Sequence record: OP123707.1 | Length of the DNA: 64,000 bases | Strand: one strand, 5' to 3' | In this document: positions 1 to 64,000 of the stretch, in pieces | Position numbering within the stretch: position 1 is the stretch's first letter | How the letters are laid out: the number at the start of each line of letters is the position of its first letter | Made by a program: the position numbers and the translations under genes | The notes under the pieces: model-generated | What the model was told of the DNA's origin: nothing | Database searches by the model: none | Seen by the model: only the letters and a program-made list of their open reading frames with translations

Positions 1-2
1 CT

Positions 3-2093
3 GATGAAACATTGGTTTACTCTTTCCGAGTCAAATGGGATGATGTCCCAGTAAGAGCTCCAGCTGATTTCGTTTTGGATGAGATGAACTCAGAAGTGTT
101 CTTGTTGGATCAAGACATGGTGATGACGGGCCATCTAGTGGATGATCAAGGCGAGCGCATTCGCCCTAACAGTAACCTAGATGTTGAAGTAATGAATGTG
201 GAAGATGGATCGGATTCAGATTATCTTCAGATCATGCCAGATGGTTCATTCTCTTTCACTCTGACTCCAAGTCAAATCGGACAGATTACTTGTCACTGGA
301 TGTATTTAGAAAATAATCTAAAGACCACGGTTTACCCGGTTATCGAGAATGCGGCAATTCGTGTGTTACCATTGACAACGTTCTATCCACGTTATAACCG
401 ACCGGCAAATGTTTGTGCTTATGTGGTTGACCAAGATGGTAATCCAGTGAAAGGCGCACTCATTACGGTCGAGAGTTTCACTGCTGATATCATGAAGGGT
501 AAAACGGATGAACGCGGTTTAGTGTTCGTCGATACACCGTTTGTTACTCATGGGGATGATTCACCGGTAACTCATTCGGTGATGTTCTGCGATACCCGTG
601 TTTACACCGACATTAACTGGTTACCTAACGGTACTCGTGAAGCGAAAGAAGTTGTTGGTTTACACCGTGTTTATCCACAAGTAACCAAAGACGCTAAAGT
701 AGCGGTCGTAGTTACGGGTTATGATGAAACCGATCGATCTGCGGCAACACCGGTGCTTACGGTGTTTGATATGAATACCATGGAAACGGTTGCAGAGTTT
801 GGCGCGGGTGACGGAAGTAAACAGCGCTGGATAGATCTAGGTCCTTATCCAGTCGGTAAAAAGGAACTTTATGTTTGTATGGGTGCAGGTTACGGCAAGT
901 TCACTACTGAGTGGATTGATGGCATCTATGACCCAGTAACTGAAGAAACTTACCTTTACGAAAGCGGTGTTGCTCTCTTATCATCTGGCTGGGAAGACGG
1001 TGGTCGACTAAGAGCTGGTGATTTGGCATTCACTCCGGTGGATGGCGACATGATCTATGTAAGGGAACAGGGGACGGATAATGTTTTCTCATTCCCTATC
1101 AATAAAGATAGTAATGCGTCTTTTGACATACTCCTTACTGAAACTGTACCAGGAACTAAAGTCTATGACGTTTACCGCCAACCGGACCGAGTCCTCAAAA
1201 CAATCACATTGAAGTGGATTGAGTCAATCGAGCTTTCGATGTCTCCTGATACTTACCAACTGGCGTTAGCAGATGATTATCCATACATCGGTGTTTACGT
1301 AAAAGACCCAGATGGGGAATTGATTGGTAACATCAGGGTTGACATGTATGATGCAGATGACATGGAAAATTCCCTTCAGTATTCTACTAGTGAAGCGGGC
1401 GGTCCTTGTGAATTCTGGCCGGACCCTATTGAAGGCAAGCCGTCGGTTACGTACGTGTTTAAAGTTGGTGACACTACTTTGAATCACGTTATGACCTGGT
1501 CCGATAGTTGGGATAGTCCATTGGTTGGTTACAACTTCGACTATTACGCGGGTGGTGACGACGTACCAGTAAATAAACCAATCCGTATCTACGGTACTTT
1601 GGAAGATCAGAACGGAGGAATATTCCAAGGTGATGGTTCATTGTCTATTATGAATCAAGCCACCGGGATAGCCCAGCGTTTTGAAGGTGTTATAGACGAG
1701 AATGGTAAGTTTGACTTTGGCATGCCTGGACTTCCACAAGGTAAGTATAACTTCTCAATGTTCTCCGGTCACATGGTGGATTGGTTCCGAGTCACTACAG
1801 GAGACTTCCCGGATGTTTATGCCGCAACATTTATTGAAACACCACCAACAACGGGTAACATTAATTTCTACATGGAAGTTAAATGTCAATTGGTTGATTC
1901 AAACGGAGACCCTATTCAGGCGAATGGTATTCAAATTCGTCCTAGGTTATCGGGCGTGTATGTTCCTACAGTGTACTCTGACAATCTTGGTCAGTTTACC
2001 CTACGTTGGAAGAACACGAAATCAGGTGAACAAACACTGGACATCTGTACTTACTCATTGCGTCTCCTAGTGGACCATACATTCACAGTATAA
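3..2093 (+). CDS. Tandem Ig-like (Big/CarboxypepD_reg-like) repeat protein, probable virion fibre or decoration protein; 5'-truncated
   Basis: Frame is open from the window edge. Repeated ~90-100 aa beta-rich units with motifs VVDQDGNPVKG...TDERG and LVDSNGDPIQ...SDNLG. Acidic, ends in a beta strand (HTFTV). Confidence 0.6.
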   Translation, partial: DETLVYSFRVKWDDVPVRAPADFVLDEMNSEVFLLDQDMVMTGHLVDDQGERIRPNSNLDVEVMNVEDGSDSDYLQIMPDGSFSFTLTPSQIGQITCHWMYLENNLKTTVYPVIENAAIRVLPLTTFYPRYNRPANVCAYVVDQDGNPVKGALITVESFTADIMKGKTDERGLVFVDTPFVTHGDDSPVTHSVMFCDTRVYTDINWLPNGTREAKEVVGLHRVYPQVTKDAKVAVVVTGYDETDRSAATPVLTVFDMNTMETVAEFGAGDGSKQRWIDLGPYPVGKKELYVCMGAGYGKFTTEWIDGIYDPVTEETYLYESGVALLSSGWEDGGRLRAGDLAFTPVDGDMIYVREQGTDNVFSFPINKDSNASFDILLTETVPGTKVYDVYRQPDRVLKTITLKWIESIELSMSPDTYQLALADDYPYIGVYVKDPDGELIGNIRVDMYDADDMENSLQYSTSEAGGPCEFWPDPIEGKPSVTYVFKVGDTTLNHVMTWSDSWDSPLVGYNFDYYAGGDDVPVNKPIRIYGTLEDQNGGIFQGDGSLSIMNQATGIAQRFEGVIDENGKFDFGMPGLPQGKYNFSMFSGHMVDWFRVTTGDFPDVYAATFIETPPTTGNINFYMEVKCQLVDSNGDPIQANGIQIRPRLSGVYVPTVYSDNLGQFTLRWKNTKSGEQTLDICTYSLRLLVDHTFTV

Positions 2094-2100
2094 TAAAAAG

Positions 2101-2134
2101 AAAGTTACTCGGTGGGCATCCACCGAGTAAACTT
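2101..2134 (+). terminator. Intrinsic terminator-like hairpin
   Basis: 15-bp perfect stem AAAGTTACTCGGTGG-gcat-CCACCGAGTAACTTT just after the stop codon. Confidence 0.8.
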
Positions 2135-2244
2135 TACATAAAAAATAACTTTAATACATTTTATTTCGCTCAAACTTAGTCTTGACATTAAGACTTGTAT
2201 TAGGGGTAAATTGTTGTATTTTAATCATGGTTAAGTAGGAAAAT

Positions 2245-4524
2245 ATGACTACTACAATTGAAAGTAATTTAAATCACCCTATCGAACTCACTATTAAACG
2301 TGACGATGATCAACCGGATAGTACAGTTGTCACAAATCCTGATGGTAGTTGGGAAATGGACATTGGTCCCGTGGCGACATCCAGAAAAGTAAAATTCAGC
2401 TTTTATCATGGTGAGCAAAAAGCGGGCGAGCATTCGATTAGCTTCATCAATGCTCCCGTAAGCGCGGAAATATTGTCTGGGGCTTACCCAGTCATGGCCT
2501 TTGACCAAGAAGCCACCATCACTTACCAATTAAAAGATGCAGACGGTAACAACTACGTCGGTAGTGAAGGTGAATTTATTAAGATCGAATCTGTTGAGTC
2601 GGGTTACGTCCATCTTGATATTCCAATTCCAACAAATGGCATCATCGAGATACCGTGGAGTAAAACAAGTGTGGGCAGCGAAACTCACGTTTTAAAGAAC
2701 GGTCAAGATGGGACTTTAAACGAATACACTAACGAGTACGTCGTGGTGGGTGACTTGGGTTTCATGTATCATGACGAAGATCCTAAGTTAGGTGAACCCT
2801 GGACACTTTTTGGTTATGCGATGGACCGCAATGATGTTCCAATCGCTGGACTACCTATTCATGTGTACTCTTTAACCGAAGAATACCCGTATGACGAAAC
2901 ACTGACCACCGATGAGAGAGGATTAATTTCGATACTCCTGGATCCTCCGGAATCGTCAGAAGAGTTTGATGTTGAGTTAGAAATGTCAGCGGCTGGACAA
3001 ACTGATGATGTTTATTTAACGTGGGCGGATTATAATGACGGCGCACGTGGCTTCGTTGAACTGGACCCAACTCCTTCTGAAGTTGCTGAAGCTGATGGCA
3101 TCACTTTAACAGGCGTGGTTAAAGATGAAGGTGGTAACCCAATTCCTAATGGGAGGGTGCATTTTTATCGACTTGACCCAGGAAATAGTATTTATCACAA
3201 TGATACTTACACCACGGACGGGGATGGTCGATTTTCATTCGACACTTGGATCGATATGGGTAAGCAAACGTTTTTTATGGCAACGGATGAACATTTTGTT
3301 GCCAGAGACATTGCTGGGTTTGTTTCCCCTGAAATGGACATGCTTCAGTTGGGTGGGATTACTTTACCTTACCTTAAAGACTCTAAGGTCTCTGTTATTT
3401 ACCGAGATAAATTTGGTAACCTGGAAGCTGGGAAAACCATTACTTTTAGATACGACAGCGACACAGGACCCATCGCAGGAACGGTAGTTACTGACGAAAA
3501 TGGGTTGGCAGAATATCCGCTGGTGTGGGACGAAGTCCAAGACCACACGAAAATCTATGCCATCAGTGATGCGGATACTGGTGTTTCGATTATTGAAAAG
3601 GCTTCGATTAATGAAGTGGTTCCTGAGAACTTAAAAATAATCAATGCACCAGCTCGTTTACACCCTTATCAGAAAGCCTTCGTTTCAGGGTTTCTTATGG
3701 GGTCGGATGGGAAGCCATATAAAGTCCCCACTCAAATTAAAAATCATTGGGATGATTTTAATTGGACTGGGAGCACGGAAAGTGACGCGGACGGTTACTT
3801 TGAAATTAGCTTTAATCCGATGGAGTCCACGTCAGAAGACGGGAGTGAATACTTCTTAGGTATTAATCAGGGCATGTCACGCATTAAAATCGCGTGGGAT
3901 GACGGTAAAGCAGGCAGTTACCAAAGATTCAGATTCGACGCTCCTGATTTTCCAAATGGTATTGGACCATCACAAACGATCACACTGAATGGTAAAATGC
4001 GAGATGATATGTGGAACGTCCCACCGTTCTATGAAAGTGGGGCGTTGAAACTGATCGCTAAAGTTTACGTGGATGGCGATGAGTTATCAAGTCACAATGG
4101 TACTGTGAGGTCGGATGGAACCTTCATCATGGATATCACCACCCCGGCAACTATGGGGATGTTCGAGGTCTGGCTGACTACCGAAGACGGTAACCATGCC
4201 GACCGCATACCTTTATGGGTAGGTGGGCCAATGACGAAATCTTTGACCTTTACTAGACCGACTCCAGAGACCCTTCCACCTAATACCACTTACATTGATG
4301 TGGCGGGATATTTCAGAGATGAAAATAATCAACCTATTGTTAACCAATTTGTGACGATCTATGTGGAAGACCCACGATTCCCATACCCATCAGTAAGGGG
4401 GTCTGGTATCACGGATGAAGATGGTTTCTTTAGTACACAAATCTTTAATGGGGTTCCGGGTGACGTTAAAATTACAATCACTGCCGAACGTTATGAGGCA
4501 TCACACCTGATTACCGTCGTATAA
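2245..4524 (+). CDS. Tandem Ig-like repeat protein (759 aa)
   Basis: SD AGGA upstream. Repeats such as LKDADGNNY, VKDEGGNPIPNG...TDGDGRF and FRDENNQPIVN...TDEDGFF. Confidence 0.65.
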   Translation: MTTTIESNLNHPIELTIKRDDDQPDSTVVTNPDGSWEMDIGPVATSRKVKFSFYHGEQKAGEHSISFINAPVSAEILSGAYPVMAFDQEATITYQLKDADGNNYVGSEGEFIKIESVESGYVHLDIPIPTNGIIEIPWSKTSVGSETHVLKNGQDGTLNEYTNEYVVVGDLGFMYHDEDPKLGEPWTLFGYAMDRNDVPIAGLPIHVYSLTEEYPYDETLTTDERGLISILLDPPESSEEFDVELEMSAAGQTDDVYLTWADYNDGARGFVELDPTPSEVAEADGITLTGVVKDEGGNPIPNGRVHFYRLDPGNSIYHNDTYTTDGDGRFSFDTWIDMGKQTFFMATDEHFVARDIAGFVSPEMDMLQLGGITLPYLKDSKVSVIYRDKFGNLEAGKTITFRYDSDTGPIAGTVVTDENGLAEYPLVWDEVQDHTKIYAISDADTGVSIIEKASINEVVPENLKIINAPARLHPYQKAFVSGFLMGSDGKPYKVPTQIKNHWDDFNWTGSTESDADGYFEISFNPMESTSEDGSEYFLGINQGMSRIKIAWDDGKAGSYQRFRFDAPDFPNGIGPSQTITLNGKMRDDMWNVPPFYESGALKLIAKVYVDGDELSSHNGTVRSDGTFIMDITTPATMGMFEVWLTTEDGNHADRIPLWVGGPMTKSLTFTRPTPETLPPNTTYIDVAGYFRDENNQPIVNQFVTIYVEDPRFPYPSVRGSGITDEDGFFSTQIFNGVPGDVKITITAERYEASHLITVV

Positions 4525-4540
4525 CACAAAAAACTCAATT

Positions 4541-4563
4541 TGATGAGGGAACCCCCCTCATCA
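4541..4563 (+). terminator. Intrinsic terminator
   Basis: TGATGAGGG/CCCTCATCA stem followed by TTTTT. Confidence 0.75.
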
Positions 4564-4665
4564 TTTTTCAATAACATGAGTATAGTCTCAGGTAATCGAT
4601 GGGACTGCTGTTGCTTAGAGGGTACACAATGAAGTAGTAGTAATATAACACAAAAGGAAACAGAC

Positions 4666-7227
4666 ATGGCAGGATTAGTAAAAGGGGCCTTATTAGAAGG
4701 CAGTGTTAAATACATCCCTGACGAGCCTTTAACGTTGGTGTTGAAACGAGATGACGGTGAACCTGATGTCAACGTGGTCACTGATGACCAAGGTGCTTGG
4801 AAAGTGTTGGTCGGATCGTTAAACCCAGGCGTGGTAAACTTTACGTTTTACCTAGATGGTGTGTCGTTGGGCTCCAATGCAATTAACTTTGTTACTTGTA
4901 CTGGGATTCAATACTTACCATTCTCGGATGACCGTTTGCCACAAGGTCACGACGCTCACGTTTATGTTGTGGTGTTGGATGGTGCGGGTGAACGTCTTGC
5001 TGGCGCTGGTGTTGAGTTTAAGAACGAAGACACTGGTGAGTCGCTGGGTACGGGTGTAACCGATCACTTGGGGATTGCTGATGTAGTCATTCCAGGTTTG
5101 GAAGCACCGGGTTCACTCAATGTGAAGACCAGTAGCGGGGCATTCTCTGCGTCAGGCACAATCACATGGCATGACGGAACTGAAGCCACTCCAATGGACG
5201 TGAAGGAATTCGCGTACACCACGGAAGTGAACTCTGCGTTAGCGGGTACGATTGTAGGTCGTGTGGTGGATCAAAATGATCAACCGGTAGAAAACGCAAC
5301 ATTCGAACTTTATGACTTGGATGACTTAGCGGCAAATACCATCGACCTTTACACTCATCCAGGGGATTGGGTGCAACACACCGTACCGGTTGAAACCGAA
5401 GGCACTCACGAGTACATGGCTTACGTTGGCGGTGTTAAACGTCGCGTTACTATGGACTGGGGTGCTGGTTATGAAAACGTGGTTCCTGTAACAGCTGAGT
5501 TGTTATCAGACATCGACTGTATCTTCCCTTACGACGCTGCACCGGTTCTTAAGTATGCGCTTAAAGATGGTGACGGTAATAGTATCGGTAGTGCTGGCTT
5601 CGAGTTTTGTCGTATCGGTGAAACGTGGGATGGTTGGTCGCGTAACACCATGAGTGGCCCAGACGGTATCGTTACCGCACCGTTGAGCTGGCGTGTGATC
5701 ACAAGCCGTACGTTTAACCTCAGAAGTAATGTGGGGAACACTACGTTGTGGTCTTCTCAGATCTTCTTTGATGCGGTGAAGGGTCCAGTGGAAGCGTGGA
5801 AGACTCAAAACCCTAAAGTCAATGAAGCGGGTAAACTTGGGTTTGTTATCCGAGACATGAACGACCGTCCAATTGACGGTAAGATGTATGTCAAGCTTTT
5901 GGAAACAACCCCAGGGAACATCAACTCTGTTGAAGCTAAGAGTAATGAGTTTGGCGTGGTGGAATTCACAGTTCCTTATGTCGATGGGTTCGATAATCGT
6001 ACATTCAAGGCAATCATCCCGGGTGCAGCTGAAGCCGATGCTTCACTTACTTGGGTAAATGATGCGAGCTTAGTTCCTACCACGATCAACGTAGATCCAC
6101 TGGGTGCGGAGTTCGACCAAACAGTGGGTGTGACGATTACTGGTACGTTGTTGGATCAAAACGGTGACCCGATTGCGGGAGCGATCACGGTTTACGATTC
6201 GGTGCGAAAAGGTAGCGTTGTAGAAAACACTAACCCTGACGGAACGTTCAGTTTCGTTTACAATGGGGAACGTGGACAACACCACTTATTCATCCAGTCT
6301 GGTAATGCAGTTGTTGAGCACCGATTCCTTGGTAAGGGTGTGCGTACTTTGGAATTCATTCCAGGCACAACCGAAGTCATTCCTTACAACTCATTCGCGT
6401 ACTTCGCAACACGAGTTCGTGATGAGTATGGTAATGACATTCCTAGCTCCAACATCCAGTACTTCTGGGATGCGGAGTTAACGGAAGCCGCTGGTTCGGT
6501 GGGCACGTTCAGTAAACGCGTTTCTAAACTCAACGTATCTTGGTCTAACTCGAATGGACGTTCTGAGATCTATGCGGTGTTTGAAGATCTTGTAGCTTCT
6601 CATTCGTTCACTCGTACTGCTGCGCTGGAAGACTTGAACTACAAAGTTTTGGTCTCTAAGAACTCGTCTTACTTACCTCCTCGTAACATGGGTCATATCG
6701 GCGGGATCATTTCGAATAATGCTGGTGTTCCTATTTCAGATCCATTCACCATCAGAATCTACGATCCAGTCGCGGATACTTTGGATGTATACGACAATGT
6801 CCTGGATGCGAATGGTCGCTTTAAGGTTCCTATTCTTCCTAAGAAACACGACAGCAACCGTAAGTTGTATGTTTCGTTTGGTGGGATCTTATGGGAAATG
6901 AGTATGGAATACGACCACACCAACTGGATGGAACCTTACGGGGAAGCGGTCTTAGATCCTATTCCGGACATCACAGCCAACGTTGCGTTTGACATCACCG
7001 GTACGATGAAGAACCAAGATGGTAGTGCGTGGACAGGATCCGGCGGGAACCTATTGATGCGAGTTGAAATTTATCAAGGTGGTTCTTACTTAGGTAATAA
7101 GTCTGGGTACGTCGGGGAAGATGGTCGATTCACTATCAGTCCAACAATTACTGCCGCTGGTAACTACCAGCTATGGTTAATGACTTCCGACAGTGATTTC
7201 TTTGAAATTATTGACGTGACAGTTTAA
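4666..7227 (+). CDS. Tandem Ig-like repeat protein (853 aa)
   Basis: SD AAGGA upstream. Repeats VLDGAGERLAGA...TDHLG, VVDQNDQPVEN, LLDQNGDPIAG...NPDGTF and VRDEYGNDIP. Confidence 0.65.
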   Translation: MAGLVKGALLEGSVKYIPDEPLTLVLKRDDGEPDVNVVTDDQGAWKVLVGSLNPGVVNFTFYLDGVSLGSNAINFVTCTGIQYLPFSDDRLPQGHDAHVYVVVLDGAGERLAGAGVEFKNEDTGESLGTGVTDHLGIADVVIPGLEAPGSLNVKTSSGAFSASGTITWHDGTEATPMDVKEFAYTTEVNSALAGTIVGRVVDQNDQPVENATFELYDLDDLAANTIDLYTHPGDWVQHTVPVETEGTHEYMAYVGGVKRRVTMDWGAGYENVVPVTAELLSDIDCIFPYDAAPVLKYALKDGDGNSIGSAGFEFCRIGETWDGWSRNTMSGPDGIVTAPLSWRVITSRTFNLRSNVGNTTLWSSQIFFDAVKGPVEAWKTQNPKVNEAGKLGFVIRDMNDRPIDGKMYVKLLETTPGNINSVEAKSNEFGVVEFTVPYVDGFDNRTFKAIIPGAAEADASLTWVNDASLVPTTINVDPLGAEFDQTVGVTITGTLLDQNGDPIAGAITVYDSVRKGSVVENTNPDGTFSFVYNGERGQHHLFIQSGNAVVEHRFLGKGVRTLEFIPGTTEVIPYNSFAYFATRVRDEYGNDIPSSNIQYFWDAELTEAAGSVGTFSKRVSKLNVSWSNSNGRSEIYAVFEDLVASHSFTRTAALEDLNYKVLVSKNSSYLPPRNMGHIGGIISNNAGVPISDPFTIRIYDPVADTLDVYDNVLDANGRFKVPILPKKHDSNRKLYVSFGGILWEMSMEYDHTNWMEPYGEAVLDPIPDITANVAFDITGTMKNQDGSAWTGSGGNLLMRVEIYQGGSYLGNKSGYVGEDGRFTISPTITAAGNYQLWLMTSDSDFFEIIDVTV

Positions 7228-7248
7228 ACCATGATTTAACTGAAGTAT

Positions 7249-7279
7249 AAATAATCAGGGACTTAGTCCCTGATTATTT
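7249..7279 (+). terminator. Intrinsic terminator
   Basis: 14-bp stem AAATAATCAGGGAC/GTCCCTGATTATTT followed by a T-rich tail. Confidence 0.8.
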
Positions 7280-7388
7280 ATTTTCACTCATTTATTAAAA
7301 TTAATTGTAAAGGGGACGTTCATGAATTCGTAGAAGTCTAGTTGTAACGAACAATGGACACACCCTTAGGGTAAAGAAGGAATTTATT

Positions 7389-10300
7389 ATGGCAACTATT
7401 GTCATTAACAGTATTTTAGACGCTGACGGCAATCCAGTAACTCTGGCTGGGTCCGGGATCATCACCGGGGTACGAAGTGATGGTGAACCTGATATTACAG
7501 TAACGCCCAATCCTGATGGTACGTGGTCTTTTGACTTCACGGCTACTCAACCGGGTAACTGTGTTATTTCTTTTATGTATGGTGACGTTAAGATCACCGA
7601 ATACGTTATGAAGTTTGTCGATGATGTTACGGTCATCATTCTTCCTAGAACGACCGCTGAGGTACTTCAAGGTACTAATGGGTTAATTGCATGTCAAATC
7701 ACTGACGACGAAGGTACGGTCATTCCTAACGTCCCTGTGCAGTTCTTTGAACCAGTGCAAGGTAGTGAACCTCTAGAAACACTCACTACCAACTCACTCG
7801 GGGAAGTTGAGTGGACCGTCTCCTCCATCAATGGGGTTGGAGAAGAAAGTTTAGGTGCTCGTAATTTTGAAATTGTGGCGGCGCAACAAACGGTCGTGCA
7901 GTCAATCACGTGGATTGTGACAATACCCGAATTCGCTAAATTGAATGTGCTTTGGCACAGTAGCACCAGTGTTAACCCTGGTCAATTAACGTCTTTAGCT
8001 TCTGGAGCTTACACCAGTGGTTGGGATGGTGTCGGGGGTGTTCCTATTGAACTCTGGGACGACAACAACAATGTTAAGGTTTCAGAAGGGACAACCGATG
8101 TAGGTGGTGAGTTTTATTACGAGCGTTTTGAAGGGCAGTCTATTAATGACCCAAATCTAGCGCCTGATAAATACTCAGTGAAGGTAGGGGATGAATACAA
8201 CACCCATTGGGTTTATCGTAACATCGAATACCCTATTGCTGATACGTGGGTGGACGTAGTAGCTCCTGATGTAATACCAGCGGGCAAGACCGCTTACTTG
8301 ACAGCCAAGGCACTAGAGCGCAATGGGAACCCATCTGTTGAAGATTCAATGATGGCATGGATTGCGGGAGAGGCTACCACCGACGGTTGGTCGACTGCCT
8401 TTTATAAAGGGGAAGCGGGACTCAGACTTCCAGTACTTCCAGTGGGAACCCATAAGTTGGTTATCCATGAGTACACTTACGGCGGGGCATTCCTACCTAT
8501 CGAAGTTACGGTGTCTGATCAAGTAACACCAAGTGTTGCATCCGGTATTGTGATCGACGAAAACCACAGCACACGTTTTGCTGCGGCATCTCATAGCGTT
8601 CCTATTATTGGACACTTATTGGACGAGAACGGAGACGTCTTAAAACCGAACTGGATGTTGAACCTTAAAGCTAAAAACTTAGCTACCGGCAGCTCTTACG
8701 CGTTCAAAGTCAAACCTGATGGTACATTTGAAGTTAACGTCAGAGGAACGAACGAAGGTGCTAACAACATTGAGTTCTATGACGCAGACACAAACGTGGT
8801 CTTGGGTGAAGTTTACGCTTTTGAGGTGAAGTCGAATATGGTGGCGGAACTTTCAGCTTGCGCGACTATCCGTCCTGTTTCCGGTGAACCGGCAACACTT
8901 ATTGCTCGTGCAGTAGACTCAGGTGGCAATCCAGTTAAAGGGGCTTATGTCCAGATTAAAAATGTGGGCAACAAGTATGACGTGTACGATGAAGGGATTA
9001 CTGATGAGAATGGGTACATTGAAGTTAAGTTGTACGATTACAAACTTTATCCTTCGATGACGTTCCAAACTCGATTTAAATCCACTTATGGTGCGGTTCA
9101 AATCCCAGTTGGGTGGGCGCAGGAAGGTGAATTGACAGCTTCACAATTCACTAATCTTTCAATTCCAGAAGGTGTTCCGCCTGGAACAGAGTTTACGTTC
9201 ACTGGTAAAATAGCCGATCAAAATGGAGACCCATATCCAGGAAGTCAGGTTATTGTTCTGGATAAGAAAGAAGGTGTTGAGGTAAGTGCAACGGTTCAAG
9301 CCGATGGTACTTTCTCGGCGACACTTACCCCCACAGTAGAAGGTCCACATCCACTGGTGATTGCGGGCAATGGTGTAATTGCTCGTCATGAACTTAATGT
9401 CAGTAATCCTAAATTAGATGTACTTGATAATTCACCTACTTGGGTTGGTGCCGGGATAGATGGTAACATATACGCGGCAGTGGTTGAGAGTGATGGAACC
9501 CCAGTTCCAAATACCACCATTGACTTTTACGCCTCAACATATGACTCTTCTCCAACGCAAACTATCGTAACGGATGAGACGGGTATTGCACACTTTGTTA
9601 TTCCAGCGGAAGATCCTGTTTGGGGCGGAATCAACTTAGGGGAATATACGTATAAATTAGGGTGGGGTTCGGAAACGAAATTGTGGAGAATCACATGGCA
9701 TGAGGTGGAAGGTCCGTTGTATCAAATCTGGGAAGCACCGTACAGCACTAAACGTGGTTCGTATGGCGCAACCAGTGAGATAATTGCAGCGAGTGCGCGC
9801 TCAGCCAGTGGTTTCCCAATGCCAGGTGAAACCTTAACGTTGCACGAAAGGGATACTGATGCTTTATTGGGAACCGCAGTAACTGACCAATATGGTTATG
9901 CGGAATTCACCATCAGTTCACCGACTAGTGATCCAGAAGATCAAACTGTGAGTACTTATGAATACTACGTGTTCAAGTCAGGAGATGAAAGTATAAGTCT
10001 CGAGGTTGATTTACGCCGTGACAAATGGCTCACTACAGTTCCTGGTGGAATAGAGAATATTCAGGTCCCTACAGAGATCCCAGTAGGTAAGAAGGTTATG
10101 ATTGGTGCGGATTTACTTGATGTCTATGGTAAACCATTGCCGAATCCTGTTGGGTTCTCCACTTGGTCTAAGGAACAAGATGAGTCATTATTTGGTTTAG
10201 GAAGCGGTACCAGTGGTCTTTACAATCATGCTTTGACTTTGGTTAACACCAACAACTTACCGGTTGGGACTCACAGTCTTATTCTTTATGGTGGGTTGAG

Positions 10301-10955
10301 CAATGGTCCACTCGCAGAGATTGAACTAAACATCTCTGATACTGTGGTAGCTTCGGAAATGGGTAATATCGTATTTGACGGTAACAACCCGACTGTCGCC
10401 CGGAAAAATCAAAAGTTCACGATCTGGGGTAGGGCTTTAGATGTGAATGGCGACCCGATAGAAATCAACCATTATTCACGTGTTAGTGGAAAACATACCG
10501 TAGAAGGCAGAGGTAGTTACGGAAGAGTTAATCCAGATGGCACCTTTACAATGCAATTAGATACTTATACTCTTGGAACAGCCGTGTACGAGTTCCATGA
10601 TTACGTCCATGAAGACGGGTGGGTTTTCCCACAAACTTTTAGTATCGAGATCCGTGATGATATTTTGGCGGACATGACGGACGGACCTGCTCTTAACCCA
10701 GCTTATGGGGAAACGGTCACGCTTACCGCTCGCGTTCTGGATGATTTAGGAAACCCAGTCGCAGGCGTGATGGTACCTTTCATTGATTGGGCAACAGGCA
10801 AACAATGGGGACATGGCATATCTGATGCCGACGGTTATGCAAGTTTTGATTTAATTCATCGTGAACAATACACGTCGATTGAGTTTTACACCAAACTTAG
10901 TAGCACCACCGCTTCAGTAAACAGAACCACTGTTACTTGGGCTGATCCTGTCTAA
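7389..10955 (+). CDS. Tandem Ig-like repeat protein (1188 aa)
   Basis: SD AAGGA upstream. About 11-12 repeats of the hxhxDxxGxPhxG...TDxxG type. Confidence 0.65.
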   Translation: MATIVINSILDADGNPVTLAGSGIITGVRSDGEPDITVTPNPDGTWSFDFTATQPGNCVISFMYGDVKITEYVMKFVDDVTVIILPRTTAEVLQGTNGLIACQITDDEGTVIPNVPVQFFEPVQGSEPLETLTTNSLGEVEWTVSSINGVGEESLGARNFEIVAAQQTVVQSITWIVTIPEFAKLNVLWHSSTSVNPGQLTSLASGAYTSGWDGVGGVPIELWDDNNNVKVSEGTTDVGGEFYYERFEGQSINDPNLAPDKYSVKVGDEYNTHWVYRNIEYPIADTWVDVVAPDVIPAGKTAYLTAKALERNGNPSVEDSMMAWIAGEATTDGWSTAFYKGEAGLRLPVLPVGTHKLVIHEYTYGGAFLPIEVTVSDQVTPSVASGIVIDENHSTRFAAASHSVPIIGHLLDENGDVLKPNWMLNLKAKNLATGSSYAFKVKPDGTFEVNVRGTNEGANNIEFYDADTNVVLGEVYAFEVKSNMVAELSACATIRPVSGEPATLIARAVDSGGNPVKGAYVQIKNVGNKYDVYDEGITDENGYIEVKLYDYKLYPSMTFQTRFKSTYGAVQIPVGWAQEGELTASQFTNLSIPEGVPPGTEFTFTGKIADQNGDPYPGSQVIVLDKKEGVEVSATVQADGTFSATLTPTVEGPHPLVIAGNGVIARHELNVSNPKLDVLDNSPTWVGAGIDGNIYAAVVESDGTPVPNTTIDFYASTYDSSPTQTIVTDETGIAHFVIPAEDPVWGGINLGEYTYKLGWGSETKLWRITWHEVEGPLYQIWEAPYSTKRGSYGATSEIIAASARSASGFPMPGETLTLHERDTDALLGTAVTDQYGYAEFTISSPTSDPEDQTVSTYEYYVFKSGDESISLEVDLRRDKWLTTVPGGIENIQVPTEIPVGKKVMIGADLLDVYGKPLPNPVGFSTWSKEQDESLFGLGSGTSGLYNHALTLVNTNNLPVGTHSLILYGGLSNGPLAEIELNISDTVVASEMGNIVFDGNNPTVARKNQKFTIWGRALDVNGDPIEINHYSRVSGKHTVEGRGSYGRVNPDGTFTMQLDTYTLGTAVYEFHDYVHEDGWVFPQTFSIEIRDDILADMTDGPALNPAYGETVTLTARVLDDLGNPVAGVMVPFIDWATGKQWGHGISDADGYASFDLIHREQYTSIEFYTKLSSTTASVNRTTVTWADPV

Positions 10956-10966
10956 CTAAAAAAAAC

Positions 10967-11000
10967 ATAACCGAGTGGAGTGAAAGCTCCACTCGGTTAT
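10967..11000 (+). terminator. Intrinsic terminator
   Basis: 14-bp stem ATAACCGAGTGGAG/CTCCACTCGGTTAT. Confidence 0.75.
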
Positions 11001-11043
11001 TTATGCATCGTATAGAGCCCTAGCCATTAAGCAAGGAGTTATC

Positions 11044-14000
11044 ATGGGTGCCCCATTAGAATTCAATTTAGAGCAACAAGAACAAGTTTTAAAGTACTTA
11101 AAGATACAATCTGAGATCTTACCTAAGCAAATGGTCGACGACCCGTCTGACGACGTTCCAGAGCGTTCTTGGGAAGAACTGTTACAAAGTCACTGGGAAG
11201 AAGATTCCTTAAAGTCCATTAAGACGGTTCGTTTCTTAAAAGACTTCCAACGTTATAAAGCACGACCAGATCTTAAGACTTCTAATAAGTCGTTCATTCG
11301 TACCATGGAAGTGTTCCGTAAGATGGGAATTAAGAACTGTGCTTTCCACTTACAACTGAACAACCCGGCTTTAGTAGGTGTGGATCCACGGGATCCAAAT
11401 CTGACCGATGATCAACGTTTGATGATCATGAAGGAGATGAAAGAGAACTTCTGGTATTTCTTACGAGAAGTCTGTCATTTGAATGGTGGTATTCGTTTCC
11501 GTGCCAACCGTGCGAACATCAGTTTTGCTTGGTGTTGGTTGAACCACTTAACTACCATGTTGATCCTCCCTCGCCAGCAAGGTAAAGAACTCTCCGTAGA
11601 TGCGAAAGTGAAAACCCCAGAAGGTTGGAAGCGTAATGGGGATTTGGTTAAAGGTGATTTACTCACCATGCCGGATGGCACCCACCGTCGAGTAAAGGGT
11701 GTGTATCATCAAGGAGTGAAACACCTTTATGAAGTGACCTTTGAAGATGACCGTAGTGTTAAAGCCGGTGCGGAACACTTGTGGAAAGTCTTTAATGAAA
11801 AGACCCGTAGTTGGCATGTGATGTCCACTCACGAAATGGTAGATGAGTTATGTCGTGATGTCCAGTTAAGCATTCCTTTGGTTGCACCTGATCAAGGTCC
11901 TGAAATCGATCTTCCGGTAAACCCTTGGTTGATGGGTGTAATCCACAGTGAAGGTGGAATGACTGCTAGTTTGTTGAAACTACGTGGTGAAGATCATTAC
12001 GTAGAATACAAAGCCAAGCGTTTGATTGAAAAGCATGAAGGGAGTTTGGTTGCAGGGAAAACCATTCCCGAGATTTACTTCCGGGCATCTTACCGTCAAC
12101 GCCTTCAGGTCGTTCAGGGGTTGATGGACGTAAATGGCTCTGCAAGCCCCGCTGGGACCATTGTTTGGAAAGGTCATAACCAAGCCTTGATGGAACAGAT
12201 GAAGATGCTCCTGAGAAGCGTAGGGGCGGTATGTGAGGTAATAGATGAGAAGCGTTTCTGTCTTCGTATCAAGTTCCACGCACCAACTACGTTATTCAGC
12301 TCTCCATCCAAGCAGTCTCGCATCCCAGAAGGGTTTGTAAACACACGTTTGGGACTGAAGGACATCGAACCAGTAGGAAAAGAAGAAGCGGTCTGTATTG
12401 AAGTCGATCATCCTGATCACCTTTACATCACCAACGACTTTATCGTCACCCACAACACGGTAACTGCTCAGTGTATCTTCTTTTGGTTAACGTACATCAG
12501 TGGTCGGGCTTATGAATCTCACTTGATCACACTGAAAGATGATAACCGTCAACAATTCGTTGACGCGATCAAAGGCATCCGTAACAACATCCCAGCGTGG
12601 ATGACTAACGTGACCTACCGAGATAAAGATGCGGGTAACTCCTTAACTTACTCCGCCTTTGGTGATGAGGTTAAGAACAAACTCACGATCTCGGTCCCTC
12701 AGATCGGTCAAGAGGCTGCACGGAACGTGGGTCGTGGTTTGACCATCAAGTCTCGTTTCATAGATGAGCCTGCGTACATCAAGTGGATGGAAGAGATCCT
12801 CAACGGTGCAGGTCCTTCGACACTAACAGCTCGTGAGAATGCTCGACGTCTGGACGAACCATATGCGACAGGCTTCATCACAACCCCTGCCAGTATCCTA
12901 ACGGAATCTGGGGCGTACATGTACAACATCCTGATGGAGTCAACGGAATGGCGTGAAAACTATTTCGACACCTACAGTGAATCGCACTTGTACGACGTGT
13001 TGTTGAAGAATGCACCTAAGGCTACGACCAGTCCTTCAGTAGGTATGGTGTTCAACTACCTACAGCTTGGTAAGAACCGAGATTGGGTGAAGAAGACCAT
13101 CGATGAACTGAAGCTCTCGCTCAGTGAGGCTAAGATCGACTTGCTGTTGATGTGGGACGACAATGGTAAGGGGAAACTCTTTGATGATGAAACTCGAGAT
13201 GCATTGAATGATGCCAAACGGGGGCGATCGTGGAGTCAGCAGATTGCGGGGACGTCTTTGTACTTCGACTGGTTCATCTCTCCAGAAGAACATGCGGAGA
13301 TCATGAGTGGTCAGAAACGCAGCACGTTCTACTTGATCGGTTTAGATACGTCTGGGGCAGTGGGTCGAGATGCGTGTACGATTGTGGTACGTGATATCCG
13401 AGATGGCTCTGTAGCAGGCGTAGGGCGCTATCAGCGTGCTTTCCTTACTGAGGTTGGTATGGTGGTTCAAACGTTGCTCACAGAGCTTCCTGATTCGTTA
13501 TTGATCCCTGAACGTAACTACGCTCACCACATGATCGATCAGCTGTTGCAATCACTACCGGCGATGGGACTGGATCCGTTTAAGAAGATCTACAACCGTA
13601 TCTTCCAGGACCCAGTGAAATACCAAAACCATTACCGTGACATCAAAGCTCGATCATTCGGTAACCGTAATGATGTGTTCTATCTCAAATACAAAGAGTT
13701 CTTTGGATTCAACACTGGGGCGAAGTCTCGTGAAACCATGTACGGGTTCTTAGAAGAAGCCGTGAGCCTGACAGGTAGTGGGACTCGTTACACGAAACTG
13801 ATTGATGAGTTGACGAACCTGAAGTTGAAGAACGGACGGATAGACCACGACACCGGGGCACACGATGATATTGTTATCAGTTGGCTGTTAACGTACTGGT
13901 TTATCAAACTGGGTGAAAACAAAAACGAATACGAGATCCCGAACAACATCTCCTTAAGTAACGTGGACATGTTGCGTTTAGGGGAAGCGAAGAAAGAGTT

Positions 14001-14250
14001 GAGCGATCCTGTTCAACAAAAGCGTACTGCTTTCTACAAACAGAAGATCGAGGAAGTCTCAGCGAAGCTATTGGAAACCGATGATCCAATCATTGCAGCT
14101 CGTTTGGAAGTGGCTTTGGATCGCTTACACGCCATGATACCGAATGAGGTTCGTAAGTCTATTACGATCGACGATATCAAACGTAAAGCGGAAGAAGAAC
14201 GCAACAAACGGATTCTGGAAAACAAACAGAGTCGATTCCGTCGACGCTAA
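11044..14250 (+). CDS. terL: Terminase large subunit (phiKZ gp25-like), intein-containing
   Basis: Walker A PRQQGK|T split by the intein, Walker B FIDEP, RNase H-like nuclease motifs IGLDTSG and HDDIV. Confidence 0.9.
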   Translation: MGAPLEFNLEQQEQVLKYLKIQSEILPKQMVDDPSDDVPERSWEELLQSHWEEDSLKSIKTVRFLKDFQRYKARPDLKTSNKSFIRTMEVFRKMGIKNCAFHLQLNNPALVGVDPRDPNLTDDQRLMIMKEMKENFWYFLREVCHLNGGIRFRANRANISFAWCWLNHLTTMLILPRQQGKELSVDAKVKTPEGWKRNGDLVKGDLLTMPDGTHRRVKGVYHQGVKHLYEVTFEDDRSVKAGAEHLWKVFNEKTRSWHVMSTHEMVDELCRDVQLSIPLVAPDQGPEIDLPVNPWLMGVIHSEGGMTASLLKLRGEDHYVEYKAKRLIEKHEGSLVAGKTIPEIYFRASYRQRLQVVQGLMDVNGSASPAGTIVWKGHNQALMEQMKMLLRSVGAVCEVIDEKRFCLRIKFHAPTTLFSSPSKQSRIPEGFVNTRLGLKDIEPVGKEEAVCIEVDHPDHLYITNDFIVTHNTVTAQCIFFWLTYISGRAYESHLITLKDDNRQQFVDAIKGIRNNIPAWMTNVTYRDKDAGNSLTYSAFGDEVKNKLTISVPQIGQEAARNVGRGLTIKSRFIDEPAYIKWMEEILNGAGPSTLTARENARRLDEPYATGFITTPASILTESGAYMYNILMESTEWRENYFDTYSESHLYDVLLKNAPKATTSPSVGMVFNYLQLGKNRDWVKKTIDELKLSLSEAKIDLLLMWDDNGKGKLFDDETRDALNDAKRGRSWSQQIAGTSLYFDWFISPEEHAEIMSGQKRSTFYLIGLDTSGAVGRDACTIVVRDIRDGSVAGVGRYQRAFLTEVGMVVQTLLTELPDSLLIPERNYAHHMIDQLLQSLPAMGLDPFKKIYNRIFQDPVKYQNHYRDIKARSFGNRNDVFYLKYKEFFGFNTGAKSRETMYGFLEEAVSLTGSGTRYTKLIDELTNLKLKNGRIDHDTGAHDDIVISWLLTYWFIKLGENKNEYEIPNNISLSNVDMLRLGEAKKELSDPVQQKRTAFYKQKIEEVSAKLLETDDPIIAARLEVALDRLHAMIPNEVRKSITIDDIKRKAEEERNKRILENKQSRFRRR
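11587..12456 (+). mobile_element. Class 3 intein (290 aa) with degenerate LAGLIDADG endonuclease
   Basis: Starts ELSVDAKVKTPEGW, block B EHLWKV, block F VCIEV, ends VTHN/T. Endonuclease-like blocks WLMGVIHSEG, QGLMDVNG and MLLRSVG. Confidence 0.9.
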
Positions 14251-14267
14251 AAAAACAAAATGCAAAA

Positions 14268-14301
14268 ATAACTCCTACTCCCCGAAAGGAGTAGGAGTTA
14301 T
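14268..14301. terminator. Bidirectional terminator between convergent genes
   Basis: 14-bp stem ATAACTCCTACTCC/GGAGTAGGAGTTAT. Confidence 0.75.
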
Positions 14302-14433
14302 CAATTTCGCCAATCACCTTATCGAGGCTAACGCCAACTAACCAACGATAAGGATTTCTTTCACCAAATTTAGAGGAGTTATCATGTGCATTCAAAACCC
14401 AATCATGACCGCACATAGAATACGTAACCGCAG

Positions 14434-15117
14434 TTAGAAATCACAACCGAGTTCTTTTAGTCGTTCATAAATCTCATCCGGGTCATTGGACTCAATAATT
14501 ACCGGTTTATCCATGCCATCCATGAACTTCAATGATTCGTGGTAGCGGTCTGAAAACTCTTGGAAGACTTCAGGGTCCGAGATATGCGTTTCAATGTGTT
14601 CCACGGTATCGCGGTCTTTACCTAAACGTTCCATGTATGTGGCGTGGCTGATGCCCATGAAAACGATAATATCCGGGATAGGTTGACGTAATTGGTTTAT
14701 GTTCCCCATAGTGTTGGTTGAATAGTAGTTCGCCCAGAAAATGTCTATCCAATTGAAACTGTCGGAGTGTTGATAAACCATGGATGTCAAAAAACAACGA
14801 TCCGTGATTACTGAACGACGTTGTCGTAACTCAGGGAGAATCACCTCATTATACAGAGTCACACGTTGAGCAACACTCAAATAGACCTGACTGAGTTTAG
14901 GAACATTAGGTGAAATAATCATTTCACGGATTTGACGCCATTCTTCTGTGTCTTTACGAGGTTCTGCAAAAACCTTAGGAGGACGACGACCTGTATCGGC
15001 GATCTTTTTACGGATGGTTTCGATCATTGTCGATTTACCCGCATAATCCATACCTTCAAAAGCGATCACCACCGGATTGCTGGCAAATCGCCCTTTCTTA
15101 TTAAACTTTGTTGTCAT
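14434..15117 (-). CDS. tmk: Thymidylate kinase
   Basis: P-loop FEGMDYAGKST, EP motif, DRCFLTSMVYQ and PDIIVFM. Confidence 0.9.
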   Translation of the reverse strand: MTTKFNKKGRFASNPVVIAFEGMDYAGKSTMIETIRKKIADTGRRPPKVFAEPRKDTEEWRQIREMIISPNVPKLSQVYLSVAQRVTLYNEVILPELRQRRSVITDRCFLTSMVYQHSDSFNWIDIFWANYYSTNTMGNINQLRQPIPDIIVFMGISHATYMERLGKDRDTVEHIETHISDPEVFQEFSDRYHESLKFMDGMDKPVIIESNDPDEIYERLKELGCDF

Positions 15118-15182
15118 AATAAAAATCCTTAAAAAAACAAAAAATTAAGTGAGAGTCCATAGACTCTCACCCACAGTTAAAA

Positions 15183-16553
15183 TTAAGATCGATCTTTGGT
15201 CATGACTCGAAGCACAATGTACAACATTAAAGCGGTTCTTAAAGACGCGTAAGTCACACGTGTTCGGATACCGGTCAGGTCTTGTACGATGTCGTCACCC
15301 ATGGCTCGCATCTTCAGAATCGATTCATTCTGGTTACGAGGGGACGCGTACGTTCCTGCCATACGGTTGATCACATCACGCAAGTTGGTTTGTTTAATGC
15401 GGTTTGCGGTGAGGTATTCAAACAGGTGAGTCAACACTTCATCCACGAATTCACGGTAGTAATCCCCACGTTTGCCTTTGGCTTGGTAGTTACCTGGGAA
15501 CTCTTTCAGAATACGTTCCAACTTATCTTTCGGAGCATTGTCGATTTTCTTAACAATGATCTCGGCGTACTCATCACGGTAGAAACCCGTTGGGGCACTT
15601 AAGATTTGCTTCGCGTAGTTTTTGTAGACATTCACTTGCTTAGCGATCTCTTTGACCGTCATGCCTTCTTCCATGTTCACATGCGCCTTATCAAGCTGTA
15701 TGATGTTGGTGCGGTTCTTTACGTCATGGAAGACTTTGTTGATGTCATTCACCAACCCACGAAGACGGTCTTGAATATCACCCACCATGTAAATGATTTT
15801 CTTATCATCATTCATGTTCATGAACGTTTTGTAGTGAATCCCGGTAGTTGGACTGAGGATGTACTCAGCACGCGCTAGGAACAACGCTCGCCAGCTTTCG
15901 TACTTTTTGATGTCGTACTTCAGGCTAAGACGGTTGTACGTCTCATAGACGATCTCAGGCTTCGCTAGATACGGGTAGTCGTTATGGATCATTGAAGTGA
16001 TACATTTACAATGGTACATAAAGAGTACGATGATCTGAGCTTCTCGCTTCATGCCAGACGGGAGTTTCTTCGACTGTTGGATTTTCCATAACAGGTACGG
16101 GATGGTTAAGTTAAACACGTCACCGGTTACCGCCCAGTCTTTGTTCACCCATTTACATTCGTGCAAACTTTCTTTCAGTTCTTCTTCATCCACATCCCAG
16201 ATGTCCGTAAACCATTCATTGCGGTCAGCGGTTGTGAATGCGATCTTTTGAAGACCGAGGTAAGGAGAACCAAAGAACTCACCGTAATCGGTGATCCCGA
16301 CTTTACGAGTGGTGAACGCAAACATGTATTGCTTAAGACGCGTTGCCCACTTAGTGTCGATTTCTAAATCACGACCAAATTGTTCACACACATCTAAGAT
16401 GGCGTTATCACGGTTGTAGTTGAAATTAGGAATCAAAGATTCCATGCCATCCACCAACATGGAGTCATTGGTGTCGTGTGGTTTGTCGTCGAATAACGAA
16501 ACGGCCGGTTGATAGAAACACTCACCACCAAACACGTCGTACAAGTGTTCCAT
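15183..16553 (-). CDS. Conserved phiKZ-like protein, possibly virion structural (456 aa)
   Basis: Long ORF with phage-like codon use, coupled to the upstream gene by a 1-nt overlap. Function is inferred only. Confidence 0.45.
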   Translation of the reverse strand: MEHLYDVFGGECFYQPAVSLFDDKPHDTNDSMLVDGMESLIPNFNYNRDNAILDVCEQFGRDLEIDTKWATRLKQYMFAFTTRKVGITDYGEFFGSPYLGLQKIAFTTADRNEWFTDIWDVDEEELKESLHECKWVNKDWAVTGDVFNLTIPYLLWKIQQSKKLPSGMKREAQIIVLFMYHCKCITSMIHNDYPYLAKPEIVYETYNRLSLKYDIKKYESWRALFLARAEYILSPTTGIHYKTFMNMNDDKKIIYMVGDIQDRLRGLVNDINKVFHDVKNRTNIIQLDKAHVNMEEGMTVKEIAKQVNVYKNYAKQILSAPTGFYRDEYAEIIVKKIDNAPKDKLERILKEFPGNYQAKGKRGDYYREFVDEVLTHLFEYLTANRIKQTNLRDVINRMAGTYASPRNQNESILKMRAMGDDIVQDLTGIRTRVTYASLRTALMLYIVLRVMTKDRS

Positions 16554-17398
16554 TACATTCTCCTTGGGACAGTCTTACGAATCATTTCTGCTTTACGCTG
16601 AGTATCCGAGTAAGACATGAATTTCAACCACTCTTCTTCGAAGTACTCGTTGTACTCTTTCCAAGCGTCTTGGTAACCGTAAACTTCGTCACGGATGGAA
16701 TCGACGTTGACACCACCACGAACCACACCTTCATTGATTTTGTTGCGTACGTTTTTGTAGATGTGAGCTTTGGTTGCTAACTCCACCAGTTTGGCAAAGT
16801 AAGGGTAAGCACGAGGGTTGATGTGGGACATGTTGTCATCGGACTCTAGGACTGCACGAGCCGTCATCGAGAAAATCCCAGAAGGACAGTTACTGATCAC
16901 AAAAGTGTTGTTACCCACCATTTGAATGTTAGTAAACGTTTGTGGGATTGAACGGTTAGAACGCATGCCGTTAATCATTCCCGCCATCATGTCGTTCAAG
17001 GTACCTTCCCCACAACCCACGTTCTGAGCCGCCATAGAAAGTACACCACTAGAAGCACCGATGGAACCTTGGTACACTTCCGCCACTGAAATGATTTTAC
17101 GACCACCAGTGATAAAGTCTGGGACTTGGACTTGGACTTTGGATTGTCCTAAGTTAATAATGCTGGATCCGGTGAGATCAATGAGTTCCGTAACACCACC
17201 TTGGACATTACAGCGTTTGAGGACAACTCCGTGAATCACTCGTTCACGCAAACCTTGTTCAACACTGTAGTTTAACGGGTCTTGTAACCAGTTGTCCACG
17301 ACGTTTTGATTGGGGTTGGCGAAAGCAAGCTCTAACACATAACTAGAGATGTCCCCACCTTCTACTACTTCATTGATCGCATAATCTACACAGTTCAT
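16553..17398 (-). CDS. Conserved phiKZ-like protein, possibly virion structural (281 aa)
   Basis: SD AAGG upstream, long ORF. Function is inferred only. Confidence 0.45.
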   Translation of the reverse strand: MNCVDYAINEVVEGGDISSYVLELAFANPNQNVVDNWLQDPLNYSVEQGLRERVIHGVVLKRCNVQGGVTELIDLTGSSIINLGQSKVQVQVPDFITGGRKIISVAEVYQGSIGASSGVLSMAAQNVGCGEGTLNDMMAGMINGMRSNRSIPQTFTNIQMVGNNTFVISNCPSGIFSMTARAVLESDDNMSHINPRAYPYFAKLVELATKAHIYKNVRNKINEGVVRGGVNVDSIRDEVYGYQDAWKEYNEYFEEEWLKFMSYSDTQRKAEMIRKTVPRRM

Positions 17399-17696
17399 AA
17401 TACGTCACCTTAATAGAGTTGATGAGGATTGTAGTTCAATAAAATTCCAGATTGCAAAATAAGGGGATGGGGCGCGAATGCCCCATCCTCCCTTAATAAA
17501 TTATGCGACCTGAAAATTGAAACTCGAGAGCAAAACCCTATGTCTTATAGACCGCCGAAGACAACCAACCACAGTGTCATTCGTTATAAGTTATTTTGCT
17601 ATATAATGGCTGTAGGGATTTAATGTAAGACTTCTTTAACTGAAGAAGCTTATTTAATAGTCTATTCACCCATTATTTTAATATAGGAGAATGCAA

Positions 17697-18287
17697 ATGG
17701 GAGCACCGTTTACAGCGGTCATTCGTGCATTGCAGTTCGTCGTATTACAAATGTTTTACACGAACTTTGAAGCGTTAGTGGCTATCGCTCATCGTGAGAT
17801 CACTCACAACAACACCGGGAGCGTGACCTTCATCCGTTTCCCTAAATCCATTGGTGGGATGTCGGTCGTGATGCGACGGGATTCGAAAGCCAAGTATTAC
17901 ATTGACTTTGAACAAATCCCTTATGACCTCGGGCCCAGGGACGTCACCATTAAACTCGGGACTGGTAAGCATCTGATCAACCATCGTGTAATGAACGATC
18001 TCGGCGTACGGCTTAATCAATTCCTAGATAATGAAGAATACCGACGGTCACTCAGTATACTCAGGGTTTACGCCTTAGAAAAATTCGGTCAAGAAGTGGT
18101 AGTGGAACGTCCCGGATTCTTTGCTCGATGGTTTGGGGTGGAGATTACCAACTACGACGAAGAGTTCAATAAAGTGTCCCTTCCGAGTCTCTATGGTCGT
18201 CACTCCACGAATTGGAAGAAGTTTCATGCGGAATCCAAAGCGTCCATTCAAGTAAGGCTTTATGGGGACATTGTCCTTGAAGTCTAA
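17697..18287 (+). CDS. Hypothetical protein
   Basis: SD AGGAG 7 nt before ATG 17697. Confidence 0.6.
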   Translation: MGAPFTAVIRALQFVVLQMFYTNFEALVAIAHREITHNNTGSVTFIRFPKSIGGMSVVMRRDSKAKYYIDFEQIPYDLGPRDVTIKLGTGKHLINHRVMNDLGVRLNQFLDNEEYRRSLSILRVYALEKFGQEVVVERPGFFARWFGVEITNYDEEFNKVSLPSLYGRHSTNWKKFHAESKASIQVRLYGDIVLEV

Positions 18288-18340
18288 ATACGATTTGTCG
18301 AGGGGCTGAGGCTCCTCGACTTACTACTGTTTCTAACTTT

Positions 18341-18365
18341 TTTCAGATCTATATTATCTGGCTGA
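18341..18365 (+). promoter_or_regulatory. Phage early-promoter-like motif, copy 1
   Basis: TTTCAGATCTATATTATCTGGCTGA matches the 7-copy consensus. Confidence 0.55.
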
Positions 18366-18401
18366 GCATCCGTATTTAATCTTTATTTTTAGGGGGAAGT
18401 C

Positions 18402-19040
18402 ATGGCAATATTTGAAGCCAAACAATATTCCGGGGCGTTGTTATTGCAAGATCTGTCTACGGATCTCTTCAACGTTCTGAAATACCACAAACGTAAGGTA
18501 AACCTTGGGAAACCGAGAACTACGCTAGTGGACATTCATTTCTGGACCAACACTCATTTCAGGATTGAATTAGAACTCCGCGGGGATTACCTGTGGTTGA
18601 TCATTAACGGAGCGTCTACGCTCAGCAGTACCAATCCGAACGTCCCGGACGTTTACCGAGCAATGGTGGACATCACCGCCGCTACGGAAATCGAACGGGT
18701 CTCTAAAGAACTGTACACGATGTACGACACACTGTTTGAAGAACACTTAACGTTATCTAAACAACGGGACTTTAGGAAGTTCATGATTGATAACGTGGCA
18801 ATCTTACAACACCCGATTCATAGGAGTTGGGTGAATAAGTTCTTTGGAGACAAAGTACAAGGCGAATACACACTGAGTCATTATCACAAAGTGTTGTTCG
18901 TCATCAAAGACCGCTGGCCTACTAGAAAGGCTACTGGCGTGTTTCGTTTCATTGATAGGGATTTGTCAGGGAACGTACACAAAACCGAAATGACTCGTGG
19001 TGAGGTGTATAACTACGAAGTCGACATAAGTCAAGACTAG
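18402..19040 (+). CDS. Hypothetical protein
   Basis: SD GGGGG, 212 aa ORF. Confidence 0.6.
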   Translation: MAIFEAKQYSGALLLQDLSTDLFNVLKYHKRKVNLGKPRTTLVDIHFWTNTHFRIELELRGDYLWLIINGASTLSSTNPNVPDVYRAMVDITAATEIERVSKELYTMYDTLFEEHLTLSKQRDFRKFMIDNVAILQHPIHRSWVNKFFGDKVQGEYTLSHYHKVLFVIKDRWPTRKATGVFRFIDRDLSGNVHKTEMTRGEVYNYEVDISQD

Positions 19041-19049
19041 GAGACAGTC

Positions 19050-19517
19050 ATGTTAAAAGAAACTTTTCTACGAGATCATATCCTACCTAAGGATGTGTTG
19101 GACAAAGACGTTTACTCCGTTTACAAGAAATGCGAGACGTCTCACCGTAGTGGGTTATTGTACACACACTTAGTGGAAGCGTTGGAAGACGATCCCGATT
19201 ACGAGTTGTGGGCGGAACACTATCAATGGAATGGTTCGTTCTTTGAGATCCCAGGATTGTACGTGAGCTCTAAGGGACGACTCTACGATTCCGTACGTGG
19301 TCAGTTCGGGGAGTTAGTACAGAACGAAGACACGGGATACATGGAATACCACTACGAAACCAGTCTGGGTAAGAGTGACATCGAAGTCCATCGTGCTGTA
19401 GGTTCCGTATTCGTACCGAGTTACATTCCTATTCCGATGAGTCAACTCCAACCGGTTCACAAAGACTTAGATCCAACGAACAACAACTTTAACAACTTAG
19501 AGTGGAACCGTATCTAA
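19050..19517 (+). CDS. NUMOD4/HNH-type endonuclease-like protein
   Basis: LYVSSKGRL (NUMOD4-like), VHRAVGSVF and PVHKDLDPTNNNFNNLEW (HNH_3-like). SD AGGAG. Confidence 0.7.
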   Translation: MLKETFLRDHILPKDVLDKDVYSVYKKCETSHRSGLLYTHLVEALEDDPDYELWAEHYQWNGSFFEIPGLYVSSKGRLYDSVRGQFGELVQNEDTGYMEYHYETSLGKSDIEVHRAVGSVFVPSYIPIPMSQLQPVHKDLDPTNNNFNNLEWNRI

Positions 19518-19618
19518 GGGTGATTTACTGGGCTCTGATATAGGGCTCAGTAATTTAAAACTAAGTTATATGTATTATATGTTACAAAAACCTTTTTCTC
19601 ACTCTTTTTTTTCCTACT

Positions 19619-19745
19619 CTAAAATGACGCTTAAAAACGCATTTTAGGGAGGGGTTTGGGGTGGGTTCTAGGTCATGGGGTGGGTTCGTAGGTCAAGTTT
19701 AGTCAAGTTGAGAAAGAGTCAAGTTGAAGAAAGTTAAGTCAAGTT
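19619..19745 (+). repeat. Intergenic repeat cluster: inverted repeat, G-tracts, 2x GGGGTGGGTTC(G)TAGGTCA and 4x GTCAAGTT
   Basis: Read directly. GTCAAGTT at 19692, 19702, 19718 and 19738; G-rich repeat units at 19658 and 19677. Confidence 0.8.
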
Positions 19746-19995
19746 TAAAAGATTTAAAAGGGAAAGAAGGTTAGAATTATTTTAATTATTTATCTAGTAA
19801 TAGTTAGCATAGCGAACGATACTCGTAGAGGAGAGTTCTAGCGGAGCTATACCAGTTTACTTATTTTTTATTTACATTTTGATTAAAGATCGTAATAACT
19901 TAAGATTAGAGTTCTTAGAAAGAGAATTCTAATGAGTAAGAGCTTATACTGCTTTTTAAATATTTATTAAACCTTAACAGAGAAAGGAAATTATC

Positions 19996-20970
19996 ATGCA
20001 ACTTATCAATTCAACTCAATTAAACATCGCTTTACGTTGTCTGGTTCAACATTGGATCAAAGAAGCCATATACCTCGTCTCACAAGGTGGAGACTATTCG
20101 GATAACGTTGGTAAGGTCGGGGAATCAGCAACCTGTACTCGTATCTCTTTAGAAGGAGGTCCGGACAGAGGGTACTGGTTGATCGGAAAGAACTTACCGT
20201 TCAGTATCCGTGAATTCCGAATCGATGTTACTAAAGAGCGTTGGTATATCGATACTGAAAATCCAACTTTGAAAACGATCTTAAGTAGCCCTACTGCATA
20301 TTCAGAACAAACCCTTAGGGAACTGATACTCGACGATCAACGCGTACGCAATGCTTTACAACTAACGCTCACTACCACTGGCGGGGGTCACTGGGAGGAC
20401 GGAACCATAGGGATTGGTTACCCAGGTACGGGTAGGGAGTTCGTGATTGATAAAGAACCACGCAATAAAGGCGAGGAACAATGCACTTACGAACTTAACG
20501 TTATAGAAGAACGCACCGCCGTTATCAAGGCGTTAAGTAAGTCCGCGTTAACGTCCCTAGTCAGAGATGTTGAGCAAGCTGTATTAACCATCCCTGTTAA
20601 TACTTGGGGTGATACTAGAGCTCGTGAACTCTTCTCTACGAAAATACATAGCGACGGTTACGTTGGTGTTTCGGTGGTTCACAGAGACTCAGTATTTTTC
20701 TTGAGCTTCAATCTACCGGAAGTAGGATCGGCTGAGTTCGCGTTACTTCCGGTTTACGAAGATCGTCAACAACAATTGATGGAAATCGTGGCTTATTTGG
20801 ATTCTGCTATCACGATCACCAAAGATGACGAAGACTACATCGAAGGGTTTTATAAGCGTCATAAGACACACAAAACTGATCTTGGCGTTATCGTCCCTAA
20901 TAAAACCACGTTAGACCTAATGACTGCGGAAGGGGTCTTCCCAGAAAAACGTCTAATCACTTTGTACTAA
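19996..20970 (+). CDS. Hypothetical protein (324 aa)
   Basis: SD AAGGA, long ORF. Confidence 0.65.
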   Translation: MQLINSTQLNIALRCLVQHWIKEAIYLVSQGGDYSDNVGKVGESATCTRISLEGGPDRGYWLIGKNLPFSIREFRIDVTKERWYIDTENPTLKTILSSPTAYSEQTLRELILDDQRVRNALQLTLTTTGGGHWEDGTIGIGYPGTGREFVIDKEPRNKGEEQCTYELNVIEERTAVIKALSKSALTSLVRDVEQAVLTIPVNTWGDTRARELFSTKIHSDGYVGVSVVHRDSVFFLSFNLPEVGSAEFALLPVYEDRQQQLMEIVAYLDSAITITKDDEDYIEGFYKRHKTHKTDLGVIVPNKTTLDLMTAEGVFPEKRLITLY

Positions 20971-21042
20971 TTATTCAACCTTAATTATGTAACCAACCAT
21001 TGGGTAGGGAAACCTACCCACCTTACAGGAGTAATAACAATC

Positions 21043-21690
21043 ATGGTCGAATTAAAAGACTTTTATCACCGTTTAGCTTTAGGGCGTGCTATTATTAAAA
21101 ACCCAGCCAACGTACTCGGTACGATTTTTGATCGCTGGCAATTGATTGGTCAGTCTAATTTTGAGTTTGGTGGATTAAGCTTCCATATTAACCACGTTAA
21201 ACTCAATACAGAAAACACAGGTGAGATCGCAATCATCATGAATGGGTTTCCAAACCTAGACATGCCGAGTGAAATCGCCAATGAAATGTTCTTAGAACGT
21301 GACCCGTTCCATTTTGTATTTAAACATGGTGATTTTTTCGATCGTAAAACGCTCCAGCTGACCTTCAGTGAAGAGTTATCCAAATACTTGCGTGAATATG
21401 CCGGTTACGACTTTACAACCGTACACCGTGCGTTAGGGGAAGAAGCAGCGCAACGTTTAATCACGTATTACCCGAGTAAGTTTGCTCGTTTACGCAGTCA
21501 CTTGATTCAAGACGTTCCCGTTGATAACGCATCGTTCAATGTTGTCATCGAACCTCGTGTGTTGGGTGGGAACATCCGCATGTACGGAAAGAATCGAGTT
21601 TACTTATCCCAAGCACGTGACGCGGCTTACGTCGATGTGACTTATCCGGAGTTCACGGTCAAACGTCCTCATCATAAACGTGCGGCTTAG
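21043..21690 (+). CDS. Hypothetical protein (215 aa)
   Basis: SD AGGAG, long ORF. Confidence 0.65.
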   Translation: MVELKDFYHRLALGRAIIKNPANVLGTIFDRWQLIGQSNFEFGGLSFHINHVKLNTENTGEIAIIMNGFPNLDMPSEIANEMFLERDPFHFVFKHGDFFDRKTLQLTFSEELSKYLREYAGYDFTTVHRALGEEAAQRLITYYPSKFARLRSHLIQDVPVDNASFNVVIEPRVLGGNIRMYGKNRVYLSQARDAAYVDVTYPEFTVKRPHHKRAA

Positions 21691-21699
21691 AAATATTAT

Positions 21700-21850
21700 G
21701 TGGGATTAATACAGCATTTGGAAAATCGGACGTCGATGTTCTTAGCGAAGTGACTTTCCGTTTACCATGTCATAATCCTACACCAGTAACATTAGTTAAT
21801 AAAGATGCTTAGAGGTCCTGTGCGGACTTCTAAGACATCCGAGTACTAAT
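21700..21850 (+). ncRNA. Candidate structured small RNA (two long hairpins)
   Basis: GTGGGATTA (21700) pairs with TAATCCTAC (21773-21781). Inner helix TGGAAAATCGGA/TCCGTTTACCA. Second hairpin GATG-CTTAGAGGTCC/GGACTTCTAAG-A-CATC. Starts at the G of TATG. Confidence 0.5.
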
Positions 21851-21909
21851 AACTATAAAACATTACTTTAAACTTTTAACAACGCTCAGAGTGCGTAATA
21901 GGAACTATT

Positions 21910-22638
21910 ATGTCTAAATGTAAATTTGATTTTGAATCAACCAATCTGTCCAACCGTTGTGAAGTCCGTAAACATCGTGGACAAATGGGTGAGTTGTTCT
22001 ACATCACCCGCAGTCTCATCAATGCCGAGTTTTGGTTGAGTCAGTTATTTGAACGCATGAAGCATCTGCGTGACCTTAAACTTGGAACGACTGATCCTAA
22101 GGCTCCTAATAACGCTCTGTTGATCAGTCGTGTTATTGAAGAAACGATCGGTAACAAAGCGTGCTTGGTAGTGAATGACGATCTCAACGGCGGGCATCAA
22201 GATCCTAAGTTCATTGTCAAGGTCTCCTATGACCCAGATCGCCGGACACCTTATGCGTTGCATTTCAATGCTCCGGATTATTTGTTCACCAAACCCATGG
22301 AATCCAAACCATGTGTGACCCATCGTGAGATCACGTACTATTTTAACGACCTTCCGATGTTGCGTGAGCTGGAAACCGTATTGAGTGATTACGCGAAGCA
22401 GTTCCCTTACACCGCAGATGAAGCACACGATGAATTCGTTAAGTTGGTGAAAGCTCAAAAGGAAACCCCAACCTTTAACTGGTTAGGGAAGCCAGGTCGT
22501 TACGTCAGCAACATCACAGGAACACGTCATTACAACCTGACGTATTTCACTACTCGCAAATGGATCCGTACCGATAAGCATCATGTGGAATGTTTGTTAC
22601 GCACTATGATGGGACCAACCAAGATCATTACGATTTAG
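21910..22638 (+). CDS. Hypothetical protein (242 aa)
   Basis: SD AGGA, long ORF. Confidence 0.65.
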   Translation: MSKCKFDFESTNLSNRCEVRKHRGQMGELFYITRSLINAEFWLSQLFERMKHLRDLKLGTTDPKAPNNALLISRVIEETIGNKACLVVNDDLNGGHQDPKFIVKVSYDPDRRTPYALHFNAPDYLFTKPMESKPCVTHREITYYFNDLPMLRELETVLSDYAKQFPYTADEAHDEFVKLVKAQKETPTFNWLGKPGRYVSNITGTRHYNLTYFTTRKWIRTDKHHVECLLRTMMGPTKIITI

Positions 22639-22719
22639 TAAGTTCTTAGTGGATAAGTATATTATATGTACTAAAGAACCCCGTCGAAGACCCCCTGGAA
22701 AAGGTGGAAAGGATTATTT

Positions 22720-22938
22720 TTGCATTTGAGTTATAGAGTACTCCTTAGAGTGAACTATGAGGTACGAGTAGTGAACGGTGAGTGTTGTAGTACGCAGTAC
22801 GAAGACACGATAAAAAAGGGTACTCTTATAACGTTATGGGGTAAAGGTAAGATCCGAGTAAAGCAATTATGGATCTATATTACTGACACGATAAAGGAAT
22901 ACTGTGTGGGATTAATTATAGGTTTAACAGGAGTATAA
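22720..22938 (+). CDS. Possible small protein (72 aa, TTG start)
   Basis: SD AAGGA 6 nt upstream of TTG; fills the intergenic gap. Could instead be regulatory DNA. Confidence 0.3.
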   Translation: MHLSYRVLLRVNYEVRVVNGECCSTQYEDTIKKGTLITLWGKGKIRVKQLWIYITDTIKEYCVGLIIGLTGV

Positions 22939-22942
22939 CGGA

Positions 22943-23713
22943 ATGAGTACAGTGATTCAACAGATCAGCAACACCAATTTATACCACGTACACGGCACCG
23001 TCGTGACAGCCAAAGGAAGACCGAATCGTCAGAACAACATCATGATGACCATTAAGGGTCAAAAACAAGTTCGACTAACTCGTGGACAACGTTGGGTGAA
23101 ACAGCTAGCGAAACTAAGAGAAGGGTTCCCTTTACACTTAGTGGATCAATCTGAACACCTGTGTTTCAAAGAGATCGTGCTTCCTACTTACGAAGATTAC
23201 GTTGTTGATGCACCGTACTTAAGCTGTATGTTGGAATGGGAAGGCTTGCAACTTTACGTATTGCCGGGGTTCTTAGGTAACGCGGTTAGCAGCCAGGGGA
23301 AAGTTTACGAGCTTTACTTAGATAAAGCCAACAAGGAATGGTACTGGGGAGAGATCTACCCTAACCAAAACGAATGTTACGATTTGATCAACTCCATTGA
23401 TGGGGATATGTTGGAGTTAAGCGCGGAAGATCTGATTTACTTACTCAAAGGCGATTACGTCGATGGGAAGGACATCAGTGCTTACTACGAAAAGCGTCAC
23501 ACGGATCTAAAAGCAAAGCTGGCACTCGATGATGGCTGGGTTTCCGTGGATCCTAAGAGTGACTTCGGTCCAGAACATGTGGCTCAACTCCATAACGACA
23601 ATGTGGTGGTTACGTTACGTGACAAACCTAAGACCGTCACAGAAGCGTTCCTACAAGCATACCACGCCAGTGGTTGTGAAACTCAACCTTGGTTAAGTCG
23701 CATTGCAGTTTAA
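22943..23713 (+). CDS. Hypothetical protein with a NUMOD4-like segment
   Basis: LPGFLGNAVSSQGKVY resembles the NUMOD4 pattern IPGY.GYEVS.LGRV. Confidence 0.55.
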   Translation: MSTVIQQISNTNLYHVHGTVVTAKGRPNRQNNIMMTIKGQKQVRLTRGQRWVKQLAKLREGFPLHLVDQSEHLCFKEIVLPTYEDYVVDAPYLSCMLEWEGLQLYVLPGFLGNAVSSQGKVYELYLDKANKEWYWGEIYPNQNECYDLINSIDGDMLELSAEDLIYLLKGDYVDGKDISAYYEKRHTDLKAKLALDDGWVSVDPKSDFGPEHVAQLHNDNVVVTLRDKPKTVTEAFLQAYHASGCETQPWLSRIAV

Positions 23714-23799
23714 GAAGCCCCCAACTACTCTACTTGCTTAATAGCGGTAGAGTAGAGTCTCTTTTTTATTTTTCAATTTTTTATTTAAGGATGAACATC

Positions 23800-24936
23800 A
23801 TGTCCATAGCACTACCATTGAGCAATGATCCAATCGTCACCAAAGCGATGAACCTCATCAGTCGTGATTATTTAAAGCTGCCATTGAGTTCTAACTTAGC
23901 GGAACGCATGGGCTTGAAACCAAATCAATTACGTCATCGTTTTGCTAATGATGGATTAGAGACCCCAAAACACTATTTAGGGAAAGTTAGGGTCGCTTAT
24001 GTAAGGAACCAACTGAAATCCACCAATCGATCCATTCAAGAGATCGCTCAGTCGATGGGGTATGAAGAAGAACATCAATTCCGCAATTGGTACCGAAGCA
24101 ACACCGGGATCACACCAATCAAAGAACGGACCTTAGCACAACTGGAGTCGGAGAACATAGAGACACGCCCAGAGCAAATGGACACCATCATTGATGAACT
24201 CAAAGCCCATATCGATGCCAACTTCACCACCTTAACTCAGGTGGAGTCTTTTATGGATCAATACCTGATGAGCAACGTAGCGATACGCCGTTCATTTAAA
24301 CGAACTCATAAACTGTACCCACGCGAGTATTTGATCAAAACTCAGTGTGAGTATGTTGCGAGGCGCATTCGTAAGGATGGTTGGTTTAAACAAGAAATCT
24401 TGAAACACGTGAAACATGGACAGATTACCGGGTTCAATCGCATGTTCAAGAAATACTACAACGTGAGTGTGTACGACTACGGTAAAACAAACACCTTGGG
24501 ATTCGCAGTGACCGTCAACGGAACCAAACGTTGGTTGACGCAAACTTTAGTGGACCAGATTTTAGAACACCTGGCGGACGAAGTCTTTACGGATCATCAA
24601 TCGATCACTGACATTCGAAAGTTTTACGGTATTCATTATGAGAACTGGACTAAGTTGTTTGAAAGTACCGTCGGTATGAATGCACGACACACTTATCGTG
24701 GGATCGAGTATGAAGCAGCACTTCACTTGATCCAACACACGAGTTGGAACATCGAACGCATTATCGACACCGTGACGTCTGGTAAGCGTTCCAACTTTAA
24801 CGCCCGTTTTAAAGAGTACTTCGGATTGACGCCAATCGAAGCCAGACGCTACCCAGAACGTGTGATGCGTTTACAGGACACTGAGCAATTGGTGAAGTAC
24901 ATGAAAGTTGGCTTACAAAACTTAGAAATTAATTAA
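23800..24936 (+). CDS. Protein of three tandem AraC/XylS-type DNA-binding domains (378 aa)
   Basis: Three ~100-aa units ending FRNWYRSNTGITP, FNRMFKKYYNVSV and FNARFKEYFGLTP. SD AAGGA before ATG 23800. Confidence 0.85.
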   Translation: MSIALPLSNDPIVTKAMNLISRDYLKLPLSSNLAERMGLKPNQLRHRFANDGLETPKHYLGKVRVAYVRNQLKSTNRSIQEIAQSMGYEEEHQFRNWYRSNTGITPIKERTLAQLESENIETRPEQMDTIIDELKAHIDANFTTLTQVESFMDQYLMSNVAIRRSFKRTHKLYPREYLIKTQCEYVARRIRKDGWFKQEILKHVKHGQITGFNRMFKKYYNVSVYDYGKTNTLGFAVTVNGTKRWLTQTLVDQILEHLADEVFTDHQSITDIRKFYGIHYENWTKLFESTVGMNARHTYRGIEYEAALHLIQHTSWNIERIIDTVTSGKRSNFNARFKEYFGLTPIEARRYPERVMRLQDTEQLVKYMKVGLQNLEIN

Positions 24937-24949
24937 AGGCTTAAGAACA

Positions 24950-25666
24950 ATGCAACAAGATTTTAAACAATCACTTTTAGAAAGCACCGTCCAGTGGGTC
25001 CACAACAACTACCATCGACCAATTAAGGTAGGGGACATCCACCACCAAATGGGGTTGTCTGCTCCTCTGGTCACATATTTGTTTAAAGCACGTTTCAAGA
25101 TCACCCCAGGAACGTACCTCCGTAACTACCGAATGATGAAGGCTCACGAACACATTCGCCAAGGGGTTAAACCTACGGTGGCGTGTGAACGTACTGGGTA
25201 CACCAGTTACCACGCGTTTTGTCGAGTGTACAAAGTCCATTACGGGTTAACCCCATCGGAACATTCTCGACGTTTCCGTAACATGGAAGTCCAGACGGAA
25301 AGCTACGCTAACAGCATCATGAACAAGGAGTTCCCGGAAAGCCTTCGTGCTCGCATCATTGATTACGTGGTTGAGAACATCAAGCACAACCAAAACTTAC
25401 GTAAGTTGGAGAAACACTTCAATCTTCGGTTTGGGAGTTTGGGTCCTATGTTCGAGTATTTTTATAACTTGACATATTACGATTGGCGCAAGAAGATGCG
25501 CATGGAGAAGGTCAATGAGTTAATCCGTAACGACCCTCACATGGATCTTAAATCACTCCCAGCGACGTTAGGGATTTGCAGTTATCACTATCTAAACACG
25601 TTGTACCAAGCACACTACGGTATGACGATTGGTCAGTACGCTTACAAACAAAAGAGAATGGTCTAA
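24950..25666 (+). CDS. Protein of two tandem AraC-type DNA-binding domains (238 aa)
   Basis: Units ...YLRNYRM...TGYTSYHAFCRVYKVHYGLTPSE and ...KMRMEK...LGICSYHYLNTLYQAHYGMT. Confidence 0.85.
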   Translation: MQQDFKQSLLESTVQWVHNNYHRPIKVGDIHHQMGLSAPLVTYLFKARFKITPGTYLRNYRMMKAHEHIRQGVKPTVACERTGYTSYHAFCRVYKVHYGLTPSEHSRRFRNMEVQTESYANSIMNKEFPESLRARIIDYVVENIKHNQNLRKLEKHFNLRFGSLGPMFEYFYNLTYYDWRKKMRMEKVNELIRNDPHMDLKSLPATLGICSYHYLNTLYQAHYGMTIGQYAYKQKRMV

Positions 25667-26370
25667 TGAAAAACATGGAAGTTTTTAAGTTCATCGAACA
25701 AGCGATCGAAGCAAATTATCGTGATCTAAAGGCAAGTGGGAAAGTCTGTCAGGCCACCGCAATGAGTCGTAACCAGATTAATGCGGTGTTAGCACGTCTA
25801 GGAAAGCCGACCCTGAAACAACTGATCGTAAATAAGCGCGTGATCGTTGCTAAGGAGCTCCTAGACAAAGGAACGGTGAAAGCCAAAGTCTTACACACCA
25901 AAGTAGGATACGGTACGTACAAAGGGCTTAGAGAGGCGTTTGTGCAAGCTTACGGAGTTACCCCAAGTTTTTATGAGATGAGTCCTAAGACTAAGCTCCA
26001 GAATAAAAACGAAAAGCAAACTCCTCCGGAGTTCACCCAACCGTTTCAGTATGAAGTCAATAAGTACATTCTGAAACATTTCGTGGATAAGGGGATTACT
26101 GTTCATGATGTGGCGAAGGAATTCAACACCACCAACGAGATGATTGAGAAAGTGTGTCAACACTATTACCATCGATCATTTGCGGACCGGGTATTACACC
26201 TTCGTTTGAACCGTGCCGCGGGTCAATTACACGGAACCCGCAAAGACCCAAAAACCATCGCTTCGAATGTTGGGTTTCTAACCTACCATTTCTTTGTAGT
26301 GAAATTCACGGAGATGTTTACGGTAGGACCTAAACGTTACCGGACCTTAGCTCGACTGAATGCGATTTAA
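25666..26370 (+). CDS. Protein of two tandem AraC-type DNA-binding domains (234 aa)
   Basis: TAATG overlap with the previous gene. Units ...VGYGTYKGLREAFVQAYGVTP and ...LRLNRA...VGFLTYHFFVVKFTEMFTVGPKRYR. Confidence 0.85.
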   Translation: MKNMEVFKFIEQAIEANYRDLKASGKVCQATAMSRNQINAVLARLGKPTLKQLIVNKRVIVAKELLDKGTVKAKVLHTKVGYGTYKGLREAFVQAYGVTPSFYEMSPKTKLQNKNEKQTPPEFTQPFQYEVNKYILKHFVDKGITVHDVAKEFNTTNEMIEKVCQHYYHRSFADRVLHLRLNRAAGQLHGTRKDPKTIASNVGFLTYHFFVVKFTEMFTVGPKRYRTLARLNAI

Positions 26371-26389
26371 TACTGAAAGGTAATGTTAT

Positions 26390-26907
26390 GTGAACAGAAA
26401 GTATTTTAGTGAAACCTCACTGGAGTATCCGAACAAATCAGGTGTATACCGCGAGATCTGTCAGTAGTGTGGATCTTCAAGTACTTCTGTTCACAATCTC
26501 ATCCTTTCACGGGGTGATACCAGATCAGTAGGTATAAAGCGCACGAATAATGTTCGGGGATGGCAATGGTTTGATTTTCATCCTTTTGTTTCCGGCTTCG
26601 ATGAGTAGCCGTTCCCGGACACCAAATGTTAATTCATGTATGTTGACGCATTGGTATCATGAGTTACATTAGACCCTTCTTCATTTAGCCGAGTGGATGA
26701 ACGGGTTGCTGTGTGAACAGCCGGCTAAGCTCTTTAAGACGAATAAGGTTCCTCCAGCCTTGCCCATCGTTTCCCTCATTAGAGAGTTTAGTTCGGGTGT
26801 TTCTTCCAGTAGGGAAGGCCAACCACTGCTTTCTTGGTGACATCTTTAGTTCTTAGGAACAAGATAGTTTCGCAGCAGCCGTTCTCCTAGGAGAACGGTA
26901 CTTTTTT
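26390..26907 (+). ncRNA. Candidate large structured non-coding RNA (~520 nt), family not recognised
   Basis: No credible ORF in a gene-dense genome. More than 12 helices found by eye, a terminal helix GTGAACAGAAAGTA/TACTTCTGTTCAC, a GNRA hairpin and a pseudoknot. Starts at the G of TATG and ends in a terminator. Confidence 0.7.
26878..26907 (+). terminator. Intrinsic terminator closing the candidate ncRNA
   Basis: GCCGTTCTC-ctag-GAGAACGGT then ACTTTTTT. Confidence 0.85.
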
Positions 26908-27051
26908 GCTTTTTCAATATTTTCATAAAAAAGTTCCAGAGCTCCTACAAGGCTCTCTAAGCTTCTTTAGCACTTTTATTATGTCTTATAAACTATAACT
27001 GCATTGCACATCTTCTAGGTGCCATACAAACGTTTTAACGATGGAAAGTTT

Positions 27052-27345
27052 ATGTCTAAAATCAAATTATCTTTGGTCGCGATTTGTTTATCCGACTTCG
27101 AGGACGTATTACCAAGCAGCGGTCAGGCAACGCAAGCCATAGGTTTGATTCAAGAAGCCCTTATCGACCTTGGTTATAACGTTCAACATGTGCATCAGGT
27201 GCAGGGGGACCCAACGACACTGTATCCTGTTCGCGCATATATCAAAAATGTCATTGTGGGGCAATCCAACGGAATACCAACGGACTCTAACGTCACTATC
27301 CGTATTGCCAACGCACAGTGTTACTCAGTCCTATTTTTTAAATAG
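27052..27345 (+). CDS. Hypothetical protein
   Basis: SD GGAAAG; first gene of a tightly coupled cluster. Confidence 0.55.
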   Translation: MSKIKLSLVAICLSDFEDVLPSSGQATQAIGLIQEALIDLGYNVQHVHQVQGDPTTLYPVRAYIKNVIVGQSNGIPTDSNVTIRIANAQCYSVLFFK

Positions 27346-27353
27346 AGGTCATT

Positions 27354-27809
27354 ATGTATTTTATCGACACGAAGCAGATCGTGGATAATCTGCTCACCTT
27401 TGATCAACTCGATTACAGCCGCGTTGACATGAGACCTTACGCTTCCATTATCGTGGAAGACATCATCACTATGTTTAACAGTAAAACGGAGGAAAACCTT
27501 TACGACCGTATAGGGCACCTCACGTCTACAATCGGAAATAACATAGCGGTGGAAACCATTTACCTCAGTATACTGAATGGGTTAAAGGACCATTGTCATA
27601 AATGCGGATGGGATAACCGCATCATGGTGAAACTGAATGATCACTTTACTCGTGATCATTCAGGCGAGATCACTCAACTTATCATCGTCATGGATTTGGA
27701 CGCGACTATGGAAGCGTGTTACGACCCATACAACCCAACTACATCTCTAGGGGAAATGATCAGTGACAATCCAACACCCGATCAAATGTCCAACTTCATC
27801 CCAACCTAG
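27354..27809 (+). CDS. Hypothetical protein
   Basis: SD GAGG, 151 aa. Confidence 0.6.
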   Translation: MYFIDTKQIVDNLLTFDQLDYSRVDMRPYASIIVEDIITMFNSKTEENLYDRIGHLTSTIGNNIAVETIYLSILNGLKDHCHKCGWDNRIMVKLNDHFTRDHSGEITQLIIVMDLDATMEACYDPYNPTTSLGEMISDNPTPDQMSNFIPT

Positions 27810-28344
27810 TCTTTTTTCTGTCGAGCTCCAATCGGTTTATGATTTGATCTCAGAATACATTATGTACGAAAACGATATCCGACCTATCCCTTTGAGTCAA
27901 ACCGCTGAAGTCGCTACTGCACTTTTAGCTGAGACAATAAATGTGATAGGAAGGTTGCCCGGTTTTAAGTACACACATACGCCGGCGGACATCCCAAGCT
28001 TTAAACCAATCAATTTCTTTGATAAAGAAAAGGATTACATGGATTTCGTCATCGTGACAGAATACCCAGAATACGACACTAGGATTTTAAGAGAGTTCTA
28101 TACGGCGGATACATTAGAGTTAATTTTGACGGACATTCAATATCTAGTGTTGAGACCAATATACCAACTCACTCCCAATACAGGTTTCCAACATACGGTG
28201 AAGATCTCTTTACCTCACATTTTGTGTTTGTTGGTCACCGTGCATCAAGAGGATCTGGTGGAATATCATGAAAGTGTTTTTCATGATGGAGCCGATAGCG
28301 GACTTCATCACCCGGAGAGCTTTGATCGACTTTTCGGAAATTAA
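27763..28344 (+). CDS. Hypothetical protein
   Basis: Overlapping ORF in the operon; start uncertain. Confidence 0.55.
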   Translation: MTIQHPIKCPTSSQPSLFSVELQSVYDLISEYIMYENDIRPIPLSQTAEVATALLAETINVIGRLPGFKYTHTPADIPSFKPINFFDKEKDYMDFVIVTEYPEYDTRILREFYTADTLELILTDIQYLVLRPIYQLTPNTGFQHTVKISLPHILCLLVTVHQEDLVEYHESVFHDGADSGLHHPESFDRLFGN

Positions 28345-28651
28345 CCAAGCTGACTTAATGCATGTCTTCTTTGTTACTGCTTACGAATCAGTCGTATCGT
28401 GGGGTCCCGAAGAAGCCAGAACTCAAGCCCAAGGAAGGATGTTAACGGACTTAGTCCATACGCTGTTAAAACCACAGCACGTAGAAAACTTTCCTTGGAT
28501 ATTAGCGGAGATGGAATTGCGTGCCTTGGGCATTATCTTAGTGGAATCAATCGCTGAGTTGATGAACGGTCGTACGATCATCTCTTATTTACCCGTACCG
28601 AACACCCCGGTCCCAACGGGCATGATTGTGGAATTCGTAAATGAACAATAA
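28268..28651 (+). CDS. Hypothetical protein
   Basis: Overlapping ORF in the operon. Confidence 0.55.
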   Translation: MKVFFMMEPIADFITRRALIDFSEINQADLMHVFFVTAYESVVSWGPEEARTQAQGRMLTDLVHTLLKPQHVENFPWILAEMELRALGIILVESIAELMNGRTIISYLPVPNTPVPTGMIVEFVNEQ

Positions 28652-28979
28652 CCAACACAGACAAATCGTCAACCATGTGATGTCAATACCGCCAGCCACT
28701 GACATCGATCTTCTTTGCTCATTCATTGGTAAACTGTTATCGGCTCGTGAAATTAACCACACCCTTTATTCCTTAACCGATAAAGAGTTGGATCACCCGA
28801 TACCAGAATCCAAGCAACAACTCTTGAATGAAGCGATCAACCTTAACCAAGTGCTGGGTACACTAAAGAACCAATACACCACCGTGACTCTGGAGGATGC
28901 TAAAATGACTGGCGTCAGTGTCATATTGGTTTTGGTTTGTGAAGGAAACCGAAGCAATGAGTTCATATCTTTTAGCTAG
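28641..28979 (+). CDS. Hypothetical protein
   Basis: Overlapping ORF in the operon. Confidence 0.55.
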   Translation: MNNNQHRQIVNHVMSIPPATDIDLLCSFIGKLLSAREINHTLYSLTDKELDHPIPESKQQLLNEAINLNQVLGTLKNQYTTVTLEDAKMTGVSVILVLVCEGNRSNEFISFS

Positions 28980-29286
28980 TGTTGATTACAACTCATTAAC
29001 CACCTACGTTAATTCACTTTACGATTTGGATAATTGGGTATTGACAACCGAACTACTGGGCACCCACATTGCCACACACATCGCATCATTGAACGATCAA
29101 GGAGAGGACCCTGACCCACTCCTTACCGACTACTTAGTCGTAGATCGAAGTTTTTACACGATGTATGTTCCGGTAATGCTGGACAAAATTGCGTTCACCA
29201 TCACCGGTGATAACGGAGTAGTCTGTGATTGTCCTCTGATTGTCTTAGTTGAACGCATGTATTACAACCATTTTTATAGGCACTAA
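28957..29286 (+). CDS. Hypothetical protein
   Basis: SD AAGGA before ATG 28957. Confidence 0.55.
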   Translation: MSSYLLASVDYNSLTTYVNSLYDLDNWVLTTELLGTHIATHIASLNDQGEDPDPLLTDYLVVDRSFYTMYVPVMLDKIAFTITGDNGVVCDCPLIVLVERMYYNHFYRH

Positions 29287-29313
29287 GCCTACCCCAACTT
29301 AGGAGATTCATCT

Positions 29314-29721
29314 GTGATTTACAACATCGGTCAAGAAGATCTGATCAGCTTCCGTGTGGTCGAGTCGGGTTTGATGAACAGTGGGTTTGAAGGAGTAACA
29401 CACCAAGGTACGGTGGGACACGCCGTTGCCATTATGGTATCTCCGGACATCAACACCAAACACCAAAACCTGCGCGCTTACTTTAAAACCACTTACCCGG
29501 ATGCGATCAGTCCTTCTGACTATCAATACATCTTGGTTCGTCATCCGAATGGCGTGGTGGAAGCTATCGGTGAAACATGGATTGTGAAGAACTCACTGAA
29601 AATCGTGAACACTCAATCTAAAATCATCACTATCTCTAACTGGTCCCAGTGGTTCGAAGATCCTATCAAAGATCTTTTGGAATCGTTAGGTGCCAACTAC
29701 ACGGTTAAAGATAAAGAGTAA
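29314..29721 (+). CDS. Hypothetical protein, probably conserved in phiKZ-like phages
   Basis: SD AGGAG before GTG; followed by a terminator hairpin. Confidence 0.6.
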   Translation: MIYNIGQEDLISFRVVESGLMNSGFEGVTHQGTVGHAVAIMVSPDINTKHQNLRAYFKTTYPDAISPSDYQYILVRHPNGVVEAIGETWIVKNSLKIVNTQSKIITISNWSQWFEDPIKDLLESLGANYTVKDKE

Positions 29722-29788
29722 TCCAATCTCACCCTACCCGTAATGGGTAGGGTGATCTTCACATTCTTAATTTTTTTTGGAGTTTTTT

Positions 29789-30229
29789 ATGATCGAATGT
29801 AACCCAGCTGAAGAATTAGCTTTTAACTTGGAACGCCGCGACGAGTGGCAACGCTCTTATCCTTTGTTAGACATGAAAGCCTACCAAGGTCCTTTCGTTC
29901 ATTTAGACCTAAGTCAAACTTGGTTCTGTCCACGTTGTTGTGATCTGAGTAAGCCCCTTCAACTCAATGCAACTAAGACCGCCTTGTATTGTACTGAATC
30001 GGATCAGGTCTGTGAGTACTCTTATGCTAACTTCGAAGAACGCAAACGCCGCGGGACTTTCCTCAGTCATAAATACAGTCTTCCTTTGACCTTAGAACAG
30101 GGACGTGACTTTATGTTGAACAGAGTGAACCGAGAAATCGAAAACATGCAACGTCAACGTGAATCCCTCGATACTCGTATTGAAGAAAAGCAAGACTATA
30201 TTATAAAGCTGAAACGTTCTTGGGAGTAA
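29789..30229 (+). CDS. Hypothetical protein with a Cys cluster (possible Zn ribbon) and C-terminal coiled coil
   Basis: CPRCC...YC...VC motif; SD GGAG. Confidence 0.6.
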   Translation: MIECNPAEELAFNLERRDEWQRSYPLLDMKAYQGPFVHLDLSQTWFCPRCCDLSKPLQLNATKTALYCTESDQVCEYSYANFEERKRRGTFLSHKYSLPLTLEQGRDFMLNRVNREIENMQRQRESLDTRIEEKQDYIIKLKRSWE

Positions 30230-30289
30230 TCCATAACTCCGGGGAGAATGATTTAGCATAAATCAAATTTTTAACCTTGGAGTGATATA

Positions 30290-32362
30290 ATGATTCAACC
30301 AATGTTGTCTCCGTTTGTCGACCCTGATTATCATTCTGATAGAAACATCGTCAAGCATTATCATAATCAGATGGTGACTTACTTGCAAAAGCGTTTCGGC
30401 GTTACCGAGAAACAAGCTACTCAGGTCGTTAAGAAAAACTTCCGCCCTAATAAAGGTGAATACCAAGACCGTAAATTCAAAGTCTTAGAGAAAAACAAAT
30501 ACGGCGACCGTGAACTTAAAGTCATCACAGCAACACAATTCTTCAATACGGTGCATTCTAACAACTACCACTTGAGTCCATCACTCGTGGGTTATAAGAA
30601 CTCGGAAGAAGAACAATCCGTAAACTCCATCGGGACGGAACGATTCCTAAAACTCCGTAAGCTTTACAAAGGGAAACGTCAAGAAGCAAAAGGTACGGGT
30701 GATAAGTGGGCAGAGAAAACCTTTGACGTAATTCAGAACGCTTTGAAGATTTTCAACAACGCCCAGTCCGGTGCAATGTCGTCCAACGGCACACCTATTG
30801 TAAACAAGTCTGGTCACACGACGTTGACTTCGACCTGTCGCGGTCTGACGTCCACCGCGAACATCTGTAACGAGAAGTTCCTAGCGGGTAACCGACTCTA
30901 TAACACATTTGAGAACACACTCCAGAACATCATAGCGACCGTTCAATATACCGACTTGGACCGCATGCAAGATGTGATGGACAAACTCGAGATGAAACAC
31001 GCCACGGTAGATCAAGTGATGAACATGATTCGTCACTCTACTGGTCGTTACTGGCGTAATGCAGCACGTATGAAGACCATTGAGGAAATGATCAATGTCT
31101 TCAAGCCAGTTGAGTTAACCGCCTTGTTGTGTGTGCTTGACTTGGAAGGCTTGCGCGTTACGAACAAAAACGTGTTGTATCAATTCTTGGATGACTTCTC
31201 GAAAGTCCCAGAAGTCCCAGAGGGAGCCAAAGAAGAAGATTACCCTGCACCGGATACGGGTGACCGTTATACGTTGTGTGTGTCTAAGATTGTTGGTAAA
31301 CCGAGCAAGGTCCAAATCAACCATCTGAACGCGTGGCATTTAGAATGTGAGATGAAATGGAAAGACTTCATCGAAGTATTCTTGAAACAAGAAATTCCAC
31401 CATCAGGTGTTTACAACATCAAAGACATGATTCGCGAAGTAGTATTGACGTCGGACACCGACTCATCAATCTACACCGTGGATACCGTAGTGGACCAATA
31501 CACCAAAGACCGTGCGACTTCACTTCGTGCTAACGGGGTATTGACTTACTTCATTCGTATGATTGCGGTTCACCAACACGCACAGTTCTCTGAGAACATG
31601 AACGTAGCAAAACGTTTCCGTTACCGTCTCAACATGAAGAACGAATATCTATTCGGGGCTTATGTAACCACCACGATGTCTAAACACTACTACGCGACTC
31701 AGCTCATGGTAGAGGGTGTGATGAACAAAGAAGTGGAAATGGAAATCAAAGGAGTGCACTTGCGCTCAGCGAAAATTGCGGCCCAAATCAAATCCTTTGC
31801 TCACTCATTGATGCGGGAAGTGTTGGATGCCATCCATGAACACCGTCAGTTAGATGCCGCGGATATCTTGTTCCGTGCGGCTGAACTAGAGCGAGAAATC
31901 ATTGGTGACTTGGAAGCGGGTAAATGGATGTGGTTGACGAAGTCGACGATTAAAGATGGGGAAATGTACGCTAAGCCAGAATCTTCTGTTTTCCAATACC
32001 ACGTTTTGTGGGAACGCATCTTTTCTAAGAAATATGGACACGCTCCAGAATTGCCGTACACCGCAATCAAAGTAAACGCAAAAACATTGAACCGAGCTTC
32101 GATCGCGGAATGGTTAGAAGGATTAGAAGGGGATGTGAAAAAAGGTGCGGAATCGCATTTATCAGACTCCACGAAACTGACCACTATCTATGTACCAGAA
32201 GAATGTTTGGGTGCAGAAGGGATCCCTAAAGAAATCATTCAGGCGGCAGACATTCGTTCTATCATCAAACAGAACTTAAAATGTGTGTATGCGGTATTGG
32301 AGTCTCTAGGTCTCTTTATTGTGAATGAGAAAATCACTCGCATCATCAGCGATGAACATTAA
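30290..32362 (+). CDS. Family B DNA polymerase, polymerase-domain half (phiKZ gp50-like)
   Basis: Motif B KIFNNAQSG, motif C TSDTDS, then KHYY and EIKGV. No motif A or exonuclease motifs seen. Confidence 0.85.
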   Translation: MIQPMLSPFVDPDYHSDRNIVKHYHNQMVTYLQKRFGVTEKQATQVVKKNFRPNKGEYQDRKFKVLEKNKYGDRELKVITATQFFNTVHSNNYHLSPSLVGYKNSEEEQSVNSIGTERFLKLRKLYKGKRQEAKGTGDKWAEKTFDVIQNALKIFNNAQSGAMSSNGTPIVNKSGHTTLTSTCRGLTSTANICNEKFLAGNRLYNTFENTLQNIIATVQYTDLDRMQDVMDKLEMKHATVDQVMNMIRHSTGRYWRNAARMKTIEEMINVFKPVELTALLCVLDLEGLRVTNKNVLYQFLDDFSKVPEVPEGAKEEDYPAPDTGDRYTLCVSKIVGKPSKVQINHLNAWHLECEMKWKDFIEVFLKQEIPPSGVYNIKDMIREVVLTSDTDSSIYTVDTVVDQYTKDRATSLRANGVLTYFIRMIAVHQHAQFSENMNVAKRFRYRLNMKNEYLFGAYVTTTMSKHYYATQLMVEGVMNKEVEMEIKGVHLRSAKIAAQIKSFAHSLMREVLDAIHEHRQLDAADILFRAAELEREIIGDLEAGKWMWLTKSTIKDGEMYAKPESSVFQYHVLWERIFSKKYGHAPELPYTAIKVNAKTLNRASIAEWLEGLEGDVKKGAESHLSDSTKLTTIYVPEECLGAEGIPKEIIQAADIRSIIKQNLKCVYAVLESLGLFIVNEKITRIISDEH

Positions 32363-32397
32363 TAATTCCGTAGGGTCGCAAGACCCTACGGAACCTC

Positions 32398-33504
32398 TTA
32401 TGCTTCAATGATTTTTTGTAGCTCTAAACGGAGCTTTTCATAACGATTCGCAACACTGACATTGCGGATGTTGTTGGTCGTTAATTTCACATCCTGCATC
32501 AGCCAGCGTTTCACGTTGCTTTCCAATGTCCCGTTCTTGGTCTTAGTTGAGCGTGTGCAATGGAAATACAAAGTGAGTGTTCGCATGTAGCTGAAGTTCC
32601 ACACCCAACGAGAACGAAGGTAAAGGGCGTAGCGTCCTGGGTTTTTCCACAATGCTGGATTGTCTTCCAGGTTTGGTAGTCCATCCATAACAATCATGCA
32701 GCCCAGTAGGTGCTCTAGGTTCCGCATTGGGTTACGCTGAATTAAACGATAGAGATCTTTAACGTGTTTCTTAAATAAAGACTCCATCGGGTTAATAACA
32801 TAAGTGGTGCGAGGAACCGACACCAAGTCCTCAGGATTAGCCCCGGTCACGAACCCTTTATAAAGAGCGTTAGTGACCACCAAGCGATTACCTAGGATTT
32901 GAGCGTTCATCATCGGGTACCCTAACCAGCGTTCCGGTTTAGGGTCGAAGTCATAGACACGAGCGTCCTGTAAGTAACGCCAGTAAGCCACAGCCAAACA
33001 CATTAAGTCCACACCAATGACAGCAAGTTTGGTCGCCTTAGGGTGTAGCGGTTTGTCTTTCGCTGGTCTAAAATCTAACTGGGTGGATTCACTATAGACG
33101 GGAATAAATGGACACAGATGTTTATCATCCATAGTGAGGTATTCATTAAAATCGTACTGCGGTGGCAAAGATATTAGAAGCTCAGAGAAGTCTTCTTTAT
33201 ATAAGACGCCTCGTTTGAGTCGACCTTGGTTATAGACACCAACTAAGTCGGCGTTGCTTGCCCATCGCTCGGTTTTGAACTGAATGGTTTCAAACAACTC
33301 TTCAGTTGTCCAATTAGGATCGATCTGCATAAACTCCACCAGCTGCACTAATGGGTGTTCATGAGGATAATAGTACGACGTGTTCAAGACACGCTGTTCG
33401 AATTGTTCTTGGTTGAACTTACCTATACGTATTAAGTTAGTCACGTTACTGTAACTATACGACGCATTGGCTATGGAGCTCAACCCGGTGAATAAGGTTT
33501 GCAT
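32398..33504 (-). CDS. Conserved phiKZ-like protein (probable virion protein) divergent from chimallin
   Basis: 368 aa ORF at the conserved position between the polymerase and chimallin genes. Confidence 0.5.
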   Translation of the reverse strand: MQTLFTGLSSIANASYSYSNVTNLIRIGKFNQEQFEQRVLNTSYYYPHEHPLVQLVEFMQIDPNWTTEELFETIQFKTERWASNADLVGVYNQGRLKRGVLYKEDFSELLISLPPQYDFNEYLTMDDKHLCPFIPVYSESTQLDFRPAKDKPLHPKATKLAVIGVDLMCLAVAYWRYLQDARVYDFDPKPERWLGYPMMNAQILGNRLVVTNALYKGFVTGANPEDLVSVPRTTYVINPMESLFKKHVKDLYRLIQRNPMRNLEHLLGCMIVMDGLPNLEDNPALWKNPGRYALYLRSRWVWNFSYMRTLTLYFHCTRSTKTKNGTLESNVKRWLMQDVKLTTNNIRNVSVANRYEKLRLELQKIIEA

Positions 33505-33624
33505 AAACTGACTGCCTATTATATGTAAGATAAATCTTTCTCCGACCGCAAGGTTGGAGTGATAAGGACTGGTATTTGATTATTTAAGACATAAAATCGT
33601 TCCTAAAAGAACGGTGCTAAAATA

Positions 33625-33649
33625 TTTCAGTCCTATATAACTTAGGTGT
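33625..33649 (+). promoter_or_regulatory. Phage early-promoter-like motif, copy 2 (upstream of chimallin)
   Basis: TTTCAGTCCTATATAACTTAGGTGT. Confidence 0.65.
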
Positions 33650-33732
33650 TAAGCAATGAAGATTATCTTATATCTCTGTGTTTAATAACGTTATTAAATA
33701 TTGAAAATTGAAACTCGTAGTAAGGATCGACT

Positions 33733-35865
33733 ATGATCTCAGGCAAAAACGACTGGGAGAAAGTAATCGGTAATAATGAATCGAAAGATTCACAAGAGAA
33801 CAATACTAGTCGTTCTCAAGAAACTCCGATTCCTGAAACTCCTGTTCAAACTCAACCAATTTTAAATCAACCAACCACTACTCAAACTGCACAACAAGGA
33901 GCAGCTAAAATGTCTCAAGCAAACAAAAACCAATCTCTACTAGACTTCGCTTCAGTTCTAGGTATGAACTCAATGATGTCTGGCGGTCGCTCAGTTCCTG
34001 TTGTGAACGAAGTAATCAAAGCACTGAACGACTTCAAAGAAGAGAAAGGTAAATCATCTCTTGCACCTGCACTGCAAGCTATCATTCCTCAAGACATCAT
34101 CTCGATGGATGCTAACTTGTCTCCAGTGCTACCGGGTATCATCCTAGCTCGCCGTGTTGGTTCTTCAATGATCATCGCTCCTATCATGTTCTCTAACCGT
34201 GAACTAGCGATCCAACTTGAAGAGATTCACACTAACGGTGTAATGGGTCAAAACACCCCTAACAAAGTGCAAATCAAACAAGCACCTAACCGTTACATGA
34301 ATGGTGAAGTTGTTCGTAACATCATCGACTCTATGAAACTGCGTCACGCAGCAGATGGCATCAACGATGTTCAACTAATCACTTCTCGCGTAATCGACCT
34401 GGAAAACTACCAAACGCCAGAAAACAAAGAAGCGGGTCTACCTCAGCTACTTACTGGTGTTATCCTTGACGAATGGGAACGTGGTATGAAAACCACACTA
34501 GCGAAAACTATGGTGAAAGCCCAAGTTGAGCTTAAAACTCCATTCATCGACTCTAAAGGTCAAATCGACAAAAACGCTTACGGTCCAACGAAGTGTGCAA
34601 CAGCACGTATCGAGTCTGTGAAAGCGCAAGCGGGTGGCGTACTGTCTATCGATGGTGTTCCTTGTGGTGCGAACATGACTGTTCAACTACAAACAGCACC
34701 TAAAGAAGGTCAGCACGTAAACAACGATGCGGCTCGTGGTATTGTAACTACTTACTCTACTGTACAGCTAATCGGCGTTCCATTCGCAGTGTACACAGCA
34801 GAACTTGCACGTCGTCCACAACAGGTCTTTAACCCAATGCTGCACGCAGCTGGTGATGCATACCCTCACGGTTACCACCCACTACAAGCAGTAGTTGTAA
34901 TGAACACTTCACGTGCTCAAGCGCAAATGGGTAACAACTCTGGTATCGCATCATGGTTGATGGGTCTGTACGCGAACATGACTGTGAACCACAACCACCT
35001 ATTCACTGAGCCTCTACGCATGGCGAACATCGGTGCGCGTGGTAACTTGTCTCACATCGAGCGTCGTATCGATGACATGATCATGGGTGCTTTACCTAAG
35101 CGTGATGACAAGACTAAGATCACAGAAGCGCGTCTGAAAGACATGGACTTCACTTCTAGCTGGATTCGTCGTAACATCGCACCACACGCGTCTTACGCAA
35201 TCGACCTAACTGAGTTTGGTAACGAAGCAGCACTACACAACTTCCTACTGAACCTTGCAGGTAAAACAGCAAGCAGCGCAGAGAACAAGCACACTATCAT
35301 CAAGTACTTGGACTCTATCACTGACGGTGAAGCGACTAAGCGTATCACGGAGAACCGTGCAGCTGGTAAAGGCTGGACTCAAGACAAACCAATCTTGTGC
35401 CCATCTTCTATCATCCTGCCAGTTGGTACATTCAAGCACAATGGCGTATTGCACTCACTAGAAGAAGTGGATGAAATCTTCCTAAGCCGTCTGTGCCCAA
35501 CTGACTCTACACCAATGATTCAGTACCTAGGTGCTATCTACGGTGACAACGGTCAAACTCCAGAAGCAGTACGTCGTTACAAGATGACTACTATGCTGGC
35601 GACATTGATCAACGATGATGTGAACATCACTGGTATTGCACGTCGTCACTACGTGTCTCCAGAGTTCGCGGAATTCCTTGGCCTATGTCTAGACAAACTA
35701 GGTAGCCTAAACGCATCTGGTACTATGGGTACATTTACTTCGAACGTAGCTATCTACGCTCCATCTGTCGAGTTCGCTGTACAAGCGGCAGCAGGTGCAT
35801 CTGGTGCATACATGTCTACACATGGTGCTCTAGTGGGTAACCCATCTGGTATCACTTACGCATAA
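33733..35865 (+). CDS. chmA: Chimallin, major phage nuclear shell protein (phiKZ gp54-like)
   Basis: Size (651-710 aa), position immediately before the nvRNAP beta' gene, extreme high-expression codon bias, its own promoter and terminator. Confidence 0.8.
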   Translation: MISGKNDWEKVIGNNESKDSQENNTSRSQETPIPETPVQTQPILNQPTTTQTAQQGAAKMSQANKNQSLLDFASVLGMNSMMSGGRSVPVVNEVIKALNDFKEEKGKSSLAPALQAIIPQDIISMDANLSPVLPGIILARRVGSSMIIAPIMFSNRELAIQLEEIHTNGVMGQNTPNKVQIKQAPNRYMNGEVVRNIIDSMKLRHAADGINDVQLITSRVIDLENYQTPENKEAGLPQLLTGVILDEWERGMKTTLAKTMVKAQVELKTPFIDSKGQIDKNAYGPTKCATARIESVKAQAGGVLSIDGVPCGANMTVQLQTAPKEGQHVNNDAARGIVTTYSTVQLIGVPFAVYTAELARRPQQVFNPMLHAAGDAYPHGYHPLQAVVVMNTSRAQAQMGNNSGIASWLMGLYANMTVNHNHLFTEPLRMANIGARGNLSHIERRIDDMIMGALPKRDDKTKITEARLKDMDFTSSWIRRNIAPHASYAIDLTEFGNEAALHNFLLNLAGKTASSAENKHTIIKYLDSITDGEATKRITENRAAGKGWTQDKPILCPSSIILPVGTFKHNGVLHSLEEVDEIFLSRLCPTDSTPMIQYLGAIYGDNGQTPEAVRRYKMTTMLATLINDDVNITGIARRHYVSPEFAEFLGLCLDKLGSLNASGTMGTFTSNVAIYAPSVEFAVQAAAGASGAYMSTHGALVGNPSGITYA

Positions 35866-35961
35866 GCAACTTAGGTTGTTGAGTTCTAAGGGTGGGGGAC
35901 GAAAGTCCCTCACTCCTTTTTATCGTTTTATAATTTTTTGTCATTAAAAGGAGAACCTGTA

Positions 35962-37563
35962 ATGTCAACGGACCTTACCGATGTTGCAGTAAACGTATTA
36001 GCTAAAGAGTCATTTGACGACCTATTACCCATCAAGCAGTTTGAACGTTATCAGCAGCAGTTAGGGTATAAGCTCTCGGATGATGAACGTTATTACGCTC
36101 CTCTCTATCCCGCCTTTCGTGACATTAACTTTGCTCACGATACGTCAAAGTCTCAACCTATCTATTTGAACGACTTTGATTTCTGTTTAGAGGAAGATCG
36201 GGAACGATTAGAGAAACTCATTCGTATGGACTTCGACACGGATACTTTTGAAACAACCGCATCGTGTGGCTGTGATAAACCGTTGAAGGGTAACCATCTG
36301 ATTGGGTCTGGTCGTGTGTGCAAGAACTGTGGTAACCAAGTAGAACGACTGGTCGATACCGAATTAACCACTAAGGTATGGCTGCGTCTTCCTACGGGCG
36401 TCCACTCATTTATAAACCCAGCGTTCTATCGAACGTTTTTACAAAACATCGCAACTGCATCTCCTAAGATCGAGATCATTACGTACATCATTGATCCGTC
36501 TTACCGACGTAAGATCAACTCCCAGAGTTCTGAGAAGCTTCGAGATTTGCAACATCATCTTAAACTGCTTCTGAACAAACTGGACCTTAATGAATTCGTT
36601 GTGCACGCCGATGCGATCATGGACCACTTCTTATTAGGAGAAGGTCGTAAGATCACAGCGTTAAAGAACAGCGATGCCAAAGAGATCCTAATGGGATACA
36701 TGGACTTCAAGGATGTGGTCTTCACTGACTACTTACCTGTCCCGAACAAGTTGTCCACGGTTATCGAGAAATCGGGTAAAGAACGTTACGCCTCTTCCAG
36801 TCAGCTTAAGATGGATTCAACTTACATGTCCATCGCCGACACGAAAGACAACACGGACCTTTATCAGGTGAATGAGTTTGACATCCATGAGTCAGTAAAT
36901 CGTGTGGGTAAAGGCATCGTTGCCCTAGCTCAACAAAACGCTCAACAGATGAAAGACTTTCTGTTTCCTAAACCGGGAGCAGCTCGTAAATTGGTGGCCT
37001 CGGGTTCATTGCCATTAACAGGTCGTTCGGTCATCACCTCTAAGACCGGCATCCATAACCCAGGTATGATTGAAGTGCCTTGGATTATGGCACTGGCACA
37101 ATTAGAGAAACACATCTTATCTCATTTATATCGTAAGGGATTCAGCCCTACTGCTGCGTTAGAGAAAATCTCTCGAGCTGCACATTATCTGGACCCCGAC
37201 ATCGATGCGTTCTTCCATTATCATGAAGAACGAAATGACATCGTGTGTAAATCAGGTCGTATGCCATCGATCCAGTATCTCTCTCGTCGGACGTTCTTTG
37301 CCCGCATTAAAAGAGATCTGGGTGACCAATCTATAGGTCTCCCAATACTGTCTGTGTCAAATTTTAACGCGGACTTCGATGGAGACCAGATGGTGCTATT
37401 CTTCCTGCCAGACTTAAGATCAAAGGCAGCAAGCTATGGTGCATTCGGACATCAATCGGTATTTGATGAAAACAAACCGTTCGCAATCAGTCGACACTAT
37501 AAACAGCCGTCGACGAACTTGATGAACATCAACAACGTGATGCGTAAACTGGAGTTCAAGTAA
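35962..37563 (+). CDS. Non-virion RNA polymerase beta' N/M subunit (phiKZ gp55-56.1-like)
   Basis: Zn motif CGC...CKNC and catalytic NADFDGD. SD AAGGAG before ATG 35962. Confidence 0.9.
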   Translation: MSTDLTDVAVNVLAKESFDDLLPIKQFERYQQQLGYKLSDDERYYAPLYPAFRDINFAHDTSKSQPIYLNDFDFCLEEDRERLEKLIRMDFDTDTFETTASCGCDKPLKGNHLIGSGRVCKNCGNQVERLVDTELTTKVWLRLPTGVHSFINPAFYRTFLQNIATASPKIEIITYIIDPSYRRKINSQSSEKLRDLQHHLKLLLNKLDLNEFVVHADAIMDHFLLGEGRKITALKNSDAKEILMGYMDFKDVVFTDYLPVPNKLSTVIEKSGKERYASSSQLKMDSTYMSIADTKDNTDLYQVNEFDIHESVNRVGKGIVALAQQNAQQMKDFLFPKPGAARKLVASGSLPLTGRSVITSKTGIHNPGMIEVPWIMALAQLEKHILSHLYRKGFSPTAALEKISRAAHYLDPDIDAFFHYHEERNDIVCKSGRMPSIQYLSRRTFFARIKRDLGDQSIGLPILSVSNFNADFDGDQMVLFFLPDLRSKAASYGAFGHQSVFDENKPFAISRHYKQPSTNLMNINNVMRKLEFK

Positions 37564-38213
37564 TGAATATTTGTCGAGCATTCTCCATGGGTACTGCCGG
37601 AGTAGTACACGACAATCAAATGCAGTCTTATGCGAACATGATTCAGATGAACTATAACCAAATCCAAGGTGTAGGAGGTTGGTTAGGTGAAGGGGCGTCT
37701 GACTTCATGAGTTCTTTTAACAACTTTGTGAGCTCTCGTGCTTGGGATTTGGCAAGCCGTATTCGTGGGCAGCAAGAAGGGTACATTGGGTATTACGACA
37801 TTGGTCGTGTAACGAGCATGGATGGGTTGCAAGCTTCCCAAGGTTTCATGCGAGATTACATCATGGCGATGCCGGGCGTAATGGACCTTTACGAAAGCGG
37901 TGAGTTCAGCGGTTGGGATGGTAGCTTTAGTGATTGGTGTGCGGGAACAGGTGAAGACAACATCTATTACCGTCGTCAAATGCATGGCGTACTCCAACTC
38001 GAACAAGTCGAAGAGAAAAACGTAGCGCGAACTAAACACTACTATGACTCCGTAGCGGGTTCAGGTTTGAGTGTGCGTGAACGTTACGATTTAGCAATCA
38101 CACGTCAAGCGGTCGACCACCACATGGCAGAGAGCATGTTCGACTTTACCAGCATGGAAGGTAACTTGCGCAAGTCGGCACAAGAAGAACAGGATAAGAA
38201 CCAAGGGGAGTAA
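37563..38213 (+). CDS. Conserved hypothetical protein
   Basis: TAATG overlap with the RNAP gene, 216 aa. Confidence 0.65.
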   Translation: MNICRAFSMGTAGVVHDNQMQSYANMIQMNYNQIQGVGGWLGEGASDFMSSFNNFVSSRAWDLASRIRGQQEGYIGYYDIGRVTSMDGLQASQGFMRDYIMAMPGVMDLYESGEFSGWDGSFSDWCAGTGEDNIYYRRQMHGVLQLEQVEEKNVARTKHYYDSVAGSGLSVRERYDLAITRQAVDHHMAESMFDFTSMEGNLRKSAQEEQDKNQGE

Positions 38214-38238
38214 CCTCCCCTTTTCTTATGAGGAACTT

Positions 38239-38709
38239 ATGAAACATCTGAGCATAAAAACCAAACGTCGTGTTACGGTCTTTCGTAAAGAAGACTTAAC
38301 CCTAGGAGTAATCAAACTACTTCGTTCATTAAAGAAGCGCCCTGAAAAGAAGCGTTTCTTATTGGTGGAATACGGTCGTCCGATTAACGATCATGTGACA
38401 CCCAAATACGCTGTACTGAAATTGCAAGATTTCATTTACGATAAAGACGGTCACCTTACAGCGCTCGTTACCGCAGCCGACAGTCACAACCCAACCGTAA
38501 GTTTAGGAGAAGGAAAGGTCAGTCTGGGTCAACTGTTATTAACCTCGGAGAAACCGACTTTCCGATTCGTAAGTGAAATGATCAAGCGCCCAGTACGAAA
38601 GGACGGCGATATAGTCAGAGATGAAAAAGGACGTCAACAGTTCTTTAAGAATTGTTTGATCTATGTCGAGTGTGATCAAAAACCAATTTTATCAGTAGGT
38701 CAGAATTGA
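38239..38709 (+). CDS. Hypothetical basic protein
   Basis: SD GAGGA, 156 aa. Confidence 0.6.
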   Translation: MKHLSIKTKRRVTVFRKEDLTLGVIKLLRSLKKRPEKKRFLLVEYGRPINDHVTPKYAVLKLQDFIYDKDGHLTALVTAADSHNPTVSLGEGKVSLGQLLLTSEKPTFRFVSEMIKRPVRKDGDIVRDEKGRQQFFKNCLIYVECDQKPILSVGQN

Positions 38710-38720
38710 CATGGAGATAT

Positions 38721-38745
38721 TTTCAGCTCTATATAACCAAGGTGT
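38721..38745 (+). promoter_or_regulatory. Phage early-promoter-like motif, copy 3
   Basis: TTTCAGCTCTATATAACCAAGGTGT. Confidence 0.65.
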
Positions 38746-38779
38746 AAAGTTAAACACTTAAAATTATTCGGAGCTTCCC

Positions 38780-38917
38780 ATGATCAAAGATTACGTAAAC
38801 ACCAACACTAACAAATTTGCTAACAATGCTAAAGTTTCTTGGTACCGCACCAATGGCGCTATCTGTACTTTAATGGCAGTAAGTTTGTACGTGGCAATTC
38901 AATACGGTAACTGGTAA
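38780..38917 (+). CDS. 45-aa small membrane protein (absent from the ORF track)
   Basis: MIKDYVNTNTNKFANNAKVSWYRTNGAICTLMAVSLYVAIQYGNW. SD GGAG, own promoter motif and terminator hairpin (TCCCCTACC-ttcg-GGTAGGGGA). Confidence 0.65.
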   Translation: MIKDYVNTNTNKFANNAKVSWYRTNGAICTLMAVSLYVAIQYGNW

Positions 38918-38976
38918 TACTGTCCCCTACCTTCGGGTAGGGGATCCCTAACGATCCTTATTTTTTTGGAGTTTTT

Positions 38977-39402
38977 ATGGGTAAAGAGTTTATCGTCGGA
39001 ACGATGTCGACCCTGGGTCAGATTACTGATTCCCCAGAGTTGGCTATGGACCGACATTTGACTTATTGGTTTGCAGCTCGTCGTAGTCAAGGTATGACGA
39101 TCGCACACACAAATTCTTTCGAGTGGGTGTTGATGCAGGCTCAAGGGTCTCAACAACGCGTCGCGGATGACGTTCAATCTAACCTCAAACTTTACTTTGA
39201 GGAATTATTTGAGTCAGTAGAAGTTCAGACCTCTACTGAAGGATTTGAAAATGATCGCGATGGTCGTTTTCATTTGTACATTCAAGTTTCTGTCGTTTAC
39301 AACAATACTCGGTACGATCTCGGCCATGCGGTCACCGTATCAGGTAAAACTTTCCAACTCATCAATCAAGGACGCATAAATGCAAAAGCAAGAAACCAAT
39401 AA
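38977..39402 (+). CDS. Conserved protein, possibly gp25-like baseplate wedge fold
   Basis: 141 aa with a C-terminal beta meander (VEVQT...LYIQVSVVY). The fold call is weak. Confidence 0.4.
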   Translation: MGKEFIVGTMSTLGQITDSPELAMDRHLTYWFAARRSQGMTIAHTNSFEWVLMQAQGSQQRVADDVQSNLKLYFEELFESVEVQTSTEGFENDRDGRFHLYIQVSVVYNNTRYDLGHAVTVSGKTFQLINQGRINAKARNQ

Positions 39403-40420
39403 AAAGAAAACCAGTGGTGTGACTCCTTCTGGAGAAACCACGTCACTTTCAACAACTGTTGTCGAAACCGAACCTCAAACAGAAATCGGTGAAGACACCC
39501 GCACCGAGGATGTAATCGATGGTGAAGTCGAAACTACTATTGGTGACACTTCTGCGAACGATGCCGTGTCTGAAGAAGACGAAGACGATGATGACATCAT
39601 CCCTGAAAACGATGAGTACCGTTACATCGAACGTGTAGAAGTCAGCAACGAAAAACACAAAGCGCGTCTTAAAGAAGACTTCGGTTGGATTGGCGACCTT
39701 CAAGTTCAAGAAGTGGATGGACAGCGCTCTATTCGTGACGCTGCGGGCACTTACATCATTTCGGATACCTCTATCCCAGAATCGGTCTTTGTCCAACGTT
39801 GGCTTGATCAGTTCGCTCTAGGTTATGTGGGTGCAACCAACTACTTTGATGCAACTACGTGGGGCAAACTCACGCACGGTCATCAACGTGGTGTGGTGAT
39901 TACGAATGACGCGGGTGAACCTATCTTTGTTATTCCGCCATTGTCTCGTGCACCATTTACACCAAAAGAACAATACGTACTGGACTTAGCGCATAAGTCT
40001 TACGCGAACGCTTCATCAGCTGAACAAACCGGTGATTCACACCGTGCTCAAGAAATCATTCAAGGGGCAACAGAACTCATTAAGGAATACATCACGGATG
40101 AAAACGTGACGGTAACTGAGTTGATTCCTGATTGGTTCTACAAGAAGTACCATGTCGTGCCTTACATTAAACGTGCACTGGTTTACTGTCGTGACGTCTA
40201 CGGTTTGAACCCAGCGTTCCACGCCGATTGGGAAATGGCAGAAGGCATCTTCACTAACATCCATAATCGTCGTGCGTTGAATCAACATCAATTGACGTTC
40301 ATGGAAATCTTAACCAACGGTGAGTGGACTCCGCCAGAATACGACATTGTCGAAGATCTAGGTAATCCTTCACCACGAGTGCCATCTAACAGTACGGATT
40401 CTGATCCATTTGATAACTGA
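39380..40420 (+). CDS. Conserved hypothetical protein with acidic disordered N-terminus
   Basis: 346 aa, D/E/T-rich first ~85 residues. Confidence 0.6.
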   Translation: MQKQETNKKKTSGVTPSGETTSLSTTVVETEPQTEIGEDTRTEDVIDGEVETTIGDTSANDAVSEEDEDDDDIIPENDEYRYIERVEVSNEKHKARLKEDFGWIGDLQVQEVDGQRSIRDAAGTYIISDTSIPESVFVQRWLDQFALGYVGATNYFDATTWGKLTHGHQRGVVITNDAGEPIFVIPPLSRAPFTPKEQYVLDLAHKSYANASSAEQTGDSHRAQEIIQGATELIKEYITDENVTVTELIPDWFYKKYHVVPYIKRALVYCRDVYGLNPAFHADWEMAEGIFTNIHNRRALNQHQLTFMEILTNGEWTPPEYDIVEDLGNPSPRVPSNSTDSDPFDN

Positions 40421-40439
40421 TTAGCTGGATAATAAATTT

Positions 40440-41567
40440 ATGCAAAATGACCGCTTTTTTGGGTTGTGGTTTAGTGACCAACACACACTGCACAACAATA
40501 CACCAACGCAACACGTGTTGTACAACGCGAGTCAATTCCTGACTCGTAGCCACAATCTGGAAGAAGTGGACCTCGTCGTATTTGGTGGGGACTTCTACGA
40601 CCGATTGGTGGACACCTCGCATCCTGACATGCGAGCGACCCAACATTGGATACGTGAGTTCTTGTTGGACTGTTTGAAGCACAACGTGATTGTGAGGGTG
40701 CTTGAAGGTACATCTTCCCATGACCGTGAACAGCCAGAGAACTTCATCGTACAATGTCCGGAAGGCTTAAACCTGAAATGGGTGAAAGAGCTGTCTTACG
40801 AACGCATCGATGCGCTTGGGATCGATATGATCTACGTCCCAGACAACATGGGTGGGGTCAGTCCTGATACCATTTGGGATCGCACGCTATCTTTATTAAC
40901 CGATAACGGTGTGGATAAAGTAGACTACGTGTGGTTCCACGGTGCGTTTGAATACCAAATACCGCTTAAGTTTAGCAAGCACTCACACTCTGAAGTGAAA
41001 TGGCAGTCCATTGTAAGACGTAACCTTTTTGCAGGACACGTCCATATTCCTTCGGAGTATGGTAAGATTCGAGTTAGTGGTTCGTTTGACCGTACTCGTC
41101 ATGGGGAAGAACACCCTAAAGGTGGGTATGAGTTTTGGTGGGACCCTGAGTCCGATTGGGCAGATACTAAGTTTTGGGAGAATAAAAACGCACTCCCTTA
41201 TTACCGCGTCTTACAACACCCAGATGACACTAATGATGAATTGTTAGATAAAGTCATGCAGGTGATTCAACTTAAGAAGCCTATCCCGAAATCTCGTATC
41301 CAAATTCGAGGTAAGAACGGAGTGTTGATTAAGGGCGTCGCGGAATATCTCCAAGGAACGTATCCCGACTTATTCTTTGATGTTGACGCTTCCAGTCAAA
41401 TGGAAAAAGAGATTTCTTTAGACACTGTGAATGATCTCACGTACGAAGGAGTTGAGCTCAATGAGCACAATTTCTCCGACCACCTCAGCCAGTACATGTC
41501 TGATACTGAGAAATACACGGAAGAAGAGATCGCTGATAGCTTAGAACTATTGAAGGAGTTCCTATGA
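40440..41567 (+). CDS. sbcD: SbcD/Mre11-family metallophosphoesterase nuclease
   Basis: Motifs SDQH, GDFYD, GTSSHD, FHG and GHVH. Confidence 0.85.
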   Translation: MQNDRFFGLWFSDQHTLHNNTPTQHVLYNASQFLTRSHNLEEVDLVVFGGDFYDRLVDTSHPDMRATQHWIREFLLDCLKHNVIVRVLEGTSSHDREQPENFIVQCPEGLNLKWVKELSYERIDALGIDMIYVPDNMGGVSPDTIWDRTLSLLTDNGVDKVDYVWFHGAFEYQIPLKFSKHSHSEVKWQSIVRRNLFAGHVHIPSEYGKIRVSGSFDRTRHGEEHPKGGYEFWWDPESDWADTKFWENKNALPYYRVLQHPDDTNDELLDKVMQVIQLKKPIPKSRIQIRGKNGVLIKGVAEYLQGTYPDLFFDVDASSQMEKEISLDTVNDLTYEGVELNEHNFSDHLSQYMSDTEKYTEEEIADSLELLKEFL

Positions 41568-42352
41568 GAGAACTTGGTGAATTAGGGATGTCCGTCGGGA
41601 CTTCCCTTGCTTTTGAATCGGATGAAGCCAAACACGCCATCCCGGAAACTGACACTTTCTTGATTAACCTACGAACGCTGATTCGTAATACCCATGGAGC
41701 GTACCCGAAAGATGATCCGCTTATTAATGATATCGACTCTTTGAAGGCGGCGTTAATAGAAGACATAAAACTGATCGCTACCACGATCTCGGAAATCGCT
41801 CCACGTTCTACCATCAACGTAGAGATTTATTATCCGTCTTATAATTCCTTGGGGCGTAAGTTCCCTCACGCCACTCTTTGGAAGCCGAAGACAGATAAGC
41901 AAAAAGAGCTTCATCAGCTGTATGATGATATAGCCGAAGAGTTCATAAAAGAATACCCCACTTTGGTCACGAAGACCGACTGCGGAATGCCTGAATTCAA
42001 AGGTCGTGGTCTGGTCATTACACACCATGTGGTTGACTTAGTATTAACCGAAGGTTGGTCCCGTTTACGATTGTTAGAATCTCAAACGGGTGCGGTGAAA
42101 CCCTATTTGATGTGGTACACCAAACTGACCGGTTCCAATAACGAGTCCATTCCTTTAAACCGAATGACAATCCAAGTATTCGGAGATAAGTCCACCAATT
42201 TCCTAGGACAATCTCTGGCTATTAAAAAGCTGGTCAAAGATTTGGCCTCTAAAGCTAACTGGACATCCGCTACCACCCCTCAACGTTGTCGTAGTTCCAT
42301 CAATACTTACATGTCTGGTGTGGACCGTGACGGCTTGATGCTGTTCTGGTAA
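41564..42352 (+). CDS. Probable 5'-3' exonuclease/RNase H-like (PIN/FEN-type) protein
   Basis: FLINLRTLIRN, THHVVDL and QVFGD motifs; adjacent to sbcD. Confidence 0.5.
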   Translation: MRELGELGMSVGTSLAFESDEAKHAIPETDTFLINLRTLIRNTHGAYPKDDPLINDIDSLKAALIEDIKLIATTISEIAPRSTINVEIYYPSYNSLGRKFPHATLWKPKTDKQKELHQLYDDIAEEFIKEYPTLVTKTDCGMPEFKGRGLVITHHVVDLVLTEGWSRLRLLESQTGAVKPYLMWYTKLTGSNNESIPLNRMTIQVFGDKSTNFLGQSLAIKKLVKDLASKANWTSATTPQRCRSSINTYMSGVDRDGLMLFW

Positions 42353-42430
42353 TTCATCACCCGGGTGTCTAATTATTAGCGCAAAACAATTTTCTCTTTA
42401 AAACCAAATTCAAAATAAGGTAGACCAACT

Positions 42431-43180
42431 ATGTCACAACCTCAAGGCAACGCACGTCAAAAGACAATCTTCAATGACTTCTACGGCGTACACCCAACAA
42501 CACTGCAACCGGTCGAAGGCGCAAAGTTCCCAGGTCAAATGTTGTGGGAAATTGCAAACAACGGTCGAATTCTGTTTAAAGCGGACGACAAGCGCTACAA
42601 TCCGAATGACAACCAAGCGTACAAAAAGAAAGAATGTGAAATGGGTTACGGTGACCGCAACATGATCTTTGATCTGTTGATTGAAGCGGCAACGGACGCA
42701 ACGTTCACTAAAGCACAATACACGGTTAAGAAACGTTCATTCGTTCGTCAAAACGGTCAATCTAAGATGTCTGACCAACCGATCGCTCAAGGTCAGTTTA
42801 CGGTAATCCGTGACCAACAAGGTGTGATCTCTCTAGGTTACTCTCGTGGTGACTACAAAGTACTGTTCACGTTTGACCGTCCAGGGTTCTCTGAACTGAA
42901 CTTCTTCGAGAACGGTGAGTGGGTTCCAGCAACGGGTCGCATGTCTCAAATGTGGGTGCGTTCTTACGTGAACCGTGTGCGTAAGTTCCTAGACCAAAAA
43001 GAAGACGAGAACTACCAACCACCTAAGCCTAAGAACGGCGGCGGCAATAACAACTGGGGTGGTGGTAATAACAATGGCTCTGGCGGCAACGGCGGTTGGG
43101 GTGGAAACAATAACGGCGGCGGTAACCAAGGTGGTAACGGCGGCGGCATGGATGACGGCTTTGACGACATCCCATTCTAA
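42431..43180 (+). CDS. ChmC-like single-stranded nucleic-acid-binding protein with G/N-rich tail
   Basis: Sits directly before the gp68-like gene. About 200-aa core plus GGNNNWGG repeats and a DDGFDDIPF terminus. Confidence 0.7.
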   Translation: MSQPQGNARQKTIFNDFYGVHPTTLQPVEGAKFPGQMLWEIANNGRILFKADDKRYNPNDNQAYKKKECEMGYGDRNMIFDLLIEAATDATFTKAQYTVKKRSFVRQNGQSKMSDQPIAQGQFTVIRDQQGVISLGYSRGDYKVLFTFDRPGFSELNFFENGEWVPATGRMSQMWVRSYVNRVRKFLDQKEDENYQPPKPKNGGGNNNWGGGNNNGSGGNGGWGGNNNGGGNQGGNGGGMDDGFDDIPF

Positions 43181-43250
43181 TCCACGCTTAATCTAAAAAT
43201 TCAGGGAGGGGTCTGATGACCTCTCCCCGGTTTTATATGTCGTTAAATTA

Positions 43251-43275
43251 TTTTAAATCTATATTATCTTGGTGT
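43251..43275 (+). promoter_or_regulatory. Phage early-promoter-like motif, copy 4
   Basis: TTTTAAATCTATATTATCTTGGTGT. Confidence 0.6.
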
Positions 43276-43294
43276 AATCCATAGGAGATGAAAA

Positions 43295-44869
43295 ATGGAA
43301 ATCACTATTAGCAATGCTACCATTTCCCAATTCAAGGGAGTTGTAGTGACTCATTTGGACGAGTCAATCCATTTCGCTGCTCACTCTAAAACCCATTGTG
43401 GTACCACCAAGCACGATTTGTTTGAACATGTGAACGAATACTTCAGTTCCATGTCTGAGCAAAAACAGGCGGATCTATTTGAGTTGTTCCGTAAAGCGAA
43501 AACTATTTTAGACCCTAACTATGCAGAATCGCAAGGTATCGATGATGAGTTATTACGTAACCATCGGGATTACCGTTTCTTGATAGATCGTTTGACACCC
43601 ATCATTCGTGGAATCTATCAAGTCATTGATTTGCGTAACTACACGTACTTCCTGAAACAATCAGGGGTGTGTGCACCACCACGCGGTCTTAAGGAAACCG
43701 TCGCTCGTGGTGAATACCACGCTGAACAAACCATCAACCCAACAGAGTACGAGCAAATCGCTGAACTCGCGTTGTTGATGCGTCCATCGTTCCCTATCAT
43801 TTCGGGGATGATGCAAAAAGCCAAAGAGATCACCGGGGACGAATACAAAGAAGTCGTGACCGCTGGGTTGTTCAAAGATATGGATGTGTTTGTCAACCAC
43901 CACGGTTGGAACAAAATCCGTAACTACATGAACTACTTCTATTCCAGTAATGGAGTGAACTCTCTGCAACTGTCTTTAATCTCTGAAGACTCTTATGTGA
44001 ACCATGCCTTCTACTCTGCATTGTTCAGTCGTCTAGGGTCCACTCATATCCCATCTAAGGATAATTCGAAGAACATCGCCAAGTCACTGTATTCCGTAGC
44101 GAAGCAATACTCGGCACCTTCGTCCCGCATTCGTGAAAAGAAACTGACCGCGAAAGATGAGATGAATGAGAAACGCAGTCTGTATGAAATCTACTTCCTT
44201 AAAGAAGAAGTGAGTTCCGCAGATGAAGAAGCCCACGGTGAGTTTTTCTCCATGGGATTATACGACAACCAAGATCGCCCTAAAGCCAAAGAACGTTTTG
44301 ACATCGCGTGTTTGGGCCTAGGGATTCAACGTCCTGATTTAGTTGAATGGGTCTATGATCAAATCCCGAGCAATTGGGAATTCGAACTGCAACCCCATAT
44401 CTTTAAGCTGTTACAACTTGCGTTCCCTGAACACATTTCTTACAACATCTATTTGTCTCTGGACCATGACCAGTTGATGTCCGCAATGGCATTAGCAACG
44501 GTCAAACTCCACGAAGCAGGGTATCTGAAACTCGCAACCTTGGTATGTACGGTTTACGATGAAGACCAACCTCGCAGCCTAACGGATGAGATTTTCTCAC
44601 TGGATACCGCTGACAAAGAAATGCTGGAAGACTTATGCGCAGTTTACCGTGGACATTCCGGCCTCGCCACCGACAATGAAGCGGTCATCGCAGCCAACGA
44701 CTTCCTGAAAGAACTTGGGAACGGACAGTGGTCTTCCATTATTGAACCGGGTATGTTAGATGACCCAGAAGTAATGAAGAACGCGGACTTAGGAGATTTG
44801 TTCGAAGTAGAACTCGACCGATCACTTAAGACCGAATTTTTAGATTTAGTTAAACAAGTAAACTCGTAA
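43295..44869 (+). CDS. Non-virion RNAP promoter-specificity subunit (phiKZ gp68-like)
   Basis: 524 aa helical protein at the gp68 syntenic position. No diagnostic motif verified. Confidence 0.65.
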   Translation: MEITISNATISQFKGVVVTHLDESIHFAAHSKTHCGTTKHDLFEHVNEYFSSMSEQKQADLFELFRKAKTILDPNYAESQGIDDELLRNHRDYRFLIDRLTPIIRGIYQVIDLRNYTYFLKQSGVCAPPRGLKETVARGEYHAEQTINPTEYEQIAELALLMRPSFPIISGMMQKAKEITGDEYKEVVTAGLFKDMDVFVNHHGWNKIRNYMNYFYSSNGVNSLQLSLISEDSYVNHAFYSALFSRLGSTHIPSKDNSKNIAKSLYSVAKQYSAPSSRIREKKLTAKDEMNEKRSLYEIYFLKEEVSSADEEAHGEFFSMGLYDNQDRPKAKERFDIACLGLGIQRPDLVEWVYDQIPSNWEFELQPHIFKLLQLAFPEHISYNIYLSLDHDQLMSAMALATVKLHEAGYLKLATLVCTVYDEDQPRSLTDEIFSLDTADKEMLEDLCAVYRGHSGLATDNEAVIAANDFLKELGNGQWSSIIEPGMLDDPEVMKNADLGDLFEVELDRSLKTEFLDLVKQVNS

Positions 44870-44927
44870 GTTTACAACGCCAATTTTTAAACGTTAATTA
44901 CAACGAATTTTTTCGAGGAATATATCT

Positions 44928-46397
44928 ATGGCTTCTCTTGTCCTAACTCAAGCACTTATCGGCCTATCGAACTCTTACCAAGAACACCAACTCCGTGCCC
45001 ATGCAATGAACATCGAAGGTTCGGATTTGAATGAGCTCTTAGCAGCCCGTCTTGGTAACACCAGTCGTGTGGCTCCGGTAGAGATGCGTGAAATCGCAGC
45101 ACGTTCTGGTGGCGTAGCAACCCAATCGGGCGGCACAGCTCACATTGAAGATGGTTGGGCAACGTCTCGTGGTCTGGCTACATTGGAATTCGTTATTGAA
45201 GGTGCGTCTCCAGTACAATCACAGACATTAACGGTTTACGGTTACATGTATGGTGGTTCGCCAACCATGGCAGGCGGTGCACTCCCTCAAGACATTAAGT
45301 TTGTTCCTGTGAAAATGTGGTTGATGGAAGCACACATGGCGACTGACGGTAACGGCTTCCCTGTGGAAGCACGTCGTACATCCCAAGCGGGTAACTTCCT
45401 ACTTAATGACCCTAACCATCGTCAAGGTCTCCACACCATTCGTCCAATGGACGTCATCAACTCAGCATCGGCACTTGCAGCCTTTGATGGTGATGACCAA
45501 CTCGGTGGAGGTCTGGAAGGTTTTGGTGGTGCAACATCCGGTCTGCTTCAAAACATCGGGATGAACATCTCTAAGTCTCAAAACAACTCTACGGTGGATT
45601 ACGCGGAGAAAATCTTAACGGCAGCAGCCACGGCATCTTTTGAGAATGAAATCACAGGTGACCGTTTTTCTGCCATCTGTTCAGCAACCAGCAACACCAC
45701 CATCAAAGAGATTTCGCTGGATGAAAACCCATTCGTTAAAGTCATGCGTCGTCAATTAGGTTATGTGACCATGGCACATTTCGATGGCTTTACTATGTAT
45801 GAACTGGCGACAGTCTTTGAGAACTTCAACCAAGTGACTAACGTCACGTTGACCGACACTGATGCTTTCAATGTTATCGACCACCGTTACTCATCTAACG
45901 AGATGGCAGGTGCAACGTTTGAAACCCTCATCTGTTCGGAGTTGAATAACCTAGCCAACGCGATGATGAACGATTACCGTTTGTCGTACATTCACATTCG
46001 TGCATCGAACAACGTGCTGGATGGTCAAGGTCAGTTGGTGATTAACTCACTGCCTGTGGCGTATCTGTTGGGTGAGTCTGCACCAATCGCATCGAAAGAT
46101 CCAGATTGGGGTTACAATGCAACTGCTGGGGCAGAAGCACTCATTGCACAGTTCTATGCGAAGTACAACTCTGCTCTTATCCATGAGCGTATGATTGTGA
46201 ACTTTGATATGTACGCGTCTCTCTTTGGCGAAACAGAAATCATCGTCACTATCAATGACGGCAGCAATGGTGAACACAAAGAGGTCTTTGGTACTATGGC
46301 AGGTAACCGTTTTGACCCAACCTTGGTAACCACCGACGGCCTTAATCAATCAGTTAGTTCATTCTACAAAAACCTAACTGAATACATGAACTTCTAA
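44928..46397 (+). CDS. PicA/Imp1-like nuclear import factor (phiKZ gp69-like)
   Basis: 489 aa, directly after the gp68-like gene; synteny-based. Confidence 0.55.
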   Translation: MASLVLTQALIGLSNSYQEHQLRAHAMNIEGSDLNELLAARLGNTSRVAPVEMREIAARSGGVATQSGGTAHIEDGWATSRGLATLEFVIEGASPVQSQTLTVYGYMYGGSPTMAGGALPQDIKFVPVKMWLMEAHMATDGNGFPVEARRTSQAGNFLLNDPNHRQGLHTIRPMDVINSASALAAFDGDDQLGGGLEGFGGATSGLLQNIGMNISKSQNNSTVDYAEKILTAAATASFENEITGDRFSAICSATSNTTIKEISLDENPFVKVMRRQLGYVTMAHFDGFTMYELATVFENFNQVTNVTLTDTDAFNVIDHRYSSNEMAGATFETLICSELNNLANAMMNDYRLSYIHIRASNNVLDGQGQLVINSLPVAYLLGESAPIASKDPDWGYNATAGAEALIAQFYAKYNSALIHERMIVNFDMYASLFGETEIIVTINDGSNGEHKEVFGTMAGNRFDPTLVTTDGLNQSVSSFYKNLTEYMNF

Positions 46398-46491
46398 ACT
46401 CCATCAGTCGTGGTGAAAGAAAGCGCGCTCGGACGCCACGACTTCATTCAACCAACCTGAAAATTGATCAATAACTAAAGGAAATTTCCCA

Positions 46492-47907
46492 ATGAATGAA
46501 TTAAACAAATTGTACGTTGCCATCACAAAAACGTGGAATGGCGTGCATGATGAAGACGGTAAACTCTCCATTGAACTGGACGGTAGTCATTACCCTATCC
46601 GTCTGGACAACATGGATGTGTACCTTCCGTTTGTGTCTGCGTTAGAATCAGACACCGCAGAGAAAGTGTTCTTCCACCCGGCGTGTGAGTCTATCATCTC
46701 TAAAGAAACGGAGATCTTCCGAATCATTCGTAAGATGGCGGGGTTACAAATCCTGACGCACTTCAAGAAGTTCGCACCAGTGCTGTTCGACATTTCAAAT
46801 AAGAAAGCCAAGCGTGGTCTTCGCAATGATTTGTTGGAACGCATCGAAGTCCTGAAAACGGCGAAGGCGAACCAGCGTAAAGAAGTCATCCAGATTTTTG
46901 ACCACATGAATGTGGAGATGGAAGCGGATGATAATGTGGATCGTCGTTTTGTTCACTTCGACATCAAACGTGGTGGTCGTAGTAAACTGACGGGTGACAA
47001 GATCTACTACAGCTGTAAACCTATCTTCCCATTCTACAATGAGCTGGTCCGTCGTCTAACTCGCACCGAAGGTGAAGCGGCAAACAAACCAGTGAAAATC
47101 TTGGGTAAAGAGTTTACTCGTGGTGCGTTAGTGGTAGCAGAAGAAATCTTCCGTTTCGTATTACCAGGTGTTGAAGATCCATTGGCGTATGAGCAAGAAC
47201 AAACATCAGCAGAAGCAGCGCGTTTCTGTGTGTTCGTGAATACTTACGTGTCCATGATTGGTGACATGAACAACCTGCAAAATACGTTCCGTGCTGACTT
47301 CGACAAAGTGGGTGTTTACGAAATCGACACTTCGTTCACTACGAGCTTAGAAGACATCGATGTCATTTACAAACAAGTTCCGCCAATGCCGTATAACTCT
47401 CAGTCTTCAGGTAACACTGATGTACAGACTGAAGTTCAAACGCACCAGATGGTGGGTAACTTGATGAATCAAACGTCACACGTAACACCAAACGTGACGC
47501 CATCAAGTGTCCCGGTGAACCAAAATACCGCTGCACTGGATCCAGCGTCTAATGCAGCCAATGGTTTTGTCAATGAAGTAAAGGCAACGTTGCTACCGGG
47601 TGAAACTTGGATTGGTGTAACGCAAGACCCACTAACAGGTCATTTTGTTCACTCGATTCAAACCATGCAGGGTCCTATTCAAATTCGTTACTCTCGTCAA
47701 GGTAACTTCTTGAGCAAGGAATCCAGCTTAATGCCTAACATGATGAACGGCATGAACCCATACGGTCACAACATGCAACAAATGCAGTTGGCGGCGATGA
47801 TGTCGGGTCAAATGAACCCATCGGTATTTGCACAACCTACTTACCAAGATCAGGTAAGCAGCGCGAGCGCGTACCATCCAACTACTGAGCCAGCAACCAC
47901 TTGGTAA
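46492..47907 (+). CDS. Conserved phiKZ gp70-like protein with Q/M/N-rich C-terminus
   Basis: 471 aa; synteny; low-complexity tail. Confidence 0.55.
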   Translation: MNELNKLYVAITKTWNGVHDEDGKLSIELDGSHYPIRLDNMDVYLPFVSALESDTAEKVFFHPACESIISKETEIFRIIRKMAGLQILTHFKKFAPVLFDISNKKAKRGLRNDLLERIEVLKTAKANQRKEVIQIFDHMNVEMEADDNVDRRFVHFDIKRGGRSKLTGDKIYYSCKPIFPFYNELVRRLTRTEGEAANKPVKILGKEFTRGALVVAEEIFRFVLPGVEDPLAYEQEQTSAEAARFCVFVNTYVSMIGDMNNLQNTFRADFDKVGVYEIDTSFTTSLEDIDVIYKQVPPMPYNSQSSGNTDVQTEVQTHQMVGNLMNQTSHVTPNVTPSSVPVNQNTAALDPASNAANGFVNEVKATLLPGETWIGVTQDPLTGHFVHSIQTMQGPIQIRYSRQGNFLSKESSLMPNMMNGMNPYGHNMQQMQLAAMMSGQMNPSVFAQPTYQDQVSSASAYHPTTEPATTW

Positions 47908-47978
47908 AATGAATGTGATCACACCCTCCGTTGTGGGGGTGTGGTTCATTCCAACATTTGAATATTTGGAGAACCATC

Positions 47979-48602
47979 ATGGCATTTAAGAAACTCACCA
48001 GTGCTGAAATCAATCAACTGAATGAAGTGGAACTGGAATCCTACTTGTCGGAACTGTCTAAACATGAGCCGTTTGATAAGGATGCGTATTTAGAAAAGCA
48101 TCCAACGTCAGACTATGTTCGACCACCGTCTTATCGTCCTTCACTGATTGATGAAGAAAACCCAGATTCTGGATTCCGTATTTTGGGAGCCACAGTCGCT
48201 GAAGTTGATCGTGCTGGACTTAAGGCAGGAGCAATTGTGGAACAAATCCGTGAATGGATTGCCACTGAACCAGACCCACTAGGTGTCATTGGGTTCATTT
48301 CCCCTATTGACCGTATTTGTTACGAGAAAACCATCGAAGGCGTGACGGGCTACGGGGATATGATTCGTAACTACTTTACGCTAAACCCTAACCGCTATGC
48401 GTTCCGTTTCCTCAATGCGAAGTTGACTTCTAAAGGCATCTTTGTTGATTTTATTCCAGAGGGTCCGTGCGCTTCAGTGTTGGAGCAATGGTTGGAAGAT
48501 GAAACCGTTTCTTTCCGCATGTACATGCGTGTTGGATTGAATACTTCACTGGAACCACAACTGATCACCTTCGACATTGACCGTGAAATTACTTTGCCTT
48601 AA
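47979..48602 (+). CDS. Hypothetical protein
   Basis: SD GGAG before ATG 47979. Confidence 0.6.
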   Translation: MAFKKLTSAEINQLNEVELESYLSELSKHEPFDKDAYLEKHPTSDYVRPPSYRPSLIDEENPDSGFRILGATVAEVDRAGLKAGAIVEQIREWIATEPDPLGVIGFISPIDRICYEKTIEGVTGYGDMIRNYFTLNPNRYAFRFLNAKLTSKGIFVDFIPEGPCASVLEQWLEDETVSFRMYMRVGLNTSLEPQLITFDIDREITLP

Positions 48603-48646
48603 ATAAGCACCTGCTCCCTCATGAGGGAGCAGGCACCTAAGGTGGT

Positions 48647-48979
48647 TTATTTTTTACGAATCAAGTTCGCTCGTTGTACCAATTTATTTACAACAGCGGT
48701 GTCAATTATAAAGACCTCTTTCATGTCCCCTACATATTGACTCGGATCTTCGACATCATTCAAAAATGCGATGGTCCAGTGCATATGTTGTGGAACTTTA
48801 AAGCTTTCCAAGATCACACGGTAAAAGTCATAACGGTGTGCGTGCAAAAAGCTAATGTCATGAATAGGGTATTTCCCTGCGACCGAAAGCAGGTACTCTT
48901 TATTAGAACGGATCATGACTTTGTACTCTTCAGTGAAGAACTGATCCATAGGAGTCGGTAAGTCAATAGCCATCGCCAA
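48647..48979 (-). CDS. Small conserved protein, possibly T4 gp53/LysM-like baseplate component
   Basis: HRYDFYRVI...HWTIAFLN pattern. SD AAGGA. Confidence 0.4.
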   Translation of the reverse strand: MAMAIDLPTPMDQFFTEEYKVMIRSNKEYLLSVAGKYPIHDISFLHAHRYDFYRVILESFKVPQHMHWTIAFLNDVEDPSQYVGDMKEVFIIDTAVVNKLVQRANLIRKK

Positions 48980-48990
48980 TCCTTATCCTT

Positions 48991-49015
48991 TTTTGAGTCT
49001 ATATTACTAGAGTGT
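48991..49015 (+). promoter_or_regulatory. Phage early-promoter-like motif, copy 5
   Basis: TTTTGAGTCTATATTACTAGAGTGT, containing TATATTAC. Confidence 0.6.
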
Positions 49016-49045
49016 GAACCAACCTCAATACCAAAAGGCAGTCCA

Positions 49046-51148
49046 ATGAAAATCCATAAAATTGAAAACCAGATCTTACCAGAAGTCTGTAGTGTCGGTA
49101 TCAACCTCAGCGTTGCTCCGCATAACGTAGCTGCTGCTCGTAAGTACATGGCTGGTAATATGATTTCAAAGTCGTGCCGCGCCAAAGGCATTACTAACCG
49201 CCGCATTACCTCCGGCTTCGAACGTCAGTACGGTGACCACGTTCGTAAAATCGTCGCCCCATCGAACATGGAAGTCGAATTGGTGGTGTATCGTAAATCC
49301 ATCAACTCTAATGACAACCACACTGACGACTGGGGTTCTATTCACGTAGTGTACTTCGATGCAGACATGCAACGATATAATATCCTACACCTACCTAAGT
49401 ACCACACTCACAACTTCTACGTCGGATTTGAATACCAATACGACAAACAGATGTTGAACCGCCTTCGTAAAGGTGCAACGTATTCCAAAGGCGAAGTGTT
49501 CGCTAAATCACCGGGGATCAGTGACACCGGTGAATGGCAATTTGGTTTGGAAACCATGGTAGCGGGGATGACCTTACCAGCAACCGAAGAAGATGGCATC
49601 ATGGTACGGGACGATTACTTAGATCGTTTGACGGTGATGTTTGAACACGTTCGTAAGTTCAGCTGGAATGAAGCTGAATACATTCCAGTAAACCTGTACG
49701 GTACATTGGAAAATCCAAAGGCGTTCCCTGAGAACGGAGAGCGTGTACGTGATGATGGTCTGGTCATGGCCTTCCGTCGTCGTGATACACATTCCGCGTT
49801 AGTCTCATTAACGAAGAAAGCCTTAATGCGTCCTGACCGTCTCTATGACGTGAAGTTCTACGCACCTCCAGGTTCTGTAGTAAAGAACATCGAAGTGCGC
49901 TCTGAACGTCTTAAAGACCGTTCTAACAACCGTCGTGTAGAGAAACCAAGTTACCCTCACACCAAACTGCTGGAACAATACGAAACCGAAGACAACAACA
50001 TGTGGTACTCGTTGAAGTCGTGGTATTACCAGCAAACCAAACGTTACGGTAAACATGAAGAACTTCCTTTCACTCGTGAACTGAATGCCTTCATTTACCA
50101 AGCGTTCGGTAACGTGACCAAAGACTACGCATTGAACAAACCTAACTTCACTAAGCGCACCCACCGCAATAAGTCGTTGTTGGATTGGAACGTGAAAGTG
50201 ACGTTGAAAGAAGACGTGGCAGGTAAAGTTCGCTTCAAGCTGTCAGACTGTGTGGGTGGTAAAGGTGTTATTGTTAAAACCTTTAAGAAGGAAGATGCCC
50301 CAGTGGATGACTACGGTCGTTCTCCGGAGATCATCATTAACAACACACCAGCGTTCCGTCGTCAAATCTACGCGTCTTTGATGGAGGCTTCGATTAACTT
50401 CATTAACTTGAATGTGTTCGATGAAGTGATGAAGTTACGCAATGACGGGAAATACCGTGAAGCGTTTAAAGCTTTGATGACGTTCTACAAAACCACCTCA
50501 CCAGAATTCCACGACATTGTAAAGCGTGTCTCGGATGCCGATGAGAACTTCTTGTTTGACCACGTGGATTACATTAAGAAGGAAGGAATGATTTCCATCC
50601 AACGCCGTAGTGATTCAGAAGTGGTTGGGGTAGAAGTGATTCGTAGACTGTCGGAACAATACGGAGAGATGAAACCAACCTGCGTAACCTACACCAATGA
50701 ACTGGGTGAACGAGAGCGCACACTGGAGCCAGTAATCATCAGCTCCATGTACTATCTATTGCTGGATAAATTTGGAACGGAGATGTCTTCAGAGTCATTC
50801 CCGAAACGTAACCTGTACGGGTTACCTGCCAAATTGAACGCCAACGATAAATACAACAAATACTACCGCAGTAAGGTAGACCGTAATACAGGTGAAACCG
50901 AAGGCCGTATTGCGATCTCTCATGAAGGTGGTGAAGAAACAGCTCGTATGTTAACCTTAGCCAACTCACCAGAAGCAGCACGCATGGCAATCAAACGTAT
51001 TATCCGTAGCGATGACCCGTTTGCTGTACCAGAAGTTGTTAAGGTTTCTGAATACGGAACCAACCGCGCACTGCAACTGAGCATGAACATGTTAACTGAC
51101 GCTGGCTATGAATTAAGGACTGAAAATGAAAAAGATTACTCTGCGTGA
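49046..51148 (+). CDS. Non-virion RNAP beta C-terminal subunit (phiKZ gp71-73-like)
   Basis: EDGI, KLSDCVGGKGVI (beta region H/I equivalent) and GETEGR motifs. Confidence 0.85.
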   Translation: MKIHKIENQILPEVCSVGINLSVAPHNVAAARKYMAGNMISKSCRAKGITNRRITSGFERQYGDHVRKIVAPSNMEVELVVYRKSINSNDNHTDDWGSIHVVYFDADMQRYNILHLPKYHTHNFYVGFEYQYDKQMLNRLRKGATYSKGEVFAKSPGISDTGEWQFGLETMVAGMTLPATEEDGIMVRDDYLDRLTVMFEHVRKFSWNEAEYIPVNLYGTLENPKAFPENGERVRDDGLVMAFRRRDTHSALVSLTKKALMRPDRLYDVKFYAPPGSVVKNIEVRSERLKDRSNNRRVEKPSYPHTKLLEQYETEDNNMWYSLKSWYYQQTKRYGKHEELPFTRELNAFIYQAFGNVTKDYALNKPNFTKRTHRNKSLLDWNVKVTLKEDVAGKVRFKLSDCVGGKGVIVKTFKKEDAPVDDYGRSPEIIINNTPAFRRQIYASLMEASINFINLNVFDEVMKLRNDGKYREAFKALMTFYKTTSPEFHDIVKRVSDADENFLFDHVDYIKKEGMISIQRRSDSEVVGVEVIRRLSEQYGEMKPTCVTYTNELGERERTLEPVIISSMYYLLLDKFGTEMSSESFPKRNLYGLPAKLNANDKYNKYYRSKVDRNTGETEGRIAISHEGGEETARMLTLANSPEAARMAIKRIIRSDDPFAVPEVVKVSEYGTNRALQLSMNMLTDAGYELRTENEKDYSA

Positions 51149-53111
51149 ATTCGCTAACTTATCAGAACACGAAGTTATCGGGTGGCGGAAAGATCTGATT
51201 AAGGTGGAAGTTACTGATGATGCTGGAACACCACTCATCAGTAACACCTACGATTTGATCATGACGTGGTATGGATTGGAACTCCATCGTCGCTATGAAC
51301 ATCTGAAAATTCCTTACTCAGTAAAAGAGATCATTCATTGTAAGGTGTACAACGACGCCACTTTACAACGTCCACTTCAATACATGTTGGACATCTTGAT
51401 GGAACACGTCCACGACCCCGTGGAAGCCGATTTGATTAAACAAATCATTTATATTTGGCACTTCAAGATCAACAACATTCTGGTGTACCTCGGATCTCCT
51501 GGGGTGATCTCGGCAACCGCTGAAGACGTTATGGAAGTCTTTAACCATCCGAAGATTGCGGACATTCGTGAACGTCTTCGTAAAGGAGAACTAAACTACG
51601 ACGATGCGGAAGAGGAGTTTAAGCAAACCGTCCTGCACGAACCTACTTTGGACTTCTCAACGTTCATCGTCCAAGCTCGTACTGGTGCGGTATCCATTAA
51701 CCAAGGTTTCCAAACCTTCGTTTCTCGAGGAGCGTGTTTCGACCTGAACAACCGTATCATGCCAAACCCAATTGAACCGTCGTTTGCAGAAGGCATCACT
51801 AACCTAGCAGACATCCTAGCGGAATCGCGTTCAGCGGGTAAGGCTCTGGTATCGAACGGTAAAGCGCTGGAAGACTCGGAATGGTTCCACCGTAAGTTAC
51901 ACTTAACGGCATCGCCTGTTAAGGACATCGATCATTACCATGATTGCGGAACCGACACCACCATCCCGGTCGTGTTAAAGTCTAAAGCTTTGATGACGTC
52001 ACTCGTGGGTAAGTATTACGTCGATGAAAATCGTCAGATGTTCTTATTGACCCGTGAACGTTTGAAGGAGTTCAAGGTTGGGGATACCATCAATATTCGC
52101 AGTATGCAGTTCTGTCGTAACCACAAAGCACCTTGTTCAGTGTGTTACGGTCAGATGCGAATGTCGGTGCCTTACAATGTCATCATGCGTAAATCGGCCA
52201 ACCCAGGGATGCTGAGTGGGACGGCGGTAGCGGAACCTATTGGTCAGGGTATGCTGTCTACTAAGCACTTCATGCGTCACGTGCAAGCAGTGCCATTCGT
52301 GGTGATGATCGGGGATGAAGAATACATCCACACCGATGGGGATAATATCTTCCTGAAACCGGACATCATTAAATCCAATACCCGTATCCAGTTACCAGTG
52401 GGAATGATCAATGAGTTAACGGATTTGCGTTCAATGGAGAACTTAGATGAAATCCAAGACGATCAGTTGACTTGTTTCCCAACGCTAACATTGACTTACG
52501 AAATGGAAGACCCGATGTTACCAGGGACCAAGACGCAAACGACTGTCCACTTGGATACGCAGATCAGTTCGCGTCAAGCAAGAATGTCCTCGGAGTTCAT
52601 CGAATACACCATTAAGAAAGGATGGGAGAAAACGAAGAAGTACATCGAAATCGACATCACGGATTTTGATCACACCGATGCGTTGTTGACCCTACCTTAT
52701 GTGTATGAGGACTTGGATAAATACCGCAGTGAGATCGAATCGTTCTTGGCACTGTCTCGTCGTAATAAAGCGTGGCGTGATACTCCAGTGACTCCAGAGT
52801 TCTTTGGTCAAATCATGACGGATTTCTGGATGTTGATTGACCGTAAGTTCAAAAACATCAACATGATTCATATCGAAACACTCCTTCATGCTACGACTGC
52901 CGTAGCGCCACACGAGGGATTGTATAGATTGCCGGTGGGGGATGAGCCCCGGTTCTTTATCCCATTTAAGAATGCGATTGAGAACCGAGGATTCGGTAGC
53001 TTGATGATCTACCAAGGTCAACCTAAAGTTATGGAATCCCCTTCAACGTTTTACGTAAAAGAGCGTCAAGCAACGGCAATGGAGTGTTTCTTTACTAACT
53101 CTGTTAACTAG
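51126..53111 (+). CDS. Non-virion RNAP beta' C-terminal subunit (phiKZ gp74-like)
   Basis: DCGT, CSVCYG and EPIGQGMLSTKH (trigger-loop region) motifs. Confidence 0.85.
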   Translation: MKKITLREFANLSEHEVIGWRKDLIKVEVTDDAGTPLISNTYDLIMTWYGLELHRRYEHLKIPYSVKEIIHCKVYNDATLQRPLQYMLDILMEHVHDPVEADLIKQIIYIWHFKINNILVYLGSPGVISATAEDVMEVFNHPKIADIRERLRKGELNYDDAEEEFKQTVLHEPTLDFSTFIVQARTGAVSINQGFQTFVSRGACFDLNNRIMPNPIEPSFAEGITNLADILAESRSAGKALVSNGKALEDSEWFHRKLHLTASPVKDIDHYHDCGTDTTIPVVLKSKALMTSLVGKYYVDENRQMFLLTRERLKEFKVGDTINIRSMQFCRNHKAPCSVCYGQMRMSVPYNVIMRKSANPGMLSGTAVAEPIGQGMLSTKHFMRHVQAVPFVVMIGDEEYIHTDGDNIFLKPDIIKSNTRIQLPVGMINELTDLRSMENLDEIQDDQLTCFPTLTLTYEMEDPMLPGTKTQTTVHLDTQISSRQARMSSEFIEYTIKKGWEKTKKYIEIDITDFDHTDALLTLPYVYEDLDKYRSEIESFLALSRRNKAWRDTPVTPEFFGQIMTDFWMLIDRKFKNINMIHIETLLHATTAVAPHEGLYRLPVGDEPRFFIPFKNAIENRGFGSLMIYQGQPKVMESPSTFYVKERQATAMECFFTNSVN

Positions 53112-53119
53112 GAGGCTAC

Positions 53120-55246
53120 ATGCGCTCAACCGTAACGGTATGGAAGGGCGGGACTTACCTAAGAATAACAGACTACAAAGCGCCGTTCGTGCAAGATGTC
53201 ATTATGCCGTTTTGCCGACGTCGCTTGTATCGTTTAGGAAAGGTACCTATCCCTGGTACTCGACAGAAACGAACCGTAGTCACGCATTCTTTTGCTCGCA
53301 TGAATAACGACCGTAGTGAATTCCGTATCTCAGCGGGCTTATTAGAAGACTTCATCCAATTCATGGAAGGCGTTGGATATAAAGAAGCTCGCGTGAAGAT
53401 TAAAGATGAACCGGTCATTAAAGGGAAAGACGTAGAGTTCAAGTGGAGAGAAGGCTGGGGTGTACTCAGGGAGCACCAGGTTGATTGGTGTGAGTATCAG
53501 CTGCAAGACGGCCCAGTTAAGGTAAACAACGCCCAGACGGGCCAAGGCAAGGCCCAGCCACTGTATTCCAAAGTCTTAACACCTTCAGGTTTTGTTAAGA
53601 TGGGGGACATTCGGTTGGGTGATAAAGTCATCGCTAAAGATGGAACTCTGTCTACCGTTACCGGCGTTTATCCTCAAGGGTTGAAAGCCATTCATCAAGT
53701 GTTGTTATCTGATGACCGTATGATTGAATGTGCCGACGAACACTTGTGGACCGTTTACCATAATGACGAATGGAAGACGTTACAAACTCAAGAGATACGT
53801 GAAACCCTCCGTAAAGGAGAACGTTATTACTTACCTCTATTTACAGGTAATCCGATTTGCCAAGCACAAGTCGATCGCATCACATCGAAACCGACTTATG
53901 AGGAACGTTCTGAATCATTCGAACATCTGATTAAGATTCGTGATCTATTTCACGCCGCAGGTGGTACTGCCTCCGTTCGACGAGATCATGGGAGCTGGTT
54001 ATTGAAAGCTACCCGATACACCAAAGATCCTAAAGCGTTAGAGATCGTGGACATCACGATCAAAGGCAAAACGGAGATGCAGTGTATTGAGATTGATCAC
54101 CCTGAACACCTCTACGTCACTGATCGTTATGTGGTAACGCATAACACCTTCATGGCGACTCACACCATGGTGAATACTGGCAAGCGTACGTTGATTACGT
54201 GTTTGCCTCGTTACACCTCTATCTGGTTCGAGTCATTGGGGAACTCTGTTGAACTGAACCCAGAAGACATCATGTTAGTGGGGAACGGAAAGATCGAAGA
54301 AGCCGCAGAGACCATTAAGTCTGGTCGAGCTGACCCTAAGATCATCATCCTTCCCCTCACTCGTTACGATACGTATCTGAAACGAGAACGTGAAGAAGAC
54401 ATTCCTTGTTTGGATGACGTCTTCAGTGACATGGAGATCGGACTCCGCATCATGGATGAAGCGCACGAAGATATTTATCGTGTGTACATGTCCATGTTGT
54501 TCGGCAACTTTGAGAAAACCATCGCATTGTCCGCTACCTTAAAAGCAGACGACCCGTTCGTGAATGACATCTATCGTTATGTCTATCCGTTCAAGATGCG
54601 ACTCAAAGAACCAGAGTACACCAAGTACATCGACGTTGTTGCGTATCATCATTACATCGATATGCAGAAATACCGAATCAACACCAAAGGCTTTGGTGGG
54701 TATTCTCACGTCAAGTACGAACAAGCCATCATGAAGACCCCTAAACTCTATCAGCAGTATTTAGAGTTGTGTAAACAAGCCTTCGAAGAATTCTACGTGA
54801 GTGATCATAAAGAAGGACAGAAGTGTTTGTGGTTCTTCAGCACGGTGGAAATGGCGACCCGGATGAAAGAGGACTTCGAGAAAATGTATCCAGACATGGA
54901 TATCTGGAAGTTCACCAACGCCGAGTCGAAGAACAAAGAGACCGAGATGTCGTACATGGAACACCAAGTCGTCTTTACTACTCCGCAGTCTTGTGGTACC
55001 GGTAAGGACATCCCAGACTTAGCGGTGGCGTTCAGTCCATACGCGTGTTCCTCTCGTCAACGTAACGACCAGATGTTAGGTCGTACCCGTCCATTGAAGA
55101 ACTACCCGGGTGATGATCCGAAGTTCGTCTACTTTGTGTGTACCTCGATCCCTAAACAGAAAGAGTACCACCAGAAACGGAAAGAGTTGTTTGCGGTGAA
55201 ATCCAAGTCGCATAAGAACATCAACTCGTTCCACCACATTGTTTAA
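53120..55246 (+). CDS. SF2 DEAH helicase (phiKZ gp75-like), intein-containing
   Basis: TGQGK|T Walker A, MDEAH, LSAT and QMLGRTR motifs. Confidence 0.9.
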   Translation: MRSTVTVWKGGTYLRITDYKAPFVQDVIMPFCRRRLYRLGKVPIPGTRQKRTVVTHSFARMNNDRSEFRISAGLLEDFIQFMEGVGYKEARVKIKDEPVIKGKDVEFKWREGWGVLREHQVDWCEYQLQDGPVKVNNAQTGQGKAQPLYSKVLTPSGFVKMGDIRLGDKVIAKDGTLSTVTGVYPQGLKAIHQVLLSDDRMIECADEHLWTVYHNDEWKTLQTQEIRETLRKGERYYLPLFTGNPICQAQVDRITSKPTYEERSESFEHLIKIRDLFHAAGGTASVRRDHGSWLLKATRYTKDPKALEIVDITIKGKTEMQCIEIDHPEHLYVTDRYVVTHNTFMATHTMVNTGKRTLITCLPRYTSIWFESLGNSVELNPEDIMLVGNGKIEEAAETIKSGRADPKIIILPLTRYDTYLKREREEDIPCLDDVFSDMEIGLRIMDEAHEDIYRVYMSMLFGNFEKTIALSATLKADDPFVNDIYRYVYPFKMRLKEPEYTKYIDVVAYHHYIDMQKYRINTKGFGGYSHVKYEQAIMKTPKLYQQYLELCKQAFEEFYVSDHKEGQKCLWFFSTVEMATRMKEDFEKMYPDMDIWKFTNAESKNKETEMSYMEHQVVFTTPQSCGTGKDIPDLAVAFSPYACSSRQRNDQMLGRTRPLKNYPGDDPKFVYFVCTSIPKQKEYHQKRKELFAVKSKSHKNINSFHHIV
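53552..54145 (+). mobile_element. Class 3 mini-intein (198 aa) with an endonuclease remnant
   Basis: Starts AQPLYSKVLTPSG, block B EHLWTV, block F QCIEI, ends VTHN/T. Confidence 0.9.
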
Positions 55247-55273
55247 ACCCCTAAAAATATCGGTCTGAATTTA

Positions 55274-55298
55274 TTTCAGACCGATATTATCTAAGTGT
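55274..55298 (+). promoter_or_regulatory. Phage early-promoter-like motif, copy 6
   Basis: TTTCAGACCGATATTATCTAAGTGT. Confidence 0.6.
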
Positions 55299-55321
55299 AT
55301 TGTCATAACAGGATTTAAATC

Positions 55322-55675
55322 ATGAGTGAAGAAACCCGTATCACCTTAAACATTACCATCAATCCAACGTACTATTCATTGTTTAAAGATGAAGAGTGCT
55401 TGAAGTATCTCTCCAATGCTCTCCTAACGTCCTACAAACGTGAAGACGAACATTTTGAACATCAACCTTTTGATGAATGGAAAACTGAACTCCTAGATGA
55501 TTTGGCGAAGCTTTTGATCACCGAAGACGAAGGACGTACGTTCTTAGAACAAGTGGCGTTCAATTTAAAGAACGGTTACACGCTTGATCAATTAACCACC
55601 AAGCAAACCCTCATACACATGGTGTTCCTTAAGACACAGGATGAGGACCATGGACCACTCAACATTACTGGATAA
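55322..55675 (+). CDS. Hypothetical protein
   Basis: SD AGGA, 117 aa. Confidence 0.6.
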   Translation: MSEETRITLNITINPTYYSLFKDEECLKYLSNALLTSYKREDEHFEHQPFDEWKTELLDDLAKLLITEDEGRTFLEQVAFNLKNGYTLDQLTTKQTLIHMVFLKTQDEDHGPLNITG

Positions 55676-56078
55676 ACCACTAAACGTTTACATCAATGTC
55701 CACAATCAATGGGGATACCCAGAAGACGCCTTTACCGTAGTCATGGAACACCTCGTTGATTATCTGGTTGCGGGTAAAGTTACCCCGGATGAATGCATGG
55801 ATGGATTGCATCATTTGGTGGATTACTTTCTGGCAGACGATTACAACCCTAAGTACCACACCGAGTTGTCTGATTACCAAATCATGACAGACATTGAAAA
55901 CCGTTTCTTCGAGTTAATGGAAAGTTCTAAATCCTTACTGCGAGAACTATTCATTGATTACCCTGAACTCAGAACCATGTACCTTCATAACGTCCAAGAC
56001 GCTAGAATTGTGACCATGAGTTCTGAATGGGCTCTTTTGGAAGTTACAGGTTTGCCCGCCGTAGCGAGGTTATTATGA
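55641..56078 (+). CDS. Hypothetical protein
   Basis: Overlapping operon ORF. Confidence 0.6.
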   Translation: MRTMDHSTLLDKPLNVYINVHNQWGYPEDAFTVVMEHLVDYLVAGKVTPDECMDGLHHLVDYFLADDYNPKYHTELSDYQIMTDIENRFFELMESSKSLLRELFIDYPELRTMYLHNVQDARIVTMSSEWALLEVTGLPAVARLL

Positions 56079-56515
56079 ATAATGAAACTCCCCCGGCTCA
56101 TTTCGTCACTGTCATATTCAGTCACCTCTTGCCGGAAAACGAATACGTCTCTCACGAAATGTATGAGCGTGCGTTAGCCATATTACTCACCGACATCTTT
56201 ATGTTTGGTTCGTATCAACCCACCATCATCGCCAAGTCGGTTGAAACCGTCATGAACGAGATAGAGGGTCAAGATGATTTCGTTACCTACACTTACGCTT
56301 ACGACCAAGTGTACGGTGATCTCGGGTCTTTCTTGGAAGATGTCTTGTACAGCCCCATTAATGCAGAACCTCTCTCGTCTTTGATGTCCCTTCACGGGAC
56401 CGGAGACGTATACGCAATTCAACATTGCAGTTTCAATACAAGCATTATATTGTTAGTAACACCACAACCTGCGAGAAAGTTCGCACACCTCATTGTTCCT
56501 AACAAAGACCAATAG
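56075..56515 (+). CDS. Hypothetical protein
   Basis: SD GAGG before ATG 56075; 4-nt overlap. Confidence 0.6.
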   Translation: MNNETPPAHFVTVIFSHLLPENEYVSHEMYERALAILLTDIFMFGSYQPTIIAKSVETVMNEIEGQDDFVTYTYAYDQVYGDLGSFLEDVLYSPINAEPLSSLMSLHGTGDVYAIQHCSFNTSIILLVTPQPARKFAHLIVPNKDQ

Positions 56516-56549
56516 CAAAAAATCTAAAACATCATTAAGGATAAACATC

Positions 56550-57002
56550 ATGCAATTCAATCTAATCTCAAAAGCTCCAGAAACAATCGCTAAAGCGGAC
56601 GCTCTATTGGTACCAGCAACTCAAACGGGTTTCTATCATTTGGTGTTGGAAGAATTAGCAGCAGCTAAGCGTGTTGAGCTAGTGGGTGATGAAAAGGCCG
56701 CAGCTGCGACTGGTGAAGATGAGTCACCGGATGAATTAGAAACACACCGTAAGATCACTCAATTAGCGGAACTGACCATTGGTGAGTGTCCTGAGGACCG
56801 TACGGAAGAAGAACACGAATCAATGACTGATATTCTAGTGGTCAGCTTTATGGAACACCTAGAAGCGGTTACTTCAGGTTTCTTCTGGAATGAAGCCAAC
56901 AGTGATCAACTGAACGTTCTAGCGGACGTGGATTGGTCTCAACCTAAAGACCTAACTTGGACCACATCTGAGAATGGTGGCTTTGTCTTTGTTCTAGCAT
57001 AA
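56550..57002 (+). CDS. Hypothetical acidic protein
   Basis: SD AAGGA before ATG 56550. Confidence 0.6.
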   Translation: MQFNLISKAPETIAKADALLVPATQTGFYHLVLEELAAAKRVELVGDEKAAAATGEDESPDELETHRKITQLAELTIGECPEDRTEEEHESMTDILVVSFMEHLEAVTSGFFWNEANSDQLNVLADVDWSQPKDLTWTTSENGGFVFVLA

Positions 57003-57019
57003 TAAAAGTAAAAGCAAAT

Positions 57020-57052
57020 ATAACTCCGTACTCTTAGCGAGTACGGAGTTAT
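57020..57052. terminator. Bidirectional terminator
   Basis: 14-bp stem ATAACTCCGTACTC/GAGTACGGAGTTAT. Confidence 0.75.
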
Positions 57053-57239
57053 TACTGTTCTTTATTTTTTTTTTCATGATGGAGAAAAAAGAAGGGGAGA
57101 AGTAGCGACTCCCCTAATAGGTCTAGCCCAAAATGGAACTAAACAAGCCATCAGAAAGGACATTAAAAAATGCCATATAATGGGAAGACCTATATGAGTA
57201 AACCCCGTTAGGGTTTCATAGAGGGGTCACTAACAATGT

Positions 57240-58541
57240 TTATTCAAACAATTCGGCCAATGTGTAGTTCTTAACGGACATGCCCGAAACATGCATCCCC
57301 TTCATTCTTTGAAGCATGAAGTTGGTGGCGATGTCGGAACATTCCATGGAGACTGCATCAGTAGACGAACCCAGGCCTTCACCCAGACACACCTTACAGA
57401 AGTTCCCTTCTTTGGTCCCACAAACGTTCGGGGTACGCATCTTAATAACCTTACCTGCAAGATGTTGTTCGTTCCCTTCCCAACGTTGGAGTTTACCGGA
57501 ATCGGTCATGTAATTACATCCACTCCACATTCCCACTTGATCTGGTGTCATGTAGACTTCTTCAAACAACGTCGTCTTACAATCTTCCTCACCAACCTGA
57601 ACACGGGACGTCAAGCGCTGGATGTCTTTAACCGCCGCACCACCTTCACCCGTTGCTTTACCACGGTCGTAAGAACCTGCAATCGCCGTGTTGATGTAGT
57701 TGTGGAGTTCATTCACATCCCAACCATCATCCAGTGACTTATGTAGGAAGCGGTATTCCCCGGTGTTCCAGTCTTGTTCCACACCAAAGGCGATGAACAT
57801 ACGTTTCCTGGCGTTATCGATGAACTTCTTGTTGATAAAGAAATCCTTCGATGGACCATTCAGCTGTATCTCCATGTCTTTGGCAACCAGCTGGTCGATG
57901 ATCCACGATGCCTTGATTGGGTCCGTTAACGCATCTGGGTTTTCTTTTAAGAGTTGAGCTTTGTACTCTAGTAGTGCCGGGTCTACCGTCAGAGCCGAGG
58001 TTGATGCAGCTTTACAGAAGACGTTGTTCATCCCCATGAGGTAATTAAACTGACGAGTGATCTTTAAACACTCATCCACGCTCGCTTTACCTTCTGGAAG
58101 TTCTTCACCGTCTGCCGGGTTATCCACCATCAAGCTCTTGATCACCCCTTTAACGTAACCGCCGTTCATTTGACGGTTGTTGTATGGAGTACGGTCCTGA
58201 ACCGCTTCGTAGAACGCACAACGGTTCACCAGAAGAATCCCTAGGGTGGTTTCTAATGGTTCTTTAACCCGTGGGTCGAAATCTTGATCAATGGTGATGC
58301 GTTCGTCTTTATAAACAAACGGCTGACTCAGATCTCCTTCTACGTACGTACGTTCATCAGAGTTGTTGTAATAGAAAAAGAACCCATCTCCATCTCGATG
58401 TAACGCGTACATCGTTTTACGTAACGTCTGGTTTGTTTCTTCGGTATCAGCCAGCTTAGTAAAGACGCTTAATAACCAAGCTTTTTTCTGATAACAACGA
58501 GCACGGAAACAGAGCCTAAGATACTCTTGTTTCGTCATCAT
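57240..58541 (-). CDS. Virion RNAP beta' C-terminal subunit (phiKZ gp80-like)
   Basis: EDCKT, CKVCLG and LQRMKGMH motifs. SD AAGGAG before ATG 58541. Confidence 0.8.
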   Translation of the reverse strand: MMTKQEYLRLCFRARCYQKKAWLLSVFTKLADTEETNQTLRKTMYALHRDGDGFFFYYNNSDERTYVEGDLSQPFVYKDERITIDQDFDPRVKEPLETTLGILLVNRCAFYEAVQDRTPYNNRQMNGGYVKGVIKSLMVDNPADGEELPEGKASVDECLKITRQFNYLMGMNNVFCKAASTSALTVDPALLEYKAQLLKENPDALTDPIKASWIIDQLVAKDMEIQLNGPSKDFFINKKFIDNARKRMFIAFGVEQDWNTGEYRFLHKSLDDGWDVNELHNYINTAIAGSYDRGKATGEGGAAVKDIQRLTSRVQVGEEDCKTTLFEEVYMTPDQVGMWSGCNYMTDSGKLQRWEGNEQHLAGKVIKMRTPNVCGTKEGNFCKVCLGEGLGSSTDAVSMECSDIATNFMLQRMKGMHVSGMSVKNYTLAELFE

Positions 58542-59442
58542 GAGTAGTGCCTCCTTCAAGGTTAATCTCTTCTGCCACTTTTTCTGCACGGTAGATCAAG
58601 GTTACGTCTTCGATGTTTTCTTCGATGACTTGTTTGATCTGGTCCCAGAATCGATCATTCGGAGTCTCACTAATTAAAGAGAAACCAAACAGTTCTTTCA
58701 CATAGTGTTCCGAAGAGTTGGCCATGATCGACGCCAGTTCCAAATGGTAGAAGCTCAATAGCGTTAGGAAGCCCATACCAACGGTACCATTATTACGAAC
58801 GTGTTTGCCCGCCAAGGTCCCATTTAAAAAGCTGACGTTGGCTCGGATGCGTTTTACCACGAATTCCGGGGTATCGGGAATACCATCTGAAATGATCAGG
58901 CTGATACGCAGCGTTTCCATCAAGTACTCGGAACACTCTAAGATCAAGTAACCCAGATCGTCCATGATGGGGGCGGTCGGTTCATGATCGTACAACTTAC
59001 GGAACACTTCAATGAAACGATCCTTTGGAGAAAGTTCGCTTAACTCCAATACTTCACTCAGACCTTGAAGATCCTCGTAACCATTCAATAAGTAAATGAC
59101 GTCCAACGCTTGATACAGCGTGTCCAGTTTATTGGCTTCAACGTGATCCAAGTCAATTGTGATGCCAAACTTAACTAGCTGTTCAATTATATTGTTTAGC
59201 AGCAGCTCCAGGATAATTGCTTTCTGTTCTATAGCTGCGGTGTCATCATCCGCGAGGATATTAGCGATGTTACTCACTAACACGTTTTCCTCATCCGCGA
59301 TGGTCAGCAGTGTATAGACGCGTTCAATCAAGTCTCGGGTTTCTGGTGTTAGCCATGCACCGAAATTGATCCACGGTTGACCCAAGTCTTTTGTTAGTAA
59401 CTCCACATTGGTTAAATCCAATGCAGGTAAAGAATCATTCAT
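58516..59442 (-). CDS. Conserved protein, probably virion-associated
   Basis: 308 aa, co-oriented and overlapping with the virion RNAP gene. Confidence 0.5.
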   Translation of the reverse strand: MNDSLPALDLTNVELLTKDLGQPWINFGAWLTPETRDLIERVYTLLTIADEENVLVSNIANILADDDTAAIEQKAIILELLLNNIIEQLVKFGITIDLDHVEANKLDTLYQALDVIYLLNGYEDLQGLSEVLELSELSPKDRFIEVFRKLYDHEPTAPIMDDLGYLILECSEYLMETLRISLIISDGIPDTPEFVVKRIRANVSFLNGTLAGKHVRNNGTVGMGFLTLLSFYHLELASIMANSSEHYVKELFGFSLISETPNDRFWDQIKQVIEENIEDVTLIYRAEKVAEEINLEGGTTHDDETRVS

Positions 59443-59471
59443 AAAAACCTCTTAATCAGAAGGAACATAAA

Positions 59472-60224
59472 ATGCCAAAAAATAGCAAGCATAAGCAGGC
59501 AAAACGCAAGGCACGTCAGCGTAATATTAAAGCAGCAAAAGTCCGAGCTCGTCTAAAAGAAGCTCAAGACCAACAGACTGCGCACGGTGAACACGCCATG
59601 TCAGACAGCATGAAAGTCGATGCTAAAAGCACAATGTGGAAAGTGTTCAGTCAATTACCTCCGCAGTTACAAGAGCAAGCTCTGGAAGACTTTAAGAAAG
59701 GTGGTGACCAATCTTTAACCGAGTTTGACTTCGAAGGTATCGGCGATCTAATCGGTGAAGCACTGAATCGTTATATGGGTCCTCATGCGACCATGGAAGT
59801 GATTGAGTGGTTAGAAGATGGCGCTGAAGTTTGTATGCCAGATGAACTTCGTCCTAAAGTGGAAGCGCTAGACAAGTCCATCGTTACGTTCATCACCAAC
59901 AGCACCGTGCTTCTAGAACGCTTTGAGAAAATCAAGGCTATCGAGAATGCCGAAGAACGTAATGACGTCCTCTTCAATGATGAAGAGATCGCTAACCGTC
60001 TAACACCGACGTTGCTGTCGTTCCAGCAAGATGCCGAAGATCTCATTGATCCAATCATGGACTTTGCGGAAGCTCATGCTGACCTGATCGACGAACGTGT
60101 TAAAGAATACGGAGCAGAACACCGTATCGACAACGTTCAAGAAGTGACTCGTCATATCCACCTACGTCGTTTAAACAAATACTTTGACCACGAGAGAATG
60201 AAAAATGCAGCAGCCGAATTCTAA
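59472..60224 (+). CDS. Hypothetical protein with highly basic N-terminus
   Basis: MPKNSKHKQAKRKARQRNIK followed by an acidic helical body. Confidence 0.65.
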   Translation: MPKNSKHKQAKRKARQRNIKAAKVRARLKEAQDQQTAHGEHAMSDSMKVDAKSTMWKVFSQLPPQLQEQALEDFKKGGDQSLTEFDFEGIGDLIGEALNRYMGPHATMEVIEWLEDGAEVCMPDELRPKVEALDKSIVTFITNSTVLLERFEKIKAIENAEERNDVLFNDEEIANRLTPTLLSFQQDAEDLIDPIMDFAEAHADLIDERVKEYGAEHRIDNVQEVTRHIHLRRLNKYFDHERMKNAAAEF

Positions 60225-61833
60225 TCCTGACGAAATCCCAGTACCTAAACTTCGTGATGAGCACACCGCTGAAAATACCACGATGAAGGAATCTGTTGCG
60301 CCAGAGCTTCCTAAGCAACATGAACTTCCTAAAGGGGAAGACGCGGCGTTAAACATTCTGCTAGGTACGTCTAAACAAAGCTTTGAACCAACCATGCGTT
60401 TGGTGCTTAGCTGGGCAAGCTACAAAGCGGCCGTTCATGAAGGCACTTCTACAAAAGCGGAGATCACCCGCCTTCGTACCAACTACGAAGAATTACGTAA
60501 AGACCTTCACCCAGACACCCCAGACGATGAACTGGAAACCATGATGGGACACTTCTTAGCGTTCCATCGTAACTTCGTTGAACTGAGCTATTTCCGTAAC
60601 CAAGACTATTTGTCTCGTCCTTGGGAAAACCTCAGTAAGATTGCGGATGGTCACCAAGAGTTTGACATCGTTCCTCGTTACCCAGGTGCTAAGAATGAAG
60701 CGATGGCACTAAGTGATCGCATGATGCGCGCGTCTCAGCGTCGTAGCCGCACCCCTAATGGTTATGATGTACTGTTGCGTGACTCGTTCATTCAAATCCG
60801 CCTAGAGCCTTCTGACATGCTGGAACTCGGTGGTGTGATTGAACGCATCAACAAAGAGATCCACGGTTACGTGCGTTCTTACAACGGTAACTCGTTAACG
60901 TTAATCCGTGCGTCCATTTACCGTGTGTTCTGGGAATATCTGTCAGAGAAAATCACCCAACACTCAGTAACTGATGTCGTGGAACCTCGCGACCTAAGTC
61001 CACTCATTAAGGTGAGTGACCTTCGCGCCCTCTTCATCGATTTGGTGAATGAGATCAGTGACGATGGCATCCCAATGCACCTTTACTGTAACCAAAACGG
61101 TTGTGATTGGGTAGACGTGGTTAAAGCGGATCCTAAGACGTTACTGTGGCACGACAAAACGTTACTGAACGAAGAACAAGCGGCGGCGTTAGGTAACTTA
61201 AAGAACTTTGCGAAGAAATACACTTCAGAAGAAGTTATCGCTCTGCAAAACCAATCTAAGTTTGTGGAAGACAACACCATTTCGTTCTTCGATGACACTC
61301 ACGTGATTGAGTTCAGTCAGCCAAGTCTCAGTGAATACTTCTTGGCATTCGACGTATTCATGGAGTACGTGGGTCCATCTATTCGTCAAATCCGTTCAGA
61401 AACATTGGACGACAATGAGTTTGATCAGAAGCTCGGTACCCTGATTGAAACCGTTCGTGGTTTGGAATACTTACATTGGTGTTCCAAGTTAACAGTACAA
61501 CCAGACCCAGGTAGCGACGAAGAACCGATGGTGTTTACTCGCTCTGAAGACCCAATGGGTTTCTTCAATGGCTTGATCTCCGTGATCGACCCAGACGACG
61601 ATGCAACTACGAAGATCATTCGTTGGTGTGTGAAGAACGGTCCAGAACTCAGCTTCACGGTTGTGGGTATGGGTAACGCCGTGTGTCCTAAGTGTGGTCA
61701 AGAAACTCACGGTGACCACACCGCACACGGCATCACTCCGATTGACCCATTCATGAGTTTTTTCGTCCTGACCCGCCAAGCGATTGCAGATCGAGCAGTA
61801 ACGCGCAGCATCATCGCACCGGACACCCTCTAA
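60205..61833 (+). CDS. Conserved protein with Zn-binding Cys pairs (possible baseplate-hub assembly factor)
   Basis: CNQNGC and CPKC motifs; the function call is weak. Confidence 0.5.
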   Translation: MQQPNSNPDEIPVPKLRDEHTAENTTMKESVAPELPKQHELPKGEDAALNILLGTSKQSFEPTMRLVLSWASYKAAVHEGTSTKAEITRLRTNYEELRKDLHPDTPDDELETMMGHFLAFHRNFVELSYFRNQDYLSRPWENLSKIADGHQEFDIVPRYPGAKNEAMALSDRMMRASQRRSRTPNGYDVLLRDSFIQIRLEPSDMLELGGVIERINKEIHGYVRSYNGNSLTLIRASIYRVFWEYLSEKITQHSVTDVVEPRDLSPLIKVSDLRALFIDLVNEISDDGIPMHLYCNQNGCDWVDVVKADPKTLLWHDKTLLNEEQAAALGNLKNFAKKYTSEEVIALQNQSKFVEDNTISFFDDTHVIEFSQPSLSEYFLAFDVFMEYVGPSIRQIRSETLDDNEFDQKLGTLIETVRGLEYLHWCSKLTVQPDPGSDEEPMVFTRSEDPMGFFNGLISVIDPDDDATTKIIRWCVKNGPELSFTVVGMGNAVCPKCGQETHGDHTAHGITPIDPFMSFFVLTRQAIADRAVTRSIIAPDTL

Positions 61834-61877
61834 CGCCGGGGGTATTAACCGACAATCGTTTCCATCAATACCGGCAA

Positions 61878-62288
61878 ATGATACAACGTTTGGATCCCGA
61901 AGGGATTGGTGAAGTTCAACACCAAACCATCGCTCTCATGTTGTACAAAGCCGGTTATGGAAAGATTCAAGGTAATGTCCCTGAACCGGGTGAAGACATT
62001 CGTTATGATGAGACCTTGTATGAGTTCGATCATCCTTGGTCCATCAGTCACCGAGCGTACCAGTACGCGTTCTATGAATTAGAGGAAGTCTTTGGTGATA
62101 TTGGTACGTATCTTAATTTCAATCCTAAGGTTGCCTCAGAGGTGATTAAAGGAATTCGTAAAGGTGCAATGGCCCTGAATGAAGAGAAACGTCGTCGAGC
62201 CAATAACTCCCCTAAATCCCAAGAACAACGAGACTTAGAAAGCGAATTGTCTAATCTGTCGAATATGAATCTATCCAGCGGGTCTTAA
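61878..62288 (+). CDS. Hypothetical protein
   Basis: 136 aa ORF. Confidence 0.55.
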   Translation: MIQRLDPEGIGEVQHQTIALMLYKAGYGKIQGNVPEPGEDIRYDETLYEFDHPWSISHRAYQYAFYELEEVFGDIGTYLNFNPKVASEVIKGIRKGAMALNEEKRRRANNSPKSQEQRDLESELSNLSNMNLSSGS

Positions 62289-62370
62289 TAAGCGCACCTA
62301 CCTTAACGGGTGGGTGTGTTTTTTTTTCAATTCTATGTTTGTTAACCAAACCCCTTTGTGAGGATAAATC

Positions 62371-62925
62371 ATGGGTAAATACTCTCCACCAAAAACTAGC
62401 CAAACTTTTGAAGTGGCTGAAAAAGAAGAAACAGTTGAAGCACCGGTAGTGGAAGCAACGGAATCTAAAAACTTCCCGTTGAAAGACGCACCAACTGCTG
62501 AACTGTTGAGTAACAAAATCGACAACTTCATTGACCTGTTAGCTGGTCATCGTAATGTCCCTAGTGACAAATACGGTGAAGAACAATTACTGTTCATGGC
62601 GGCACTGGACGACACCATCAAACAAGAATACTCAGTGTTCACTACCGTAATGGATAAGATGGTTAACCGCGTTCGTGTTGAAACTGCTGCTTTCCGTATG
62701 GAACGTTTGTTCGTTTACACACAACACAAAGATGTGAAGAAAGCGAAGACTGACGCTTACATCCAGAAACACATCACACTGATGTCAGCCGTTGTAACAC
62801 TAGGTCGTAACCTGCGTGATCGTCAACGTGTGGGTCGTCAAGTGGATATCGTAACCTTAACGAAAGGTTACCACCCTAAAGCAGCTCTGAACCTACAGAA
62901 CTACTTTACTCGTACGTACAGTTAA
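62371..62925 (+). CDS. Hypothetical protein, possibly virion
   Basis: SD GAGGA, high-expression codons. Confidence 0.6.
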   Translation: MGKYSPPKTSQTFEVAEKEETVEAPVVEATESKNFPLKDAPTAELLSNKIDNFIDLLAGHRNVPSDKYGEEQLLFMAALDDTIKQEYSVFTTVMDKMVNRVRVETAAFRMERLFVYTQHKDVKKAKTDAYIQKHITLMSAVVTLGRNLRDRQRVGRQVDIVTLTKGYHPKAALNLQNYFTRTYS

Positions 62926-62933
62926 TCTCTTTG

Positions 62934-62968
62934 ATATTTCCCTACTCCGCAAAGGAGTAGGGAAATAT
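62934..62968 (+). terminator. Intrinsic terminator-like hairpin
   Basis: 15-bp stem ATATTTCCCTACTCC/GGAGTAGGGAAATAT. Confidence 0.7.
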
Positions 62969-62983
62969 TTAACATACAGATTA

Positions 62984-63008
62984 TTTCAGATCTATATAGT
63001 CTAGGTGT
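62984..63008 (+). promoter_or_regulatory. Phage early-promoter-like motif, copy 7
   Basis: TTTCAGATCTATATAGTCTAGGTGT. Confidence 0.65.
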
Positions 63009-63060
63009 ATAAACATATACATATTTAATTATTCTATCAAACCTTATTAAGGAAAACATT

Positions 63061-63414
63061 ATGACTATTTCAAACACTAACAAATACCGCGCAATCGTAG
63101 CAGCAACTACAGCAGTAAACGCGACAGTAGCAGCGACAGTATTCGAGTCTAAAACAACTGCAATCCTACACGGTGCAATCGGTGGACTAATGATGGCTAC
63201 CGCAGAAGTGCCAGAAGAAGGTTTCGAATTCGGTGCAAAAGAAATGGCGGGTACAGCAGCAGCCTTAGTGATCGGTGGTACTGTTGCAACAGCAGCAGCA
63301 AAAGGCGTAAGCTCACTGTTCTCTGAAGAAGCAACATCAGGTGATGCAGCAACAGATCAAGAGATCAATGACATGATCACAGAGATCACTAGTCTTGAAG
63401 GCTTTCTATCATAA
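63061..63414 (+). CDS. Ala/Gly-rich probable membrane protein
   Basis: Hydrophobic small-residue helices, SD AAGGA, strong codon bias. Confidence 0.7.
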   Translation: MTISNTNKYRAIVAATTAVNATVAATVFESKTTAILHGAIGGLMMATAEVPEEGFEFGAKEMAGTAAALVIGGTVATAAAKGVSSLFSEEATSGDAATDQEINDMITEITSLEGFLS

Positions 63415-63422
63415 GTAATAAC

Positions 63423-63454
63423 AACTACCTACCTCCGCAAGGAGGTAGGTAGTT
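63423..63454. terminator. Bidirectional terminator
   Basis: AACTACCTACCTCC-gcaa-GGAGGTAGGTAGTT. Confidence 0.75.
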
Positions 63455-63477
63455 AACTCTTCTTTATTTTTTTGTCT

Positions 63478-64000
63478 TTATGCAGCCATTGGTAAAGCTT
63501 CACCAAACTCAGCTTCGAACAACTCAGGGAACACTTCGTCCATTTCTTCGTAACCTGGGAAACGGTGAAGGGTTTGACACAGACTTACCGCATTGGCTTT
63601 TGGAGACGACGCATAGTTTACACCGACTTCACGGAACTCTAATGGGTTCAATCCTTGTATCGCACACGCTTCAATACGAGTGGTTTTGTTTGATACGTTC
63701 AACGCTACCGTGGCCGTAGGGTAAGCCCCTTCCACGTCGATGTCATCTGTTAAACCACGACCACGAGAACGAATGGTCGGCATCCCGATAAAGACCGCTT
63801 TACCATTGTCGGCGTTCTTCTCGGTTTCCAATAGAGCAATCCAATCACCCAATGTCGGCTTGTGTTTATCCAACTCATCTTTACCACCACGACCTTTGGT
63901 TCCCCAAATGTAACCGTGTTCCGCGGCAATGAACGATAGCTCATTAGAGATACACTTCGGTTGAGATGGGTAATCAAAGAACTCAGTAGACTTAAGCAAT
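63478..64000 (-). CDS. C-terminal part of the second family B DNA polymerase half (phiKZ gp82-like); extends beyond the window
   Basis: Motif A-like DIDVEGAYP; frame open to the window edge. Confidence 0.7.
   Translation of the reverse strand, partial: LLKSTEFFDYPSQPKCISNELSFIAAEHGYIWGTKGRGGKDELDKHKPTLGDWIALLETEKNADNGKAVFIGMPTIRSRGRGLTDDIDVEGAYPTATVALNVSNKTTRIEACAIQGLNPLEFREVGVNYASSPKANAVSLCQTLHRFPGYEEMDEVFPELFEAEFGEALPMAA

Follow-up and report, generated by a model that had tools for sequence, protein, structure and literature searches.

The DNA analysed here, a 64,000-nucleotide window of sequence record OP123707.1, belongs to Vibrio phage phiKT1028 ("Ariel"), a nucleus-forming jumbo phage of the Chimalliviridae, in agreement with the phage origin claimed in an earlier note made from the letters alone. 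Region 21700-26907 forms a block of genes conserved among chimalliviruses of the Gorgonvirinae, and all the features described below lie on the plus strand. Two genes encode conserved hypothetical proteins, namely ORF242 (21910-22638; phrog_20775) and ORF256 (22943-23713; phrog_24322), a profile search of metagenome contigs with the latter returning no further homologues. Two short hairpins have counterparts of differing sequence at the equivalent positions in all relatives: a G+C-rich palindrome upstream of ORF242, terminator-like but lacking a U-run (21804-21839), and a 9-bp stem with a 13-nt loop and a U-run between ORF256 and the first AraC-type gene (23725-23767). ARAGORN identified no tRNA or tmRNA genes in the window, and none of the 4227 models of Rfam 15 matched the whole window at the gathering threshold.

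Three consecutive AraC-type genes, recognised in the earlier note as AraC arrays, follow ORF256, with three, two and two HTH_18 stretches, respectively: AraC1 (23800-24936; 378 aa, three AraC-type DNA-binding domains, E = 7.7e-32; phrog_7620), AraC2 (24950-25666; 238 aa, two domains) and AraC3 (25666-26370; 234 aa, two domains), the ATG of AraC3 overlapping the stop codon of AraC2. Their HTH_18 scores were 109.9, 77.3 and 72.6 bits, against a curated cut-off of 33.6. Pfam assigned HTH_18 only, with no N-terminal ligand-binding/dimerisation (sensor) domain in any of the three proteins, and the 117-126 residues available per HTH_18 stretch leave no room for one. The best solved relatives of AraC2 (residues 7-108) in the PDB were the sensor-less SoxS, RamA and MarA chains. 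Like the phage proteins, MarA, SoxS, Rob and RamA consist of AraC-type two-helix-turn-helix DNA-binding domains only; unlike them, the phiKT1028 proteins fuse two to three domains in tandem per chain and are encoded by three consecutive genes of such arrays. Orthologues of AraC1 (27-50% identity) are restricted to Gorgonvirinae, and full-length triple AraC arrays formed only about seven clusters among 1.84 billion representative proteins, while a search of viral contigs with AraC3 yielded no further homologues.

The gap between ORF242 and ORF256 holds two features that the earlier note had missed. One is CTATATTACT (22875-22884), a motif of the phiKZ early (virion RNA polymerase) promoter type located approximately 60 nt upstream of ORF256, with the AT-rich TATATTAC at 22876, ahead of ORF256 and the AraC genes; TATATTAC is given as a phiKZ promoter (PMC7058600). 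Only three copies of the early-promoter motif occur within the 64-kb window, and CTATATTACT is invariant in eight relatives and retained in a distant relative, L135, at 8982-8991. ORF256 and the AraC genes would form an early operon behind TATATTAC, and the AraC proteins are most plausibly early regulators that bind double-stranded DNA.

The other is a highly conserved, TATG-preceded noncoding element (22655-22826). It includes the AT-rich TATATTATATG, with TATG at 22665-22668, a terminator-like hairpin with a U-run (approximately 22690-22722) and a domain of 92 nt that a helix between 22735-22746 and 22816-22826 closes off. Identity across genera reaches 86-88%, compared with 49-68% for the flanking coding sequences, and single-base indels rule out a coding role. 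By eye, one clade has gained a base pair in the closing helix through additions on both strands, and VP4B bears a second, partial copy of the element with a closing helix of its own. The element was not found in L135, and searches with a 20-mer gave no match in metagenome contigs and retrieved known isolates only from IMG/VR.

The earlier note had described the block as bracketed by two structured RNAs, each beginning TTATG shortly after a stop codon, with the G as the first base of a long helix. At the 5' end, this layout was found as described: TATG (21697-21700) comes shortly after the stop codon TAG (21688-21690), and G21700 opens a 9-bp helix, GUGGGAUUA/UAAUCCUAC, so that TATG and an 87-nt hairpin-closed candidate small RNA span 21697-21786. 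The fold of 21700-21786 is marginal (-23.6 kcal/mol, z = -2.5, equalled by 3 of 200 shuffles), no homologue was present in 50,697 phage records, and the sequence, present in phiKT1028 only, is missing at the syntenic site in eight relatives. Kinship between this hairpin and the large RNA was rejected: R1, which models the 5' domain of the latter, matches once per genome and does not match the hairpin. The claim that the small element is a structured RNA was therefore not sustained, and bracketing by two RNAs does not hold as a conserved feature, the 5' member being an orphan hairpin; from these comparisons it is a lineage-specific sequence without comparative support.

The 3' element was borne out as a genuine structured RNA. 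On the evidence of folding, conservation and compensatory change, 26390-26907 (518 nt) is a real, previously undescribed structured RNA gene of about 520 bases. The MFE z-score was -5.3 for the phiKT1028 copy and -6.25 for a distant homologue. Homologues were retrieved from 11 other genomes or contigs, giving 12 sequences of 337-572 nt from seven lineages, and in every relative the site is an unannotated gap after the last AraC gene. Their alignment consists of islands of conservation separated by length-variable segments, with compensatory changes in 25 of 94 predicted pairs within one clade and 20 of 125 within another. A coding function was rejected, as no ORF keeps either its position or its sequence among nine homologues, and the invariant G.U pairs and the U-run are compatible with the plus strand only.

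Three parts of the RNA covary. The 5' domain (26390-26494) is closed by helix P1 (26390-26399/26485-26494), in which 97.5% of cells are paired and six of nine pairs show changes on both sides, and contains the conserved block GAACA...GGUGUAUACCGC (26431-26452). The core helix F-G (26722-26735/26781-26795, spanning 26722-26795) is the most conserved element: all 139 cells of its 13 pairs are paired across 11 sequences, and at its base the succession C-G, G-C, G.U, bulged U, C-G, U-A is invariant. It is also the sole internal part of the RNA kept in L135. At the 3' end, an intrinsic terminator (26878-26907) consists of a G+C-rich stem of 9 bp, capped by a 4-nt loop and followed by U6 (26902-26907); the stem covaries across relatives and U6 is invariant. 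The P1-containing structure, the F-G helix and the terminator each scored above 500 of 500 shuffles and every slid control, although these shuffle controls overstate significance because the family is small, with about seven lineages, all related. For F-G, no shuffle in 500 was as good and slid controls reached 20-58%; for the 5' domain, the corresponding 0/500 refers to the whole 17-pair structure and not to P1 alone. No consensus structure was obtained for the central ~200 nt, and a long-range interaction between the GUAUAAAGCGCA and CACUGC blocks was not adopted, its registers differing by eye between lineages.

The start of the large RNA also followed the layout proposed earlier: after the stop codon TAA of AraC3 (26368-26370) comes TATG (26387-26390), and G26390 opens a 10-bp helix, GUGAACAGAA/UUCUGUUCAC. 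In phiKZ, the non-virion RNA polymerase follows a late-promoter rule of TATG with G as the start (PMC4666361), and the polymerase requires TATG with G as +1 (PMC7598289); the sequence at 26387-26390 agrees with this chimallivirus rule and is proposed as a promoter core with G26390 as +1. The extended form 'ATnnTATGT' is invariant in eight relatives within an otherwise variable spacer; TATG also precedes the RNA in L130, L137 and L135 and is conserved in all 12 homologues. TATG itself has a low information content. On the plus strand of the window, 20 of 217 bare TATG sites are intergenic, which is no enrichment given that 9% of the window is intergenic, while [AT]T[AT]TATG, a longer version of the motif, has 9 of 14 sites in intergenic DNA, an enrichment (p = 6e-7).

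We consider a separate RNA gene, placed after the last AraC gene and acting alone as a folded RNA, to be the best explanation of this element, and a somewhat probable one. The phage non-virion RNA polymerase would initiate at the G of TATG, by analogy with phiKZ, and the invariant core helix, with its G.U pair and bulged U, would form together with the conserved unpaired blocks a binding platform, which would serve a conserved partner. Because no terminator stands between them, read-through transcripts of the AraC operon could also carry the RNA at their 3' end. Both ends of the transcript, and its independence, are inferred.

A very unlikely alternative is that the RNA has no promoter of its own and represents the 3' UTR of the AraC operon mRNA, or an end of that mRNA left by 3' processing, serving as a stabiliser or as a 3'-derived RNA. 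As the earlier note had pointed out for phiKT1028, the gap between AraC3 and the RNA, of 19 nt, holds no terminator, and the corresponding spacers of 17-29 nt hold none in any relative; moreover, within the block a strong terminator occurs solely at the 3' end of the RNA. Against a promoterless origin stand the invariance of 'ATnnTATGT' inside a variable spacer and the position of P1, whose first base is exactly the G of this TATG in each of the ten sequences that R1 matches; L135 keeps TATG and has no P1. A complex fold of 340-570 nt also far exceeds what mRNA stabilisation would need.

Downstream of the RNA, Aphroditevirus, phiKT1019 and the distant relative carry phuZ, and Tidunavirus carries a 97-aa ORF. 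In the PhuZ-encoding relatives, phuZ starts approximately 40 nt past the terminator, and no TATG, TATATTAC or other recognisable promoter lies in between, so that in these phages the RNA could be a leader. A cis-acting leader or attenuator, in which the RNA is a long structured 5' UTR of the downstream gene and its terminator gates read-through, would have a precedent in the 5'-UTR-derived RNAs formed by premature termination in the chimalliviruses 201phi2-1 and phiKZ (PMC11512511). We regard it nonetheless as a rather unlikely explanation, since the RNA and its covarying helices remain in four lineages of Tidunavirus from which phuZ has been lost, a persistence that indicates independence from the downstream gene. 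The terminator is, in addition, strong (a 9-10-bp G+C-rich stem followed by U6), and the best partner of its 5' arm falls at inconsistent positions across lineages, which leaves no conserved anti-terminator; a riboswitch-style mechanism of that kind was rejected. Rfam likewise gave no match to a known riboswitch or leader family.

Compared with described RNAs of the same family, a separate gene for the large RNA has both familiar and unfamiliar traits. The phiKZ-type late units and the 5'-UTR small RNAs of phiKZ and 201phi2-1, likewise from Chimalliviridae, also have TATG with G as the first base, and those small RNAs share the succession of a start site and an intrinsic terminator around a noncoding product. 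The described phiKZ and 201phi2-1 RNAs are, however, shorter than 250 nt and located in 5' UTRs (PMC11512511), whereas the large RNA is multidomain, measures 340-570 nt and survives loss of the downstream gene.

Among known RNA families, no match emerged. An Rfam search of 21000-27600 at E <= 10 gave chance-level matches only, none of them in the large RNA, and a search of 26380-26915 (536 nt) alone at the same threshold gave no matches; the F-G pattern retrieved only known isolates from IMG/VR, and an 18-mer had one chance match in 185,579 genomes. GOLLD and ROOL are often phage-borne, and GOLLD, ROOL and OLE have Firmicutes and their phages as hosts. The large RNA shares with GOLLD, ROOL and OLE its size, its multi-helix architecture and its covariation as a noncoding RNA, but it matches none of their covariance models and has a far narrower spread, being confined to about seven lineages of Vibrio jumbo phages.

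It is highly improbable that the RNA acts as a ribozyme or self-assembles, either akin to RNase P through a P4-like helix or forming RNA-only assemblies in the manner of ROOL and GOLLD. The idea draws on the helix CCGGCU/AG[U]UCGG with its bulged U, invariant in 11 sequences, which we take to resemble P4 of bacterial RNase P: both strands presumably have the same sequence as P4 except for one C-to-U change, with the bulged U equivalently placed. A 6-nt match to P4 is, however, expected by chance, the two strands occur in the opposite order within a simple local hairpin, and the 'ACAG' that flanks them is not shared by the whole family. A further resemblance is that of the block GGUAUAAAGCGCAC to GGUAAGAGCGCAC in E. 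coli rnpB, but local alignment with this RNA scored no higher than shuffled sequences did on average (Smith-Waterman 16-18; shuffle mean 18), no other conserved region aligned better than chance, and homology to RNase P was rejected; nor is the canonical region order of RNase P RNA present. For self-assembly, size and ornate fold recall other phage-associated large RNAs (PMC12286853), yet none of the models for RNase P, ROOL and GOLLD matched the RNA alone at E <= 10.

The earlier note had joined the AraC arrays and the RNA into one regulatory module, and it proposed co-occurrence across related genomes as a check. Wherever one of the two occurs, the other lies next to it: they were together in 12 of 12 genomes or contigs with the same gene order in all, a count that omits the AraC1-like clusters P0003, P0004 and P0006, whose DNA was not traced. 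Adjacency persists in the distant relative, where the number of AraC genes drops from three to one, and where the downstream neighbour differs. All the genomes are collinear, so the adjacency is inherited and is not independent evidence of a functional link. We judge it unlikely that the arrays and the RNA cooperate, for instance through a late RNA titrating early AraC proteins, and the same low probability covers the variant in which AraC proteins control transcription of the RNA. The missing terminator between AraC3 and the RNA would fit such a module, and the early motif before the AraC operon together with the late-type TATG before the RNA would suit a timed switch. Several observations weigh against it. 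These two motifs suggest different temporal classes; AraC/MarA-type domains are known as double-stranded-DNA binders; the identity of AraC orthologues falls to 27-30%, with only fold-typical residues invariant, as opposed to the invariant core helix of the RNA; and just 19 nt upstream of TATG are available as operator space.

More specific still, and quite improbable in our view, is the proposal that the late RNA is a dedicated decoy or scaffold partner that captures the early tandem AraC proteins as soon as the phage polymerase becomes active and so provides a temporal off-switch. For titration of DNA-binding proteins by an RNA, 6S RNA, a protein-sequestering DNA mimic, serves purely as a working analogy; the large RNA has no sequence or structural similarity to it, nor any Rfam match. 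If true, the proposal would amount to a DNA-mimic RNA for transcription factors within a nucleus-forming phage.

A separate RNA gene, which we favour, would have consequences of its own. To our knowledge, the RNAs described so far in nucleus-forming jumbo phages are all short and come from 5' UTRs. If the covarying RNA of 340-570 nt does stand alone, Chimalliviridae would gain their first class of large structured RNA, one that combines a phage-polymerase-type start with an invariant helix containing a wobble pair and a bulge. Its locus is the exact site at which the tubulin PhuZ was lost in Tidunaviruses, and it lies beside seven sensor-less AraC domains, an unusual array that is probably expressed early. 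In nucleus-forming jumbo phages, transcription is kept apart from translation, and the large RNA raises the questions of what binds it and whether it is retained in the phage nucleus. Finally, the three candidate promoter-proximal elements of this block make the promoter rules of the phage polymerases testable beyond Pseudomonas phages.

The AraC/RNA region is 100% identical to that of Vibrio phage phiKT1028 (OP123707.1, 238.8 kb; Gorgonvirinae, Tidunavirus), also named 'Ariel', a nucleus-forming chimallivirus without the tubulin PhuZ, which is encoded by its relatives Aphrodite1 and phiKT1019 (PMC10587174; PMC11724907). In the deposited annotation, the region contains two AraC-like regulators and five hypothetical proteins, with no feature at 26371-27051. 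Across the window (1-64000), cumulative GC skew climbs to a broad peak at ~24-27 kb, in the vicinity of the AraC/RNA block, and falls thereafter; the + strand carries most genes throughout. An unannotated gap of 498-941 nt occurs 3' of the last AraC gene in all Gorgonvirinae isolates examined (phiKT1019, pTD1, VP4B, Aphrodite1, USC-1, PDCC-1, and 2 TSL-2019). The large structured RNA located there (26390-26907) is very probably real; it spans 518 nt in phiKT1028, from the G of a TATG motif to a U-run, and 337-572 nt in homologues, which include further copies from three Logan assemblies (L130, L137, and the distant L135/L136).

Overall identity between the homologues and the window copy is only 50-58%, and the alignment consists of invariant islands (GAACA...GGUGUAUACCGC, GUAUAAAGCGCA, AGCCGGCU, AGUUCGG, CACUGC, and the terminator at 26878-26907) with segments of variable length between them. 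Five lineages form P1, the helix closing the 5' domain (26390-26399 / 26485-26494), from different sequences; in the model-fitted alignment, 97.5% of P1 cells are paired, with changes on both sides in six of nine pairs. In the 13-bp F-G helix of the core (26722-26735 / 26781-26795), formed by AGCCGGCU... and ...AGUUCGG, all 139 cells (100%) are paired across 11 sequences, and the five basal pairs, the G.U pair, and the bulged U are all invariant. For each counted helix structure, none of 500 shuffles matched the observed pairing or covariation score, and sliding the partner strand by 1-3 columns reduced pairing to only 20-59%, with the qualification that the shuffle statistics ignore relatedness and that the sample is small, comprising ~7 related lineages. 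RNAalifold predictions within clades contained compensatory changes in 25/94 and 20/125 pairs, and folding was more stable than that of shuffled sequences for both the window copy (z = -5.3) and a distant homologue (z = -6.25). The G.U pairs and the U-run assign the RNA to the + strand. No open reading frame is conserved among the homologues, either by position or by sequence, no tRNA or tmRNA was found, and no Rfam 15 family matched, even when the 536 nt were queried by themselves at E <= 10. No agreed structure was derived for the central ~200 nt.

The most distant copy helps to delimit the core of this family. L135/L136 is a chimallivirus contig with chimallin, a divergent DNA polymerase, and a PhuZ-like tubulin, in which a single triple-domain AraC gene (L135:10001-11101) takes the place of the three at 23800-26370 in the window, followed by TATG, a 337-nt RNA, a terminator, and, 31 nt on, phuZ. 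This RNA retains the TATG, the F-G helix, and the terminator; the 5'-domain blocks are absent, with no match to R1, the model of that domain. The F-G region can thus be regarded as the core of the RNA family.

A tubulin gene lies between the large-RNA terminator and the homologue of a 97-aa ORF (27052-27345) in Aphroditevirus, phiKT1019, and L135, and 26908-27051 is the exact site of the missing phuZ in phiKT1028; an AT-rich stretch just 3' of the terminator (TTTTTTGCnTTT..A.TATTTT) is kept even without phuZ. The first-ranked alternative is that the large RNA is a leader or attenuator of phuZ or of the 97-aa gene. No promoter is visible before phuZ, which favours such a role, but the RNA persists after phuZ loss, and a conserved anti-terminator was not found.

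An earlier note had described both of its candidate RNAs as beginning, shortly after a stop codon, with TTATG, the G of which opens a long helix, and this was confirmed for the large element (stop 26368-26370, TATG 26387-26390, G26390 starting a 10-bp helix) and for a small one upstream (stop 21688-21690, TATG 21697-21700, G21700 starting a 9-bp helix). A terminal helix whose first base is this G is expected of a transcript with +1 at the G, according to the rule of phiKZ, the founding chimallivirus. Late promoters of the phiKZ non-virion RNA polymerase have the consensus 5'-TATG-3', with 4/4 bases needed and the G as transcription start (PMC4666361; PMC7598289). By itself, the motif is weak evidence for a promoter: bare TATG on the + strand is intergenic in 20 of 217 cases and thus not enriched relative to the 9% intergenic share of the window. 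Enrichment is seen for the extended form [AT]T[AT]TATG, of which 9 of 14 window occurrences are intergenic (p = 6e-7). Conservation provides a stronger promoter argument than occurrence: eight relatives keep 'ATnnTATGT' unchanged ahead of the large RNA, the rest of the spacer being variable, and three further homologues also have it. Three TATG sites double as tiny start-stop ORFs (ATG TGG GAT TAA, 21698-21709; ATG TAC TAA, 22666-22674; ATG TGA, 26388-26393); most relatives have one at the large RNA too (ATG TGA or ATG TAA), preceded by a Shine-Dalgarno-like AAGG in phiKT1028 only. Elsewhere, a 478-nt intergenic gap (19518-19995) just 3' of an HNH endonuclease gene, within the window's lowest-G+C kilobase (0.385), bears two overlapping TATATG motifs (19572, 19581).

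The description of the AraC proteins as multi-HTH proteins was borne out, with three, two, and two Pfam HTH_18 stretches in the 378-, 238-, and 234-aa products of AraC1 (23800-24936), AraC2 (24950-25666), and AraC3 (25666-26370), respectively. No other Pfam domain was detected in them, and at 117-126 residues per stretch a sensor or dimerisation domain could not be accommodated; the closest solved relatives are the sensor-less activators SoxS, RamA, and MarA. Both AraC2 and AraC3 align to the section of phrog_7620 that is also covered by the final two-thirds of AraC1, its last two domains; this overlap and the lone AraC gene of L135 suggest tandem duplication as the origin of the three genes. 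Orthologues diverge fast (27-50% identity), and full-length relatives were restricted to Gorgonvirinae among 50,697 phage records and to only ~7 clusters among 1.84 billion representative proteins. ORF256 (22943-23713) is preceded, at a distance of about 60 nt, by CTATATTACT (22875-22884), which shows no variation in any relative, L135 included. TATATTAC is listed as the phiKZ promoter that bioinformatic analysis places in front of early operons (PMC7058600; PMC7598289), and this early-type motif has only three copies in the 64 kb: 22875-22884 (+), 48999-49008 (+), and ~4640-4647 (-). The 48999 copy precedes a 700-aa ORF by ~40 nt, and the AGAGTGTGAAC that comes after this copy resembles AGAGTGAAC of the conserved element described below. 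The ORF256-AraC1 gap contains a hairpin with a U-rich tail in every genome and a recognisable promoter in none. We infer an early transcription unit made up of ORF256 and the AraC genes, the AraC arrays presumably acting as early, double-stranded-DNA-binding regulators.

As previously noted, no terminator occurs in the 19 nt separating AraC3 from the large RNA; early transcripts should therefore enter the RNA and end at its terminator, which would argue for some coupling between the two. It is also a point in favour of the second-ranked alternative, the model of the earlier note, in which the AraC proteins are partners of the RNA. Against it, the promoter signals of the AraC genes and of the RNA seem to be of different classes, the ligand of AraC-type domains is double-stranded DNA, and fast-evolving proteins contrast with an invariant RNA core. 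The third-ranked alternative regards the RNA as the mere 3' end of the AraC operon. Co-occurrence of arrays and RNA, the check suggested in the earlier note, held in 12 of 12 sequences, and adjacency persists despite differences in AraC gene number (one versus three) and downstream neighbour (phuZ versus the 97-aa ORF); all genomes, however, share the same gene order, so that adjacency is inherited and not independent evidence. In the form first proposed, the protein-RNA 'system' is not established.

Overlooked in the earlier note, the gap at 22639-22942, between ORF242 (21910-22638) and ORF256, is better conserved than any other DNA in the region: 22655-22815 is 86-88% identical to all relatives, versus 49-57% for ORF242, 63-68% for ORF256, and 51-60% for AraC1. 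This middle element (22655-22826) starts with TATATTATATG, with the G at 22668, continues with a terminator-like hairpin and U-run, and then has a domain of 92 nt whose closing helix is 22735-22746 / 22816-22826. A coding role is excluded by single-base indels, and in one clade, read by eye, each strand of the closing helix has an additional base. A second copy of the domain core, shorter and closed by a different helix, is present in VP4B (L128:9690-9757); 54 nt downstream of this copy is a 284-aa ORF sharing one weak motif with ORF256 (E = 0.016). Another place in the phiKT1028 record, outside the window, also matches the element, which is absent from L135 and had no match in metagenome contigs or bacterial genomes. 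The small 5' hairpin (21700-21786, 87 nt) folds only marginally better than shuffled sequences (z = -2.5; 3/200 as good), has no match in 50,697 phage records besides its own genome, and does not match R1. It is missing at the same site in all eight relatives, where the upstream gene is directly followed by a palindromic hairpin also present in phiKT1028 (21804-21839). It may be a lineage-specific small RNA, its sole support being the helix and the TATG. The proposed bracketing by two such RNAs fails on the 5' side, since the small hairpin is not among the conserved elements flanking ORF256 and the AraC genes; in Gorgonvirinae proper, the noncoding flanks are instead the middle element on the 5' side and the large RNA on the 3' side.

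With its G.U wobble and bulged U, the invariant helix CCGGCU / AG[U]UCGG (26722-26727 / 26790-26795) resembles the P4 helix of RNase P, but its strand order is reversed. Nothing beyond this one helix aligns above chance and no model matches; the likeness is treated as coincidence until shown otherwise. The fourth-ranked alternative is a ribozyme or self-assembling RNA. Overall, we lean, by a modest degree, towards a stand-alone structured RNA gene, transcribed from the TATG and acting as a folded RNA: the phage polymerase would initiate at this site, and the folded product would bind a conserved partner via the invariant helix and unpaired blocks. The noncoding RNAs published for chimalliviruses are <250 nt and 5' UTR-derived (PMC11512511), the only mention in a 2026 review is that phiKZ expresses noncoding RNAs (PMC13282480), and no description of the large RNA was found in the literature. 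It is a new family of a known kind, that of phage-borne large structured RNAs of unknown function, exemplified by GOLLD and ROOL (PMC12286853); its setting is new and its distribution narrow. Each of three features merits experiment: the large RNA, the tandem AraC arrays, and the middle element with its high conservation.

What the first reader, a model, noticed from the sequence alone, without database searches (positions are those of the whole stretch)
23800..26370. Operon of three proteins made only of AraC DNA-binding domains (3+2+2 = 7 domains, no sensor domains)
Seen in sequence: each ~100-aa unit carries the AraC pattern (first HTH, YL...R...A..LL, then IA..hGh....F...Fk...GhTP), joined by short linkers. 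The last two genes are translationally coupled by a TAATG overlap. Established: cellular AraC/XylS regulators usually have one DNA-binding domain plus a ligand/dimerisation domain, or are single-domain (MarA/SoxS). Concatenated, divergent, sensor-less arrays in a lytic jumbo phage are unusual. Inference: long-site binders that reprogram the host (decoys or dominant negatives for host AraC-family regulators), phage genome organisers, or RNA-binding partners of the adjacent ncRNA.
Basis: partly seen in the sequence, partly recalled or inferred. Interest (0 to 1): 0.75.

Follow-up and report, generated by a model that had tools for sequence, protein, structure and literature searches.

The report
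Phage operon of tandem AraC DNA-binding proteins
A nucleus-forming giant Vibrio phage carries three back-to-back genes whose proteins are nothing but 3, 2 and 2 copies of the AraC-type DNA-binding domain. The set is conserved across this whole phage subfamily and is uncharacterised; these are most likely ligand-independent gene regulators whose target DNA is still unknown.

Summary
The window is Vibrio phage phiKT1028 ('Ariel'), an experimentally nucleus-forming chimallivirus. Genes 23800-24936, 24950-25666 and 25666-26370 (+ strand) encode 378, 238 and 234 aa proteins. They consist of 3, 2 and 2 AraC/XylS DNA-binding domains and no sensor domain. All seven units hit Pfam HTH_18 when scanned alone. 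An AlphaFold model of the first protein (pLDDT 89) shows three 7-helix domains that match MarA, SoxS and AraC structures.

The trio has 1:1:1 orthologues in all nine Gorgonvirinae phages and in metagenomic relatives. A more distant chimallivirus has only the 3-domain gene. The proteins evolve faster than their neighbours, and their DNA-reading helices are no better conserved than the rest.

Two-domain sensor-less AraC proteins also occur in ordinary bacterial loci. The three-domain form was seen only in this phage clade.

Function is inferred, not shown. My best reading is single-chain, ligand-independent DNA-binding regulators in which tandem domains replace dimerisation. I lean towards lineage-specific sites on phage DNA; host takeover is the main rival.

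The operon lies between two conserved non-coding elements, one of them a structured RNA candidate with covariation.

I class this as a new variant of a known kind, of moderate interest.

The parts
23800..24936 (+). P1: 378-aa protein made of three AraC-type DNA-binding domains. D1 is aa 11-117 (nt 23830-24150), D2 aa 127-231 (24178-24492), D3 aa 248-350 (24541-24849). A beta-hairpin lies at aa 236-245 (24505-24534) and a C-terminal helix at aa 362-372 (24883-24915).
   Evidence: Pfam HTH_18 gives 3 stretches, E 8e-32, and each unit scores alone. The AF2 model has pLDDT 89.1 and Foldseek matches AraC-family DNA-binding domains. PHROG 7620 E 3e-99. Orthologues occur in 9 phages.
24950..25666 (+). 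P2: 238-aa protein made of two AraC-type DNA-binding domains (D1 nt 24950-25291, D2 nt 25295-25663).
   Evidence: Pfam HTH_18 gives 2 stretches, E 1e-21. The closest solved sequences are SoxS, RamA and MarA, E about 1e-7. Orthologues occur in 9 phages. The P2 family is collinear with P1 D1-D2 by hhalign, E 4e-20.
25666..26370 (+). P3: 234-aa protein made of two AraC-type DNA-binding domains (D1 nt 25666-26001, D2 nt 26002-26367).
   Evidence: Pfam HTH_18 gives 2 stretches, E 3e-20. The closest solved sequence is AraT-C (6swi), E 1e-8. Orthologues occur in 9 phages. P3 is a paralogue of P2 by hhalign, E 3e-25.
25664..25668 (+). TAATG stop/start overlap of P2 and P3 (translational coupling).
   Evidence: Read directly from the sequence. 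Overlapping or abutting gene ends are also found in Aphrodite1, phiKT1019 and L014.
23725..23775 (+). Hairpin (9-bp stem 23725-23733 / 23747-23755, 13-nt loop) followed by a T-run, between the upstream gene and P1. It looks like a terminator or attenuator.
   Evidence: Read from the sequence. A hairpin plus T-run of different sequence sits at the same place in pTD1, VP4B, phiKT1019, Aphrodite1, L014, L015 and L016, but not in L007.
22943..23713 (+). Upstream gene up1 (256 aa, phrog_24322, function unknown). It is probably the first gene of the same transcription unit.
   Evidence: PHROG hit. It is always directly upstream of P1 and is 42-69% identical across lineages.
22875..22883 (+). CTATATTAC: a site of the chimallivirus promoter type, 925 nt upstream of the P1 ATG and ahead of up1.
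   Evidence: The motif is enriched in intergenic DNA genome-wide. It lies 907-1019 nt upstream of P1 in 6 of the 7 lineages with enough upstream flank; phiKT1019 has CTATATAAC at the homologous position. It matches the published phiKZ, 201phi2-1, EL and OBP promoter consensus.
26371..26910 (+). Conserved structured non-coding element directly 3' of P3. A conserved 17-bp helix pairs 26717-26734 with 26781-26799. An intrinsic-terminator hairpin lies at 26878-26899, followed by a T-run.
   Evidence: The + strand folds with z = -5.3. The region is homologous in 7 lineages. RNAalifold predicts 30 pairs, 8 with compensatory changes. The terminator was found. Rfam has no match.

Best explanation
P1, P2 and P3 are phage-encoded, sequence-reading double-stranded-DNA-binding regulators of the AraC/XylS fold that work without a ligand. 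Each ~105-aa domain carries two helix-turn-helix heads and should cover about two turns of DNA. Joining two or three domains in one chain does the job that the N-terminal dimerisation/sensor domain does in cellular AraC proteins. It lets one molecule hold two or three adjacent ~20-bp sites, so activity is set by when the proteins are made rather than by a small molecule. The three genes are made together: a 13-nt gap, then a TAATG overlap. They lie in a unit that appears to start at a chimallivirus-type promoter ahead of the upstream gene and to end at the terminator after the downstream non-coding element. I commit to lineage-specific sites on the phage's own DNA as the more likely target, meaning timing of phage transcription inside the phage nucleus. 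The third domain of P1, less basic and conserved in its first two helices, may serve as a protein-contact module.

Shown: the fold, the architecture, the conservation and the gene arrangement.

Inferred: DNA binding, the multi-site binding mode, the temporal class, the target and the role of D3.
For: Fold and architecture are established.

Charge fits DNA binding. P1, P2 and P3 have pI 9.5-9.9 and six of the seven units are basic. D1 and D2 of P1 are basic in 9 of 9 orthologues.

The genes are kept. 1:1:1 orthologues are retained in all 9 Gorgonvirinae phages, whose hosts are V. parahaemolyticus, V. alginolyticus, V. harveyi and Photobacterium, and in metagenomic contigs L014 and L015. The 3-domain gene alone is kept in the same synteny in a distant chimallivirus, L007.

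P2 and P3 are paralogues, collinear with D1-D2 of P1.

The DNA-reading helices h3 and h6 vary as much as the rest of the protein (23-35% against 27-32% pairwise identity). The proteins diverge faster than their neighbours. This holds even between phiKT1028 and phiKT1019, which infect the same strain (P1 30% identical). That fits targets that co-evolve within each phage better than it fits conserved host promoters.

Host DNA is no longer visible at 60 min in Ariel or Eric infection (PMC10587174).

Bacterial two-domain sensor-less AraC proteins sit beside sugar operons, where ordinary dimeric AraC regulators usually sit (L008). This supports the 'single-chain dimer' logic.

Against: There is no experimental datum on binding, localisation or expression for any member.

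AraC-family activators are known to act through the host RNA polymerase alpha-CTD or sigma-70 region 4 (established knowledge). By analogy with phiKZ-like phages the phage's own RNA polymerases are taken to lack both (own knowledge; not checked here).

Proteins made in the cytoplasm need selective import to reach DNA inside the phage nucleus. Nothing shows that these proteins are imported.

I found no repeated candidate operator in the phage genome beyond promoters and terminators.

A conserved hairpin plus T-run lies between the promoter-type site and P1, so the temporal class is unresolved.

D3 of P1 is basic in only 4 of 9 orthologues.
Confidence: 0.42

Rival explanations
1. Host-takeover regulators. 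Made early, the proteins stay in the cytoplasm and bind the host chromosome. They act like constitutive MarA/SoxS-type activators (or repressors) of host RNA polymerase, re-programming host genes before the chromosome is destroyed.
For: The closest solved relatives of P2 D1 are SoxS, RamA and MarA, which are sensor-less monomers that recruit host RNA polymerase. AraC-family activation works through host polymerase parts (established knowledge). Another chimallivirus, RAY, makes an XRE-type regulator that decorates the host chromosome (bioRxiv 10.1101/2023.02.24.529968). Staying in the cytoplasm is the default for a protein with no import feature. The unit is headed by a promoter-type site that is the early class in phiKZ.
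Against: Reading helices are not conserved between phages of the same or closely related hosts. No unit reaches equivalog level for any host regulator (best 47 bits against a cut-off of 174). SoxS/MarA helix-3 contact residues are replaced. Host DNA is gone by 60 min.
Confidence: 0.25
2. Architectural proteins. These are low-specificity, multi-headed DNA binders that coat, bend or bridge phage DNA (nucleoid-associated-like) inside the phage nucleus or at the early injected-genome stage.
For: The proteins have several basic DNA-binding domains per chain and three co-produced chains. Reading residues drift freely. No repeated operator was found.
Against: Three distinct paralogues with seven distinct domains are each kept 1:1 across the subfamily. 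That argues for non-redundant, specific roles. AraC-type domains are known as sequence-specific readers (established knowledge).
Confidence: 0.12
3. Partners of the adjacent non-coding RNA. The proteins bind the conserved structured RNA encoded directly downstream and form an RNP.
For: The AraC gene(s) and the downstream element are adjacent in every lineage seen, including L007 with one AraC gene and the PhuZ-less Tidunavirus phages. There is no terminator between P3 and the element.
Against: To my knowledge AraC-type domains have no documented RNA-binding role. The RNA blocks are much better conserved than the proteins' reading helices. Adjacency is equally explained by shared transcription.
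Confidence: 0.06
4. Decoys or dominant negatives. By occupying the sites of host AraC-family regulators, or titrating their partners, they block host responses (for example defence or stress regulons).
For: They have DNA-binding domains but no activation-controlling sensor domain. They are phage-encoded.
Against: The problems of the host-takeover rival apply here too. In addition, no close similarity to any particular host regulator was found, and divergence between phages sharing a host is rapid.
Confidence: 0.05

Closest known systems
MarA / SoxS / RamA (single-domain, sensor-less AraC-family activators of enterobacteria)
   Same: They have no ligand or dimerisation domain, share the 7-helix double-HTH fold, and their activity is set by abundance. 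They are the best solved sequence matches of P2 D1 (E about 1e-7) and structural matches of P1.
   Different: They have one domain per chain against two or three here. NCBIfam equivalog scores are far below cut-off (47 against 174 bits). Helix-3 base-contact residues are replaced. The proteins here are phage-encoded, in a phage that by analogy with phiKZ-like phages does not depend on host RNA polymerase (own knowledge).
Classical two-domain AraC/XylS regulators (AraC, RhaS/RhaR, XylS, ToxT, MelR)
   Same: They share the same C-terminal DNA-binding domain (Pfam HTH_18 / HTH_AraC). They probably also read two or more adjacent ~17-20-bp sites.
   Different: Cellular proteins reach multi-site binding by dimerising through an N-terminal sensor domain. 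Here the domains are joined covalently and there is no sensor.
PHROG 7620 'transcriptional regulator' / RefSeq 'transcriptional regulator' genes of Gorgonvirinae (e.g. Aphrodite1 gp053-055, pTD1, VP4B)
   Same: This is the same family: all three proteins hit it (E 3e-99, 2e-45, 9e-32) and are syntenic orthologues.
   Different: Nothing differs in kind. This is one more member of an uncharacterised family whose tandem architecture had not been spelled out in the literature I could search.
Bacterial sensor-less two-domain AraC proteins (metagenomic P0027, P0034, P0037, P0117)
   Same: They share the 2 x DNA-binding-domain architecture and ~235-255 aa length of P2 and P3.
   Different: They are only 19-25% identical and not orthologous. 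They sit in ordinary chromosomal loci: a rhamnose operon; PTS, GH3 and EF-Ts genes; LexA and VanW genes. None has three domains.
Erwinia chimallivirus RAY gp094 (XRE-type regulator on the host chromosome)
   Same: It is an HTH regulator encoded by a nucleus-forming phage and acts outside the phage nucleus. This is a precedent for the host-directed rival.
   Different: It has a different fold (XRE/cro-type), a single domain, and is not homologous.

Membership tests
AraC/XylS family (Pfam HTH_18 PF12833 / HTH_AraC PF00165) | A ~100-aa DNA-binding domain with two helix-turn-helix motifs joined by a long helix (7 helices) | tested here: met
   All seven units hit HTH_18 alone (E 1e-16 to 5e-5). 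Five of seven are above the gathering score on their own, and all three whole proteins are above it. AF2 gives three 7-helix domains, and Foldseek TM is 0.67-0.77 to AraC, MarA, SoxS and AdpA.
AraC/XylS family (typical cellular members) | A second, non-DNA-binding domain for ligand sensing and/or dimerisation (typical, not universal) | tested here: not met
   The whole length of each protein is covered by DNA-binding domains. The only extras are a 10-aa hairpin and a ~28-aa tail in P1.
AraC/XylS family | Sequence-specific dsDNA binding and control of transcription | not testable with these tools
   There is only indirect support: basic pI, conserved fold, and purifying retention across the subfamily.
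MarA/SoxS/Rob/RamA subfamily | Score at equivalog level against the curated models | tested here: not met
   The best results are P2 D1 against SoxS (47.4 bits, cut-off 174), RamA (42.4 against 180) and MarA (30.8 against 250).
MarA/SoxS/Rob/RamA subfamily | Conserved helix-3 residues that read the marbox (W, Q, R of the SKW.LQR motif; own knowledge of the MarA-DNA structure) | tested here: not met
   In the alignment of P2 D1 with SoxS, SKWYLQRMF aligns with SAPLVTYLF.
Lactose-operon activator / Msm-operon regulator (GenBank product names of P2 and P3) | A sugar-responsive N-terminal domain plus one AraC domain; equivalog-level similarity | tested here: not met
   There is no N-terminal sensor domain. 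No NCBIfam family reaches its cut-off. The names look like best-hit transfers.
PHROG 7620 (phage 'transcriptional regulator') | A significant full-length match to the family profile | tested here: met
   E values are 2.6e-99 (P1), 1.6e-45 (P2) and 8.8e-32 (P3).
Chimalliviridae genome context | The phage encodes chimallin and forms a nucleus | tested here: met
   Window 33733-35865 hits the phrog_4795 nuclear shell protein, E 4e-191. Nucleus formation by phiKT1028 was shown experimentally in PMC10587174.

The most novel reading that the evidence does not exclude
The trio are the first dedicated promoter-selectivity or timing factors for the sigma-less multisubunit RNA polymerases of nucleus-forming phages. 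They would be imported into the phage nucleus and read lineage-specific multi-part sites. P1's conserved, less basic third domain would dock on the phage polymerase. They might work together with the conserved structured RNA that is always encoded directly downstream.
Probability: 0.15. Interest if true: 0.8.

Novelty: new variant of a known kind. Interest (0 to 1): 0.45.

Why it matters
How nucleus-forming jumbo phages order their early, middle and late transcription is poorly understood. To my knowledge, no transcription factor has been tied to their unusual RNA polymerases.

This is a conserved, co-translated set of seven AraC-type DNA-reading domains. It sits in the block that also holds the tubulin PhuZ (where present), the DNA polymerase and the nuclear shell gene. 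That makes it a concrete, testable candidate for such control, or alternatively for early host takeover.

The architecture is also a natural example of replacing ligand-controlled dimerisation by covalent domain tandems. That is of interest for understanding and engineering AraC-family regulators.

If the proteins turn out to be ordinary host-directed MarA-like factors, the finding is a useful annotation correction and little more.

Tried and rejected
- AF2 on the single P1 sequence gave an unusable model (pLDDT 44). It was replaced by the 9-sequence run.
- The search for homologous proteins found only two close relatives because of its word index. The exhaustive HMMER search was needed.
- I looked for operator-like repeats around the operon and for tandem repeats in the window. 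Only short two-copy families turned up, and no tandem array lies near the operon.
- The TTTTTCAAT(A/T)TTTT motif follows both flanking terminators but is not significantly enriched (7 found against 3.2 expected). I dropped it as a promoter candidate.
- TATATGT was tested as a second promoter class. It has nine sites with no consistent context, so this stays undecided.
- Rfam found nothing for either non-coding element. ARAGORN found nothing.
- blastn 'distant' cannot see the relatives of the downstream element.
- A pattern scan for the downstream element's conserved helix in IMG/VR returned four Gorgonvirinae genomes plus one false positive inside a tape-measure gene of an unrelated high-GC phage.
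- I considered the nearly invariant upstream non-coding block as the operator of these proteins. I rejected this as unlikely because the proteins' reading helices are not conserved.
- The PHROG profile suggested that P2 and P3 align with D2-D3 of P1. Profile-profile comparison of orthologue alignments instead places them on D1-D2.
Full report
**Identity of the window.** Megablast places the region at 100% identity in Vibrio phage phiKT1028 (OP123707.1, 238,838 bp, Gorgonvirinae, Tidunavirus). The window is the last 64 kb of that record. phiKT1028 ('Ariel') was shown experimentally to build a chimallin-bounded phage nucleus. It lacks PhuZ, and no extranuclear host DNA is visible at 60 min after infection (PMC10587174). 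In the window, chimallin is 33733-35865 (phrog_4795, E 4e-191) and the divergent family B DNA polymerase is 30290-32362.

**The observation.** Three + strand genes lie at 23800-24936 (P1, 378 aa), 24950-25666 (P2, 238 aa) and 25666-26370 (P3, 234 aa). P1 and P2 are 13 nt apart. P2 and P3 share the A of TAATG at 25664-25668.
- Pfam HTH_18 finds 3, 2 and 2 stretches.
- Cut into seven units and scanned alone, every unit hits HTH_18 (E 1e-16 to 5e-5). Two units fall below the gathering score when alone.
- An AlphaFold2 model of P1 from one sequence was useless. With nine orthologues it reached pLDDT 89.1 and pTM 0.63. It shows three 7-helix domains, a short beta-hairpin between domains 2 and 3, and a C-terminal helix.
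- Foldseek matches each domain-sized piece to AraC-family DNA-binding domains, including the MarA-DNA, SoxS and AdpA-DNA structures.
- Nothing else of domain size is present.
- The units are only 10-22% identical to each other.
- Profile-profile comparison shows P2 and P3 are paralogues (E 3e-25), both collinear with domains 1-2 of P1.

**Distribution.**
- tblastn finds one orthologue of each of P1, P2 and P3 in all nine distinct Gorgonvirinae phages of the collection: phiKT1028, pTD1, VP4B, phiKT1019, Aphrodite1, USC-1, phage 2 and phage 5 TSL-2019, and PDCC-1. Outside them there are only single-domain hits.
- The order 3-2-2, with overlapping or abutting gene ends, is the same in the annotated loci of pTD1, phiKT1019 and Aphrodite1, in four IMG/VR records of the same genomes, and in the metagenomic contig L014. 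The short contig L015 holds the 3-domain gene, the first 2-domain gene and the start of a third gene.
- An exhaustive HMMER search of 1.84 billion representative proteins found only six full-length relatives at E < 1e-30, plus one at 9e-19.
- That last protein lies on a 71-kb chimallivirus contig (L007) in the same synteny: AraC gene, gap, tubulin, then DNA polymerase and chimallin further on. That contig has no P2 or P3. The 3-domain gene therefore looks like the older core.
- The same search also surfaced 2-domain sensor-less AraC proteins that are not orthologues (19-25% identity). They sit in ordinary bacterial loci: one beside a rhamnose operon, one beside PTS, GH3 and EF-Ts genes, one beside LexA.
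- The two-domain architecture is thus rare but not phage-specific. The three-domain one was seen only in this phage lineage.
- A fourth, separate AraC-like gene exists outside the window (record 82807-83775, phrog_27247).

**What is known.** RefSeq names the orthologues 'transcriptional regulator' and PHROGs clusters them as family 7620. Iyer et al. 2021 mention AraC-like HTH activators in group 1 jumbo phages in one sentence. A 2026 review of jumbo phages does not mention them. I found no paper on their architecture or function. The GenBank names of P2 and P3 ('lactose operon transcription activator', 'msm operon regulatory protein') are not supported. No NCBIfam model comes near its cut-off, and the sensor domain those names imply is absent.

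**Evolutionary behaviour.** Against pTD1, VP4B, phiKT1019, Aphrodite1, L014 and L007, P1 is 48, 50, 30, 27, 32 and 21% identical, and P3 is about 30% identical to every relative that has it (L007 has none). The upstream gene is 69-42% identical and the downstream genes mostly 35-85%.

Within the P1 family the two recognition helices of each domain are no better conserved than the scaffold (23-35% against 27-32% pairwise identity). The best conserved parts are helices 1-2 of domain 3 (39-50%).

Domains 1 and 2 are basic in all nine orthologues; domain 3 is basic in only four. phiKT1028 and phiKT1019 infect the same strain, yet their P1 proteins are 30% identical.

**Transcription context.**
- A k-mer screen of intergenic DNA over the whole genome, read in pieces, recovers one strong motif: an AT-rich block followed by CCTATATTAC and GGTG. 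It matches the published promoter consensus of phiKZ, 201phi2-1, EL and OBP.
- In phiKZ the AT-rich class is the early, virion-polymerase class (plus my own knowledge of Ceyssens et al. 2014).
- A CTATATTAC site lies 907-1019 nt upstream of the P1 start, ahead of the conserved upstream gene (22943-23713). It was found in six of the seven lineages with enough flank; phiKT1019 has CTATATAAC at the homologous position.
- Between that gene and P1 every Gorgonvirinae lineage has a hairpin plus T-run of different sequence.
- The trio is therefore expressed either by read-through of an early-type unit or from an unrecognised promoter. The temporal class is not settled.
- There is no terminator between P3 and the downstream element. 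A clear one lies at 26878-26899.

**Flanking non-coding elements.**

*Downstream.* The region 26371-26910 has no ORF and folds far better than shuffles on the + strand (z = -5.3, against -2.8 for the other strand). It is homologous in seven lineages, with sequence blocks better conserved than the flanking proteins. RNAalifold predicts a 17-bp helix with compensatory changes at five of its pairs, plus a covarying terminator stem. Rfam has no match. The element is retained in the PhuZ-less Tidunavirus phages, so it is not simply a PhuZ leader.

*Upstream.* About 150 nt at 22657-22830 are almost invariant across lineages. They do not fold better than chance. A 43-nt piece recurs exactly in another long intergenic gap of the genome. 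I cannot explain this block. It is invariant while the AraC reading helices are not, so it is an unlikely operator for them.

**How it most likely works.**

*Shown.* The AraC-type double-HTH fold occurs seven times. There is no sensor domain. The proteins are co-produced and retained across the subfamily under fast sequence change.

*Established for the family.* Each such domain reads two successive major grooves over roughly 17-20 bp. Cellular members reach two-site binding by dimerising through a ligand-controlled N-terminal domain.

*Inferred.* The covalent tandems are single-chain dimers and trimers that bind two or three adjacent sites constitutively, so that expression timing is the switch.

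For the target I lean to the phage's own DNA for three reasons:
- the reading residues drift between phages that share hosts;
- the host chromosome disappears;
- the genes sit in the conserved replication and nucleus block.

The main counter-arguments are real. AraC-type activation normally needs host polymerase parts, which the phage enzymes are taken to lack by analogy with phiKZ-like phages (own knowledge; not checked here). Access to phage DNA requires import into the nucleus. Another chimallivirus is known to send an HTH regulator to the host chromosome.

My estimates are:
- phage-directed regulators, about 0.4;
- host-directed takeover, about 0.25;
- architectural binding, about 0.12;
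- RNA partnership and the decoy role, about 0.05 each.

**Verdict.** The feature is real and was correctly read. It belongs to a known superfamily and to an already clustered but uncharacterised phage family. The tandem, sensor-less architecture, above all the triple one, and its fixed place between two conserved non-coding elements make it a new variant of a known kind. Interest is moderate until binding targets and localisation are measured.

Noticed in passing
window 26371-26910 (+): A conserved structured non-coding element lies directly after the third AraC gene. Fold z = -5.3. It is homologous in 7 lineages and has a 17-bp helix with compensatory changes. It ends in a terminator and has no Rfam family. 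It is present wherever the AraC gene(s) are, and is kept in phages that lost PhuZ.
   Followed up: partly
window 22657-22830; second partial copy at L010 32250-32292 (record coordinates 32250-32292): A nearly invariant ~150-nt non-coding block lies upstream of the promoter-type site that heads the unit. It is conserved far beyond the flanking proteins, is not thermodynamically unusual, and has no Rfam hit. A 43-nt piece is repeated exactly in another ~300-bp intergenic gap. Unexplained.
   Followed up: partly
L011 33807-34775 (record 82807-83775), outside the window: A fourth AraC-like gene (322 aa, annotated hypothetical, phrog_27247) sits just upstream of RNase H. It has one clear N-terminal HTH_18 domain (E 1e-9) plus ~200 aa of unclear nature. 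Its likely pTD1 counterpart was the best BFVD structural match of the P1 model.
   Followed up: partly
window 18349, 22875, 43259, 48999 (+), and about a dozen more sites in the rest of the genome: A genome-wide intergenic motif: an AT-rich block, then CCTATATTAC, then GGTG. It matches the published chimallivirus (phiKZ, 201phi2-1, EL, OBP) promoter consensus, so these are candidate early promoters of this phage.
   Followed up: partly
window 14260-14300; also record 5381, 37914, 59361, 72216 and 120298: A family of near-identical bidirectional terminator hairpins (ATAACTCCTACC, a short loop, GGTAGGAGTTAT) lies between convergent genes.
   Followed up: no
window 24950-26370; L002 6872-7576 (pTD1): Annotation issues. 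The GenBank product names of P2 and P3 (lactose-operon activator, msm-operon regulator) are unsupported best-hit transfers, and P1 is labelled hypothetical. In pTD1 the third gene is annotated as 197 aa, but the homology to P3 runs over 234 aa, so its start is probably called too late.
   Followed up: partly
L008 24-743; L017 6001-6708; L019 617-1384: Bacterial proteins made only of two AraC DNA-binding domains sit in ordinary chromosomal loci: next to a rhamnose utilisation operon; next to PTS, GH3 and LytTR two-component genes; and next to a single-domain AraC gene and LexA. They may be single-chain equivalents of dimeric sugar regulators.
   Followed up: partly
protein P0011 (418 aa, metagenomic): This protein has four consecutive matches to only the second half of the AraC domain. 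It may be an array of half-domains.
   Followed up: no
window 19657-19750: Short tandem repeats (periods of 16-20 nt, 2-3 copies) lie in the intergenic gap after the HNH endonuclease gene.
   Followed up: no
window 22943-23713: The upstream gene (256 aa, phrog_24322, no Pfam domain) is the best conserved gene of this neighbourhood (42-69% identity). It always directly precedes the 3-domain AraC gene, even in the distant contig L007, where only 22 nt separate them. It may work with the AraC proteins.
   Followed up: no

Follow-up and report, generated by a model that had tools for sequence, protein, structure and literature searches.

The DNA analyzed here, a single stretch of 64,000 nt (the window), proved in a DNA search to be 100% identical to Vibrio phage phiKT1028 (OP123707.1; 238.8 kb) and constitutes the end of this genome (window position = record position - 174838); no match beyond phiKT1028 itself was returned. 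The phage is classified in Tidunavirus (Gorgonvirinae) as a phiKZ-like, nucleus-forming jumbo phage, and appears in the literature under the name 'Ariel' as a nucleus-forming chimallivirus without the tubulin PhuZ (PMC11724907). Within the window, three AraC-like genes encoding tandem HTH_18 proteins are followed by 681 nt devoid of any annotation (26371-27051), which separate the third of these genes (25666-26370) from a gene for a 97-aa protein (27052-27345); no other intergenic gap within the first 50 kb of the window is as long (the runners-up measure 478 and 304 nt). Genes adjoining the RNA described below encode AraC-like HTH proteins and small proteins without annotation.

A preliminary description, made from the sequence alone, had singled out in this gap a structured, ORF-free stretch of ~520 nt (26390-26907), bounded by a TATG whose G would be the first base of a terminal helix and by a strong terminator, and had interpreted it as a discrete non-coding RNA of unassigned class encoded on the + strand. 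The structural part of this description held: the gap around the stretch is the region's longest without annotation, the stretch folds far better than shuffled sequences, both boundary elements are present (the terminator stem being followed by T6), and G26390 opens helix P1 in all copies. One correction applies: the non-coding gap reaches 27051, but its last 144 nt, made up of flanks of PhuZ loss and promoter-like sequence, lie outside the RNA (Table 1).

Table 1. Coordinates of the RNA gene of phiKT1028, its parts and its flanks (window positions).
Feature	Position	Strand	Description
Promoter block GGTAATGTTATG	26376-26390	+	TATG at 26387-26390; proposed +1 is G26390 (inferred, not mapped)
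Whole non-coding RNA gene	26390-26907	+	518 nt; fold z -4.3, synteny, covariation, no conserved ORF, no Rfam match
5' domain	26390-26494	+	105 nt; closed by P1 (26390-26399/26485-26494; extended to 26405/26480 in phiKT1028)
P1, AGUGA/UCACU, GAUCU/GGAUC, UACC/GGUA	P1: 26390-26405/26480-26494	+	Listed in the preliminary description; confirmed in MFE/centroid fold
H4 AAUGUUAAUUCAUG/CAUGAGUUACAUU, ACCC../..GGGU, CUUCC/GGAAG, AUCUU-GUUC/GAAC-AAGAU		+	Further helices confirmed in MFE/centroid fold
Near-invariant motif GGUGUAUACCGC	26441-26452	+	Small hairpin GGU-GUAU-ACC followed by GC, within the 5' domain
Small hairpins UCAUCCU/GGGGUGA and UACC/GGUA, single-stranded UAUAAAGCGCA	26499-26543	+	UAUAAAGCGCA at 26533-26543
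H2b (CGAAU/GUUCG), GGGGAUGG../..CAUCCUU hairpin, H3	26544-26619	+	GGGGAUGG hairpin specific to phiKT1028; fold ambiguous in phiKT1028
H3, UCCGG/CCGGA	26591-26595/26615-26619	+	UCGAUG at 26598-26603
GACACC	26618-26623	+	Candidate 5' strand of a long-range helix; partner GGUGUU at 26796-26801 (unresolved)
Hairpins H4 and H5	26625-26670, 26672-26707	+	H5 loop AGCCGAG at 26687-26693
Conserved core	26708-26801	+	Small hairpin GCUGU-GUGA-ACAGC (26708-26721), then long hairpin
Base of core hairpin	26719-26726/26790-26798	+	Invariant AGCCGGCU with AGUUCGGGU; U26792 bulged; apical part variable
Variable 3' region	26802-26877	+	Hairpin CUUCC/GGAAG at 26803-26817; phiKT1028-specific hairpin at 26839-26869
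Single-stranded CACUGCUUU	26824-26832	+	Invariant; CACUGC invariant in all lineages
Intrinsic terminator	26878-26907	+	G+C-rich stem of 9-10 bp at 26878-26899; U6 run at 26902-26907
Downstream flank, outside the RNA	26908-27051	+	AT-rich box, promoter-like TATG site, relic of PhuZ-97aa spacer

Homologous loci in Gorgonvirinae

Searches with the flanking proteins recovered the corresponding loci of pTD1, VP4B, phiKT1019, 2 TSL-2019, 5 TSL-2019, USC-1, PDCC-1 and Aphrodite1, where an ORF-free gap of 498-656 nt lies directly past the third AraC-like gene. One further lineage, VP4B-like but diverged, was contributed by Logan assemblies; its source was the contigs of the 8 clusters returned by a search of 5.8 billion proteins. 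The RNA was found in all 9 distinct Gorgonvirinae lineages available, as one copy per genome and at the same site, flanked in every case by the third AraC-like gene on one side and the PhuZ/97-aa gene block on the other. The copies are 428-572 nt long and 56-75% identical between lineages (56-65% for the phiKT1028 copy versus the others), and each starts at a conserved TATG and ends at a hairpin followed by T6-7.

Attempts to extend the family were made in several collections. A profile of the neighbor protein returned only known genomes in IMG/VR; scans of IMG/VR for the core motif gave known genomes plus 6 chance matches lacking the hairpin, and two motif patterns run against metagenome and GTDB genome collections produced either 0 matches or chance ones in coding DNA of Clostridia. 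The covariance model of the core (R1), nhmmer and blastn detected nothing significant in the PhuZ loci of RisingSun, KPN8, pAEv1810 and phiKZ; it should be noted that R1 was run on fetched loci rather than on whole chimallivirus genomes. Within the collections and loci scanned, the family is confined to Gorgonvirinae (Tidunavirus and Aphroditevirus), whose hosts are Vibrio and Photobacterium.

As a separate observation, Erwinia phage RisingSun has at the same relative place an ORF-free gap of 656 nt, with a TATG, a terminator and a fold z of -2.2. By eye, this gap shares CUGCUCACAAUCC and a UCGACCG loop with the family, albeit homology could not be demonstrated.

Fold, coding potential and compensatory changes

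The minimum free energy (MFE) of 26390-26907 is -168.5 kcal/mol, as compared to -139.0 +/- 6.9 in 100 dinucleotide shuffles (z -4.3; 0/100 as good), whereas the minus strand of the same stretch gave z -1.9 and two other long gaps of the window gave z -1.15 and -1.67. For five homologues the + strand yielded z values from -4.7 to -8.1, the minus strand being always weaker. The claim that an abundance of G-U pairs favors an RNA on the + strand held as well: cells with G-U outnumber those with A-C by 67:9 and 69:8 in the two consensus structures, and the consensus energy is better on the plus strand (-76.8 vs -61.0 and -120.6 vs -102.2).

Nearly all of the individual helices proposed in the preliminary description were likewise recovered in the MFE or centroid fold (Table 1). 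A few held only in part: CUGCU/AGCAG forms only with the 3' segment folded alone, GCUGU/ACAGC is seen only in the Tidunavirus consensus fold, and CATCCTT/GGGGATG and GCCTT/AAGGC compete with other partners.

A six-frame comparison failed to identify any conserved ORF or reading frame among the homologues. The longest ATG ORFs encode 37-68 aa and differ between phages, and the similarity extends over all frames and both strands.

The comparative evidence for the structure was evaluated separately for the two genera over the whole RNA. In the Tidunavirus group, 104 pairs were predicted with 90.5% of cells paired, and 27 of them have changes on both sides, as against 8.5 +/- 2.1 in shuffled alignments (0/500 as high) and 4-10 when the partners were slid. 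The respective values for the Aphroditevirus group are 125 pairs, 94.4% paired, and 20 pairs changed on both sides versus 9.3 +/- 2.0 (shuffled) and 3-6 (slid partners). Helices are maintained at this locus via compensatory changes, in the absence of coding capacity. Certain caveats apply to the counts themselves. The family is small (9 lineages, about 5 deep branches), so that the compensatory counts rest on few events; the tested structures were predicted from the very alignments used for counting, and the shuffle control does not provide a probability.

These data bear on the possibility that the conserved entity is not an RNA, but either a DNA-level element (a replication origin, a centromere-like site for the PhuZ tubulin or a packaging site) or else a gene in decay or a group of small ORFs. 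The former could be suggested by the adjacency of the locus to PhuZ and by the DNA polymerase gene lying 3 kb downstream of it, and the latter by the presence of short ORFs of 40-52 aa inside the phiKT1028 stretch. However, the compensatory changes keep helices that are rich in G-U pairs on one strand only, the element has a promoter-to-terminator polarity, no tandem repeats (26300-27100) and no iterons (RNA stretch) were found, and the element persists without PhuZ. As to a coding gene or pseudogene, this reading was rejected since no ORF is conserved and the frames shift between homologues. Overall, we regard an explanation of this kind as very unlikely.

Architecture of the RNA and its relation to known families

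The comparison revealed a plan common to all copies, in which a 5' domain closed by P1 is followed by middle hairpins that are gained and lost, a conserved core, the single-stranded CACUGCUUU and the terminator. P1 is paired throughout, although its sequence differs in every deep lineage (GUGAACAGAA/UUCUGUUCAC in phiKT1028, GUGGUGAGA/UCUCACCAC in pTD1, GUGGGU/ACCCAC in VP4B, GUAAGCGA/UCGCUUAC in phiKT1019 and GUGAGCGGU/ACCGCUCAC in Aphroditevirus), and both-side changes are observed at 8/14 predicted pairs. Within the 5' domain, the GGU/ACC pairs of the GGUGUAUACCGC motif are kept in 8/8 sequences. The UAUAAAGCGCA motif, which follows this domain, is present in 7/9 lineages; USC-1 and Aphrodite1 lost the whole module comprising the small hairpin, UAUAAAGCGCA and H2b.

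Hairpins H2b and H3 keep their place in the homologues, where the sequences of their stems are unrelated (e.g. GGAAAGUAAG/CUUACUUUCU, CAGUCCAGAA/UUCUGGACUG and GGUUCAGGGG/CCCCUGAACC), the interior of H3 reading YCCYUUGU...UCGAUG. Both-side changes were seen in this part in helices 6 and 7 of the Aphroditevirus alignment and helix 9 of the Tidunavirus alignment, and the fold of the same part remains ambiguous in phiKT1028 itself. A short ACNCC segment is located between H3 and H4 across the family. For the Tidunavirus group, RNAalifold pairs GACACC with GGUGUU (6 pairs; 100% paired; all changes are from A-U to G-U), a helix competing with the extended core stem AACAG/GGUGUU of the MFE fold; two mutually exclusive folds (MFE vs Tidunavirus consensus) exist around the core. 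In the H4/H5 region, helices 12-14 of the Tidunavirus alignment have changes on both sides. H4 is missing from USC-1 and Aphrodite1, and three extra hairpins occupy this place in Aphroditevirus. In the middle part, the two genera cannot be aligned reliably (MAFFT failed on H3, whose stems share no sequence across genera), and because of this the cross-genus support for H3, H4 and H5 exists only at the level of whole helices.

The core could be aligned across both genera, where it comprises 16 pairs with 0 mismatch breaks (2/112 cells are alignment gaps), 4 of them with both-side changes. Family-wide, the partner of AGCCGGCU is AGUUCGG(G/A)U with one bulged U; the CCGG/UCGG part and this bulged U never vary. 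The R1 model scores 103.8 bits at the phiKT1028 core and finds one copy per genome. Downstream of the core, the hairpins of the variable 3' region differ between lineages.

Comparison with Rfam 15 (4227 models, including ROOL, GOLLD, HEARO, OLE, raiA, 6S, pRNA, RNase P, tmRNA, introns and riboswitches) gave 0 matches at the gathering thresholds over the whole window. At E<=10, the only match within 26200-27100 was SAM-II (17.8 bits), on the minus strand and outside the RNA, and the RNAs of 5 homologous loci had no match at E<=5. A strong match to an already described family would have refuted the proposal of the preliminary description, as would a fold no better than that of dinucleotide shuffles or a lack of covariation in homologues. 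The outcome was in its favor on each account: there is no match inside the RNA and so no already described family, the shuffles were beaten by the phiKT1028 copy and 5 homologues, and homologues exist in all related jumbo phages (Gorgonvirinae) with compensatory changes well above both controls. We consider it very likely that 26390-26907 (+) is a real, independently evolving gene of a structured non-coding RNA that represents a new family. No description of such an RNA was found in the literature searched.

Among the known large RNAs, ROOL and GOLLD provide the closest analogy in general appearance. These are large ornate RNAs in phages and prophages of Firmicutes and others (Breaker-lab classes, with cryo-EM work in 2024-25). 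Like them, the RNA of phiKT1028 is phage-borne, ORF-free, several hundred nt long and of unknown function, and has covarying helices with hairpins gained and lost around a conserved core. Whole hairpins are known to come and go around a fixed core in RNase P, ROOL and GOLLD too. In contrast to ROOL and GOLLD, the phiKT1028 RNA has no Rfam match even at E<=10, the association with tRNA clusters is not met (ARAGORN detected neither tRNA nor tmRNA genes in the whole 64 kb), and the carrier is a nucleus-forming jumbo phage of Gram-negative bacteria, which has an RNA polymerase of its own and a TATG promoter. The new family can be placed within the loosely defined kind of large structured phage RNAs, with a confinement to one small subfamily.

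Non-coding RNAs of chimalliviruses bounded by a phage promoter and terminator are also represented by the sRNAs of phiKZ and 201phi2-1 mapped by ONT-cappable-seq and dRNA-seq (PMC11512511, PMC8244752). However, the 201phi2-1 candidates were filtered to units of <250 bp and mostly represent derivatives of 5' UTRs (one example lies upstream of the tail gene gp182/gp277), while the single sRNA predicted in phiKZ is 75 nt long. All of these map to other loci, and R1 finds nothing in the PhuZ region of phiKZ.

Several more specific assignments were considered and rejected. The core helix AG-U-UCGG/CCGG-CU with its bulged U is similar in sequence and bulge position to P4 of RNase P (in E. coli M1 RNA, P4 is AAG-U-CCGG/CCGG-CUU). 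Yet the core is a local hairpin rather than a long-range pseudoknot, the order of its strands is reversed, CR-I to CR-V are absent and the RNase P model does not match; we take the resemblance to be coincidental. Readings of the invariant motifs as group II domain 5 or a k-turn were discarded on sequence inspection. A tmRNA or tRNA-like RNA is not supported by ARAGORN, and a type III antitoxin RNA (ToxI-like) is not supported in the absence of tandem repeats in 26300-27100. As for a CsrA sponge, the 8 GGA motifs counted by eye in 518 nt are close to what composition would predict by our own estimate, without any enrichment.

An alternative suggested by these comparisons is a ribozyme or a self-multimerizing RNA of the ROOL/GOLLD kind. 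In its favor, the invariant helix has a bulged U flanked by G-C pairs (and thereby resembles the metal-binding helices of RNase P, P4, and of group II domain 5), the perfect 8-nt palindrome AGCCGGCU shows no variation though the neighboring pairs covary, another palindrome, ACAUCGAUGU, is present in H3 of Aphroditevirus, and the size and the modular periphery would fit. On the other hand, no model of a known ribozyme or large RNA matches, there is no evident substrate or site of cleavage, pTD1 and VP4B do not conserve the H3 palindrome, and the whole case rests on resemblance only. We consider this alternative unlikely.

Transcription, flanks and possible mode of action

In phiKZ, the late promoter of the non-virion RNA polymerase (nvRNAP) is TATG with G as the start, a motif that is necessary but not sufficient (PMC4666361); the statement of the preliminary description to this effect agrees with the published data. 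The motif at 26387-26390 meets the definition of a phiKZ-type nvRNAP unit (TATG with a start at its G), the start being inferred from sequence. Upstream of it, a GTA(C)AT..TAT block is conserved in 9/9 lineages. An exact T[AT]TTATATGT motif occurs at four other sites in the window, all of them intergenic and on the + strand, and the RNA's own promoter is a looser version deviating from it. No transcriptome of any Gorgonvirinae phage was found in the literature searched, and there are no expression data. The 5' end, abundance and timing of the RNA are inferences; likewise, a non-coding RNA on the + strand is supported computationally, while its existence as a discrete transcript, its late versus middle timing and its class are inferred.

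A second alternative is that the element is part of the 3' UTR of the AraC-like operon, serving as an mRNA stabilizer or giving rise to a processed RNA without a promoter of its own. The three AraC-like genes and the RNA lie on one strand and share one terminator, and the array and the RNA co-occur in the same phages only. Since no terminator was found between the AraC stop (26370) and the RNA, the same sequence also forms the 3' end of the AraC operon transcript. Against this alternative, TATGT(G/A) and the block upstream of it are preserved while the remainder of the 16-28-nt spacer after the AraC stop varies. The TATGT(G/A) is invariant in all copies and its G is the first base of P1 in each, which is more readily explained by a start site than by a processing site. 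We regard an exclusively 3'-UTR element as unlikely, albeit the two origins, from an own promoter and by processing, are not mutually exclusive.

The 3' boundary in phiKT1028 meets the definition of an intrinsic terminator, with 9 pairs (5 G-C), a 4-nt loop and T6. The T6-7 run is followed by GC or GT in all copies, and the stem (helix 18) has 4 pairs with changes on both sides. Both genera share a conserved AT-rich box directly past the terminator (from 26902), and a promoter-like TATG site TTATTATGTC (26976-26985; TATG site 26980) precedes the 97-aa gene in phiKT1028. The 3' half of the leftover spacer (about 26990-27051) is homologous to the spacer between PhuZ and the 97-aa gene in PhuZ-bearing relatives and is a relic of it; because of this homology we interpret 26908-27051 as a scar of PhuZ loss and not as a part of the RNA. 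PhuZ is absent at the locus in phiKT1028, pTD1 and VP4B, where the RNA is retained intact. Such retention after the loss of the neighboring tubulin gene implies a function maintained by selection.

A third alternative is a cis-acting leader or attenuator, in which the RNA would sense a signal and gate, in a riboswitch-like manner, the read-through into the PhuZ and 97-aa gene block. It is consistent with the element ending in a terminator, with a spacing of about 40 nt between the end of its U-run and the PhuZ start codon in Aphroditevirus and phiKT1019, and with a potential pairing of AGGGAUG with the 5' arm of the terminator in Aphroditevirus. However, this pairing is matched by 29-34% of shuffled upstream sequences and is missing in phiKT1019. 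The best upstream partner differs between lineages and lies elsewhere in each Tidunavirus, and only in phiKT1028 does it beat the shuffles (p about 0.03, at a site not shared with others), so that a conserved antiterminator is not seen. Moreover, the RNA is intact where PhuZ was lost, the conserved AT-rich box comes after the terminator in both genera, the downstream genes of phiKT1028 have a TATG site of their own (26980), and no riboswitch model matches. Known aptamer leaders are also much smaller than 430-570 nt. In view of these observations, an attenuator appears unlikely.

The explanation that we favor overall, by a modest margin, is a stable, structured non-coding RNA gene of an undescribed family confined to Gorgonvirinae, combined with the inferred transcription and action in trans. 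In this model, the phage nvRNAP would transcribe the RNA in the phage nucleus during middle or late infection, starting at the G of TATG, as a unit of its own insulated from the downstream genes by the terminator and the promoter-like box. The RNA would then act in trans through its fold, as a scaffold or decoy binding one or more proteins, with putative contact sites in the bulged-U helix and the single-stranded motifs, all of them invariant, and the variable hairpins as a periphery. We prefer a scaffold or decoy to other modes because what stays invariant is one specific irregular helix plus single-stranded motifs, elements of the kind expected at recognition sites, because the periphery is free to vary, because the RNA is insulated from its neighbors and survives PhuZ loss, and because no cis switch is conserved. 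While this makes a protein-binding role the most likely mode, we would hesitate to bet on it: neither expression nor function has been tested, the assignment was reached by elimination, and nothing indicates a partner protein. The proposed mode, a folded RNA binding a protein machine in trans, is reminiscent of phi29 pRNA and 6S RNA; in contrast to these, the phiKT1028 RNA is 2.5-3x larger, has no known partner and shows no similarity to them in sequence or structure (no Rfam match).

A bolder and less probable reading would make this RNA the founder of a whole new class, that of large structured RNAs in nucleus-forming jumbo phages. Produced by the polymerase of the phage itself, it might be part of an RNP, assemble with itself or be a ribozyme, and act in or at the phage nucleus (e.g. 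on transcription, RNA export or host takeover), and diverged counterparts might exist upstream of PhuZ in other chimalliviruses (cf. the 656-nt gap of RisingSun).

Non-coding RNAs that are both large and structured are rare, and the discovery of each new class has led to new biochemistry. None of such size was found described for Chimalliviridae in the literature searched. RNA of these phages is made by non-canonical polymerases in a protein-walled compartment, from which it must be exported, and should the RNA indeed bind a phage or host protein, it could uncover an additional level of control in the biology of the phage nucleus or in counter-defense. The system is amenable to testing, as the phages are in culture and phiKT1028 ('Ariel') is already studied. 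Even without a measurable effect, the locus provides an annotation fix for about ten genomes and a well-defined new family of the Rfam type.

Loss of PhuZ and the gene neighbourhood of the RNA

The spacer immediately downstream of the RNA in phiKT1028 is a scar left by the loss of PhuZ. Its 3' half aligns to the intergenic spacer separating PhuZ from the 97-aa gene in Aphrodite1, 2 TSL-2019, phiKT1019 and USC-1, the alignment including the hairpin around UCUUCUAGGUGCC, while the PhuZ ORF itself is absent from phiKT1028, pTD1, VP4B and the Logan relatives. The downstream 97-aa gene is conserved and, although unannotated in the VP4B and Aphrodite1 records, is intact in both by tblastn (see the table for coordinates).

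On the other side of the RNA lie three consecutive AraC-like genes, which consist solely of repeated HTH_18 DNA-binding domains without a sensor domain. The same three-gene array is found in the Gorgonvirinae relatives (as judged from Pfam and the relatives' records), and its last gene gave tblastn matches only in Gorgonvirinae, the group to which the RNA is likewise confined. It is strange for a phage independent of the host RNA polymerase to carry such an array.

Stretches free of ORFs, or poor in them, also occur upstream of PhuZ in two other chimalliviruses, Erwinia phage RisingSun and Klebsiella phage KPN8. The RisingSun gap folds with a z of -2.2 on the plus strand and -0.5 on the minus strand. 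No homology of either stretch to the Gorgonvirinae RNA was detectable, and the short collinear matches common to the two stretches (E ~1-4) are not significant.

Coordinates of the features discussed (window, phiKT1028; L-numbers, loci of other phages)
Feature	Location	Length	Remarks
Spacer 3' of the RNA	window 26908-27051
AraC-like genes	window 23800-26370
97-aa gene, VP4B	L004 (NC_042136) 5345-5635
97-aa gene, Aphrodite1	L008 6187-6477
RisingSun gap	L040:4345-5000	656 nt	ORF-free, with TATG and terminator
KPN8 stretch	L038:3499-4478	~1 kb	small doubtful ORFs only
UAUAAAGCGCA	window 26533-26543
CACUGCUUU	window 26824-26832		invariant
UUCCUCC	window ~26751-26757
T[AT]TTATATGT, exact	window 19573, 22660, 33517, 43231		plus strand, intergenic
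TTATTATGTC	window 26976-26985
AT-rich box TTTTTTGCnTTTT.A.TATTTT	window 26902-26926
Direct repeats	window 19658-19748		iteron-like
CACTTATTATGT, pTD1	L002 ~6905-6917

Short motifs within the RNA

The UAUAAAGCGCA module is lost in USC-1 and Aphrodite1, and CUAAAGCC is present inside hairpin H3 (in the middle part of the RNA) of these two phages. AAAGC(G) is complementary to the (U)GCUUU within CACUGCUUU, and it is therefore conceivable that a tertiary pairing has been re-supplied there from another module, a proposal beyond the reach of covariation because the motifs are invariant.

Pyrimidine motifs of the RNA (UCCUCC, UCCUCCUU) resemble the 3' end of 16S rRNA. In the apical part of the core hairpin (in the 3' half of the RNA), VP4B and the Logan relative carry two each, and pTD1 carries one together with a variant, UUCUCCUU; USC-1 and Aphrodite1 have one each, in H3, and phiKT1028 has a weaker one, UUCCUCC. 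Pairing of these motifs with Shine-Dalgarno sequences is a possibility that rests on resemblance, with no enrichment statistics.

Promoter-like motifs and repeats

T[AT]TTATATGT, with only four exact matches in the 64 kb, all upstream of a gene, is a likely promoter consensus of phiKT1028; a variant, TTATTATGTC, stands ahead of the 97-aa gene. The AT-rich box immediately 3' of the RNA terminator occupies the same place in all homologues and is conserved across both genera (in Aphroditevirus ~40 nt separate the end of the terminator U-run from the PhuZ start codon), and might represent an early promoter, read by the virion RNA polymerase.

The 478-nt gap 3' of the HNH endonuclease gene folds no better than its shuffles (z -1.7). 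It contains direct repeats, GTCAAGTT in ~5 copies and GGGGTGGGTTC.TAGGTCA in two, which may constitute a protein-binding array or an origin.

Within the RNAs of pTD1, VP4B and the Logan relative (L002, L004 and L016), CACTTATTATGT precedes hairpin H3. This sequence is similar to CACTTTTATTATGTC, the promoter-like site located 3' of the terminator in phiKT1028, and could be an internal start yielding a shorter 3' RNA in these three phages.
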